Assembly (NCBI GenBank): GCA_951406725.2
Contig: OX597823.1
Location: forward strand, 38,274,001-38,336,000
Direction: 5' to 3'
Origin: Octopus vulgaris
Taxonomy: Eukaryota
Length of the DNA stretch: 62,000 nt
Made by a program: the position numbers and the translations under genes. The number at the start of each line of letters is the position of its first letter. Within the stretch, counting starts at the first letter, position 1. Shown here piece by piece: positions 1-62,000 of the stretch. The notes beneath the pieces were generated by a model, which searched no databases, was not told where the DNA came from, and saw only the letters and a list, made by a program, of their open reading frames with translations.

Positions 1-569
1 GCCAAACTGATTTACAAAATGCATTGGGTACTTTTCTCACGGCATCATAATTAGTGAAGTTATTTGACTAAAGGGCCTGATGGGGCTTCTGCAAGAAAAG
101 AACAGTAGCAGAGAGAGTGAGAAAGAGAGAGAGAGAGATGATTTTAGACAAGGTAATGAGCGAGTGTGAAGTATTATGAGAGGAATAGTTTTATAGTTGT
201 GAGAAGGCGGTAGTAGGGAGATTAATAGAGTAGACACTGTTAGGGGGGGATTATGAGTGGGACTCAGGAAAAGGAAGGGATTGGTGTTGGCAGTTAGTGA
301 GAAAGGGAGGGACAGAATGATAAAGGTTGTGTAGAGGATATTCCTAGTTATTCCACATTACAAGGGGTAAGATGTGAGTGAAAGAGAACATGAAAGAGAG
401 AAAATACCCGAGGATGATGAGAATCCAGAAAGGGTCATTGAAGAGGTGTGAGGGTCATGAGGGTAGATCAGAGAGATGAGAGGATGTTGAGATATTGGAG
501 AAGCAGTGGAGTAAAGCAGTAAGAGAGAAAGAGACAGTCAGAGAAAAGAAATGGTAGATGGCAGTGGAT

Positions 570-1150
570 GAGTGAGCATCACAGGTGATGAGATGTGATA
601 TATGAATGATGGAGTGATGATTGAAGCAAGTGGGGGAGGGAAGGTGAGTACAGGTTGAGGAATGAAAATGGACAGATAAGAGATATGAAATGTAGAGTAA
701 TGACTGGAGTGAGTGAGTAGATGGATGGAGGAGGGAAGGTAGGCAGAGGTTGAGTGATGAAGATGAACAGATGAGAGATATGAATGATAGAGTGAAATGA
801 GTGAGGAGATGGATGGGGAGAGAAGATGAGCACAGGTTGAGCGATAAAGATGAACAGATAAGAAATATGAATGATAGAGTGATAACTGAAGTGTGTGAGG
901 AGATATATGGGGAAGGGAAGATGGGCATAGGTCAAGTGATGAAGATGGACAGATGAGAGATATAAAAGGTAGAGTGATGACTGAAGTGAGTGAGGAGATG
1001 ATGGGAAAAAGAAGGTAGAGGTCAAGTGAGGAAGATGGACAGATAAAAGATATGAATGGTAGAGTGATGACTGAAGTGAGTGAGGTTATGGATGGGAGAG
1101 AGAAGATAGGCACAGGTCAAATGATAAAGATGGACAGATGAGAAATATGA
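570..1150. repeat. Purine-rich degenerate minisatellite, ~90 bp unit, about 6 copies
   Basis: The anchor 'gatg(g/a)acagat(g/a)ag(a/g)aatatgaa' recurs near 670, 765, 850, 945, 1035 and 1130. Confidence 0.8.
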
Positions 1151-1214
1151 ATATATTTAGGAAATCTGAAAGTAAATTTAAAAGAAAAAAATATCGGACA
1201 CATGTTATTTACAG

Positions 1215-1299
1215 TATCAATTATTAACCCTGAATATGTCAATCATTCCTCTTCTCTTGTACAAGTTAAGAACCAGATTCTGAAGCCATTCATTTTCTG
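1215..1299 (+). CDS. Candidate internal coding exon (85 nt; xSIINPEYVNHSSSLVQVKNQILKPFIF/W), unknown protein
   Basis: Acceptor ttatttacag| and donor TTCTG|gtaaat. Only one frame is open, and the sequence is unique and non-repetitive. Confidence 0.35.
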
Positions 1300-1469
1300 G
1301 TAAATGATTAGTTGTTCACTATATATATGTACCCCGACCACCTTCTCTTTCTCTTCCTTCTTTTCCTTCCCCACTTTTCCCTCTTCACCACCACCACAAC
1401 AACAAATATAAGTTCCCACCCCATTATTAAAATAATTGTCCTCTCCAAAATTCTCCTTGTCATGCCAGT

Positions 1470-1590
1470 GTGCATATGTATGTGTGTGTGTGTGTGTGTA
1501 TCTTGACCTATATATTTATGTATACATATGTGTATAAACATACAAACATATATAACATATATATATATATATATACATACATACATACAC

Positions 1591-1644
<54 letters not shown>

Positions 1645-1700
1645 GTGTGTATATATATACATACACACACGCAAATGTTTATGTATATATGTTTGCACAT
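1470..1700. repeat. (TG)n/(TA)n/(CATA)n microsatellite mosaic
   Basis: Directly visible. Confidence 0.95.
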
Positions 1701-2070
1701 ATACATCCGGATGCATGTATACAATACTTAGTATACTGGGAAGCAGACATAAAAAGATGATGTTGATGGGGATGCAGTACATGAAACTTCCTTCCCACAC
1801 ACACAAAAACACACACACATTCATATGCATGCTCACATACACATGTAATAAGATTGTGTATTCAGGTCAAGGAAATAAAGTCTAACAACAATTAATGACA
1901 AGAATTCATCGGTAAAAGTAATCACCCCCACCTTCCACTTTAAGAACGGAGAGTTACATATATAAAAACTGGTGATATCGTCTCATCAATGATTTTCTTC
2001 ACCCTCAAGATTACTTGACATGATAAAATGAAGTTAACCAGTAAATTTACTTTACTCTTAAATCTCTGGG

Positions 2071-2110
<40 letters not shown>

Positions 2111-2168
2111 AACAAATACAACAACTACTACTACTACTACTACTACTACTACAAATACAACAACTACA

Positions 2169-2199
<31 letters not shown>

Positions 2200-2285
2200 T
2201 TACTGCTGCTGCTACTACTACTACTACTACTACAAATACAACAACAACAACAACAACTACAACTACTACTACTACTACAAATACA

Positions 2286-2320
<35 letters not shown>

Positions 2321-2323
2321 AAA

Positions 2324-2392
<69 letters not shown>

Positions 2393-2408
2393 CACTACTA
2401 CTACTACA

Positions 2409-2458
<50 letters not shown>

Positions 2459-2462
2459 AAAT

Positions 2463-2530
<68 letters not shown>

Positions 2531-2568
2531 AAATACAACAAATACTACTACTACTACTACTACTACTA
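2071..2568. repeat. ~500 bp (CTA)n/(CAA)n trinucleotide array
   Basis: Directly visible; it generates the poly-T/V/S pseudo-ORFs in the track. Confidence 0.97.
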
Positions 2569-3821
2569 CATCCCATAAATAATGCTGTTTTTTTTATACT
2601 TCTTTTATTTTTCAAAATTAAGATAAAGTTATATTTAAATCTAAAATATACTCTCCTTCATTTTCTACAATGCTCTTCCATCTATCTGGTAGACTTGCAA
2701 GGCCCCCTCTTCTGAAATTCACTTGTCCATGATGAAAAGAACTTCTCCAGTACTGTTCTGACCTAATCTACAGAATTCATATTTTTGTCATACAAACGAT
2801 TTTAAAGACTGCAGAATAAATGATAATCAAATAGGGCAATGTCCGGCGAATATGGTTGGTGGGGTATAGTTTCTCATTCAAACTGCTCCAGCCTTTGGAA
2901 TGTCATCCTTACTGTACATGGCCAAGCATTATCCTGATAGAAGAATGTCTTTTGTCTTGAAACCAAAGATGGTTGTTTTTCTTCTAGTGCTGACTTAAGC
3001 TGCTCAAGCTTCTCACAATAGATTTCCTTTTTTGTAGTTTGGTTTGTGTTTAAAAGTTCAAAATGGACTAAACCTTTCACATCCCACCAAACAGAAAACA
3101 ACACCTTAGCCTGGGATGCCAGAGTTTCTCTTTTCCTACCCACTGTCTTCGGTGCTTGACATTTTTATAGAGAACCCATTTCTCATCACCAGTCACTAAT
3201 CAGTCCAAAAAAGGTTAATTTGTGAGATGTGACAGCAAAGAAGAGCACACATTCACTCTCTGCATGTGATTAGATTTGGAAAATTTGTAAGGAACTCACC
3301 CAATTTGCTGACTTTTCTGATGGCATGCAGGTATCGATGACTAGTTGAATGACCAAATCCAAGCTTCTTTGCTAGTTCCTCAACTATTATGAGGGGATTT
3401 TGTTCCACTAGGGTTTGCAGGATGAGCTTGTCAAGCTCTACAGGTCTTCCAGGGTAAGGCTTGTTTTCTAGGCTGTAGTCTCCAGCTCGGAATTTCTGGA
3501 ACCACCATTGACATTGGCTTTCACTTATTGTCCAATCCCCATATACCGCATTAATATTCCTCACACTTTCCATTGCATGGTTGCCTTTATTGAACTCATA
3601 AAGCAAAATATACCGAATATGCTCCTTTACCACTTCTATCGTATCTTTGAAAAAATAACTGTTAAAATCGAACTGCACTCTTCAAAACTTGCACTAAGAA
3701 TGAACACAAAGTAAAATTACTACTTACTTTTATAGGAAGTTGATGCAGGTAGTTTATCCCGTCCCTCTCCAACTTTTAGTTCATGCAATTGAAAAAAATG
3801 CATTATTTATGTGATGACTCA

Positions 3822-3824
<3 letters not shown>
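2569..3824 (-). mobile_element. Mariner DNA transposon (family A), decayed transposase
   Basis: TIR core tcatcccataaataatg at both ends. ORF fragments include EHIRYILLYEFNKG...WFQKFRAGDYSLE, VWWDVKGLVHFELL and YQDNAWP (mariner HTH and DDD regions). Confidence 0.93.
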
Positions 3825-3863
<39 letters not shown>

Positions 3864-3894
3864 ATTTACATATGTATACATTTATATATGTATA

Positions 3895-4597
3895 GGCGCA
3901 GGAGTGGCTGTGTGGTAAGTAGCTTGTCTACCAACCACATGGTTCCGGGTTCAGTCCCACTGCGTGGCACCTTGGGCAAGTGTCTTCTACTATAGCCTTG
4001 GGCCGACCAAAGCCTTGTGAGTGGATTTGGTAGACGGAAACTGAAAGAAGCCCGTCGTATATATGTATGTATATATATGCGTGTGTGTGTTTGTCCCCTA
4101 GCATTGCTTGACAACCGATGCTGGTGTGTTTATGTCCCCGTTACTTAGCGGTTCGGCAAAAGAGACCGATAGAACAAGTACTGGACTTATTTAGCCCATT
4201 GATAAAACTAATACCCACACTTTCTCCCACATACCCACTCTTTCCCTCTCTTTTATTATTACCCCCACTCCCACTCCCACCATCAACACTACTACTTTAA
4301 ATAAAAGAAAGGGAGAGAAAGAAAGACAGAAATTTAGAGACAGTTGATGATGTTTTATTTAAAGTAGTAGTGTTGATGGTGGGAGTGGGAGTAATAATAA
4401 AAGAGAGAGAAAGAGTGGGTATGTGGGAGAAAGTGTGGGTATTAGTTTTATCAATGGGCTTAATAAGTCCAGTACTTATTCTATCGGTCTCTTTTGCCGA
4501 ACCGCTAAAGTATTTAATAAGTCCCGGGGTCGAGTTGCTCGATTAAAAACGGTGCTCCAGCAGTCAAATGACTGAAACAAGTAAAAGAGTAAAAGAG
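3895..4597 (+). mobile_element. tRNA-derived SINE (family A, CORE-like centre) carrying an internal fold-back insertion
   Basis: Head ggcgcaggagtggctgtgtggtaag...ggttcagtccc (A/B-box-like), centre ccttgggcaagtgtctt, tail aaatgactgaaacaagtaaaagag. Many copies occur in the window. Confidence 0.88.
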
Positions 4598-5865
4598 TAT
4601 GTATGCATGTATATATGTATGGATAAATCAACTGAAAATTTACAAATCTGACTCAAGGGCTAATATTTTTGTGCATGACAATGGGAGAGACTTTAGATGT
4701 TTGAACAGGATCTTTGACTAATAGGTACAGGATAGCTGTGGGCTTCTGTACAGTTTCCATCTACCAAAATTTGCTCACAAGCCTCAAGTTCTCTCAATAA
4801 CTCTCTCCTTCTCACAATAAAACTTGATATAAGAATTGTTTAAATTATGCAGAAGCTCCCTGCCTGGGTTTGATAACATTGTTTTTGATAAAATAATGGA
4901 ATCTGCACAAACATCTACTTTTGTTCTTTATCAAACATACGAATCATAACACTTTAACAACAAGAATATTTTCTTATAACTTGGCACAATGCCAGTTTTG
5001 TAAGGGAATGGATTTAGCAGGGTAAGCTAATATCAGTTAGTTAATCAGTCTTAATTATATGCAGATTAATTCTTTTGAGAGTTGGATGTGAAAATGTGTA
5101 GCACCAAACTAGATGCTGTGTATTATGCGGTCTTTTATTGCTCACTTTTGTAATATGTTTGTGTGCGTATGACTGTGTGTATATCTATGTATGGATACAT
5201 ATATAGACACACATGGATACACACATACATCTCTCTCCCTCACCATTTCTCTTTGTAAGTGTGTGTGTGTGTTTGGTTCCAAAGAAGATATCATTGTGAG
5301 GGTTGTTCTCCTTATATTTTCTGTCAATCATTCAACCAATAGATAAAACTGAACCATGAACACACCATGAACACACCTAAATGTACATCTGAAACAGCTG
5401 TAAGCTTATAATAAATTAATGTATATAACCCATTATTTCTGTCTATTATATATCTAATATAATGAATGTGAAAACTAATTTCTATGTGTCAGTGTTTCAC
5501 ACTTAGACCCCCTCTCTCACTATTCAATGACATTCCTACTATTACTCATGATGGGGTGAGAGTAATAGTAGGTATAGAGACAGTGAGGGCAGTGGCGAAG
5601 ACACAGAGAGAGAGAGAGAGAAAGAAAGGAAAAGAAAGGGAGAGAAAGAAAGACAGAAATTTAGAGACAGTTGATGATGTTTTATTTAAAGTAGTAGTGT
5701 TGATGGTGGGAGTGGGAGTAATAATAAAAGAGAGAGAAAGAAAGAGTGGGTATGTGGGAGAAAGAGGGAGATGACGTACAACTTTGTTTAACCATGTCTC
5801 TTTGAAAGAAATCCTTGTTGCCAACATAATGATAACTATCATTTTTGTTTTATTTTTGCTTTCTT

Positions 5866-5906
<41 letters not shown>

Positions 5907-5944
5907 ATCATATAATATGATATGATATAATATCTTGTATAATA

Positions 5945-6510
5945 TCTTGTATTGTCACTGGACTGTGGCCATACTGGGGCACCACCTTCAAGGGTTAGTT
6001 GAACAAGTTGACCCTTGTACTTATTTTTAAGTATGTACTTATTCTTGAGTCTTTTTTGCTGAACTGCTTAGGTACAGGGATGTAAACAAACCAGTACCAG
6101 TTGTTAAGTGGTTGAGATACAAACACAAAGGCAAACACATCATCTCCCACTCTTCTTCTATCTCCTACTCTTCTTTTGCAGTCTTGTGAACTCATCCACT
6201 CACTTATCCTATCTAATCCATGGTTCTTATTCACGTATACACCTCCCTGAAATGTGAGTGCATCCCCTCCACCACCATATATCCACCATTTTCTCTCTCT
6301 CCTCTCTCTCTCTCTCTCTCTTCCAACTGCAGCAGCCATATATCTCTTCTTCTGCAAGACACCTATATCTGTCCCTCTGTCCATACCAAACTCATTCACA
6401 AGACATTGGTTGGACCAGGTCTAGAGTGAAAACACTTGCTCAAGGTACCATGCAGTGGGACTGATCCCGAAATCACATGGTTACAAGGTGAGCTCCTTAG
6501 CCACGTAGAC
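5945..6510 (-). mobile_element. Decayed SINE family A fragments
   Basis: Reverse-complement similarity to the tail (5945-6130) and head (6350-6510) of the 3895 SINE. Confidence 0.7.
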
Positions 6511-6556
6511 ATGTATGCACCACACACACACACACATACACATGTGCGCGCACATG

Positions 6557-6587
<31 letters not shown>

Positions 6588-7049
6588 ATATACATATATA
6601 AATATGTAAAAGACTTGTTGCTTGCAATAAATCAAGTTATAGTAATTTCTTCAGTTTCTTTTTGTTGTTTTTTTTTTTCTCTATACTCCATTTGGCATTT
6701 TGTCAATAGTTATATTTCAAAACCACAGGCAAGCTGTTATTCATAGTCAGGCAACAGGTATTTCATGCAAAATATTCCACATGAATGTTTCGTTGCCAGC
6801 TCAATGTTTTACTACTTAGATAATGGAAACTATTGACCATTCTTGTTTTGTTTGTATTATGTTTATATATAATTGATTTGTGACACATTAACATTGCGTC
6901 CAATGCAGAAAATCAGCAGCTAAACTGTTGTTGTTTCAAATCCTTTGTTTTCTTGTTTGTTTTCTTATAGTTCTAGAATTACTAGTTGCTGTTTATCATT
7001 GTATCTTTGTTATCATCATTTCTATTTTCTCATGTCCTGACTTCCATAG

Positions 7050-7089
7050 GGGTGAATGTTATGGAAATCCCACCCTCTTAACGCCCTGA
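7050..7089 (+). CDS. Candidate terminal coding exon (W/GECYGNPTLLTP*)
   Basis: Pyrimidine-rich acceptor ...cctgacttccatag|. Phase-compatible with exon 1215-1299 (TG|G = Trp). Followed by in-frame TGA TAA TGA. Confidence 0.3.
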
Positions 7090-7643
7090 TAATGATGTCT
7101 GTTCATGCTGTGTATCCTTCCAAAGAGATTCCAGTTCTAAGTATACAAAATTGCATTCTTTTATTCTTTAACTGGCTTCAGTAATTCAACTGTAGCCATG
7201 CTCAAGTACCACATTCAAGGGATTTATTGATGATATTGACCTCAGTACTTGTTTCAGTCTTATTTGATTGATCTCTGTTTATTAAATTGTTAAGTTGTAG
7301 GACAAAAGGGACATGATATTAGTAACATACATACATACATACATACATACATACATACATACATACATACATACATACACACACACATACATACATACAT
7401 ACATACATACATACATACATAATTATGTGTGGGTCTGTGTTTACTTGTACACATACACAAATATATGCACATATGTACATACATACATATATATATATCT
7501 ATACACACATATATGTACACACACACACACAAAAACTCTGACTGACAGACAGACACACACACATACACATTTCTATACAGAGGCAATTATGAGGATAAAC
7601 AAATGAAATAAACAACTTGGGTTTGATATACAAAATATATATA

Positions 7644-8951
7644 TACGAAGTGGTATCAAAAAGTTCCCAGACTAGTTCTGTATATATACATAACCTGTGG
7701 AAGAGGGAGATCCAGGAAGACATGGGATGAGGTGGTGAAGTATAATCTTCGAACGTTGGGCTTCACAGAGGTAATGACAAGAGACCAAAACCTCTGGAGA
7801 TATACTGTGATTGAAAAGACTCAGCAAGTAAGGCAAGATGAGAGCTGCAGCCTACACCAGCGTTGCATAACCAGCTCATTCAAAAAGTACCTTTGAATTT
7901 TTGGGTGACACGCTGTGCTTGAGGAGACCTATTGAGTCAAGTAAAATCAAAATCACAATCAGAATCTCAATCAAATCAAAATCGGAATGAAAATTGTAGT
8001 TGTGGCTGATGCCAGTACCACCTGACTGGCTTCTGTGCCTGTGGCACGTAAAAAGCACCCATTACTCTCTTGGAGTGGTTGGTGTTAGGAAGGGCATCCA
8101 GCTGTAGAAACCTTGCCAGATCAGATTGGAGCCTGCCCCCAGTCAAACTGTGCGACCCATGCCAGCATGGGAAACAGGTGTTAAACGATGATGATGGTGA
8201 TGATATAAGTATGTATTCATCACCTTATACATGAGGATTCTTGGAGTGATGACCCATCCTTCATGTTGAGGATCATCATCGGTGACAAGAGTTGGGTCTA
8301 TGGGTATGACCCTGAGATGAAGCAGCAGTCATCACAATGGAAAAGGCTTTCATCTCCATGACTGAAGAAGGCACTACAGAGCTGCAGCTCAATCAAGAGC
8401 ATGTTCATTGTTTTTTCGATACCCACAATATTGCACATCAAGAATTCATCCCCCAGGGCCAGGCCATCAATCAAGAGTTCTACTGCTATGTTTTGAAGCA
8501 TTAGAGGGAGGACATTCAACAAAAGTGACTGGATCTGTGGAACACAAAGAATTGGATTCTTCATGATGACAATACACCCTCTCACTGAGCTCTCCTCACT
8601 CATTAATTTCTTGCCAAAAATGTGAGCTTCTCACCAAAAACAACAAAATCACTTCAATGCCAGCCCTATTCACCAGATTTTGCACCTGTAGACTTCCATC
8701 TCTTACCCAAGATGAAAAGGTAGCTCAAAGGTCACCGTTTTAGCACCATTGCTGAGCAAATCACAGAAGGTCCTTGACCCACCTACGAAAAATGGCTTCC
8801 TATCTAGATTCCAAAAGTGCCAGTAATACTGGGACTGGCGTATTGCTGAGCAAGGTGACTATTTCAAAGGAGATGATGTTAAAACTCAGGTAAATAAGTT
8901 ATTTTTTATTAAACATAACTAACCTGGGAACTTTTTGATACCACCTATGTA
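7644..8951 (+). mobile_element. Mariner (irritans-like) internally deleted copy, interrupted by an RTE 3' fragment
   Basis: TIRs tacgaagtggtatcaaaaagttcccag / ctgggaactttttgataccacctatgta. Sequence at 8250-8345 translates DPSFMLRIIIGDKSWVYGYDPEMKQQSSQWK. Confidence 0.85.
7694..8203 (+). mobile_element. RTE LINE 3' fragment nested in mariner
   Basis: Encodes an RGRSRKTWDEVVK-like C-terminus. The 3' UTR matches 57860-58310 and ends in (GAT)n. Confidence 0.85.
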
Positions 8952-9018
8952 TACATGTAAACAGAAAGAAATCAAAGACCGAAGCTTTTCAGTTGATGAA
9001 TATTTAAGTATAGCTATA

Positions 9019-9901
9019 TATTGAGTCATCCCATAAATAATGTAGCTGTTTATCAATTGCATGAACTAAAAGTCAGAGGTGGGACAAGATAAACTACCTG
9101 CATCAACTCGCTATGAAGTGTCTATTCTTAGTGCATGTTTGGAAGAGTGCAGTTCGATTTTAACACTTATTTTTTCAAAGCAATAGTGGAAGTGACAAAG
9201 GAACATATTCAGCATATTTTGCTTTATGAATTCAATAAAGGCAACAATGTAATGGAAAATGCAAGGAATATTAATGCAGTATGTGAGGATTGGAAAATAA
9301 GTGTAAGCCAGTGTCAATGGTGGTTCCAGAAATTCTGAGCCAGAAAGTAGAAGATGAGCCATGTCCTGGAAGATCTGTAGAGCTCATCCTGCAAATCCTG
9401 GTGGAACAAGATTCCATTGTAACTGTTGAGTAACTAGCAGAAAAGCTTGGATTTGGTCATTCAACCAGTCATTTAAGTCAGCACTAGAAGAAAAACAACC
9501 ATCTTTGGTTTCAAGATGAAAGGTGTTCTTCCATCAGAATAATGCCTGGCCACATATAGTGAGGATGACTTTCCAAAGGCTGGAGCAGTTTGAATGGGAA
9601 ATGATGCCCTGCCCATCATATTCACTGGATATTACTACATCTGATTATCATTTATTCTTCAGTCTTCAAAATCATTTGGACGGAAAAAGTATGAACTCTG
9701 TACACAAGGTTAGAACAGTACTGGAGAAGTATTTTTTGTCACGGACAAGGGAATTTCGGAAGAGGGGCCTTGCAAGTCTACTAGATAGATGGAAGGGCAT
9801 TGTAGAAAATGAAGGAGTGTATATTTTGGATTAAAAAATAACTTTGTTTATCTTAATTTTGAAAAATAAAAGTATAAAAAAAACGGCATTATTTATGGGA
9901 T

Positions 9902-9902
<1 letters not shown>
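9019..9902 (+). mobile_element. Mariner family A copy with central deletion (inverted duplicate of 2569-3824)
   Basis: Same TIRs. ORF fragments EHIQHILLYEFNKG and HQNNAWPH...SLDITTSDYHLFFSLQNHL...RWKGIVENEGVYILD. Confidence 0.93.
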
Positions 9903-9945
<43 letters not shown>

Positions 9946-10399
9946 TCAGAGATTTAAGAGTAAAGTAAATTTACTGTTTAAATTCATTTTATCATGTCAA
10001 GTAATATTGAGGATGAGGAAAATCTTTGACGAGATGAAATCACCAGGTTTTATATGTAACTCTCCGTTCTTATAGGGGAGGTGGGGGTGATCACTTTTAC
10101 CAATGAATTCTTGTCATTAATTGTTGTTAGACTTTATTTCCTTGACCTGAATACACAATTTTATTACATGTGTATGTGTGCATGCATATGAATGTGTGTA
10201 TGTTTATTATTATGTCTGCTTACAAGTATACCAAGTATTGTATACATGCATACATATGAATATATACATACATATATACATAAACATTTGTGTGTGTGTA
10301 TACACAGACATGCAGGAAGTAAATAAACATCTTTAATTTTCAAAATTTCTGATCTAAGCATCTTAATATGTTTTCAGAGGCATAGAATTTACAATGTAA

Positions 10400-10710
10400 T
10401 TATTCTTTTTCATTCCAGGTGCCATTATATTAAACATTTGCGAAGAGTAACCATGCCATGCACAAAAAAATTCAGCAGAACTGTCAGATTTTGAAAGAGG
10501 TCATATTGTTGGGCAGTATGAGGCTGGTCTTAGCCAGCAAAAAATTGCCGAAAATCTTCAAAGTAAAAGAATCAACAGTTTCTCGTCCTGGCTGACCTGG
10601 GCCCTCAGAAAGGAAGCTTCGCTGTTTGAAGAGAATTGTGGAAAACAAACCCCGTTTGAAGGTTTATGACATTGCAAAACAGCTAGAAGTTAGCCACCGC
10701 TGCACCCATA
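10400..10710 (+). mobile_element. Tc1-like transposase 5' fragment
   Basis: Translates ELSDFERGHIVGQYEAGLSQQKIAENL (paired-like HTH). Related to the 42250 copy. Confidence 0.75.
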
Positions 10711-10749
10711 TCTAAATATATGTCTTATATATGTTTGTATATTTATGTG

Positions 10750-10805
<56 letters not shown>

Positions 10806-10819
10806 TATAGGTCATTATA

Positions 10820-12071
10820 TACTGGGTTGGACAAAATAATGGAAACAAACGAATTTATTTTAATATGGGATAGGACTGCCTTTGGCAGTAATTACAGCTT
10901 GAATTCTATGAGGTATGACTTGTACAAAGTTTGAATTGTTTCCAAAGGAATTTTTGTCCATTCTTTAGCTAGAACAGTCTCCAATTCTTGTAGTGATGAT
11001 GATGGAGGATATCGACTCTTTACTTGTTTTTCTATATTGCACCATAAATGTTCAATAATATTGAGATCTGGGAACTGTGGTAGCCAGATAAGATGTTCAA
11101 CTTCACTAGAATGTTCCTCATGCCATTCAGTAACAACTTAAGCTGTGTGAATTAGTGAATTATCATCCTGAAAGATTGCATTTCCCTCCGGAAACAGTTC
11201 TACAACCATAGGATGAATTTGATCAGATAAAATGCTTAAATAGTCCTAACTATTAATTCTGCCACTGGGCCAGCGGATTTATAAGATATAGATACCCCAC
11301 CCGGTCATCACAGATCCTCCTCCATGTTTAACAGTTGGAAGAAGGCTGTGTGGGTCAAATGCTTCTTTTGGCTGTCTCCTCACGTATACTCAACTGGTGG
11401 TCAGAAATAAGGTAAAGGATGATTTATCCAAGAAAATAACATTCTTCCACTGCTCTAGGGACCAATTCTGTAGGTTCTTACTCCAGTCTAAATGCTTTGC
11501 AATGTTTGTTTTTGAAAGTAGTGGTTTTGTGATTGTAGCCCTCCTGTGAAATCCAGCTTTGTGCAGCTATCAGCAAACAGTTTTTGTGGAAACTGGGTTC
11601 TCATGCTGGTCATTAAGCTTTGCAGTAATTTTGGGAGCTGTACTTTTGTGATCCTTTCTAACAATTAGCGTAATGATCTGACGTTTCCTATCTAAAAGTT
11701 TTGGTTTTCTTCTGGAGTTTTGTTTCAACGATGAGGCGTTTCCCTCTTTCTCAAAGGCTGTCATTACTTTTGAGACAGTACTTCTTGATACACCAAACAT
11801 TTCGGCTATTTTCGTTATACTAGTGCCTGCCATATGAGCACCAACAATTTGACCTCTTTGAAAGTCCAATAGAACTGTCATTTTAAAGAATTTTAATCAC
11901 CTTTTTCTGATGATATCTGAAAGGAAACAGCAATTTTAACAACACTTATTAAGCAACACTAATAATAAATCAAAAATATAAAAATAAACAAGCTTTTGAC
12001 AGTTTTATAGATACTTTAAAATTATGATGCTATGATGCTAGGTGTTTCTATTATTTTGTTTAACTCCTGTA
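10820..12071 (-). mobile_element. Tc1-like DNA transposon, full-length but decayed
   Basis: Imperfect TIRs tactgggttggacaaaataatggaaaca / tgtttctattattttgtttaactcctgta in a TA context. ORF 11570-11881 (DFQRGQIVGAHMAGTSITKIAEMFGVSRSTVSKV...) is a Tc1 DNA-binding domain. Confidence 0.9.
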
Positions 12072-12314
12072 TATATGCACACACACATATATGGACACAT
12101 TTACACCCAGGCATGATGATGAGAAGTATAAAAAAAACATATTATAGATATTTATATATTAATAGATCAAACTTACACAGAGTACAAACAGAAAAATATA
12201 GGGTAGGAGATAAGGTGTTACAGGTCCTAAAGAGTTTGTGGAGGGCTTTCTTGGTGCGTTCAACAGAACGTCGAGATAGACCAGTGGCTATCATCCCTTT
12301 AGAGCCCTCCAGAG

Positions 12315-12722
12315 AGGCATGGCTGTATAGTTAAGATGGTTGTTTTCCAACCATATGGTTTTGAATTCAGTCCCATTGTGGGGCAACTTGAGGAAGTGTC
12401 TTCTACTATAGCCCTGGGCGAATTAAAGCCTTGTGCATGGTTTTGGTAGGTGGAAACTTAAGGAAGCCTGTCATATGTATATATATCTATGTGTGTGTGT
12501 CTGTATTCGCCCCCCCCCCCTCATCACCACTTGACAACTGGTGTTGGTGTGTTTATGTCCCCAAAACTTAGCAGTTCAGCAAAAGAGACCAATAGAATAA
12601 GTACCAGGCTTAAAAAAAAATAAGTACTGGTGTTGATTCATTTGACTGAAAATTCAAGGCAGTGCCCCAGCATGGCCACAGTCTAATGACTGAAACAGGT
12701 AAAAGATAAAAGATAAAAGATA
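12315..12722 (+). mobile_element. SINE family A, full-length, CpG-decayed
   Basis: Head, centre and tail are collinear with the 3895 copy; ends in (aaagat)n. Confidence 0.85.
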
Positions 12723-12999
12723 CATACACACACCCCCACCTACAAAGACACACACACATATATAAATATGTATGTACATGTGTATGCATGCATATGTGTG
12801 TGTTTGTTTTCTCCATGTCTTGATACTGTGTGAAAGTTGTAAATGAGCATCACTATCATACAAGCAGTGTCCTTAATTTTTAATTTCCTGTAAAAACATG
12901 TCAGGCCAGTGAGGGTTGGTGACAAGAAGAGCATCCAACCATAGAAAATCCACCTCAATGATTTCCCTTCGGCTTATGCAAGCATGGAAAAGTAGACAT

Positions 13000-13069
13000 T
13001 GAAATGATAATGATGATGATGATGACAATGATGATGAAGATGAATACGATGATAAATATGATGATGAAT

Positions 13070-13126
<57 letters not shown>
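13000..13126. repeat. (GAT)n microsatellite tail of an RTE-tailed repeat (12800-13126)
   Basis: Directly visible. Confidence 0.85.
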
Positions 13127-13334
13127 CTATATTTATAACAACAAAAAAATTTGTGAGTAGTTTCTTAGTTTATTTAAAGACAAACATAAATGGTCTTTAA
13201 ATAAATAATCCTAGTTTATATCTTGTGCTGGAAGTCACTTAAAGATTGATTTTGTAGTATTAGACTTAAAAGTTTAAGATGTAAAGAGTTTGTATGTGCA
13301 TGTGTGTGTGTGTGCGTGCGTGTGTGTGTGTGTG

Positions 13335-13985
13335 TGAATTCTTCACTGTACTCGTTGCCAACCCTCACCTTACTGACAGCATCTCTGTACATGGCTTGTA
13401 TAGCTCTCACTAACCATTCATCTATCCCTAGTTTCCACATTGACCACAAGATAAAGGATTGGGAGACCCAGTCATAGGCTTTCTCCATGTCAGTGAAAGC
13501 TAGGTACAGAGGTTTATCTTTGGCTAGGTATTTCTCCTGCAGCTGTCTTACCAGAAATATAGCATCAGTGGTGCTTTTCCCCGGCACAAACCCAAACTGC
13601 ATCTCATCTCGACTGACTTTCTCCCTACTTAGTTGGGCTATGACACTCTCCGTGACTTTCATTACCTGATCCAATAACTTGATACCTCAGTAATTATTTG
13701 TATCTAATAATGCATCATCTTTACCTTTGTATCAGTTGACTATGGTGCTGCTACACCAGTCATTGGGTATGACTCCTTCATGTACCACCTCACTGACTAT
13801 ACGGGTGACTAGACTATAGCTGACACCACCAGATATTTTTAGCATCTCTGCGATGATTCCTGATGGGCCGGGGGCTTTCCCTGTTTTCATATTCTTAATT
13901 GCTTTATCTACCAATGTACTGTCAATTCAGATAGCTGGTCTTGCTGTTGGGTCAACATTCAGAAAACTCTTTCTCCCATTCATTC
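13335..13985 (-). mobile_element. RTE LINE reverse-transcriptase fragment
   Basis: ORFs KAPGPSGIIAEMLK and DEMQFGFVPGKSTTDAIFLVRQLQEKYLAKDKPLYLAFTDMEKAYD. Confidence 0.93.
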
Positions 13986-14689
13986 TCTTCATACACATTC
14001 TCACAATTTTACACACACACAAATACACATAATGGGAATGTATACAAAATTATATGCAGCTTCAAATTCAAATGAATATAAACAGATTTATTAATGTACA
14101 AGAAGACACAGCTTGGAATTTACCCTCATCATCATCATTTAACATCCGTTTCCATGCTGACATAGATCGGACAGTTTGACAGTGACAGGCAATTCAGAAG
14201 ATGGCACCAGGATTCACTGTCAAGGTGAGGGGATCAGAATATAAATGGGATAGTAGAGATAAATAGTAGAGAGGTGCCAGGGCATACCCTCAAGGTATGA
14301 GGATTATAATATAAATGGGATGGTAGAGTATTGCCAATAGTGCATGAATAGGGAGTAGGGACTTCACATGAGTGCAAAGAGTGTGGAGGTGGGGAATGCA
14401 GTGACTGGTGAAATATGGGTGTCTAGAAAAGGTGGGGGGACAACTGTACATCAATGAAACAGTAAGCAGGTCAGTGAAGACAGGATTAGGGAGTTGGGGA
14501 GCAATGTAGAGAATGCAGAGAAGGAGAGTCTGCCAAATGTAGACTCAACTGAGGGATCAGCTATCCAAATCAACGGTAGCTTGGTAGATAAAATAATTTA
14601 GGATATGAAGGCAGAGAAAGCCTGTGGTCACTTAAATTTTCACTGCTGAGATACTTAAAATATCTGGTGGAGTGGGATATGGCTTAATC

Positions 14690-16435
14690 ACCTATATAGC
14701 TAATCAGGCTGTCCATGAGGGAGTCATACCCAACGATGAGTGTAGCAGCATTATAATCAGCTGCTACTAAAGCAAAGGTGATGCTTTAGACAGAAATTAC
14801 TGCAGAGGCATCAAATTGCTGGACTAAGTGATGAAAGTTACAGAGAGGGTCATAGCTCAATTAATTAGGAAGAAAGTTGGCGTAGATGAGATGCAGTTTG
14901 GATTTTTGCCAGGTAGAAGCACAATTGATGTTATATTCGTGGTTAGGCAACTGCAGGAGAAGTATTTAGTCCAAAATAAAACTCTGTACTTGGCTTTTGT
15001 TGACATGGAGAAAGTCTTTCACAGGGTCCCCCCACTCCCTAACTGGTGGTCAGTGCAGAAGCTAGGGATAGATGAATGGTTGGTGAGGGCTGCACAAGTC
15101 ATGTACAGGAATGCTGCCAGTAAAGTGAAGGTTGGCAACAAGTATAGCAATGAATTCAGTGTACAGGTAGGAGTTCACCAAGGTTCAGTTCTCAGCTCCC
15201 TCTTATTTATTTTAGTTCTCCAGGCCTTAACAGAGGAATTCAATACTGACTGCCCTTGGAAGCTTCTCTATGCTGATAACCTTGTTCTTACAGGCGAATC
15301 ACCACCTTACCTAAAAAAGACTCCGCCGGTTACGACGACGAGGGTCCCAGCTGATACGATCAACGGAACAGCTTGCTCGTGAAATTAACGTGCAAATGGC
15401 TGAGCATTCCACAGACATGTGTACCCTTAACGTAGTTCTCGGGGATAATCAGCGTGACACAGAGAGTGACAAGGCTGACCCTTTGAAATACAAGTACAAC
15501 TCATTTTTGCCAGCTGAGTGGACTGGAGCAACGTGAAATAAAGTGTCTTGCTCAAGGACACAACGCGTCGCCGGGAATCGAACTCACAATCTTACGATCA
15601 TGAGCCGAATGCCCTAACCACTAAGCCACGCGCCCTCACTTCCACCTTACCTAGAGAAGAAATTTCAGGCATGGAAACATGGTCTGGAATCAAAGAGCGT
15701 CAGAGTTAATTCAGCAAAAACAAAAGCCCTAGTAAGTAGGAAAACAGACAAATCTCAAGTCCCTTCAGAGAGAAGGTGCTGTTTGATATGTAAAAACTCC
15801 TTACTTTGTACCCAGTGCTAGCTTTGGACACATAAGAGGTGTAGCAGTATCACAGGAAGGTTAATAGAGTAAATAGTCTTTGTGTGTGGCAGATGTGTGG
15901 GTACAATAAGCACAAATAATGTGCAGACAATAGACTCCCTCAAATGCTTAGGGTTATCATTAGAAGTAGTAGAAAGCCTATTTTACCTAGGTGATCAATT
16001 TAGCAGTGGAAGAGGTAGTTCTGAAAATGTAGTTGCTAGAATAAGAATGGGCTGGGCAAAGTTTAGAGAGGTTCTACCTTTGTTGGTAACTAAAGGCCTC
16101 TCCCTCAGAGTGAAAGGCAGATTGCATGATGCCTCTGTATGCACAGCCATGGGTTTTGACTCCAGAGGTGTTGTAAGGGCTTGAAAGAAATGAAGCTAGT
16201 ATGGGTAATGAAGCTGGATGGGTAATGTCTGTGTGTATGCATGATAGAGTGTAAATGATTTAAGAGGAAAACTGTGTACAAGAGCCATCAGATGTATGCA
16301 AGAGAGAAGACTGCACTGGTTTGGTCATGTGATGCATATGGATGTGGACAGCTGTGTAAAGAAGTGCTGAGCTCTAATTGTGGAGGGAATTTGTGGAAGT
16401 GGTAAACTAAGGAAGACATGGGATGAAGTCGTGAG
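14690..16435 (+). mobile_element. RTE LINE RT region, decayed and split by a SINE
   Basis: QFGFLPGRSTIDVIFVVRQLQEKY, GVHQGSVLSSLLF, LLYADNL, CGRC Zn-knuckle insertion, YLGD and GWAKFREVLPLL motifs. Confidence 0.93.
15314..15641 (-). mobile_element. Young tRNA-derived SINE (family B, CORE-like) with 12-bp TSD
   Basis: CpG-rich. Head gcgcgtggcttagtggttaggg...gagttcgattcccgg. TSD ccaccttaccta at 15302-15313 and 15642-15653. Confidence 0.92.
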
Positions 16436-16638
16436 AAATATATATATATATATATATTTATCAATATAGGGTAGCAAAAAAATTCAAGAAAAAATTCAAG
16501 AAAAATTTTCTGCAACCAGCGGTCAAGTGAGAAAATAGAAATAGTCACAAACTATATAATATATTCAACAAAATATTAAGGAAAGACCCTTACAGGTCGT
16601 TCGACTCACTTGAAAAGAGCAGTCGCCTTTTCTTTTGG

Positions 16639-16737
16639 GACTTTGCTGATGAAACAAACCAATCGTAAACGGATTTAATTTAATTTAATTAAGTTCGATT
16701 GCGTTAAAATTGTTGAAACCTTGCAGGGTACAAAGTT
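16639..16737 (+). ncRNA. Type I hammerhead ribozyme (copy 1)
   Basis: Helix I gactttg/caaagtt, core CTGATGA (16646-52), helix II aacaa/ttgtt with aatcg/cgatt extension, GAAA (16715-18), short quasi-palindromic helix III ccttgcaggg, GUA cleavage after 16730. Confidence 0.85.
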
Positions 16738-17130
16738 GGAAAAGGATAAATGTTTTTATTTCTCCTTTAGCTTTCAGAATTACTACTATTTTTGCGGTTT
16801 GAGTTTTGGCTGCTCTTTGCAAGTGAGTTGAACGACCTGTAAGGGTCTTTCCTTAATATTTTGTTGAATATATTATATAGTCTGTGACTATTTCTATTTT
16901 CTCACTTGACCGCTGGTTGCAGAAAATTTTTCTTGAATTTTTTCTTGAATTTTTTTGCTACCCTATATTGATAAATTAATAATTTTTGACTAATTCTGAA
17001 ATTGTATCAGCAGTTTATATTTGCTGCTGAGTAGTTGGCGCGGTTACGTTAGATTTCGAAAAATTAGGATATATATACTCGGGGCTTCAGTGGTATAGCC
17101 TCGTGTGTATATGTTCGCCTTTTCTTTTGG

Positions 17131-17229
17131 GACTTTGCTGATGAAACAAACCAATCGTAAACGGATTTAATTTAATTTAATTAAGTTCGATTGCGTAAAA
17201 ATTGTTGAAACTTTGCAGGGTACAAAGTT
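17131..17229 (+). ncRNA. Type I hammerhead ribozyme (copy 2)
   Basis: Same architecture. CTGATGA at 17138-44, GAAA at 17207-10, helix III ctttgcaggg, GUA cleavage after 17222. Confidence 0.85.
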
Positions 17230-17275
17230 GGAAAAGGATAAATGTTTTTATTTCTCCTTTAGCTTTCAGAATTAC

Positions 17276-17360
<85 letters not shown>

Positions 17361-17837
17361 TATACATACATTCACGCTCACACATACACACACATATACA
17401 TGACCAGTGCCCAGTTTCTATTTTTCTTCCTTTATCTCTTCCTTTCTTACACTGGTCCCTTAGCTGACCAGTCGCAAATTCTCTATCTCTCAGTTCTACA
17501 TCCTTCAAGACATTTTCTAAATGTTACTCACTATTCCCGTCATATTTTGTTTGACTGTTTGTCCTCATCCACCATTCTAAATCACACTCTGTGTTGTTTT
17601 GCTTGGTTTGTTTTGTTTTGTTTGATCTTGTCCATAATTCTCCACAAGAAAAAAATTTTTTGTGGGTGCCACCAATTGGGAAGCACTCAGTCTTATCATT
17701 AACGGAACGAAACAGATCAGTACCAATTGGTCAGTAACTGATGAAGAATTATTGACCTTCTGTTTGTCTTCTGTTCGTTTTTACATTCAGTATATGTTAC
17801 ATTGTTTGTTTATACATTTTTAATTTACACATATATA

Positions 17838-19007
17838 TATCAGGTCATCCCATAACTTCTGTCTGATTTTACCTTTTTAAAAATTGACTGAAATTTAATA
17901 GTATTTTAGAATGTCTAATGGAATTAAAAATTATTTTTATGCATTTGTATATATTTAAACTAATTAAATATTATTTTATACGATAATAGAATTAAAATTT
18001 CTTTGATTAAAACCCTTTCTAGTATGGAAGTATCCAAAGAGCATTTGAGGTACATAATGATTTATGAGTACAAAAAAGGAAACTCTGCAGCTGAAGCAAC
18101 TCAAAACATACACTCAGTTTATGGGAAAGAATGCTTGAATGAAAGAACTTGCAGAAGATGGTTTGCAAAATTCAGAAGTGGAGATTTCAGCTTTGAAGAT
18201 GAAGATCGAACAGGACATCCAGGAAGAAAATCCTGCATTATCAGTTGAAGAGTTGGCTTGCAACAACTTGAAAAGGTTCCTAAACTTGGAAAATGAATTG
18301 TCCGAAAGCAACTACAAATCCCGAATTGACATCTGCTCTTCTCTCCATTCTCGCGAACTCATTTTTGGATAGATTTGTGATTGGTGACAACAAATGGATC
18401 TTCTATCGAAATGTGAAACATCATAAACACTTGCTTGGTAAAAGGGAAAAAGCTCAACCACAACCGAGAAGGGAACTTCATGGAAAAAAGGTTCTTCTCT
18501 CTATCTGGTGGGATTGCAAAGGAGTAATTCACTTTGAATTGTTACCACCTAAAGCAACAATCAATGCTCAAGTCTACTGTCAGCAATTAGAGCATTTGAA
18601 CCAAGCTTTGAAGAAAAAAAGACCTGCTTTAGTGAATTGAAAAGAAGTAATGTTTCTTCAGGACAATGTGCAACCCCACACTGCAAAAATCACATCACAG
18701 AAGATCGAAAAGCTTATTTTCCCGACCTTGTTCCTTCAGACTGCCATTTGTTTCATAGTTTACAGAATCATTTGGGGTACATAACTTTCGAAAGCCAGGA
18801 GGAGGTTGATACTAACATTTCAGAGTTCTTCACTTTGAAAGCAAAAGAGTTTTACATTGATGGGATTAAAAAGCTTGTAAATAGATGAAAGGAAGTCATA
18901 GATAATCAGGGAAAGTACACTGATGATTAAATTTCAATTAAATATAACATTTGATCACTTGTTTTCTTTATTCGAAATTCGGACAGAACTTATGGGATGG
19001 CCTGATA
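17838..19007 (+). mobile_element. Mariner DNA transposon (family B), near full-length, frameshifted
   Basis: TIRs tatcaggtcatcccataa / ttatgggatggcctgata in TA. Motifs EHLRYIMIYEY, RRWFAKF, VIGDNKWIFY, LSIWWDCKGVIHFELL and PDLVPSDCHLF. Confidence 0.95.
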
Positions 19008-19018
19008 TATATACATAG

Positions 19019-19185
19019 ACACAGGAGTGGCTGTGTGGTAAGTAGCTTGTTCACCAACCACATAGTTCTGGGTTCAGTCCCACTGTCTGGCACCTTGGGC
19101 AAGTGTCTTCTACTATAGCCTCGGGCTGACCAAAGCCTTGTGAGTGGATTTGGTAGACGGAAACTGAAAGTAGCCTGGCGTATTT
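19019..19185 (+). mobile_element. SINE family A 5' half
   Basis: Matches the head and centre of the 3895 copy. Confidence 0.85.
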
Positions 19186-19259
19186 ATATATGTGTATATG
19201 TATATGTTTATGTGTATGTGTGAATAGTATGTTCAGGAGTGTTCTGGTTGTCTTAAAGG

Positions 19260-19510
19260 ACCCCATCATCATCCTTATCATCATCATGGTCATTGTCATC
19301 ATCATCACTACCACCACCACCACAATCACCACAACCTCCATTACCATCATCATTGTTGTCATCGTCGTCGTCATCATCATCATCATCATCATCATCACTG
19401 CTGCTGCCACCACCACCACTATCACCAACATCGCCTTGTTGTCACCACTGCCACCATCACCACCATCATCCTTGTTGGCATTGGTATTGTTAGCATCATC
19501 ATCACTATTG
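19260..19510. repeat. (CAT)n/(CAC)n degenerate trinucleotide tract
   Basis: Directly visible. Confidence 0.9.
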
Positions 19511-19781
19511 CCTTTAGTACCTTCATTTCTCCCTTTAAACAGTTCCCACATGTTGCTGCATGTGTAATGCAGTTTATACCTCAGCTGTCCCAATAATAAC
19601 ACTACGTACATGTACAATGGCAGCAGTGATATTCTGTTTAAAGCAATCAGTCAGTCACTCTACACTCTGTGGAGGACAGTGAAAAAGTTGGTTTAGTATC
19701 TATTGATCTACTAATGAGTAAGTAATAAATATTAAAATACGGTCTTACTTGTTACTCCTTTTTATTGATTTATTTACTTAC

Positions 19782-19832
19782 CACATTGCTCTAATTAGTT
19801 TTGGTATTCCTTCAATGAGAAGGAAAAATTTT
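19782..19832 (-). CDS. Candidate 51-nt coding exon (x-KFFLLIEGIPKLIRAM-TG), unknown protein
   Basis: Long polypyrimidine acceptor ending ttatcctag| and strong donor ATGTG|gtaagt. Symmetric length, with only one frame open. Confidence 0.45.
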
Positions 19833-20537
19833 CTAGGATAAGAGTCAACAAATGAGATTGTAAGAAGGAATAAAATAAAAGTATGGAATAAAAAGCAAAT
19901 TTCATTAATCTTCAGAGTTGCAGTGGAACTGTGTGTGCTATTGACCAGGTTGTAGTTATGTAACAAAAATTTTGACACTTGATAAAATAATTTGAATTTT
20001 AAAATGAATTTAATAGCTTTCTGTGTTATTTAAATGGTTCATCCAAGATATAGTTGCTCCAATTTTAACATACAATCTCCAGTCAAGTCATTTGCTACAC
20101 AAATACAACTCTGAAATATGTGTGAATGCATGTGTAGTGTGTGTGGTGTATGTGTGCAAATATGTGTGTGTGTGTATGCACCCATATTTTACATTGTCCT
20201 CACCCCACCCCAAGCACTTAATCATCATCCCATCTCCACCATCATACATTTTCTCATGCTCCATGTATTATGCCTGCCTCTCTCTGCTCCACTCCACTCT
20301 TGAAACCTACCCAACCATTTGTCCTCACTCTCCCTCCCTTCCTCTCTCTCTCTCTCACCTTCCCTCTGTTTACTGCATCATCATAACTCTTTTACTGCGC
20401 TTCATCCCATCATCATTGGTACCTCCTGCTTTATACCCATCATTCACTACATCCACACTTCAACCCTACTCACTCTTCCCTACTTTCCTTACTTATCATC
20501 CACTCAGCACCTGTTCTTCATAATATCCACCTCCTTC

Positions 20538-20745
20538 AGGTGGCGAGCTGGCAGAATCATTAGCACATTGAGCAAAATGCTTAGCAGTATTTCGTTCATC
20601 TTTATGTTCTGAGCTCAAACTTCACCCCGGTTAACTTTGCCTTTCATCCTTCTGGGGTCGATAAAATAAGTACCAGTTGAGTACTGGAGTCAATGTAATC
20701 AACTAGCCCCTCCCCTGAAATTGTTGGCCTTGTTCCAAAATTTGA
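20538..20745 (+). mobile_element. tRNA-derived SINE (family C)
   Basis: ggcgagctggcagaatcattagcac...gagctcaaac...ctttgcctttcatcct. Further copies at about 25440-25660, 30698-30929 (-), 40208-40395, 49490-49620 (-) and 55560-55700 (-). Confidence 0.85.
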
Positions 20746-22345
20746 AACCAATATTCACCTCCTCATCATTTCCCATCTCTCATTATTTCATACACTCTGG
20801 CAACCTTCCCTCATTCACTTCTACTCACCTTGTTGTATGTTGAGGGTCTACATAACTGTCTCATCACCATTATTCCTATTTCTTTCCTCCTCCACTATGA
20901 TTAACCCACTTCACCCTCTCTTCTAAAATGTAAGTAGCCATGTGTTTGCTCTACACCAAGAAAGCTGTTCTGCTCTGGGCCTCTTCTCTCATCTTTAACC
21001 CTTCATCTCTTAGCATAAAGCCGTATCTCCACAGAGTTATAGTCTTCTTGCAAGCTGCATGGTAACCTCACTGAGGATGGTGGCATGAAAAAAAAGCACC
21101 TGGTATACATTTATGTTCCAAAGGTCATCCAGCTGTAGAAACCATACCAAAGTAGACAATGGATAATGATGCAGTCCTCAGATCTTGTCAAACTCTCTAA
21201 TTCATACCAGCATGGAACAAGAGTGTTAAATGATGATGATGATGATGACAATGACGATGATACTGATGATATCTATCCATGCACACACACACACAAATAT
21301 ATATGCATAAATACATGTGTGTGTGTATTAGCTTTTTTTCCTGTTTGTTCCAACTTCATTCAGTCTAATTTTCTTTCATTTCTCCTGCTTAATTTTATAA
21401 CATTATTCTTTGTTTAATCATTTGAAACTAAACCCAACTCATTTCTGATACATCATTTCAACAAACATAAACTTGACTCACTCCTCACGAATAAATTAGT
21501 ATAATACCCTGAGATGGTTTTAAGCCCCACTACTAGAAGTTGGTGGTTGGGGTAGTGAGATATGATATTCTAACTTTGTCTTAGTTGTTCTATTTGTAAT
21601 TTAACTCCAGCTTAATTGTAACCAGCTAGGTTCACTCCATCTTTGGTTGCATTATTCAGAATATTCTTTTCTTCTGGTCAGTTGTGCTGGAAGGAGATTT
21701 TGTTGCTATTTTTTGGTATATCTTTGGTTTCTTTTTTTGTTTAAGCCTTTTGTTATCATATTCTTATTAAAATAAATTGCCTATGTTTCAGTTGGGTTTG
21801 AAAATAACAAAGAATTTAGGGAAATAACTTTTGTCATTATTAAGCTGGTGTTTGGAACATAAATGAATATGAAATTTGATGGGAAGTTTTAATTTAGACC
21901 AATTTAAAACAGGAAGTTTGGACTATAGAACCAGGGGTTCTATGATACAGGCTTCTTGGACAATTTGGTATCAAAAGGATGGTAGGTTGTGTTGGAGGGG
22001 GATTTTGCTGCTATTTCCAGCAACATAATCGACCACAAAGGGACTCCCTTGTGTTTTCATTGTGATTCTTCTTAATAGCATAATCTTCACCAATGCCATT
22101 ATCTAAGTTTCTTTGATCTTTAGCATTTCTTTGCAACAAAATAAGCCATGGAAGTGAAAAATGGGAAGTAAATGTAAAATACATTTCTAGAAGAGATGAT
22201 GGAGGATTTATTTGACTGATTCATTGAATATAGGAATTTGAATCTCAGAGTCAGACAGATTGAGTGGGGGAGGGTTGGGAAAGAGAGTATGGGTAATAAG
22301 TTTTGGGAAGTATATTAGAAAAGTAGCAGCTTGGTAGCTAGCTAC

Positions 22346-22360
22346 AAAGATAGATAGATC

Positions 22361-22435
<75 letters not shown>

Positions 22436-22461
22436 GGACGGACGGACAAGTGGACAGATGA

Positions 22462-22523
<62 letters not shown>

Positions 22524-22524
22524 G

Positions 22525-22570
<46 letters not shown>

Positions 22571-22580
22571 CAGAGAGAGA
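22346..22580. repeat. (GATA)n/(GACA)n microsatellite
   Basis: Directly visible. Confidence 0.97.
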
Positions 22581-23174
22581 TAGCAAAGGAAAGAGGAGAG
22601 AGAGAGAAAAGAGAAAGAGTCAGCTATGAAGACTTGAGTTTGTAATAAGACAAATTATACATATTATCTATTACAAAAAGGTTATGAAATATTTAAGTAA
22701 ATTTCATAGCAAAGTTTCATGTAGAAGAATCAGCCCCTTGGAAAATGTGACAAAATCTTCCTGATATAGCTTTTGTTATGCTGACGATGGGGAAGATAGG
22801 TGGGAGGTAGGCTTCCAAGAGGGGATCACTTCATATAGTTATTAGATCTAGTAATAAGGTGTTCCATAAGTAGATGAGAGTAGCAAAACAATTCTATGGT
22901 TGCTACTGTTGTTGTTGTTCTTGTTGCTGTTGTCACTGTTGTTGTTTTACTCCAAGTTGACCCTGGTTAAACAGAACTATGCCCAAAAGCATTCTCCTTT
23001 TATGGTTTTTCAGGGTCAGCATCATCCAATGCATTCTTTGTTTTTAAAAGCAGAATGTAATTTGAAAATGATTTAGCTGTTGTTTCTAGCAACAACCTTA
23101 CTGGCTCCCTGCTTTCCAGAGAGGTGTAACAAAAATACATTTTTTTGTTTTAGTTTTGTTAAAAGTTATAAGCA

Positions 23175-23229
23175 GAGAGAGAGAGAGAATGAAAGAGAGA
23201 AAGTGAGAGAGAGAGAGAGAAAGGGGGAA

Positions 23230-23307
<78 letters not shown>

Positions 23308-23375
23308 TGACAGAGACAGAGAAAGACAGAGACAAAGAGAGAGACAGAGAGAGAGACAGAGACAGAGAGACAGAT
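23175..23375. repeat. (GA)n/(GACA)n microsatellite
   Basis: Directly visible. Confidence 0.95.
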
Positions 23376-25439
23376 CCAATAACTTTCTTGGGAAGTTTCT
23401 ACAATGAGATAAGCAAAATTACTAAAACAATGATCCAGAAGTAAATAAATCTTAAAAGACTAAACCAATCCATTGCTATTATTTCTTTGTACTTGTTAAG
23501 AGAGCTGGAATTTAGAGATATACTGCTAAGGTGTATTAGCCAAGATGGTCTCAAGTATTACAGACATATGACTTCATGTAGTCTTCCTGTTGTTATTTTT
23601 TATATATATATTTTTTAATTTTTCTTTTAATTCCTCCTAACTGCATTCTCTATGAAAACTACAAGTGTTATTACAGTGTGATCACCACCACTATCACATT
23701 CCCCCCATCCTCACCACCATTACCATTATGACATTCATCGTGTTAGTGGTTGGAGGTTAGTTTATTAACATTTTTCATTTAAGTTTCTTCCCATGTTAAT
23801 TTTGTTTTCCCCTTAATAAATGCTATCCTACTACAATAAATTGTCAATAATAATATTCAGCTAAAAATATGGTTATAATATGGCCATTCAGTAATATAGA
23901 ATAGAAGTAATTTTTTTTGTCCTATGCCCAATCCCCAAATTTCAATACATAAGGACAGGTATGACTGTGTGGCTAAGAATATCAATATCACTTCTCAACT
24001 ACTTGGTTTCTGGTTCAGTCCTGCTTGGGTTGACCAAAGTGTAGTGAGAAAATTTGGGAAATGGAAAGCAAAAGAAGCCTGTCTTGTATGTATATATGTA
24101 TGTATGTGTGTGTGTGTGTATGTATGTGTGAGTGTTTGTGAAGGTGAGTGGCTTAGTGGTTAGAGCTATTCAGCTCACAATCAAAAGGCTGTGAGTTCAA
24201 TAAGCAAGACACTTTATTTCATGTTGCTCCAATCCACTCAGCTGACAAAAATGACAAATCATATTCTGTATCATACTGAAAACTACATTAAAGGTATGTG
24301 TGCCTGTGGAGTGCTCAGCCACATGCATGTTAATTTCATAAGCAGGCTGTTCCACCGATCAGATCAACTGGAACCTTTGTCGTGGTAACTGACAGAGTGC
24401 CAGATGATTGTTTGTCTCCTTATCTTGACATCACTCAGTGGTTACAAACAAGTAATGTCTCTTATTGCCAGTCTTTCATGGAAACATGTGATAATGAAGA
24501 TGGTTAGGATAGGTAAGAGCATTGGAGTACCCTAAATATAGTCAGAGTAAATGCTTTGTGATGTTTAACCCTAGCATCAACCCTTCTGGGTTTATATTAT
24601 ATGGTGAGTGACTTTGAATTTTGATCTTTTGAGGCTCTATGAAGTAAGAACTGTTTATGTATCAGGATTAATTCAACTCCATCCTTCTCTTCTTGACAAA
24701 ATTATGACTTGTGCCAAAGTTAAAAACCAATTTTATTATCTGGTTCATGTTTCAGATTTAAATTTTCTGTTTATTATTACATTTTCATGTTTTAATTTAA
24801 ATAATGTTATTTATTCTTTTCATTGCAACAATGGCATTGTTGAAATGAAAACAAATACTGTGTGATAAATAAGAGGATGACATATATCCCAAGAAATTCC
24901 ATTTACAATTTCTAGATTCATAAATTCTTATGATATATTGATAATATAATTAACTAATTAACTATTAGTTCCAAACCAATTCTTGACAATGTTGCGTGAT
25001 TATGTTATTTGTCTGCATTAAGATTTCCACAATACATGAGGTCTACTAATTTATAAAAGTGTTTATTTTTGTCTTTCACTGACATTTTTTGGTAAAATAA
25101 GACCATACACATTTGTCTGTGTTCTTGAAAATTAAGAAATTAACCCTCTATAAATTTATGTAGTATGACTGATTCCACTGAATTTAGGGATGTCATGTAA
25201 TTCTTTCTGATAATCTTTGAGATTGTCATTTGTAATAACCAGTAGTTCTATGTTATGTGCATTCTACGTGGATTATTTTACATACCAAAAATGTTTCCGA
25301 TTTTTTAAATCACCCTCGAAGAATGGAAGATAAAATGGAAACCAGGAATTGATCCTACAGCACAAAGAACTAACTAAAACTTCTACAGTCATGTCAATCT
25401 CTACAATCATGTATGCTACCAATATTTCATGACATTAAG

Positions 25440-25660
25440 ATAGTGAGCTGACAGAATTGTTAGCGTACTGGGCAAAATGTTTAGCAGCATTTTGTCTGTC
25501 TTTACATCCTGAGCTCAAATTCCTCCAAGGTCGACTTTGCCTTTCATCCTTTCGGGGGTAGATGAAGAAAGTACCAGATGAACACTGAGTAGGGGGCCAA
25601 TGTAATCGACTTACCCTTCCCCTAAAATTGCTGGCTTTGTGCCAAAATTTGAAACCAATA
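25440..25660 (+). mobile_element. SINE family C
   Basis: Collinear with the 20538 copy. Confidence 0.85.
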
Positions 25661-26120
25661 CTTCATGACATTCATTTTACAGGATTCTGGTTCTGCCAGT
25701 TTATTTTACCTTTCCTTTCCTTTTCTTAGACATTTGGTGTGATTTGTCATATGCTCTCAGTTTTCTGAATTTTTTTTTTTTTTGATAGGGAAGAGTCTTA
25801 ACAAATATTTTTTAATCTTATCAGTGATGCTTTTTATTTTATGACCCAGAATCAACCATGCCCGACAGAACAGCAGTTGATGTGTCTGGGAATGAAAATA
25901 AAGTTAAAGTTTAAAAAAAGTCACAATTTTGGTTATGAAATAAATTACAGAGAAAATATCACATTTCATATAAATACCATAAATGATAGAAGAGTTTAGC
26001 TTGTGTATGTTTAGCTTGTCTTTCTTGTCCTAAATTCTATATTCTCTATTAAATTGAGGAGAGAATGTACATCTTCTACACACAGATCTCAGAGTTCTAA
26101 TTAGAGTTAGGGCTTTTACA

Positions 26121-26262
26121 GTTGTTTGGGGAGCTAGGTAAACATCTAATTTAGACAATGGTGCTTAGGGAGCTAGATAAACACTTTTTCCAGACAATGT
26201 TGTTTGGGGAGCTAGATAAACATCCAATACCAGGCAATGGTGTTTAGAGAGTTAGACAAACT
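26121..26262. repeat. 39-40 bp minisatellite, about 3.6 copies
   Basis: Units g(t/g)tg(t/c)tt(g/a)gggagctag(g/a)taaaca...(a/g)caat start at 26121, 26160, 26199 and 26239. Confidence 0.85.
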
Positions 26263-26835
26263 GATATCCTAGATTACACGTAAGTGTACATAAATTATCT
26301 TTAATTCAATTCAATACCCTAAATAAATCAACAAAATTAAAAAGTGTTATAAAATCAATTTATTGATTGAATTTGAATGATTTTTTTTTCCTGTGACACT
26401 TTTCTGCAATTTCTGTAACTTTTATTCTTAGGTCTGATATATATTGTATGATTGTAACAATGCTCATGATCTATTCTTAGTCTCAAATGTTGTTAGATTT
26501 CACAAATATTTCCTTTGTCTGAGCCATTTCATACCTTTGTGCTCTTTTTTTAATTAATGTCACTAATATACTAGGTTTCCTTCAATCAACAATAAATCTC
26601 TACTTACATTCAAAACCATTTTATTTAAATAACAGAAACCATTATTCATTCATTTGGTAGACCCCTAAAATATTGATTTCCCAAATCTCTCTCAATATAA
26701 AATTCTTTGTTTGTCTGTGTCTTCCCTAATCATTCTCAAACAGCTCCACCAAATCAAATTTTATAGGTGTCAACAGGTAATTTTTATTTTCATTTGGATT
26801 TAAACAATATAATATTTTCTCAAAAATGATCTTTC

Positions 26836-27470
26836 TGTAGTAAAGGACATTTTATACCACGATGATGATGACATATATTTCGTATATGAGTGTGTATGTG
26901 TCTGTCAGTGTATGCATGTTTGTTATGTACAAGATAGTAAAGGATGTTTTATACCCTGATGACGACAATAACAACACATTTTGTATATGAGTGTGTATGT
27001 GTCTCTCAATGTGTGTCTATTTGTGCATTCGTTACGTATGACATAGTAATGGGTATTTTATACCACCACCACCACCACCACCACCACCACCACCATGACA
27101 CATTTTGTATATGAGTGTGTATGTGTTTGCTCATTCATTAAGTACAGGATAATAAAGGACATTTTATACCATGACAATATCGATGACACATTTTATATAT
27201 GAGTGTGTATATGTTTGTCAGTGTGTGTGTGTTTGTGTGTTCATTATGTACGACATAGCAAAGGATATTTTATGTCACCACCACCACCACCACCACCACA
27301 CATTTTGTACATGAGTGTATATATGTCTGTGAGTGTGTGTGTTTGCATGTTCATTACATACAATGACATAGTAAAGGACATTTCATACCATGACGACGAC
27401 GATGACACATTCTGTATATGAATGTGTGCGTGTCTGTGAGTGTGTGTGTTTGCACATTTGTTACATAAAT
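26836..27470. repeat. ~100-110 bp minisatellite, 6 copies, each with a variable trinucleotide slot
   Basis: The anchor tagtaaagga...tatacc recurs at about 26838, 26935, 27043, 27150, 27256 and 27368. Confidence 0.85.
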
Positions 27471-27584
27471 GTATGTCTGTGTGTGTCTGTCTTACTATAT
27501 GCATGTGAGTGTATGTGAGAGTGCATGTGTGTGTCAGTGTATGTGAGAGTGTATGTGTGTGTCAGTGTATGTGTGATTGTCAAT

Positions 27585-28350
27585 TACACTGATGTAAGCT
27601 GGCTATGTGAAAGAGCTATACTGGCTCCAACTAATGAAATGGTTGATAAGCTCAATCACGAACTTCAAAAGTTAACAGACACTTCAGAAATTACTTTTCC
27701 ATCAATTCACACAATAGTCAATCAAAATTAGACTGTTGAAGACCCTGTTGAATTTCTGGACACACTTAAACCCACTGAGCTGCCACCACATAACTTGGCA
27801 CTAAACTGGATGCTCCCATTATATTGCTTAGGAATCTTGACCCACCTTGCCTGTGTAATGGAACTCACATAATTGTTACTTCCATGTCCAACAGGCAACA
27901 ATCATAACAGGTAATCACAAAGAAGAAAATGTATTTATTCCAAAATTTCCTCTTATACCCATTTAAGAGGCTTCAGCTTCCAGTCAAACTAAGTTTTGGT
28001 ATTTCAATTAACAAATCTCAGGGTCAATCCCTCAAGGTAGTTGGACTTCATCTCTCTACTACATGCTTCTCCCATAGTTGCTCATGATTTGGAAGCAGCA
28101 ACAGTTTATTCATTTCGATACCAACAAAAAATTACACAATGAATATTGTTCATCTGAGGTGCTTCAAGATTGACAGACTTTCAATTCTAAATCCTATTAT
28201 CATTACAATTTAGATATTTTAAAATAATTTTTTAAATAAAATATAGATATTTTGAAATGATGATGAGAAAAGTATATCTTCATATTTATTGTTCACCAAT
28301 CTGAATAAGAACAGCAGTAACCCAGGCAATGTCAGGTAATTCAGGAAATC
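27585..28350 (+). mobile_element. Helitron remnant (PIF1-like helicase C-terminus and decayed 3' hairpin)
   Basis: Motifs WLCERAILAPTNEMVDKLN, PVEFLDTL..LPPHNL, LLRNLDPP.LCNGT, FKRLQLPVKLSFGISINKSQGQSLKVVGL. acccaggcaatgtcaggt near 28322 resembles a Helitron 3' hairpin. Confidence 0.88.
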
Positions 28351-28402
28351 ATAAATTTTCTTATCTCAGTTACTATCTTTAATCTATACCCTATTTTATA
28401 TG

Positions 28403-28942
28403 ATAACATATCTATTCATTCTCAATATGTTCTGACAGATTCAAACAAGAATAACTTGATTGCTGTTATTTTCATCATTGGAAAACATCTCCATTTAGAT
28501 GATGTCTTTTCAAAACTATGTGTGATTCACTATTATAATGGAAATTTGGGATGCCACTGTGTTTCAACCTTATTGTGTGTCTCCTCAGTCAAAGGTACTC
28601 CACTCGACCAATGAATCTGACAAGAGTACAGGTCTCTTGTTTATAGAAATCAACAAACAAGTTTGCTTCAGCAAAGAATTTGTTCGCTGATTCCTTTAAA
28701 CAAGAGCTTATACTCATCTGGTTCATTGATTTGGGGATAGCTTTTGACTGAGGAGACACAAAATATGGCTGAAGCACTAGTGTCTCAAACTCCACAAACA
28801 GTGGTGAATCACATATGTTATGAACACACATTATATAAAGGGAGGAGATGTTACCTAATGACAAAAAAAATTAAGATGTTAGCAATCAGATATTTACCAT
28901 TTGAATTTTTCAGGACATGTTGAGAATGAATAAATATATTAT
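28403..28942. repeat. ~540 bp imperfect palindrome (fold-back)
   Basis: Centre tttgct-tc-agcaaa at 28662-28675. Arms align outward, e.g. tgtgtctcctcagtcaaa / tttgactgaggagacaca and tattcattctcaa / ttgagaatgaata. Confidence 0.88.
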
Positions 28943-29399
28943 TGCAGAGTTCTGTGTGCTCCTTGTCAACTATTTTATATGATGCCTTAGAAGCAAGGTC
29001 TTTTCCTGTTTTACCTCAGAGGTTCATTCCTTAGAATGGATGCAATATAGGCAAATAGCCAAAAAGTTCATTTTGCAATCATGAGATTAGGGGTTTAATC
29101 CCACTGAGTAGCACCTTTGGCAAGTGTTTTACCTGGGTCAAAGAAAACCTTGTGAGTGAAAGTAGGTTGATGAAAACTATATTAAACCCCAAAGAAGTGA
29201 TTGTAAATATAATTCAAAGGTACATATTTGTCATACACTGATTCTGTCTAAGGAAAATGTTAAGTGTACATGGATCCATGGAACATTTAGCTAATCCAAT
29301 GAACAAATGAATCAGTTGAGCAAACAAGTGAAATCTCATTGTTGGAACCAATGCTGAACGATTTTGCACATTTCTACACATTTTAGTTCTAGAAATGGT

Positions 29400-29627
29400 T
29401 TAACCCTTTAGTGTTTAAACCGGCCATATCCAGCCCAAATATTCTACATGTTTTATATTCAAACTGGTGATATCTAACCGCTCACACCTAACCTACATTG
29501 ACATTCTAAAAATAAACAATCACATCATTGAAACCCCAAAGCTATCAGATAATGCTTGATTAATTCAAAACAATTTGAGTGAAAAAGCATTACATTTAAC
29601 AGAGTAATCTGAATACTAAAGGGTTAA
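29400..29627 (+). mobile_element. piggyBac-type MITE
   Basis: TTAA-CCCTTTAG...CTAAAGGG-TTAA ends; about 228 bp. Confidence 0.85.
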
Positions 29628-30235
29628 AGCTCACACACAACAATATAGCAGACAGAACATGAATTTGTCCTCACTAGTTTGATGTAAAACTCCATAATGA
29701 TATTTAAAATGTCTTAGTTGTTTAATCAATTTGATACCAGCCTCATTAGTACCGTCTCTGGTTTTATGATAAAAACTTCCTGTTTTAAAGTCATCTCAGT
29801 TAAAACCTTCCATGAAAATTTCATACTATGCCTCAAGCACTAGTTTGCTAATGACAAAGTTATCTAATTAAATTCTTCATTAATTAAAAAAAGTAATTTC
29901 CATAGAACTATTGTAACAAAAGGGTTAATTCACTGCACCAAAACAAAAATTAGTCATAAGACACCTACTTCTGGTATCTACTGAACATCTATATCTAACA
30001 CAGACAATATGATTTGTGTCTGACTTATTTCGATACTTAATTCATATCTTATTTGTTTTTATTTCATTTTATATGCAGTTTCTGCATCAAATTGATTAAA
30101 TACTTGGCAACAACTAACTGGATGGGCTGGAACAGTTTAAAACATCTTTTCTGTAATGTTTTCATATTTGGACATAAAAAACGACTGCTTTGACTCTAAC
30201 ATGTCTAAAGGAGGGTGTGGAGGCAAATTACATAT

Positions 30236-30276
<41 letters not shown>

Positions 30277-30299
30277 GAATGTTTGGGATAAATTTGAGG

Positions 30300-31275
30300 A
30301 GTTTTTTATGTCTCCTTTTTTCAGAAATAGCTTCATGTATTGGTGAGTAGTCAATGGTGTTGGAGAGCATAACGCCTAAAGTTGTAGTCGAGAAAAAGTT
30401 AGCTGACTTAAAGGACTGGAAGACATTTGAATATTGGGAAAGAGTTACTTGTATCATAATGCTGGCATTATGACTGTTGCTCAATGTTCTGTATACGCTG
30501 TAAGATGTGACATGGACATCATGAAAACTGTAACAGTCACTGTGTGTCTCTAGTGAGAGTGATAGCATGCTGTCCCACATCTTTGAACAGCTCAGTTTAG
30601 GCAAGTATATGATATCTGCTGGAGACTGTGTGCAATGCCTTGTTGAACAGGATTGCTGCTAGAAGGCCATAAATGTGGCAGCAGGATCTGGTTTCTTATT
30701 TCTTTACTGCTCACAAGGGGCTGCACACAGAGGGGACAAACAGGAACAGACAAATGGATTAAGACGATTATATCGACCCCAGTGTGTAACTGGTACTTAT
30801 TTAATCGACCCCAAAAGGATGAAAGGTAAAGTCTATCCGGGCGGAATTTGAACTCAGAACGTAGCGGCAGACGAAATACTGCTAAGCATTTCGCCCAACA
30901 TGCTAACGTTTTTGTCAGCTTGCTGCCTTGGATTGCTGCTAGAAGGCCATATATGTGGCAGCAGGATCTGGTTTCTTGCTCTACCTTTGGAAATAGTCAA
31001 AGTGGTTGTTAGAAAATTTCTATGACTTCAATAGCTCCAATTTCTGGCTTCCTAATTCCCTTGATTGTAATCCCATGGAATACTATGTGTTAGATGCAAT
31101 TTGAGAAAGACACCAACTGCTCTACTTACAGCACCAAGGCTGAGCTGGTAGCCAAGATCAAGGAAGTGCTTCAAGTTCTTCTTAGGAATGCAGTGAAGAA
31201 TGCCTGCACTAGGTTTGGAGCCATCTTGAGGACGTGGTGGAAACTGAGGGTGGCTACATTGAGTAAACTGTTATC
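30300..31275 (+). mobile_element. Tc1/mariner superfamily DD37D (maT)-like transposase remnant
   Basis: RIAARRPYMWQQD..SC, WLLENFYDFNSSNFWLPNSLDCNPMEYYV...TKAELVAKIKEV...NAC.RF. Confidence 0.75.
30698..30929 (-). mobile_element. SINE family C flanked by a 48-bp direct duplication
   Basis: 30650-30697 and 30930-30977 are identical except for one base. Confidence 0.9.
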
Positions 31276-31596
31276 TTCCTGCCATAACCTTGAATAAAGT
31301 GGCATAAGATTGTCAATAAAGTTGTATAGGATTGTCAACCTTTGGATTAGAATGTGTACTACAACTGGTTTAATAATAATTGACTAAATGCATCAGAATA
31401 TGATATTAAAGGACCCAGCAGAAACATGTGTTGAAATATAATATGAAAAAAATTTAATTTTTTTAAAGTGAATTTTAAAGATGTGTAGCTCTCTATTCTT
31501 CATTATTATTGTCTTGATATAAGACAGTGAGTGAGTAGAATCGTTAGCATGCCAGGCAAAATGCTTAGTGGCATTTCAGTATATATATATATATAT

Positions 31597-31926
31597 AAAC
31601 CATCTTCTGCAAGTTCTTTCATTCAAGCATTCTTTCCCATAAACTGAGTATATGTTTTGAGTCGCTTCAGCTGCAGAGTTTCCTTTTTTGTACTCATAAA
31701 GCATTATGTACCTCAAATGCTCTTTGGATACTTTCATGTTAGAAAGGGTTTTATTCAAAGACATTTTAATTCTATTATTCTGTAAAATAATATTTCATTA
31801 ATTTAAATGTACACAAATGCATAAAAATAATTTTTAATTCCATTAGACATTCTAAAATACTATTAAATTTCATTCAATTTTTAAAAAAGGTAAAATCAGA
31901 CAGAAGTTATGGGATGACCTGATATA
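31597..31926 (-). mobile_element. Mariner family B 5' fragment
   Basis: TIR ttatgggatgacctgata. Translates KEHLRYIMLYEYKKGNSAAEATQN...RRWF and is then cut by (TA)n. Confidence 0.92.
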
Positions 31927-32199
31927 TAGAGAGAGATACATTGGTGGCAAAATATAAAGTTATTATTTCTTGAAGCATATTATATTTTTTCTATTATAAT
32001 TTATAGAAAACTTTTTCTTTGGGACATAGATTCTGAAAGCCTAACTTGTTTCTCTCGAGGATGCAACGTTTCAGAGTTTTTCTGGGGTAAACTCATGTAC
32101 GTAACTACATACATTTGCATTTATATAGTAGAATATAGCCACACACATACTCATACATACACGTTTGTGTTTGCGTGTGTGTGTGTGTATGCACATATA

Positions 32200-32526
32200 G
32201 GGGTCACACCTTTGGTCATGAATGACCATGGAACAGCACCTAGAAAGTAACCCTCTGAGGCACAGGTCCGAGCAAGATTGTTTATGGAAGACCAGTGGTC
32301 AGTTATGCATACCAGCCTCTCCACTCCATGCCACCGATGTTATCCAAGGGAAAGGCAAAGGCCAATATAGCTTGGCACCAGTGATGTCACAACTCATTTC
32401 TATGGCTGAGTGAACTGGAGCAACATGAAATAAAGTGTCTTGCTCAAGAACACAACATGCAGCATGACCTGGGAATCAAACTCACAACCTCACAATCGTA
32501 AGCTCGAAGCTATAACCACTGAACCA

Positions 32527-32530
<4 letters not shown>
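32200..32530 (-). mobile_element. tRNA-derived CORE-like SINE related to family B, with a different tail
   Basis: Shares gagtgaactggagcaacatgaaataaagtgtcttgctcaag with the 15314 copy. Confidence 0.75.
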
Positions 32531-32568
<38 letters not shown>

Positions 32569-32684
32569 TCCACCTATCCATCCAGCTGTACATACATACA
32601 TACATACACACATGCATACATACATACATACATACATACATACATACATACATACATACATACATACATAAACATATATATATA

Positions 32685-33082
32685 TCATCATCATCATCAT
32701 CATCATCATCATCGTTTAACGTCCGTTTTCCGCGCTAGCACGGGTTGGACGGTTCGACCGGGGTCTGGGAAGCCAGAGGCTGCACCAGGCTCCAGTCTGA
32801 TCTGGCAGAGTTTCTACAGCTGGATGCCCTTCCAAACGCCAACCACTCCATGAGTGTAGTGGGTGCTTTTTACGTGCCACCTGCACAGGTGCCAGGGGGG
32901 TCCGGCATCGGCCACAATCGGTTGGAACTTTTAACGTGCTACCGGCACGGAAGCCAGCCAAGGCGGTGCTGGCAACGGCCACGTTTGGATGGTGCTTTTT
33001 ATGTGCCACCAGCACAGAAGCCAGTCGGGGCGGTGCTGGCATCGGCCACATTCGGATGGTGCTTTTTATGTGCTACCGGCAC
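32685..33082 (-). mobile_element. Young RTE 3' end with internal tandem repeats
   Basis: (CAT)n then cgtttaacgtccgttttcc...; repeated ggtgctttt(t)a(c/t)gtgccacc; CpGs intact. Reverse complement of 59398-59597. Confidence 0.88.
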
Positions 33083-33168
33083 ATATATATATACACACAC
33101 ACATACATAGAGAGATAGAGGAATGGAGAGTCAAGCTTTCAAATGTTTAAATTCAATACATGTATTTA

Positions 33169-33207
<39 letters not shown>

Positions 33208-33869
33208 TAGATATGTTGTAAAGACATTTCATAGAGATAAAACAACAGTTTAGCTCATACAAAAATGTGAAAAATGTGTCTATTTTTTAAGGAAAGATCA
33301 ATCACAAATGTTGTTTGTTATGAAAATAATGGAAAAGCTCTCAAGGGAAACTTCAACAACAAATAGCTGCATCATTATGTACATGTCATTCTGCATAGGT
33401 GAGTTATTGTGAGAAGTATAGAGTTCTTTTCATAGTCAAACAATTCTACAATTCATGCAGACACACACATATCCACAAAAAAAAAATGGTTTGAAAAATA
33501 TATAAAATCCAAACACACCACACCCAAAACATGGCACTGCATTAGTAACAGAGCTAAGTGCATACACAGAGTGATATATTTCTATTTTTATAGAAATACG
33601 GGTTTTTTCTCTCAGACAATGTTGAAAGCTGCTTAGCATAGGTCAAAGACTGATGGTTAGATTTGTTTTGTAATGAAAGTTAGCAAGATTTTAAGATATT
33701 CCCTAAATACATCAACTGGCACTTGACTCTTGAAGCTGAAATTTTAGATTATAACATCTTAATAAATACCCTGGCACAGATATCGAATATTCTCCTTCTT
33801 ATCTACTATATTACCACAATTATACATATATATCTTTTATCTTTTGTCTTTATATATATATAATTTTTT

Positions 33870-34262
33870 GTCTTTTATCTGTTTCAATTATTAGATTGAG
33901 GTCATGCTGGGGCACTACCTTGAAGAATTTTTAGTCGAATGGATTGACCTCAGTACTTATTTTTAAGTCTGGTACTTATTCTATTGTCTCTTTTTGTCGA
34001 ACTGCAAAGTTACAGGGATGTAAATAAACCAAGCGGTGATGGGGGACAAACACAGACACAAAGACACTTCCCCCACACACATACACACAACCACACACAT
34101 ATGATGGGCTTCTTTCAGTTTCTGTCCACCAAATCCAGTCACAAGGCTTTGGTTGGTCTGAGACTATAGTAGAAGACACTTGCCCAAGGTGCCTCACCAC
34201 TGGACTGAACCTGGAACCATGTGGTTGGGAAGCAATGATTCTAATTACACATCCATGCCTAG
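33870..34262 (-). mobile_element. SINE family A
   Basis: Reverse-complement collinear with the 3895 and 12315 copies. Confidence 0.85.
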
Positions 34263-34419
34263 ACCTATATAAATATACATATGCATACACACACACACAC
34301 ACAGATACACATATATATTCTCTTTCATTTAGTTCTCCATTAGTTTTGTCCAGAAGCTGTGGCCATGCTGGGGCATTGCCATCAGCATTAATGCTTGTTT
34401 ATTTTGGCCTTTTTTTCCG

Positions 34420-34775
34420 GACCTAGCTCTGGAATTGGCCCTGAAGTAGTGATCTGGACAGAGCTGCCCATCTTTACATTTCTTGCTGTGATAGGGGTTT
34501 TTGAGGTATCTCAAAAAAGAATTTGTCTAAATGTTCTATGAACACATCCTGTCTATTTCTTGTATATCTCTGAGGTCTTTTAGTATTGAAAAGTTGCAGT
34601 CCTTTGAACTGTAAGCTGTTAGAATATATGCTGGATTGAGAGGGTGAGATTTTTGGTACTATGCAGTGACATCCAGTCTGGTTATTGGTATAGATTTCAA
34701 TTCCAAAGTTGGATGCTACACCTTGTAGGACCTTCCGTGGATATATAACTGCATATCTTTCACTTTCTATTTCTA
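34420..34775 (-). mobile_element. Decayed 3' fragment of the CR1-like LINE
   Basis: Reverse complement aligns with 61640-61930 (YAVIY..K.L.G..NFGIE.YTN.RTG.HCIVPKI...NSL.FKG.QLFN). Confidence 0.75.
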
Positions 34776-35279
34776 GGGAGTAGAACCTCAGTCCTTTTAG
34801 CCTGCTCCAAGTAACTCACCTGTTGCCACAAGGCAATCTTCTTGGTGTTGTGGCATTGATTGCCTTAAGTTCTGCTTCTGAAGTTAGGTTAATGCTTACA
34901 CCACCACACCCACCATCATCATTTAATGTCCTTTTTCCATGCTGGCATGAGTTGCATGATTTGTCAGGAGCTGGCAAGTGGGCCACCCTTCCTAACACCA
35001 ACCACTTTACAGAGTATACTGGGTACTTTTAACATGGCATCAGCACCAGTATCGGTTCTGCTGTGGTAAATGGGTCTTCTTGAGTACAGCAACTTACTAG
35101 GTATCTTGGTCCTTTGCCATCTTCATAAGGCTCAGTGTCTTGAGATTGGCCTTCAGTACTTTATCCCATATCTTCCTGGGTCCCTTCTTTCACAAGTTCC
35201 ATCTTTCACAAGTTCCACTTTAAGTGATAAAGTCTTCTGTATGCAACTGCTTACATCCATACGCATCCTTTATTGCTGA

Positions 35280-36240
35280 GCATTTTCTCTCAGATATCCA
35301 GTTCTTGGGTGCAGTCTGTCTAAGAGTGTCTTAATTTCAAGGCTGCTCTATCAAATCAATTCTGGTACTTATAGTGAAGCAGGATATGCATGCAACTTGA
35401 GGTCCCTCTAATATGCCTCACTATTTTGTGATATTTAGTGGCATCTAAGAGCTAACATCATTGGTGATCCTCAATTTTCAATCACATGATATTTATACAT
35501 TTGAGAACTCTAATATTTTGATGTTATTTTGAAAAATACTTTCTGAAATTTTGAAAGATACTTTCTGTCCAACAGACAACAGGTGGTATGGAATAAACAA
35601 GTGAGAGCAAAATCTCCTTTCTAACATATTTTCTGGTGTTTATGAAACTAATTAAATATAAGTCTATGGGTCCAATATGCATCCAAGTTGTTTCATGATT
35701 ATTCATTTGTTGGAAAAATGAGTTTGTAACAGAAAAGTCAAGTTCATTATAAAAAGACAGCAGATGCTGTACATTGTTAATCAATCTAACCACACCATGT
35801 TTGCCAATCACATCAGACTGATTCTCATAACTAGAACCTAGTTTAATACAGAGGTATTAAAGCCACCAAGCAGTAGGAACTTTGTTATTAGGTGGGTTTT
35901 TTTTTTGTGTATGTGTGAAACGACAAACAGTAAACTACCATTAAAAAAATGTCTACATTGAATAAACTGAGTTTTCCACCCTCAGATCTAACTTCTATGT
36001 CACAATAAATAACTTTTATGTCACAATAAATTTTCTACCTCACCTTATCCAGTAGAACATGTAGATTTCTAGTATTTCTCCTTCTTTGACTGCCAAGAAA
36101 ACAAGTTTCACTGAGAGCAGCATTATTAATACTATATTTGATTAAGACTTGTGAGACAAGAGTCTTCTTCCTCTCAAACCAGAAAGCATCATCTTAAAGA
36201 GTTGGCATATTCCAAGACCCAACATTCAATTGCTTCTAGC
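35280..36240 (-). mobile_element. RTE-type LINE APE-endonuclease remnant
   Basis: NVGSWNMPTL...NAALSET and IGKHGV...LLSFYNELDFSVTNSFFQQMNNHETTWMH. Confidence 0.82.
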
Positions 36241-36264
36241 AGTTTACTTAGAATCTTTTAGAGT

Positions 36265-36490
36265 ATTTCATCATCGTCGTTATTGCTGTCGCTGTCATCG
36301 TTGTTGTCACTATCACCATCACTGTTGGTGATGGCAGTACTGTCACTGTTGCTGTTGCTTGTCGCTATTGCTGTTGCCATTGTTATCACCGTTGCTATTG
36401 CTATTGCTGTCGCCATCTCTATTGCTGTTGCCACTGCTACCCCCTCTGCTGCTGCCTTTGCTGCTCTTGTCATCGTCATCATCATCATCA
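36265..36490. repeat. (GCT/GTT/CAT)n degenerate trinucleotide tract
   Basis: Directly visible. Confidence 0.9.
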
Positions 36491-36491
36491 T

Positions 36492-36720
36492 TTAACCCTT
36501 TAGCATTTAAACCGGCCATATCCGGGCAAAAGTATTCTACCTGTTTTATGTTCAAACTTACCAGATCTGGTCTCTCACACCAACCCTACAATATCGTTTT
36601 AAAAATTAACAGCTACCTCATCAAAATCTCATAGCTACAAGATAATGCATGATTAATTCAAAACAATGTGGATAAAAAAGCATTAGTTCTGGCAGAATAA
36701 TGTGAACACTAAAGGGTTAA
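36492..36720 (+). mobile_element. piggyBac-type MITE (same family as 29400)
   Basis: TTAACCCTTTAG...CTAAAGGGTTAA. Confidence 0.87.
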
Positions 36721-37361
36721 AGTCTGCTTTTCATGCTGGCATGGGTAGGATGGTTCAACAGGATCTAGTGAACTAAAGGACTGCATCAAGCTCCCATGTC
36801 TGCTTTGGTATTTCAACTGCGGGATGCCCTTTCTAACATCAACTGCTTTACAGTGTATATCAGTGTATGTATGTCAGGGTAGTGGATGCGCGGTCATAGG
36901 ATCGTGGTTTTGATTCCAGGCATTGTGAGTGTTTATTGAGCAAAAAGACCTAAAGCTCCATGCATGTGTGTGTGTGTATACAGTAAGATAATAAAATGGT
37001 TAGAATGCAGCAGCAAGAATTTTGGAGAAAGTGTAATTTGAGAAGATGTAATTGATGTTGTTGTTGTTGTTAAGCAACAAGATGGGTAAGGGTGATTAGG
37101 TGATGGTCTAGGGCTTAGGGGCGGGAGACCCCAGACCTTGGAAAAAAAACTTTGGTTGTCTTGTTGTAGTTGAGGGGGCTCTTTGTTGACACCCGACATC
37201 ACTGGGAGGTGTCCCTCGAAGTTGCTAGAAATGGAGATCTCCAGGTCCAAATTCTTGAACGGCAGATGTAATTGATGGAGCACAATGTCTCATGTGCAAG
37301 CTTTCTACGTATGTATCTATCTTTCTATCTATCTATCTATACACATACATACATATATATT

Positions 37362-37845
<484 letters not shown>

Positions 37846-38149
37846 TATACAGTAGGTACAAATGAAAGAAAATTGCTCTCAACACATGGGAATTAAAAGT
37901 AGTTATTTGCAGGTTGACTTTACTCCTCATTATTTAGAGTTTCATAGACACAGATCAATACTGAAGCTCTCAGATGCTTAACGACAAGGTGAGAATATAT
38001 AAAAATGGCTTCTAAATGGGAATAAATAGGGTCCAACACAGATCACTCTAGCTTATGTGAATAAATCGGCAATACAGCAACAGATAATCCTGTTTGTGGT
38101 TCCATGTGATAGGGAGAACAGTCTAATAATGCCAACCACTTGACAACCT

Positions 38150-38800
38150 ATGGGTATTTCCAACTTAATGACTTTGGTTAAGAATGAGATGTATGTCTGC
38201 TGTTCTATATAGCAGAGTTTTTTTATCTTTGTATGTTAGATATATAATGTATTGAAACTGGTGGGGAAAGAAAGTACTTACATGATGCAATACTATTACT
38301 ATTACACCAGACTCAACACTCTGAACCATGGCACACAGTGAACTGCTTACCAACTTGAACTGCCAATTGCTCACAGTTCTTTAATTTATAACAATGAGTC
38401 AGTCCACCTTTAGTCACTTGAGGGATGATCAGAATCCTTCCATAACACAAAGTAACAAGTCAGGTGTTGTCAGGTTATTTATAAGTGTATAAGAAATGTT
38501 ACATGAAAATTTAGGCCTGCTGTGTCGGGTTACTGGATGATGCTTCTGTGACTAGGTTTTAGGTCTGGTAGGCCACTATGATGGTCAGCAGAAAGGGGAC
38601 TAATCTCACTATGAGCAAGCAGGACTTCTTTACAATGCAATTTGATAAGGGCCAGCTAGATTTATGATGATTTTTCTGCTTTATCAGCAGCCAATAGTTT
38701 ACATGGCAACAATTTAATAGATTAGTTTTCTTGATGATGAATAGTGTTGGCAGCTGCAGTATATGCAGTTCCTCACAGAGCTAGAGATGGTTATTAGAAG
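38150..38800 (-). mobile_element. Second, more decayed RTE-type endonuclease remnant
   Basis: Frame-broken LIVRLVPFLLTIIVAYQT and ..CHG...CNSNSIA..-like segments follow the expected RTE endonuclease order. Confidence 0.5.
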
Positions 38801-39050
38801 CTTCAAGTGAGGAAGGCAGCTCTCTGTCAAGGTGTTCTATGTAATTTTGGAGAAGTCATTTTCAAGGAGTTTCTAGATGAAGGAAAGATGGAATTTTCCC
38901 TATCCCTGTATCAGAAGGAGTGCCTATGTAGTGTAAATCTTCCTTTGAAATTACTAGCTGTTATGCTTGGAAATTTTGTTATAATATCATCAGATTGTGT
39001 GAGGATATTTCTTTGTATCATGATCTTTGAATAGTAGGATGCTCATGGTG

Positions 39051-39236
39051 CAGTGCTGCACAACGGGTATGCTGTGACACACTGGTGAGTCACGAGACGG
39101 TGTTAGGTGTGCTGCAGTGTAATATAAATTTAATTTTTTCCTCTATACTTTTAGTTATATTTTTAGTTCAGGTGTGCTGCCATATTTTGAAAAGAATATA
39201 AGTGTACTGCAAGGGAAAAAAAGTTGCGGAGCACTG
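39051..39236. mobile_element. hAT (Charlie-like) MITE
   Basis: TIRs cagtgctgcacaac / gttgcggagcactg; 8-bp TSD-like flanks tcatggtg / tcataatg. Confidence 0.75.
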
Positions 39237-40778
39237 TCATAATGGACAGCAGGTAGATTTTGGAAGTCACAGGCTTGGGAAAAAAGTGGAGTCTCTGTGA
39301 GTGGGTGTATTTTTTCTGTAGTAGTGTGTGATTTTGGAAGCAATATTATCTAGGTTTGAATAGCCAACTTTGAGATTATGAACATTAAAAGTTTGCAGTA
39401 TATATAGGTGTTTGGAAAATGCTGCCTAATTTGGATAAAAGAAACTTCGAGCTTTATTTGTAGATAAACCTTAGAATGAATAGAGGATTCAATCAGATTA
39501 ATTCTCCTTCGAACTCATTTTGGGTCTGGGCAGGTGGGTTGAGGATATGTGTGTATGTGTAAATATACATGTATACATACACACATACATGTCATCATCA
39601 TCATCATCATCATCCTTTAATGTCTGTTTTTATTGTTGGCATGGGTCCAGTGGTTCAGCAGAAGCTAGTGAGCCAGAGGACTGTGCCAAGTTCCAATGTC
39701 TGAGTTGGCATGGTTTCTATGCCAGTCACTTTACAGAGTGTACTGGGTGCTAATTACATGCAAAGTCACCAAGTAACTTGCAAGACAAAACTCTCCAACT
39801 GAGTGGGTGTAGTATTTATTAAGGGAGGTGGCTTTATGCTGGGTGATGAGAGGTTAAAGGGATAGATACAGGTATCTTGCTGTAGAGGAGCTACATGGGC
39901 ACCTTATCTGGAAAAGAGCTGGGATGATGGTGAAGATGTGCCATAGTTGTACAAATTGTCAAAGTCTATGTCATTTTATATACACAGTAGGGGAGAATCA
40001 GGCCAGCCACCTATGGTGCTGTGTATGTCTTTCAATGTGTGTTTCATTGTCATATTACCACTAGAAGGGTTGTGGAGGCCCTTAAAAGTCACTTCTACCC
40101 TAAATCAGTTCTTACTGCCTCCCATCCCTACAGGCCCATTGCCAACTTTGGTGCTTCAGAATATTCTGGGTGGGCACTAATTTGTAATAATACTAAAGCA
40201 AAGTATAAGGCAGTGAGTGGGCAGAATCATTAGCTCACTGGGCAAAATGTTTAGCAGCATTTCATCCATCATTATGTCCTGAGTTCAAATTCTGCCAAGG
40301 TTGACCTTACATGTCATCCTTTAGGATTTTGATAAAATAAGTACCAGTTGATCACTAGGGTTGCTGGCCTTGTGCCAAAATTTGAAATCAATAATAAAGT
40401 GGAGTTTTGAAATAAGCGTATCACTGTAAATCTGAGGGCGCACCTTTGAATAAATGAGGGGGTAGTGCTGTCCAGTGTACTCATTAAGCCACAGGCACCT
40501 CTTGACAGGTAACCAGTAATGTGGGTAGCAGAGTTCAAGTGTCACTTGTGTACGATCCATTTTAGCATAATTTCTATAGCTGAATACTGTTTTTCTTATT
40601 AACCTCTTTAATGAGTGTAATGGATAAATTTCCTTGTGTTCTCAGTACTGAAGTTGTCTCATGGGAAGAAGACTACAGACTCCTCTGTATCCTGAATTTC
40701 AAGGTTATACATATAGGCATACATACATACATACATACATACATACATACATACATACAAACATACATACATACATAA

Positions 40779-40809
<31 letters not shown>

Positions 40810-40883
40810 CATACATGTGTTGGTGTATGTAATGCAAACACACATGTGCATACAAACCACTATATACATATATGTGTATATAT

Positions 40884-41086
40884 ATATATGGTGTGTTGTG
40901 AATTTATGGAAAGAAATCCCATAAAACTCAACAATTTAGTTAAAAGTGGAGAAGAGAAGATGTTAAAATATATAAGAGAATTTTAAAATTCTCTTATATA
41001 TTTTAACACCTTCTCCTCTCTATTTTTTGTCAAAATTGTTGAGTTTTATGGGATTTCTTTCCATAAATTCACAACACACCATATAT
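40884..41086. repeat. ~200 bp loopless palindrome (copy 1)
   Basis: Centre gagaattttaaaattctc at 40984/40985; arms atatggtgtgttgtgaatttatgg... / ...ccataaattcacaacacaccatat. Confidence 0.92.
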
Positions 41087-41185
41087 AAGTATTATTGTCA
41101 TATTCGCAATTTTATGCCATTAAGCTACCAGCAAAATATGAAGAATCTATATTGGAAACCTCCAAATTAAAGGACAAATCTAATT

Positions 41186-41236
<51 letters not shown>

Positions 41237-41548
41237 TAATTGTATAGGGTACAATTATACTGAAGGGTACAGGAAGTTACTGTGCCTATATGCTGAAAGA
41301 AGATGCCGAATTCGTCCCACCACTTTACATGTTTACTCCACATATACACTTTATCCTGTAATTATGTTTAGATATAACCCATTCACTTTGGGTCAGTTTA
41401 TTTACCTCTGTAATATTCTGACCAAATGCACACATGCTGAGGTGGATTGTGAAATTCGATGCGTATATATGTGTGACTATTTGTATGTACTTGCATTTTG
41501 CATGTGCTTTTTTGTGGGTATGTATAAATATTTTCGTTTATTTTGCTT

Positions 41549-41615
41549 AGTATGTTCTGCTGATGAAGGAAGAGTTATCAAACTAATCCAGAAATTGATC
41601 TATCCAAAACTAACT
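41549..41615 (+). ncRNA. Degenerate type I hammerhead ribozyme
   Basis: Helix I agtatgttctg/caaaactaact (8 of 11 pairs), CTGATGA at 41560-66, helix II (a)gga/tcc(a), GAAA at 41591-94, helix III ttgatcta, UC cleavage dinucleotide. Confidence 0.55.
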
Positions 41616-41784
41616 GAATTATTTTATGAATTTTTAGTCAGTCTACTTTCTCGCTTTCAACCTGTGTGTATTTGTGGAGTGAACATATATATCTATATAT
41701 GTATTTTACCTAAAAGGTTTTTATATGATGGCCACTAATAAAATTCATTAATTTTAATGATTTTATCCTGTAATTATGTTTAAA

Positions 41785-41826
<42 letters not shown>

Positions 41827-41828
41827 AA

Positions 41829-41974
41829 ATATGGTGTATTGTGAATTTATGGGAAGAAATCCCATAAAATCCTCAACTAATTTTGATAAAAATGGAGAAG
41901 AGAAGGTGTTAAATATATAAGAGAATTTTAAAATTCTCTTACATATTTAACAACCTTCTCCTCTATTTTTATCA
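41829..41974. repeat. Palindrome copy 2, right arm truncated
   Basis: Same centre at 41929/41930, 945 bp downstream of copy 1. Confidence 0.9.
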
Positions 41975-42249
41975 GGTCATTCGAAGTTTTCTTTCTTCAG
42001 TCAAGCACCAGATTATCCTCACAATTTTGACTGATTATACTTAAGATTGCTCCAATCTGGCCAGCTCCAAGGAAAAACTAAGCTAAAGAGCATTAGATTC
42101 CTTGGAAGAAAGCAGCAAATGTATACAAAAACAAGGATGGAAAGAAAAGGGTGGGAAACATGACAGAAATAAATCACTATAAAGTAAATCATCACGATGT
42201 TTATTTTAACTTGTAAAGGTTAATATTTTTTATTGATTGACATTTTAAA

Positions 42250-43280
42250 GTTTCAGGTTCTATGTGTAACTGTTTAATCATGCCATGAACAAAAGAAGCC
42301 TTGGAACCGACTGAATTTCAAAGAGGCCGTATTGTGGGTCATTCTGAAGGTGGACTTAGTGTAAAATTGCAGAAAACCTTCAGATTCTGCTTTCTACAGT
42401 TAATTGTGATTGTGCAATTCACTAGAGAAGGGAAGGAGTTCACATTACTTTGCTCAGGTTGACCAAGGTCCTCTGACAGGACCCTTCACTTTGTTAAGAG
42501 TAATGTGGAGGATATTCCTTATTGCAAGGCCTCTGGCATAGCAGAACAAGTTGATGTCAGTCCCAGAACAGCTGTCAGGTATCTCCACAAACATGGCTAC
42601 TATGGCAGAGCAACAAGAAGGAAGCGACTTCTTCAACTAACCAAAATCAAGTAGAGAAAAGATTTGGCCAGTGAGATGGTGGAGAAGCCACTAGCATTTT
42701 GGGACACTCATATTCTCTGATGAGTCCAGATTTGCTATATTTTCTGATAGTGGTTGAGTATGGGTCTGGAGATTCTGTGATCAAGAATTTGATGTGAAAA
42801 GATTGTAGCCAACAATGAAACACCGGTGGCTATTTTGTGATAGGATGGGGAGCAATTTGGAGTAATGATCAATCAGAGCTGGTGGAGTCTGAGGGAAACA
42901 GACAAATGTGTACATATTACAGAAAGGACTCCTTCCAATCTTCTCCAGTAGTGAAATGATTAAAGAAGACTCTTTATTTATGGAATATGGGGTCCTTGTT
43001 ACATGGCTAAAAAGACCAAGCTTCCATGGCCAAGCCTGTCATCAGATATGAACACTATTGTGCACCTCTGAGGCATAATGGACAGGAACTTTGTAAAAAG
43101 AACATAAAAGCATCCTCAAAGTCAGATCTTTTGAGATTACTGAATGAAACTTGGTAAGAAATTCCTCAAGAGAATATTCATCAATTGATCAGTATTATGC
43201 CTAATAGGGTCCTTGCATAGAAAAATATCAAGAGCATATCTACTAAATATTAGATATTCACATTATAATAATATATTAAT
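42250..43280 (+). mobile_element. Tc1-like transposon, heavily decayed
   Basis: EFQRGRIVGHSEGGL, FSDESRFAIFSDSG.VWVWR and SDMNTIVHL-like motifs are broken by frameshifts. Confidence 0.8.
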
Positions 43281-43437
43281 AATTTTAATGTATAATTTCA
43301 GATTTAAATACATTTTAACGATTATAAGGGTGTCTACTTACTTCTGTCATGTGTGTGTGTGTGTGTGTATGAATATATGTATAGAAATGTGTTTGCAAAA
43401 GGAGGAAAAAATGTACTCATACTACGTGTATGAATCG

Positions 43438-43477
<40 letters not shown>

Positions 43478-43756
43478 GTCTATCTATTTAGCTAGCTATA
43501 TTTAATTTATATTTATATGTATATATTTGTAGAAACAAGTGCATGAATGTATGTGTATAGACAGACAGACAGACATAGATAAATTGACAACAAGTGGCAT
43601 CGAAATTGTGAAAAGGTTTCTAAGTAATGATATGGAGAGAGAGAGAGAGAATTTTTCCCCTTTATATTGACCATATGAAACATAAACAACCCAAATCACT
43701 GATTTGGCGTATTTTTATTACCTCGGCCATTCCTCAATAGGAAATGTTAAAGGTTG

Positions 43757-43801
<45 letters not shown>

Positions 43802-44208
43802 GTGTGTCAGCCCTTGTGGCCAATAAAAAGAATTAATTATTATTATTACTACTACATTCACCTGTAGCTTTCTTCCTACTTGTCCTTCAAGTTTATTTAT
43901 ATACACCCTGTTATTTCAACTGTGTTATTTCACCCACGCAATTTTATTCCAAGTTGTCAATCAGGACATTAGACAAAAATGTGTTGTGTATGTGTATGTT
44001 ACTGTGTGACGCCTTTTCAAAATGTGGATTTTAAAAAAGTGCTGTTTGTTTTCCAAATATTTCTTGATGTTAGGCTAATTTAAAATTATTACATTATTTA
44101 ACTCGGTGATATATTCATTTCCTATTTATTGAATGTTAAATGAATACTTTTGGTTAAGTCCAGAAATTCTAAAGAAAGGGAAAATAATTCTTTTTGTGAG
44201 AATTATAC

Positions 44209-44290
<82 letters not shown>

Positions 44291-46136
44291 ACGAGAGAGT
44301 ATCATTTCATTCATTCCGTTTAGATTTAACCGAAGGAATTGGGACGGACTTACCAAGGAATGGTAATAGATTAGCTGAAATGAAAGAGTTAATAAAGAAG
44401 AAAGACGAATAAGAGAATATACGAGCAGAAATATTAAAAAGAGAGATAAAAATTCTGAAGCGGTGTTGAGATGATTTCATAGAACGAAACATTTATTAGT
44501 ATTGTTATCATTACGGGGCGGCAAACTGACAAAAGCGGCAGAGCATCGGTCTAAATGTTTAGCTTTAATTAGTTCGGTTCCTCTGCATACTGAAATCCCA
44601 GTACCAGTCATGTACTAGGCTTTATTTTAATCCCTTGCAATTTTTTGACCAAGAGCCTATGTTAAGAATTATTAATATCTATTATACTATTATTAGCTAT
44701 AACGATGACGGAATGGTAGTAGTATTAAAACATCGCCAGAAATGGTATATACATACATACATATAGATGCATATATGTACACACATACGTACGTGTGTGT
44801 GTATGAAGAAATGTGGAGAAGCATTGTCGGAAAAAAAGGCGTAGTAAATAATCGAAGGAAAGATTTGTATGAAGTGTTGTGTAAAAAGAGGATGAGGACG
44901 GCAAGGTATGAATGTTTATAAAGAGTGGTGAAGAGGGAAAGGAAGAAACACTGAAAGAAAAGAGAAAGACGAAAGAGCGAGAGAGAGAAATAGAAAGAAA
45001 GAAAGAATGAGTGTTAGAATGAGAGAAAAGGGAGTGTCAGGTGAAGATAACATAGTGAAGGACAATGTATTATAGTTAGAGAGAGAATGAGAGAGTGAGA
45101 TATATATATATATATATACATAGAGATAAATAAAAAGAAATAAAGAAAAAAGATAGACTAAAGTGACTGAGCAGTGGAAAGAAAGAAAATAAAAGAGAAC
45201 AAGTGTTACAATGAGGGAAAAGGAGTGTCAAGCGAGGATAATAGAGAGAAGGACGGTGTATGGTAGCTAAAGAGAGTGAGATAGATACATACATAAAAAG
45301 ACAAAGAGAGGAAGAGAGAGAGGGAGATTGAGGAAGGTTAGCAGAGGCTGCGAGATGCAGGCACTATTATTATTGCATGTAGTCAGCGAGTGTTGTTTGC
45401 AACACCGTTGGGCTTAAAAGTAGCCAGGCTCTTGGAGATAAACGCATCTTTTACAGTTAGATCACTTAATTAAGGAATTTTTACACGGTTCGATGTTGGT
45501 ACATATGAAATTCTCCCTAAAATCTTGCCTGGTCTCACTGTCCGGCTTTTAATATGAGACATTAACATGGCGACTTCTCTTTATAACTGCAGACGACACG
45601 ACTTTTCAGTGAATTTGACCGGTATTTAAACGGTCATTTTTGCTTTTTTTGGGAAAAAAAAACAAAACATGCTTTCGATTATGGATAAATATACACAATA
45701 TCGAGATATTATTAAAGTATAATTGATTGGCAAGGTAGGTTTTAACTGTTTACTCTCGAGTATTTCGGTTTGACCACACTTGGTTTCATTTCAACACTGT
45801 TTATTTAATAATGGATCATTTATTGATCTTCATTTCTCTCCAAAAAAAAAAAGAAATAATAATAATAATAATAATCATAATAATAATAAGTGTAAATATA
45901 TAATCATTATTAATGAAATGTATGCTTTGGCGTGTTGCAGAAATTCTTATTCACATGTACCATACTTATTAATTTCATTACGAAATTCTCTGTATTTATT
46001 TATTTATCTCTTATAAATGCTCAACTTGTAAAAAAATATTCTGTAAAAACGCACCGAAGAAATACAGAATTAATGAAACCAGCATCGCAATCTGTTTATA
46101 TTAACGTATACTGCTGCATTATTATTTTCGCTGAAC

Positions 46137-46149
<13 letters not shown>

Positions 46150-46171
<22 letters not shown>

Positions 46172-46503
46172 TATATATATATATATATATACATACACAC
46201 ACACATATAATATATGTGTGTGTGTGTGTGCATGTGTGTATTTATATATATATATAGATGCACACATACACACATATAATATATGTGTGTGTGTATGTGT
46301 GCATGTGTATGTATATATATATACATGCACACATACACACACACACACATATATTATATGTGTGTGTGCGTGTGTGTTGGTTGTAGTGGCTGGTGTTTAC
46401 GTTAATGTTGGCAATCCTTACTGGTAATTGCTTCGGTTTTCTTCGTCGCCACCTCTAGATGCACACATACACACATATAATATATGTGTGTGTGTATGTG
46501 TGC

Positions 46504-46541
<38 letters not shown>

Positions 46542-46762
46542 GCACACATACACACATATAATATATGTGTGTGTGTGTGTATGTGTGCATGTGTATGTAT
46601 ATATATATATATGCACACATACACACTTATAATATATGTGTGTGTGTGTGTGCGTGCGTGTGTATGTGTGTGTGCGTGTGTGTTGGTTGTAGTGGCTGGT
46701 GTTTACGTTAATGTTGGCAATCCTTACTGGTAATTGCTTCGGTTTTCTTCGTCGCCACCTCT
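46150..46762. repeat. ~306 bp tandem duplication including a candidate minus-strand exon
   Basis: The ~85 bp unique segment gttggttgtagtggctgg...cgtcgccacctct occurs twice with 306 bp offset. Confidence 0.9.
46728..46758 (-). other. Candidate short exon or first-exon end (GGDEENRSNY frame open); duplicate at 46422-46452
   Basis: Donor ACCA|gtaagg; the acceptor is atypical (GAG). Confidence 0.25.
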
Positions 46763-46931
46763 CAACAATCAACGAGAAATGAAATATTGATTCCCACTTG
46801 TTAAATTTTTACTTCATTACAAACTTACTTTCCATGTTATTTCATGCCGCAATCGGTTATGTTATCATCATCATCATCATCGTCATCATCATCGCTGATA
46901 TCAATGCTGTCATTATTAACATTTGGTGTTG

Positions 46932-46966
<35 letters not shown>

Positions 46967-47306
46967 GTTGTTGTTAATATTATTATTATTTAGCGCTCGA
47001 CCCTGCTGTTTGCCTTCACTGAAAACTCAAAAGTCGAACCACTTTAGGCATTTATTATCTCCGTCCCTCCCTCTCTCTTTCTCTCTTCCCCTCGAATACA
47101 TACATACATACAATTATTTGTAGGATTCATTTGAATCAATGTATTTTAACATCCAGGACACCAACCAAGCGAGGGTCGAGCTCGGTACATACGTGTACAT
47201 ATGCAGACACATTCGTATATACCCGTGTACACACACACACACACACACACAATGTATGTACGTGTATGCATGCAGAATGTGAATGCGTGTACATTTTTTT
47301 ATCATA

Positions 47307-47402
<96 letters not shown>

Positions 47403-47898
47403 AATACAGGATATATGACATTAAGGGCTTAGGCGGGTTTTCGGGGAGCAAGTGCGACAACTACTTGTATTATTTGCCGAGAAACGTGTACGACTCTTAC
47501 AATAAATAAAGGTTTTGAATTAATTACTGATACCATTCATATATATATATACGTACACACACGCACACACTAATTAATATACAATCGTATGCACACAGAC
47601 AGGTGCTTTCTAGATGTATTTCCTTCTTTTAACCATTAAACGCATTCTTATAATCATTTAAAACACTGTTGTTTCTGGATTTCTCTGCTGTTTTGCTTCA
47701 ATAATTATAAAATCTTCCGCACTATGCTATAACGATCTGTTCCACCAACTAACCCCATACCCCCTTCTCCAGAATAGATTAAATCGCAGCTCCTTCCCAC
47801 TTCATCTCGTTTATGCTTATTAAACTGAATAAGCAATTTTGCTTTCGGGCTTTTAAACAATTGTTTTAGGAAAACAATTTTAATTTTTTTTTTTTTAC

Positions 47899-47950
47899 CG
47901 CTTGTAGCCATTCAATTTCAGGATATTTTAACCCCATGATCATCAATATC
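47899..47950 (-). other. Candidate 52-nt exon
   Basis: Acceptor atattctag| and donor AGCG|gtaaaa; contains ATGGCTACAAGCG. Confidence 0.3.
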
Positions 47951-48135
47951 CTAGAATATATTGTCTATCAAAGATTTTACTTTGTGCTTGGACAGTATTA
48001 TTTTATATAATGTATGTATTACGCTAGAAAGCATAACAAGACAAGCATTTTTATATATTATATATATATATATATATATAAACATATATAAATTTAGCAT
48101 AAGGGCATACAAGACGTCTACCTGTTAGAAAGAGG

Positions 48136-48195
<60 letters not shown>

Positions 48196-48457
48196 AAGAG
48201 AGAGAGAGTTAGATATATACATATAGCTAGATGACTAAATTAACTAAATAAATAGATACATAGATTGTGTGTGAGTGTGATTTCTTAGCAAATGCAACCA
48301 CCCCTTTGGTCAATTATAATATGCCTAGAAACATGCGTGTGTATATAGTAATATAGATTTAGGTGTACTTAGTTATATAGCAAACTGAGTCGGAAAATAA
48401 CAACCCAGTAAAGATAACGCAACAAATAACCAACCAACCAACCAACCAACCCTTTAC

Positions 48458-48488
48458 CCTGTTCAATGCTAACGTGTGAATCATTCAT
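48458..48488 (-). other. Candidate 31-nt exon (MNDSHVSIEQ/G)
   Basis: Acceptor ctatatctcttacag| and donor CAGG|gtaaag. Confidence 0.3.
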
Positions 48489-48894
48489 CTGTAAGAGATA
48501 TAGAATTTCCTACTGCAACCACGACTGTCAGAGAGTCCGATCTTCTTTCGCTTTAACAGTACATTCTAACCCATCTGAAACTCACTACTGTTGTCTTCTT
48601 TCAAAGCGCTCATCACTACACAGCTGATAAAACACTATCTCCTGCTCCACGATTTTATAGTACTAAAATCACTAGAGATCATATTTGTGAAAACTGGGTA
48701 CTTTCTTTCTGTGACAAGCACCACAACCAATGCTTTGACACATTTGTGCAGAGTTAGTGTATCTATTATTTCTTTGAATGCTTAAAGAATGTGACATGAA
48801 ACAGATTTTAAAAGTCTTTTACTCAATGAATGTTATGATTCTGCATTCTTTTAATAATTGATATATCATGTGATGGACGAGTGCTGTTCCTTAC

Positions 48895-49033
48895 TGATTT
48901 GTAGCATTATTTCTTGAATAAAGTCTCTGCTATACAGATGTCATGTTGTTACTTCTTATGACAGTTTATTGGATAAATCAAATGTAGACAATTTTGCATT
49001 CAGAAAGATTCAAAGCATTTTCTTGTTAATATT
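48895..49033 (-). other. Candidate non-coding exon (stops in all frames)
   Basis: Strong acceptor ctttttcttccttgagttctttcag| and donor ATCA|gtaagg. Confidence 0.3.
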
Positions 49034-52000
49034 CTGAAAGAACTCAAGGAAGAAAAAGACCCCATAACATTCAAAACAGAACCAGGAAAAATTCTTCCAA
49101 GAAATACCAAATAACTCATCACACTGCCACCTGGAGACATTTTAGTAAACAACAACTCCCTACACGAGTGGGCTATGATGTCCTAAAATATGACTTAAAA
49201 AAAACTATGCCAGATGGGGCTATTAAGTTACCTGCATATTTCTGACTAATGGACTACACACCTTAGTAAACATTATATCACATGAAACATTTAAATTTGT
49301 CACAGATTGTGGTAATTATGAGAAGTGATAAATTGCCTAAATGGTATCTATATCTAATTAATGAACAAATTTTTTTTTGTTTTGCAAGATCTCAGTTCTT
49401 AACTCAAAAACAACAGTAAACTGAATCTGTATTAATTTCTTCAAATCTTAAAACTATAGTATAAAAAAAAAATACAATCCCAAGATAGAGTTATTGAGAA
49501 CAATCTCAGTATTTGACTGGTACTTTATTTTATTGATTCCAAAAGACGACTTAGTTAATCTCAGTGGTATTTGAACTCAAAACGTAAAGAGTTGGAACAA
49601 ATACTACTTAGCATTTTTACTCATGCACTAACAATTCTGCCGACAAGTAAAAGACTTGGACTATTTGAAAATAGAATGCTAATCTTAGAAATAGTAGTAT
49701 CACCAGCCAGAGCATTAGACATAACTCTAAAGAATTCTTGCATTTATTATCAGGATATCCCTGTAAATACTATTGCTGTCATAAATGACAACAACAATGA
49801 AGCTATTTCAGTAGCTGCTTCTCACAAGTGTTTCTTTCTCAATAGGGAATAATATACATGGCTAGAAAATGTCTAGTGGAGATACCTTATGTCACAAGTG
49901 TGGGAATAATGATAATTTTTCTGTAACTCTTTAATTTATAGGTTTTCTGATTTATTGAAACATTTTCTGTGTTATGAGTGCTTTAATAATGTAATTAATA
50001 AATCAGTCACTGTAAGCTCATAGCACTGATAACTTCTCAACCAAAACTGATATTTCTAAGTGAAATGGTTTAGTCTTTAAACTATTCAGAGGCAACATCA
50101 TGATGACATCAACTCAGTATAGTTCCATAATACAGGACACACAGTTTATTGAAATATTGTACAAACAGCAATCACTCTTTGAATACATCTGCTCAGATAT
50201 CATACTTGAACAGTATTTCATTTCATAGCATTTAATGGTTCTGAAAATTCCACATGTTGTACTCTTCATTAATTTGACTATATTTACTTCTACTCAAAGA
50301 TTGTAATAAGAAAAGAAGCAAACTACCTAATCAAAGGCATCATGGAGAGCTTGGATTGTTGTAATAAAGAAAATGAAAACCATAAATTATGCTTTTTCAT
50401 TGATTCTCAACCACTGTCAACATTCTTCCTTCATGCTTTTATAGTACCTGTGATTGAATAGTTAATACATTATATTGCATCCCATCTTGGGCAGTTCTAT
50501 TGCTGCTGCTGCACATACAGACATCTCAGACCACATGCAGAAAAGACACTCCATCTAACCTGTGACCCATGGCTGCATTGTCTCCTTTCTCTATCTTTTC
50601 TACCTCTACTATAATGGCTTCTGCTCCTCTGAACTGGCTAGGTGCATGCCACATCCACTCAGGCATTCTTGATCCACTCTTCTCTCTTCCCCTCATCATT
50701 TTTGTTGTGTCCAATCCCCTAGGTCCCACACTCAGTTCTTTCTTTCTAGAGCATCAGCCTCAGGAACTCCCCATTAGTGGCTCTAGAGGAACATTAATGG
50801 CATTGATCTTGTTAGTCTCAGAGGGCCAGTTAAGGTCATGGGTACTGTCCCTTCTTCCAAATAAAAATGGATGATCCTGACAAAAATCTATGTGCATTTC
50901 TGTCACATGTCAAAGAATGTGATATAATTTTCTCTAATAAAAAAAATGTGTTCTTTTAGTAATTGGTGTATCACTTGATAGGCAAATTTTCACCTTTACT
51001 TAAAACAGAAGTTGAGCAGCTGCAGCATTATTCATTGAATAAAGTCTTTGTATGGTTTTGTTTATTGTTACCCCTTATTGCTGTGTATATTGTTTTACCT
51101 ACTCATTTGTCATCATCATCACTGTTACATCTACTTTCCATGCTGGCATGAGTTGGACAGATCATCACAATCTGCATTAGTTCCTGTTCAGAGGGATACT
51201 ACCCTCCATTTCTGGCATGGTTCCTGCCAAATGTCCTTCCTAACACCAACCACTTTACAGAGTATACAGAATGCATTTTAATGTAGTACCAGCACCACTG
51301 AAATTACTTTATGCCTCATGACACTGTTCTATGGTGTTTGTGTTCAGTCAAAGCAATATGTCAAAGAGAGTGAGTATAAGGGCAGGGAGTAGGGATATGA
51401 TGGAGGTGAAACAGGAACAATGATTGGAGTGAAAAAGCGGTAGAGGAAGGTACAATGGAAGAGATGCCATACTGAAACGAGTATGATGGAAGAAACAGTA
51501 AGGTACATTGGATTGGTGAGAGGGTATCAAATAGCAAATGGAGATTTAATAGGGTATGTAGGGCAGTAGGCCCGAGTGTCAGTTGGAGCAGCAGATGAAG
51601 GTTTAACAGGGATATAGTGAATAATAATAGCTCCAAATGTAGATATATATCTCCCAGGTTCATCACTACCATCATTTTAATGGTTTTTAGGCTATGGATG
51701 GGTAGGTCTTCTCCAGCACTGCATGATGTCAATCATCACGATACTTTGTCACCACCTTGTGAGGGTCAGCATCCTGATATCAGTTACTGTATGCTCTTAG
51801 GTCTCAATCTTCTGGTTTCATTAATTTTCAGTGCTTTGTGCTTTAAGGGTCTGTCATCCAACCAAATTCTGTAATAGGTGTGTATTTTGACCTCTCTTAT
51901 AATCTGATATCCAGTAAAATAATAATGACTATCAAATTTCAATGTGAAGTCAAAAACATTACTAATTCTAAATAATTTATGCAGTGGAACATTTTGAAGA

Positions 52001-54338
52001 AATAAAAATATAAAAATACTTTCAGTTAATTATTTGTAAGTTTTATAATTAATGATTTATGATTGAAAGTATGATGCTATCTACTTGGAATTATTGTATA
52101 TCTTTAGGACTGAAAAACTTGAGGGAATAGTAAAACATTTCACTATTAAAATTGTTTTATTTAAGTGATTAAGATAATAAAGTATCCTTTCAGTTAATTA
52201 TTATTTACTATATTAATTATGGTTTAAAGTAGGATTAAAGAACTTAACTTATTTTGGATATCACATGTGTAAACTATGTCATCATATTCTGTATCAGTTT
52301 TATACAGTATGACAGTCCTCTCTCTCATACAAGTCTACAATTGTAAACCTCCATGTTAAAGTTTGAAGGTTCATGATTTTTTTTGGGGAAAGCTACAATA
52401 GTGGTTTCCCATTACTATCTGCCAGTTTATTCTCCTAATCTCTTGCTCTCCCAGGTTTATCTTTGACTCACAGAGCCTATTTAATTAAATATCAGTTGGA
52501 CTGTTTCATGTAACCTCAGTACATGTCCACATACCAATGAGCCTGTGTGACACAAGTCTAAGGGATAGCCCTCCTTCCCGTCTTATGTTTTAGCCATAGG
52601 ATCATTTGCTGTTTGACCCAAAACTGGGGCCCTTGATGGATACTGCCACCATCCTGGACAAGAGTGGACCTGGGAATTGTGGTGTCTAAGGAGTTACTCC
52701 TTACTCCCTCAAACTTCTAAAATTTTGAGCTAGAGTTTCCCTACCAGATGCATTTTAATATCTTACCTGGGACTATTGCAGTTCATATATACTAAATATT
52801 CAACATTTTGTACTGGCACACTTCAGCTAGTCTGCAGTGTCTCATTCCCAGATCTTTGCATTCATTGTTCCATTTTTTAGGTTCCACATCTTTACATCAT
52901 TTCTGATTCCTTTGCCTCAAATTCTCTATTTGCAACCCTTGCATTGTTGCCATCTGTTATCATTTTACTTCATTCCATTCTTATCATATGTCCATATTTA
53001 TACTGCTATCTTATTTTGGCATAAACCAATCCCTCAAATGTTCTATTGCTTTTTTTTCTGTTTTTCACTGTAAAAGTGGCAAGTATATTACTTGGTCAGT
53101 AAATCAGATTTAAACAATATTTTTCAATATATTGCAGGACTTTGCTACCCATATCTTACTGCCCTATAGTGTCATTGTTTGGAGCAGTTGTCATATAGTT
53201 CACTTTTTGAAATGAAAGCAATGATTCAATATTATCTCTTGCATTTTTCTTTTTAGACACAAGTTTTCCCTTGTTATATTATTACTTACTCTATTCTGGC
53301 ACTAATTGGGTTGTTTAGATAACAAAACTTTACTACATCCAATAGCTTATAACCTTACTACTTGCACTAATGCCTAAGGTGCACTTCATATTGATTTTCT
53401 TTTATCTATCAGTGCATCTATTGTACATGTTTTCACTGCTAACAGAGTAAAGTTGAGTTTGTTGTATCCATAAGTGATAGTAATAAATGGAATAACTGTT
53501 GTCTGGATACTGCTTGACTATACAGGTTTCTTATTGTTAACCTGTATATTCATCTTGGCCATCTTCATCATGATCTTTTCTAGATTTCAAATGGATTGAT
53601 AGTGCAATGGAAGCATAGATGTTATAAGATTGAATAGTCAATCCCTTAGACAAATTGGAGCTAAGATACTCTGAGCATGTTGCCAATTTTGACCTTACTA
53701 CAAACAACATTTGAACAGCAATCAGCAATTTCTTAATTTGTAGCATTCTTATTTTGTACATGTTGAAACCCAATTAGTTCAGCAAATGAAATATATAGTC
53801 AATTAATTTTGTCATCAGAAATTCTTTCTGCAGTTTTCTTTCCAGTGGTCTATGGTTCTCAGCTGATACAAACTTCATGCTATCCGTTTTAAGTATTGTG
53901 TTAGTCTCATTATGATTTGACTCCATTCATATATGGGTCTATCAATTCAAGTTCTTTGCAATACTTCCTCTTTATTTTCAATAACTATTCTTGGTTTTAC
54001 AGTAATTAACATAATGTTACCAAATAACACCTTCATGAATCATGCGATTAGTTAAACAAGCAATTGGGTTTGTTTTTACAGTGTGCTGCTAACACTTCGC
54101 TGATTTCCATAGTTTCGGTAGATAAGGTAGTTTTGTGACATTCGTCTTTGTTAAAATCACTGACTACATGTAATGACATTTAAATGTTATTTTTGTTTGC
54201 TTTTGCTATTAAGTGCTATTGCTTCTGTATAAACAAATACATTCTACTCTTTTGTGACGGATGCCAGGATTTTGCTCCTTTACACTACCGTCTTAATATA
54301 TCTTACATCTTTATACCTAATGTCTCTGAAACACATAC

Positions 54339-54456
54339 CTTTCTGCTTTTGTCTTTGGCAAAGCTTCTATTGAAATATATTTTGCTGCTACTTCTCTCTC
54401 TTTTTTTCGTTCATTCATGTTTCAAGACTTGATTCGTTTAAATTTTGCTTTCTTTC
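54339..54456 (-). other. Candidate exon with internal ATG (MNERKKEREVAAKYISIEALPKTKAE/R)
   Basis: Strong acceptor gttttgctttctttttcattag| and donor AAAG|gtatgt. Stop codons precede the ATG. Confidence 0.35.
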
Positions 54457-55058
54457 CTAATGAAAAAGAAAGCAAAACTTTTATTTTTCTTGTTGCTAAG
54501 AGATTAAGTTGTTCGGTTTTCTTAGTCTACAAGGTTTTTAAGTTCAAGCTATTAGACATTAATTGTGTATCAAGTCCATGATTATTAATTTTTTTACCAT
54601 TTTTGTGGAAATATTTGCAGGGCCGACCAATGTCTTGTAAATGAATTTGATAGGTAGAAACTGTGTAGAAGTCCATCATGTGTACGTATTTGTATATGTC
54701 TTTCTGTCTGTTCACTATCTTCTGCTGCCACTTGACAACCACTTTTGGTTTGTTTACATCACTGTGACTTAGTGGTTTGGCAAAAGAGACTGATAGAATA
54801 AGTACCAGTCTTAAAAAACAAATACTGGAGTTGATTTTACCCTACTATGACTATAGTCCAATGACTGAAACAAATAAAAGATAAGAGATCAATCAACATT
54901 GACAAATGACTCGTTAGCATTAGGCTGTATAAACATCTGGTTCTAGAATTCCTTTACAGATTTTGTGCTCTAAGAGACATTAAATTGAAAATGAAAATAG
55001 TTTTAATGAAAAATTGTTGAAGATATACTGAAATCTGAAACCATAGAAAATTCTGTCA

Positions 55059-55287
55059 TTAACCGTTTAGCATTCAGATTACTCTGTCAAATGTAATGCA
55101 TGTTTACTAACACTGTTTTGAATGTAATCATGCATATTGCATAACTTCAATATTTTGAAGATGTGATTGTTTAATTTTAGATTCACATTCTAGGATCAGT
55201 GAGAGAAGCCAGATCTCATCAGTTTGAACATAAAACAGGTGGAATATTTGGGCCAGATATTGCCAGTTTAAATGCTTAAAAGGTTAA
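55059..55287 (-). mobile_element. piggyBac-type MITE (third copy)
   Basis: Reverse complement of 29400 and 36492; TTAA ends. Confidence 0.8.
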
Positions 55288-56319
55288 TTCTAATTTACTA
55301 TTCCAAGAATCCTTTCTCAGTGTAGTTATTGTTGTTAACTCTACTGATTTGTTATTATTTTTCATTTATGATACATTTCAAATTTTTATTTGATCAATTT
55401 TAGTTTCAGTTGAATTTTACAAACATATTTTATGACATAGATCTAAATATATACTAAATATTTTTCATATTAATATATAAATATTTGGTATATAAATATA
55501 CTAAATATTATTAATATTTATTTCTAACAAGGACACACATTTTTAGTGGGGGTATTGTCAATTAGATTGATCAAAGTACTTGATAGGCATTTTATTTTGT
55601 TGATGTTACAATGATGAAAAGCAAAGTCAACCACAATGGGATTTCAACTCAAAATATAAAGAGTGAAAATATAAATGCCATGAAACATTTTGACTGATGC
55701 TCAACTCAGAATGCAATGTTGGCAGTAAGTGTCCTGAAACAAGTTCAAATTTTTCTGGGTTGGTAAAATAATAAATAATTTTAATTCAATCATTTGTGAG
55801 CCTACAGAAATTGGCCCTGTACTATGCAAAAAATCTATTATTGCTTATCAATTCAAATTCTGTGGAGTTGACTTTTCATTTTTCTAGGATGTATTAATGT
55901 ATTGCCTCTAACAGATATGAGTCAAAAATACTCTTTTTTTTTAAATAAATCAACTTAATGTCTAGTCAAAACAAATCAAATCTTTTATCTATTACTTGTT
56001 GCAATCACTGGACTGTGACCATGCAGGAACAATTCCTTGAGGGATTGCAGTTGAAAAATTGACCCCAATACTAAATTTCTCTTTTATTCAACCACTAAGT
56101 TATGGGAACATAAACAAATCTATAGTACTGTGGGTGAATTACAAATAGAAACATAAAAATACAAAGATACATGAATAGACAGACATCCATTGAACCACAC
56201 ACACAAACAGATATATATATATATATATATATACATGCACACACACACATACATACAAAAACACATATATTGCTATATATATATATATATAAATATGTAC
56301 ATACATAGCAATATATATA

Positions 56320-57291
56320 TTTCAGATGTCGGGGCAGAAATCTGCTCCAGCATCTCATCAGTTGTTAAGACAAAACAAAAATGCTATGAAAATGACTGTT
56401 AAAAAAGGAGAAATTACTATGAAGTTGACTGTTATTAAGACAATGGACAAGACTTTTCCTGATGTATATTTTGCCATTTACAAAGATGATGCCCTAGCTT
56501 TAACCACAAATGCCAATGGACCAGCACAAAATCGGTTTAGGAAGGACATTATCCAGACCATGAAAACTTTCGGTCTTAGTATAACTACAGATACCAACCT
56601 GACGGTTGTCAATTTCCTAGATTTATCCTTAGATTTAAATAAGAATATTTACAAACCTTATAGGAAACCCAATGATAGACTTAGTTATATTAATGTAGGT
56701 TCCTGCCATCCCCCCATAGTGTTTATAAATTTAGTTAAAAACATTAGCAAAAGAATTTCTAGCCTTTCCTCTGATAGGGACATTTTTTATAGTGTTGCCC
56801 CAGTATATAATAATGCTCTAAAAGATAATGGATTTAGTGAGGACATAACCTATACACCCATTACCAGTACAATAATAAAGAAAAGGAAACATAGGAATAG
56901 GAAAACTATCTGGTTCACACCCTCTTACTCCTCTGAAGTGACCTTTAATATAGGTAAATACTTCTTATCACTTATAGATAGGCATTTTCCAATCAGTCAT
57001 AATTACAGAAAGCTCTTCAATATACATAACTTAAAAATCAGTTTTAGCTCAACTACTAATTTAAAAACTATAATCGCACACAATGCACAAAAACAACAAA
57101 ATGAAACCAGCTGTTCATGCAGGGATAAAAATATGCGCCCACTAAATGGAGCTTGCATGCCTGAGACCATCTTTTATGAAGCCACTGTAGACTCTACAAC
57201 AACTAAGGACACAGTGGGTCTCACAGAGGGGTATTTTAAAGCCAGGTTCAACGATCACAAGATTTACTATAAGCAGTATCATGAGGTTTAG
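56320..57291 (+). mobile_element. Penelope-like element remnant (5'-truncated RT palm/thumb and start of GIY-YIG), preceded by an inverted segment
   Basis: From about 56460: IYKDDAL (YRDD-type), VNFLDLSLDL, YKPYRKPND, HPP, IWFTPSYS..NIGKYFL.LIDRHFP, CSCR...PLNGAC, IFYEATV..VGLTEGYFKARFNDH. The N-terminal part of the track ORF is not homologous. Confidence 0.9.
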
Positions 57292-57294
57292 TAG

Positions 57295-58312
57295 TTTCTG
57301 CTACCTAGGTGACCAAGTTAGTAGTTGGGGTGGATGCTCAGAGAGTGTTACCACTAGAATAAGAATAGCCTGAGCAAAGTTTAGAAAGCTTCTTCCCCTA
57401 CTGGCGACAAAGAGTCTCTTGCTCAGAGTGAAAGGAAGATTGTACGATACTTGTGTGTGAACTGCTATGCTTCATGGCAGTGAAACATGGGCCATAACTG
57501 CGGAGGACATGTGTAGGCTTGAAAGAAATGAAGCTAGCATGATCCGCTGGATGTGTAATGTCAGTATGCATGCATGACAGAGTGGAAGCACCCTGAGAGA
57601 AATGTTGGACATAAGAAGCATTGGCTGTGGCATGCAGGAGAGACGTTTGTATTGGTATGGTCATGTACTATGGATGGATGAGGAGAGATGTGTGAAGAAG
57701 TGCCACTCCCAAACTGTTGAAGGAATCCGGGGTAGAGATAGACCCAGGAAGACATGGGATGAGGTGGTCAAGCATGACCTTTAAACGTTGGGCCTCACAG
57801 AAGCTATGACGAAAGACCGAGACCTCTGGAGATATGCTGTGACTGTGAAGACCTGACAAATGCAGTGAGTCCATGGCTCACAGGACGGCGTGCTGTGCTA
57901 ACCTTAGATCGTAGGGTGACCTATTGTGCTTGAGGAGACCTATTGAGTCAAGTACATCAACATCAAAATAAAAATCAAATGGAAATTGTAGTTGTGATAC
58001 TCATGCCGGTGGCACGTAAAAAGCACCATCTGAATGTGGCCAATGCCAGCGCCGCTTTGACTGGCGTCCGTGCTGGTGACATGTAAATAGCACCAACCGA
58101 TCATGGCCGTTTGCCAGCCTCCTCTGTCCCCTGTGCTGGTGGCAAGTAAAAAGTACCCACTACACTCACAGAGTGGTTGGCATTAGGAAGAGCATCCGGC
58201 TTTAGAAACACTGCCAGATCAGACTGGTGCAGCCTCTTGGCTTCCCAGACTCCGGTCAAACCGTCCAACCCATGCTAGCATAGAAAACAGATGTTAAACC
58301 ATGATGATGATA
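57295..58312 (+). mobile_element. RTE LINE 3' portion with 3' UTR
   Basis: YLGD, LYDTCV, MLHGSETW, RRLYWYGHVLWM, RGRDRPRKTWDEVVK; ends in (GAT)n. Confidence 0.92.
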
Positions 58313-58340
58313 TATATATATATACACATATACACACAGC

Positions 58341-58385
<45 letters not shown>

Positions 58386-58429
58386 CTATATATATATATA
58401 TATAGCTATATATATATATATAGAATAAT

Positions 58430-59280
58430 AATAATAATATTAGGGAATATGATTCCAAACTTCCAGGGAAAATTCAATTTAGTAATGCTAAATCAAATCT
58501 CACAATATATAATGCATGTATATAAATTAGAGAAGAACCATATCATTCAACAATGATATACTTAAATCATACCGTATAGAAAAAAAAAGATACAATAAAA
58601 CATTTACCTACAACTAAATAAAGTATGAAATAATAAATAAATAGTAAATAGACTACACGTGTTTCGTGGCTATATTTTCAAATTGTTAACAGTAAAATCA
58701 ATTCAATTTAAGTGTAGTCACTTATCCGGTCCAAGATGAAAACAATAAAATAATTAAATCAATGTACATATATTATCTTATAAGAAAATATAAATATATA
58801 TAAAAATACATAATTTTTCAATAAAAAATTGAACAAAATTCAAAAATATATCATAAAATAAAATCACAAAATATATTATCAAATATATTCTGTTAACTAA
58901 ATCTTTAAATTTAATATCTAGGACTTAGTGTTTATAATAAATTTATCTCGTTAAAAACATGGTGTAAATAAAACTGGAATAAATAGATAGAAATATTTAT
59001 TTTATCTATGAAAATATATTTTAGCTTTTGGAAGAAAAAAATGAGAAACTATAGTATGTCATTACTGGAAAATTAAAATACAAGTAATTTAAACAAAATA
59101 TTTAAAACAAAATATATATATATATATATATATAAAATACATAATATACATTAAATGAAGCTAAAATACTATAATTTAATCTATATCCATTAATTTATTT
59201 ATTTATTTATTTAATAAAAATGTAAGTTAAATCTTATTCTAATTATGTAATATATACTAAATAACTTCATGCTAACTTAT
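58430..59280 (-). mobile_element. AT-rich probable PLE terminal-repeat remnant containing a degenerate HHR
   Basis: Very AT-rich, bounded by (TA)n/(AAT)n; HHR scaffold at 58651-58733. Confidence 0.45.
58651..58733 (-). ncRNA. Degenerate type I hammerhead ribozyme (core mutated)
   Basis: Minus strand: tggac CGGATAA gtgactaca...tatagccac GAAA cacgtg TA gtcta. Helices I-III pair, but the core has two substitutions. Confidence 0.6.
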
Positions 59281-59361
59281 ATGCATAATACTACAACAAA
59301 CTATAACTACAAGAATTATATATATATATATATTTTGTTTTAATTACTTGTATTTTAATTT

Positions 59362-59397
<36 letters not shown>

Positions 59398-59400
<3 letters not shown>

Positions 59401-59597
59401 GTGCAGGTGGCACGTAAAAAGCACCCACTACACTCACGGAGTGGTTGGCGTTAAGGAAGGGCATCCAGCTGTAGAAACGTTGCCAGATAAGACCGGAGCC
59501 TGGTGCAGTCTTCTGGCTTCCCAGATCCCCGGTCGAACCGTCCAACCCATGCTAGCATGGAGAACGGACGTTAAACGATGATGATGATGATGATGAT
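59398..59597 (+). mobile_element. Young RTE 3' end (5'-truncated)
   Basis: CpG-intact match to the reverse complement of 32685-32890; ends in (GAT)n. Confidence 0.9.
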
Positions 59598-59943
59598 ATA
59601 TATATTTACTTTAAATAAAAACCTTTGACTCTGCAGCACTGTATATAAATTCTCTACTAGGAATGACCAAGTTTTAAAACCTGCTGGATCTCACTCATAA
59701 GGGAATCTTACATTGCTTATAAACTCTATATTTAGAAGGACTCATTTAAAACTCTGTTGGTCATTTGGAGTTTTGGACTTTATTCATAGGATATTGGAAT
59801 ATTGCATATATACCAATATGCCTAAAAAATGGATTTACAACTTCAATACCCATAGATTTCTTGCATCTATTTTCTTTACTCCACCTCACTCTCTATTTTG
59901 TATCACATCTAAACTAGCTATGACTTAATTATACTCTCACACT

Positions 59944-59995
59944 GTCTCCGATGGAGGGATATAATTAATAAATATCCTAGAAACAGCTGTAAGAC
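59944..59995 (+). ncRNA. Degenerate type I hammerhead ribozyme (core mutated)
   Basis: gtct CCGATGG agggatat...atatcct a GAAA cagctg TA agac: helix I gtct/agac, palindromic helix III, GUA cleavage site. Confidence 0.55.
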
Positions 59996-60140
59996 CTATC
60001 TATAAATGCTCTAATATCTACACAGCCTTGGTTTTTTATCTTATTATGCAAAAAATTCTTATATATTTATATATGTATATATATAATTATATATATGTAT
60101 ATATATTTATATATACAAGTATATATATTTATATATACAA

Positions 60141-60178
<38 letters not shown>

Positions 60179-60179
60179 T

Positions 60180-62000
60180 TGAAACAGTTCAGTGCACTAC
60201 AAGATAGGACCCCTCCTCCAAAAGGATGGCTCCCTCACAGATAGTCCAACTAAGATCAGTTAGATGCTGAATTACCAGTTCAAAAGTGTCTTTACCACTC
60301 CGTTGGAACACAGACAAGTGAACGAACCAGTGGACTTCTTTGCCGCCCCACCTACAACCAGCGAGGCGGTTACAATAGAATGTATTGACATTAGCGAAAA
60401 AGATGTACTACTAGCCATAGATGAAGTGGACACAAACTCAGCTGCTGGTCCTGGCGGTTTCCCAGCCATCCTCCTCAAAGCGTGTAAGCATGCCCTGACA
60501 AAACCCCTCAAGATTCTCTTCCAGAGCTTTCTTGCGAATGTCAAACTGCCAAGCAAGCTGAAGGAGGAATAATATGCCCAATACATAAAGGGGGAAGTAG
60601 AGCAGATGCCAAAAACTATAGGCCTATCTCTCTGACTTCACACATCAGCAAAGTCATGGAACGGATAGTCAGAAAGAAACTAATCGCATTCTTTGAGGAA
60701 AATATCTTGTTGAGTGATACCCAGCATGGTTTTCGACCAGGTAGGAGCTGCCTGACCCAGCTCTTACAACATTATGACTGGGTGTTGAGGCAGTTACTCA
60801 ACAAATCAAATGTGGACGTAATCTACCTTGATTTTGCAAAAGCTTTTGACAAGGTGGATCATGGTATGATGTGCCATAAACTGTGTGACTTCGGCATAGC
60901 TGGAAAACTTGGAGTGTGGTTGCATGACTTCGTGAAAGATAGGAGTCAGGCAGTAGTGGTTAATGGAGCCACCTCTATGAACACACAAATAGTGAGCGGT
61001 GTTCTTGGGCCATCTTGGGACCACTGCTTTTTATAGTGGCCCTCTCAGATATGCCCTCAAATGCCGAGAGAGCCACTCTGGCCAGCTATGCAGACGATAC
61101 GAAAGTCTCGCAGAAAATACAGAATCCCAGCAATGTTGCACACCTGCAGCAGGAGTTGGACTCAATCTACAGATGGGCTGAGGATAATAATATGCAGGTT
61201 AATGCTGAAAAATTCCAGGCCCTGCGCTACCAGCATCCAAAACTGAATATTAAACTTACAGAATACACCGGTCCACAGGGAATTTCAATCCCAGATCCTA
61301 AGTCTGTGAGGGACCTGGGTATCGACATGAGTGATGAAACCTCTTTCCAAGTGCACATTACCAGGATGGTGACAAAGTGCAGACGACTGGCTGGGTGGAT
61401 CCTAAGAACATTCAGAACCAGAGATAAGGAAACCATGATGGTCCTCTGGCAGACATTCGTCCTCAGCCACCTGGATTACTGCTCAAAGCTATGGTCACCC
61501 ACCAGTGTAAAATTAACAGCGGACCTTGAAGCAATCCAGAGATGATTCACAAAGAAGATCGTCCCTTTGCAACCGCTCAGCTACTGGGAAATGTTGAAAC
61601 AGCTAAGACTCTACTCCCTGGAGAGAAGACGGGAGAGGTATGCAGTAATATATGTCTGGAAGATCCTGGAAGGAATTGTGCCAAATTTTGGCATTGAAAG
61701 CTACACCAATGCTAGAACGGGACGACACTGCATAGTGCCAAAGATCCCAGCAATGCCATCACGCTTCAGGACCAGCTTCTGCAACAGCCTGGGTTTCAAG
61801 GGCCCACAGCTTTTTAATATTCTCCCAAAGAGTCTGAGGAACTTGCACAAAGTAGATGTAGCGGTTTTTAAATCAAAGCTGGACATCTTCCTGTCAAGAG
61901 TCCCAGATGAACCTACCTCACGGCAAGAGGTGCAAATGAGAGTAGCTATATCAAACTCCATTCTTCACCAAGTGCCACATATTAGACGAGGTTCGTTGTA
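60180..62000 (+). mobile_element. CR1-group LINE ORF2 (RT domain), frameshifted, runs off the window end
   Basis: SAAGPGG, NYRPISLTS, QHGFRPGRSCLTQLL, VIYLDFAKAFDKVDH, GPLLF, YADDTKV, VRDLGI and LDYCS.LWSP motifs. Confidence 0.95.

Follow-up and report, generated by a model that had tools for sequence, protein, structure and literature searches.

Architecture and surroundings of the insertion

Within the window, i.e. the whole 62-kb stretch of octopus DNA analysed here, repeat searches and tandem-repeat annotation delimit a single composite insertion at 16451-17281, with (TA)12 on its left and (TA)36 on its right, made up of an inverted 172-nt fragment followed by 1.34 forward copies of a 492-nt unit. 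Read from left to right across 16438-17350, (AT)12 is followed by the inverted fragment and direct repeat 1; then come a spacer of 20 nt, the forward counterpart of that fragment and a single-copy stretch of 133 nt, and finally direct repeat 2 and (TA)36. The left microsatellite (16438-16461; TRF and sequence), which is the presumed target, merges into the outer end of the inverted fragment, whilst the right one (17279-17350; TRF) gives way to CA-rich repeats reaching ~17400, and both outer ends of the insertion stop at microsatellite sequence. The coordinates originally proposed for the element, and its location in (TA)n, are borne out by the sequence, the repeat search and TRF.

The inverted fragment (16451-16622, minus strand) copies part of the unit interior, corresponding to 16810-16981; the repeat search gives 172 nt at 97% complementarity and the alignment 3 internal substitutions. 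An inverted copy of the monomer interior had been anticipated at the 5' end of the element and is present there, but its length is ~169-172 nt and not 167. On its outer side this copy ends within (TA)n, and on its inner side it adjoins direct repeat 1 (16623-16789, plus strand), a pLTR-like partial upstream copy carrying the first of two hammerhead motifs. Direct repeat 2 (17115-17281, plus strand; repeat search, descriptor scan and folds) carries the second, with core C3 at 17138 and predicted cleavage after 17222. The two direct repeats are 99% identical in the repeat search, with 2 mismatches in 167 nt (16705 T/A and 16720 C/T) at a spacing of 492. Between them, following the spacer, lie the forward counterpart (16810-16981, plus strand; repeat search, alignment and TRF), which holds a 12-nt mini-repeat in 2.4 copies (16927-16955), and the single-copy part of the unit (16982-17114, plus strand, 133 nt), with hairpins at 17007-17030 and 17071-17112 seen in the monomer minimum free energy (MFE) fold and the sequence. 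If transcription were to start upstream of 16451, the inverted fragment and its counterpart would instead pair into a dsRNA hairpin of ~170 bp that carries ribozyme 1 in the loop.

Two aspects of this geometry bear on its origin. The end of the inverted arm (16622) and the start of the direct repeat (16623) coincide exactly, with no overlap, and the outer ends of the two parts differ by ~192 nt: the inverted fragment ends at unit position 16981 and the forward copy at 16789, so that the inverted piece is an internal fragment whose 3' end is not shared with the forward copy. Divergence is similar between the direct-repeat copies (1.2%) and between the inverted-repeat copies (~1.8%), which fits one event followed by modest later decay. 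A MITE or fold-back element was also considered for this arrangement and rejected, as direct repeat 2 is not enclosed by the arms and the start of direct repeat 1 coincides exactly with the arm end.

On the left, the insertion is flanked by a LINE fragment with an RVT_1 domain (14828-16437, plus strand; Pfam, blastn within the window and sequence), which stops at the left (TA)n and lacks the last ~540 bp of 3' sequence present in a second copy (57292-58310). No such sequence was found to the right of the element by blastn within the window; since the LINE flank is not resumed on the other side, neither a clean empty site nor a target-site duplication can be reconstructed. Among named proteins, the LINE RT is closest to one from Octopus vulgaris (72% identity), and the O. 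vulgaris locus around this homologue (L027, 20.9 kb) shares many SINE/LINE families with the window at 75-90% identity, which places the window in an octopod or a near relative of one; the 20.9 kb of L027 hold no hammerhead and no copy of the element. An ENA locus (L028) reached via LINE RT homologues has nothing in common with the window and is on that account judged not to be octopod. The window itself contains a PLE-like ORF fragment at 56326-57291, and a blastn search of its 62 kb (word size 7) returned no further copies of the element. Metagenome contigs scanned for the pattern CTGATGAAACAA-N40-70-TTGTTGAAAC yielded 26 loci, none resembling the element; one of these (L011) fits a relaxed hammerhead descriptor, by chance after pre-selection for the pattern. 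Exact-product look-ups gave no match for a 321-aa ORF or for a 45-aa ORF inside the element, and the 55 aa of the unit's longest stop-free frame had no match in a peptide homology search.

The hammerhead motifs

Hammerhead motif 1, of type I, occupies 16626-16745 on the plus strand when its extended helix I (16626-16632 / 16739-16745) is included, and is identified from the sequence, a descriptor scan, a null model and folds. The conserved type I core (C3 U4 G5 A6 N7 G8 A9, G12 A13 A14, A15.1-U16.1, H17) is complete in both copies, at 13/13 positions, with CUGAUGA (C3-A9) at 16646-16652 and GAA (G12 A13 A14) at 16715-16717, and the three-helix layout follows with helices I/II/III of 7/5/4 bp, helix I being open and helices II and III closed. 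Helix I pairs G16639-G16645 with C16731-U16737 (7 bp including one G-U), and beyond a 5-nt bulge the fold adds 7-8 further pairs between ccuuuuc and gaaaagg. Helix II (16653-16714) has a 5-bp base, AACAA 16653-16657 with UUGUU 16710-16714, and carries on in the folds as a 16-bp interrupted stem. Helix III is formed by 4 bp, ACCU 16718-16721 with GGGU 16726-16729 around the loop UGCA, where A16718-U16729 constitutes the A15.1-U16.1 pair. With H17 at A16730 and C1.1 at 16731, cleavage is predicted between 16730 and 16731. The second hammerhead is the same at +492, save for C15.3 to U (C-G to U-G in helix III) and one loop base; both of these copy differences (n=2) are structure-neutral. Thus far the original prediction stands on the sequence and the descriptor scan: two near-identical type I motifs with intact cores and 7-bp helix I, 492 nt apart, and a helix I extension, ccttttc (16626-16632) with gaaaagg (16739-16745), that can be read directly in the sequence.

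How readily would such a motif arise by chance? Our descriptor required CUGANGA, helix II, GAA, a helix III closed by A15.1-U16.1, a non-G H17 and helix I, and was run on both strands of the 62 kb. It matched these two sites only, even when relaxed to 4/3/2 bp. In 400 windows generated by a first-order Markov model matches numbered 0 when >=5/4/3 bp were required and 0.0475 per window when 4/3/2 bp sufficed; extrapolating at ~0.39 per extra base pair, the pairing probability for this base composition, the chance rate at 7/5/4 quality would be ~6e-5 per window, equivalent to a few per ~2.7-Gb genome, so that the bare motif alone is not decisive genome-wide. Features beyond the descriptor, namely the helix I extension, the interrupted helix II stem, the loop offset and the palindromic helix III, add weight to the ribozyme call. 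The loop offset is a case in point: the helix I bulge lies 7 bp from the core and the 6x6 internal loop of helix II 5 bp from it, an offset of 2 bp, and canonical metazoan type I motifs place these loops at 6 and 4 bp, i.e. with the same 2-bp offset (PMC4209133). A descriptor for min-HHRs (helix III absent, U3-A8 variant allowed) gave 0 matches in the whole window, including beside the PLE-like ORF.

The covariance-model check proposed alongside the original prediction went against it. None of the Rfam hammerhead models (Hammerhead_1/3/II/HH9/HH10) matched at gathering score in the whole window, nor at E<=10 in the 1.2 kb from 16300 to 17500. Sub-threshold Rfam matches were confined to snoRNA and miRNA models on AT-rich or microsatellite sequence, and we dismissed them as artefacts. 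The miss is likely due to the ~50 extra nt of helix II together with an A-U pair at 10.1-11.1. A G10.1-C11.1 pair is a conserved feature of hammerheads, and not an absolute requirement. This pair, at the base of helix II, has been described as highly conserved (PMC4209133), and in both copies here the conserved G-C is replaced by A-U (A16653-U16714).

Helix II had been described as long and branched. Long it is, with 62 nt between the core strands, but the folds show one interrupted, unbranched hairpin, and TRF resolves its tip as an (ATTTA)3.6 mini-repeat, which suggests slippage rather than function. The folding energies also call for some care. The 122-nt hammerhead region folds with z = -4.1; across the 122-124-nt region, the unconstrained MFE structure keeps helix II but pairs ACUUUGC (the 5' strand of helix I plus C3) with GCAGGGU (the 3' strand of helix III), destroying helices I and III. 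The hammerhead-constrained folds reach -32.9 (copy 1) and -30.1 (copy 2) against an MFE of -36.1 kcal/mol, i.e. they are predicted to be 3.2 and 6.0 less stable. We would take this competing pairing as a caution and not as a refutation, given that nearest-neighbour energies ignore tertiary contacts in the core.

Helix III, predicted to be short and quasi-palindromic, proved to be a 12-nt palindrome that is weak as a hairpin (-1.7 kcal/mol in copy 1 and 0.0 in copy 2) and strong as a 12-bp intermolecular duplex (-13.3 to -18.9). Such a difference in computed energy would favour dimeric ribozymes, and so lends support to the suggestion that the two hammerheads act as a dimer. Dimer-acting hammerheads have been described for PLEs and for amphibian retrozymes (PMC7229834, PMC4209133).

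Could the resemblance to a hammerhead nevertheless be fortuitous, the locus being an ordinary fold-back or MITE-like repeat with 172-bp arms, a TA target and an AT-rich hairpin in place of a ribozyme? The silence of Rfam, the A-U pair at 10.1-11.1, a helix II whose tip is merely an (ATTTA)n mini-repeat, an MFE structure that is not the hammerhead fold and the few chance motifs of such quality expected, by extrapolation, in a genome would all be compatible with this. We nonetheless hold it to be very improbable, as all 13 core positions come together with helices of 7/5/4 bp and a further 7-8 bp of helix I extension, with loops offset as in canonical type I motifs and with a 12-nt palindromic helix III typical of the ribozymes of PLEs and retrozymes.

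The 492-nt unit and its possible route of insertion

Between the two predicted cleavage sites lies a predicted monomer RNA of 492 nt (16731-17222, plus strand), which is non-coding and strongly structured (MFE -135.4 kcal/mol, z = -6.3 against shuffles). There is no stop-free frame of more than 55 codons in the unit on either strand, even when it is read as a tandem, and with a longest frame of 55 codons the monomer does indeed lack a meaningful ORF, as had been proposed; the two hairpins pointed out at 17007-17030 and 17071-17112 both appear in its MFE fold. Its GC content is 32.7%, and in being both non-coding and low in GC (<45-50%) it has the composition expected of a metazoan non-LTR retrozyme. 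A tRNA-like or SINE origin of the unit is unsupported, ARAGORN having found nothing, and no minus-strand ribozyme was detected in the unit by Rfam or by the descriptor scan.

The layout of the insertion can be set against that of published PLE insertions (PMC8557442). These are 5'-truncated partial tandems whose incomplete upstream copy serves as a pseudo-LTR, and the upstream pLTR often has a truncated copy in inverted orientation right beside it. They favour microsatellites as targets; (TA)n has been noted in the case of Naiads, and a zinc-finger linker has been proposed in that of Neptune. At the octopus locus we find the partial tandem forming a pLTR, the adjacent inverted copy and the microsatellite target. 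The proposed likeness to PLE insertions holds in these three respects and gives way in one: the inverted piece is an internal fragment and not a 5'-truncated copy sharing the 3' end of the forward part. The 325-nt interior between the direct repeats contains no RT/GIY-YIG ORF, which is what an autonomous PLE would have to encode, and an ORF-less interior within a PLE-type insertion layout is the definition of a non-autonomous derivative.

The same architecture would be shared by the remnant of an autonomous coding PLE, in which the 167-nt repeats would be the pLTRs and the 325 nt what is left after an internal deletion of RT/EN, with no independent non-coding family behind it. Canonical PLEs typically have HHRs within their pLTRs (PMC8557442), and a PLE-like ORF fragment does occur elsewhere in the window. 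We consider such a remnant unlikely. The interior is without a stop-free frame of >55 codons and resembles neither the PLE-like fragment at 56326-57291 nor any other part of the window. That the repeats have diverged so little, and to a like extent (1-2%), argues for the short form as the inserted template and against the decay of an old element. Moreover, if one and the same event also produced the inverted fragment, the template would already have been ORF-less.

Long (TA)n tracts tend to break and to undergo fold-back repair, and a local DNA rearrangement would start from precisely this instability: a single-copy hammerhead repeat would be part-duplicated and part-inverted by slippage or template switching, with neither a PLE enzyme nor a template of more than one unit. 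The junctions at A/T-rich microhomologies are in keeping with such a scenario, as is a LINE flank that is truncated and lacks a matching continuation. Against this, it is specifically PLE insertions that combine a partial tandem with a neighbouring inverted copy and a microsatellite (PMC8557442), and the direct repeat begins exactly at the end of the inverted repeat, with both outer ends at the microsatellite. On balance, this rearrangement seems to us improbable.

We therefore read the locus, with moderate confidence, as a metazoan non-LTR retrozyme, a short hammerhead element that is non-autonomous and mobilised by PLEs, inserted here in one retrotransposition event. Under this retrozyme reading, the 659 nt of the forward part exceed one unit, which would call for a multimeric or circular RNA as template; taken together, the forward and inverted parts would imply ~964 nt (1.96 units) on a single RNA, with a 133-nt segment skipped. 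We posit that a read-through transcript could be cut after A16730 and A17222, releasing the 492-nt RNA, and that the two ribozymes probably pair via the 12-bp palindromic helix III. Host tRNA ligase could circularise the product, which is the published route for retrozymes (PMC7229834). The template may have been such a circle, copied by rolling-circle reverse transcription as in the retrozyme model; perhaps it was an uncleaved multimeric transcript, or reverse transcription may have proceeded by template jumping between monomers.

A PLE-type RT/GIY-YIG enzyme acting in trans would cut the (TA)n target and prime cDNA on both DNA strands, at A/U-rich internal sites of the RNA, with junctions at ...GATAAAT/TA and ...ACTACTAT/AT. 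In a form of twin priming, each of the two 3' ends of the cut (TA)n could use microhomology to anneal at its own internal site on a single RNA, and the resulting forward and inverted cDNA copies would be joined at 16622/16623. Twin priming is known for L1. As for PLEs, the purified enzyme cuts and extends both DNA strands and initiates at internal RNA sites, and ribozyme cleavage is dispensable for insertion in vitro (PMC11167929).

A more far-reaching version can be put forward only tentatively, as a possibility rather than an expectation. What inserted here, and recently, could be a member of an active, undescribed cephalopod retrozyme family whose hammerhead, with its ~60-nt helix II and A10.1-U11.1 pair, escapes Rfam and standard descriptors; the composite could then be the trace left by a PLE enzyme that copied a circular (rolling-circle) RNA while priming on both target strands. 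If true, it would offer direct structural evidence, in an invertebrate, for the mobilisation of retrozymes by PLE machinery.

Comparison with known hammerhead elements

The originally suggested absence of this family from the cephalopod literature is only partly upheld. We found no paper describing cephalopod retrozymes in the searchable literature, but 235 Rfam Hammerhead_1 loci have already been reported in the giant squid genome (PMC6962438), and PLEs have been annotated in Octopus vulgaris (PMC13282606). Elements of this kind are already known; going by the searchable literature, they have not been explicitly described from this host clade before. As hammerhead repeats and their link to PLEs are established in many animals, including a bivalve mollusc, the octopus case is to be expected rather than surprising, and what sets it apart (a long helix II, A-U at 10.1-11.1, a unit of 492 nt and a hammerhead that Rfam does not see) amounts to variant features, not to a new mechanism. 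The locus is nonetheless of some value. A ribozyme variant invisible to all Rfam hammerhead models means that Rfam-based counts, such as the 235 squid loci, may miss whole families; an ORF-less 492-nt unit with a PLE-type signature and an implied template of more than one unit provides a single-locus argument for animal retrozymes as non-autonomous PLE derivatives; and the locus offers a testable construct for dimer-dependent cleavage.

The nearest relatives in organisation are the metazoan non-LTR retrozymes (Cervera & de la Pena 2020, PMC7229834), in which a type I hammerhead sits in head-to-tail repeats of 150-450 bp, as dimers to multimers, with repeats of 350-390 bp in Mytilus galloprovincialis, 220-240 bp in Acropora and 330/350 bp in axolotl. 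The octopus element has in common with them a type I hammerhead per repeat, the head-to-tail arrangement, the absence of an ORF, a low GC content (33% here, <45-50% there), a highly self-paired predicted monomer and the presence of PLEs in the host genome. It differs in its 492-nt unit, which is slightly above the published 150-450 range, in a locus of only 1.34 copies and not an array, to which an inverted fragment is added, and in its hammerhead, where helix II spans 62 nt (theirs being ~4-6 bp plus a loop) and the 10.1-11.1 pair is A-U.

With the hammerheads of PLE pLTRs (Cervera & de la Pena 2014, PMC4209133; Craig et al. 2021, PMC8557442; Frangieh et al. 2024, PMC11167929) the element shares a ribozyme located in a terminal direct repeat, a short palindromic helix III suited to dimers, and the partial tandem, adjacent inverted copy and microsatellite target; unlike PLEs, it has no RT/GIY-YIG ORF between its repeats, and its inverted piece is internal, with another outer end. 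Plant LTR retrozymes (Cervera et al. 2016, PMC4918200) are likewise non-autonomous, with two direct-repeat hammerheads around a non-coding core and a predicted circularisable monomer. Unlike the octopus element, however, they carry type III hammerheads and ~350-bp true LTRs with PBS/PPT, have a GC content of >55% and rely on Ty3-type mobilisation.

Closest in interpretation is the recent argument that vertebrate retrozymes are non-autonomous PLE derivatives that arose from PLE pLTRs (Li, Clavereau & Pollet 2026, bioRxiv 10.64898/2026.07.22.740005). The proposal in common is that a non-coding unit bearing a hammerhead is related to the terminal sequence of PLEs and depends on PLE machinery. Where that study is confined to vertebrates and draws on a phylogeny of pLTRs versus retrozymes, the evidence from the octopus is the insertion architecture of a single invertebrate locus.

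Helix II and the inverted arms of the hammerhead element

In both predicted hammerhead motifs of the element, an (ATTTA)3.6 mini-repeat makes up the distal part of helix II (16673-16690 and 17165-17182), and slippage alone may be the source of the unusual length of this helix. The element also carries an inverted fragment (16451-16622) and its forward counterpart (16810-16981). If transcription were to start upstream, these two arms would pair into a near-perfect dsRNA hairpin of ~170 bp, with the first hammerhead motif sitting inside a 187-nt loop; were such a transcript made, RNA-editing enzymes or small-RNA pathways could potentially act on this predicted structure.

The insertion site and neighbouring repeats

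To the left of the element lies a LINE fragment (14828-16437, + strand), which we compared with a second copy in the window (57292-58310, + strand). The left-flank fragment breaks off at the (TA)n tract, ~540 bp before the 3' end of the second copy, and this missing tail was not found to the right of the element. Either the element was therefore inserted with an accompanying deletion, or the target LINE was already truncated. On the right-hand side, sub-threshold Rfam matches to mir-297, RUF21 and mir-1277 (17278-17401) were rejected as composition artefacts, the sequence there being a TA/CA microsatellite.

Shortly downstream, at 17834-18164, is one copy of a 332-bp repeat, 95% identical to an inverted copy at 31597-31928; this is an interspersed repeat unrelated to the element. 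Copies of a SINE-like repeat (58008-58315, 59399-59591 and 32699-33082), ending in ...CCAACCCATGCTAGCAT...GTTAAAC(GATGAT)n, are common to the window and the Octopus vulgaris chromosome locus L027, at 80-89% identity, a similarity that favours an octopod source for the window. Elsewhere, a minus-strand ORF (3253-3678) has a Pfam match to HTH_48, a domain of the transposases of Mos1-type (mariner) elements, and a long low-complexity trinucleotide tract of GTT/ACC type (1940-2615) gives poly-V, poly-T and poly-S ORFs in every frame.

A probable Penelope-like ORF fragment

A plus-strand ORF of 321 aa (56326-57291) is set between a TA/CA microsatellite directly 5' of it (56135-56325) and a LINE fragment directly after it, and descriptor scans of the window placed neither a hammerhead nor a min-hammerhead beside it. 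Whilst a Pfam search of the ORF itself returned no domain match, a protein homology search recovered homologues at 42-47% identity (best E 1e-68), in which PF26215 is present; those from a sea cucumber are annotated as helix-turn-helix or reverse-transcriptase domain proteins. Inspected by eye, the C-terminus contains a CxC...GLTEGYFKARFNDHK stretch that is GIY-YIG-like in appearance. This ORF is probably a truncated fragment of a Penelope-like element.
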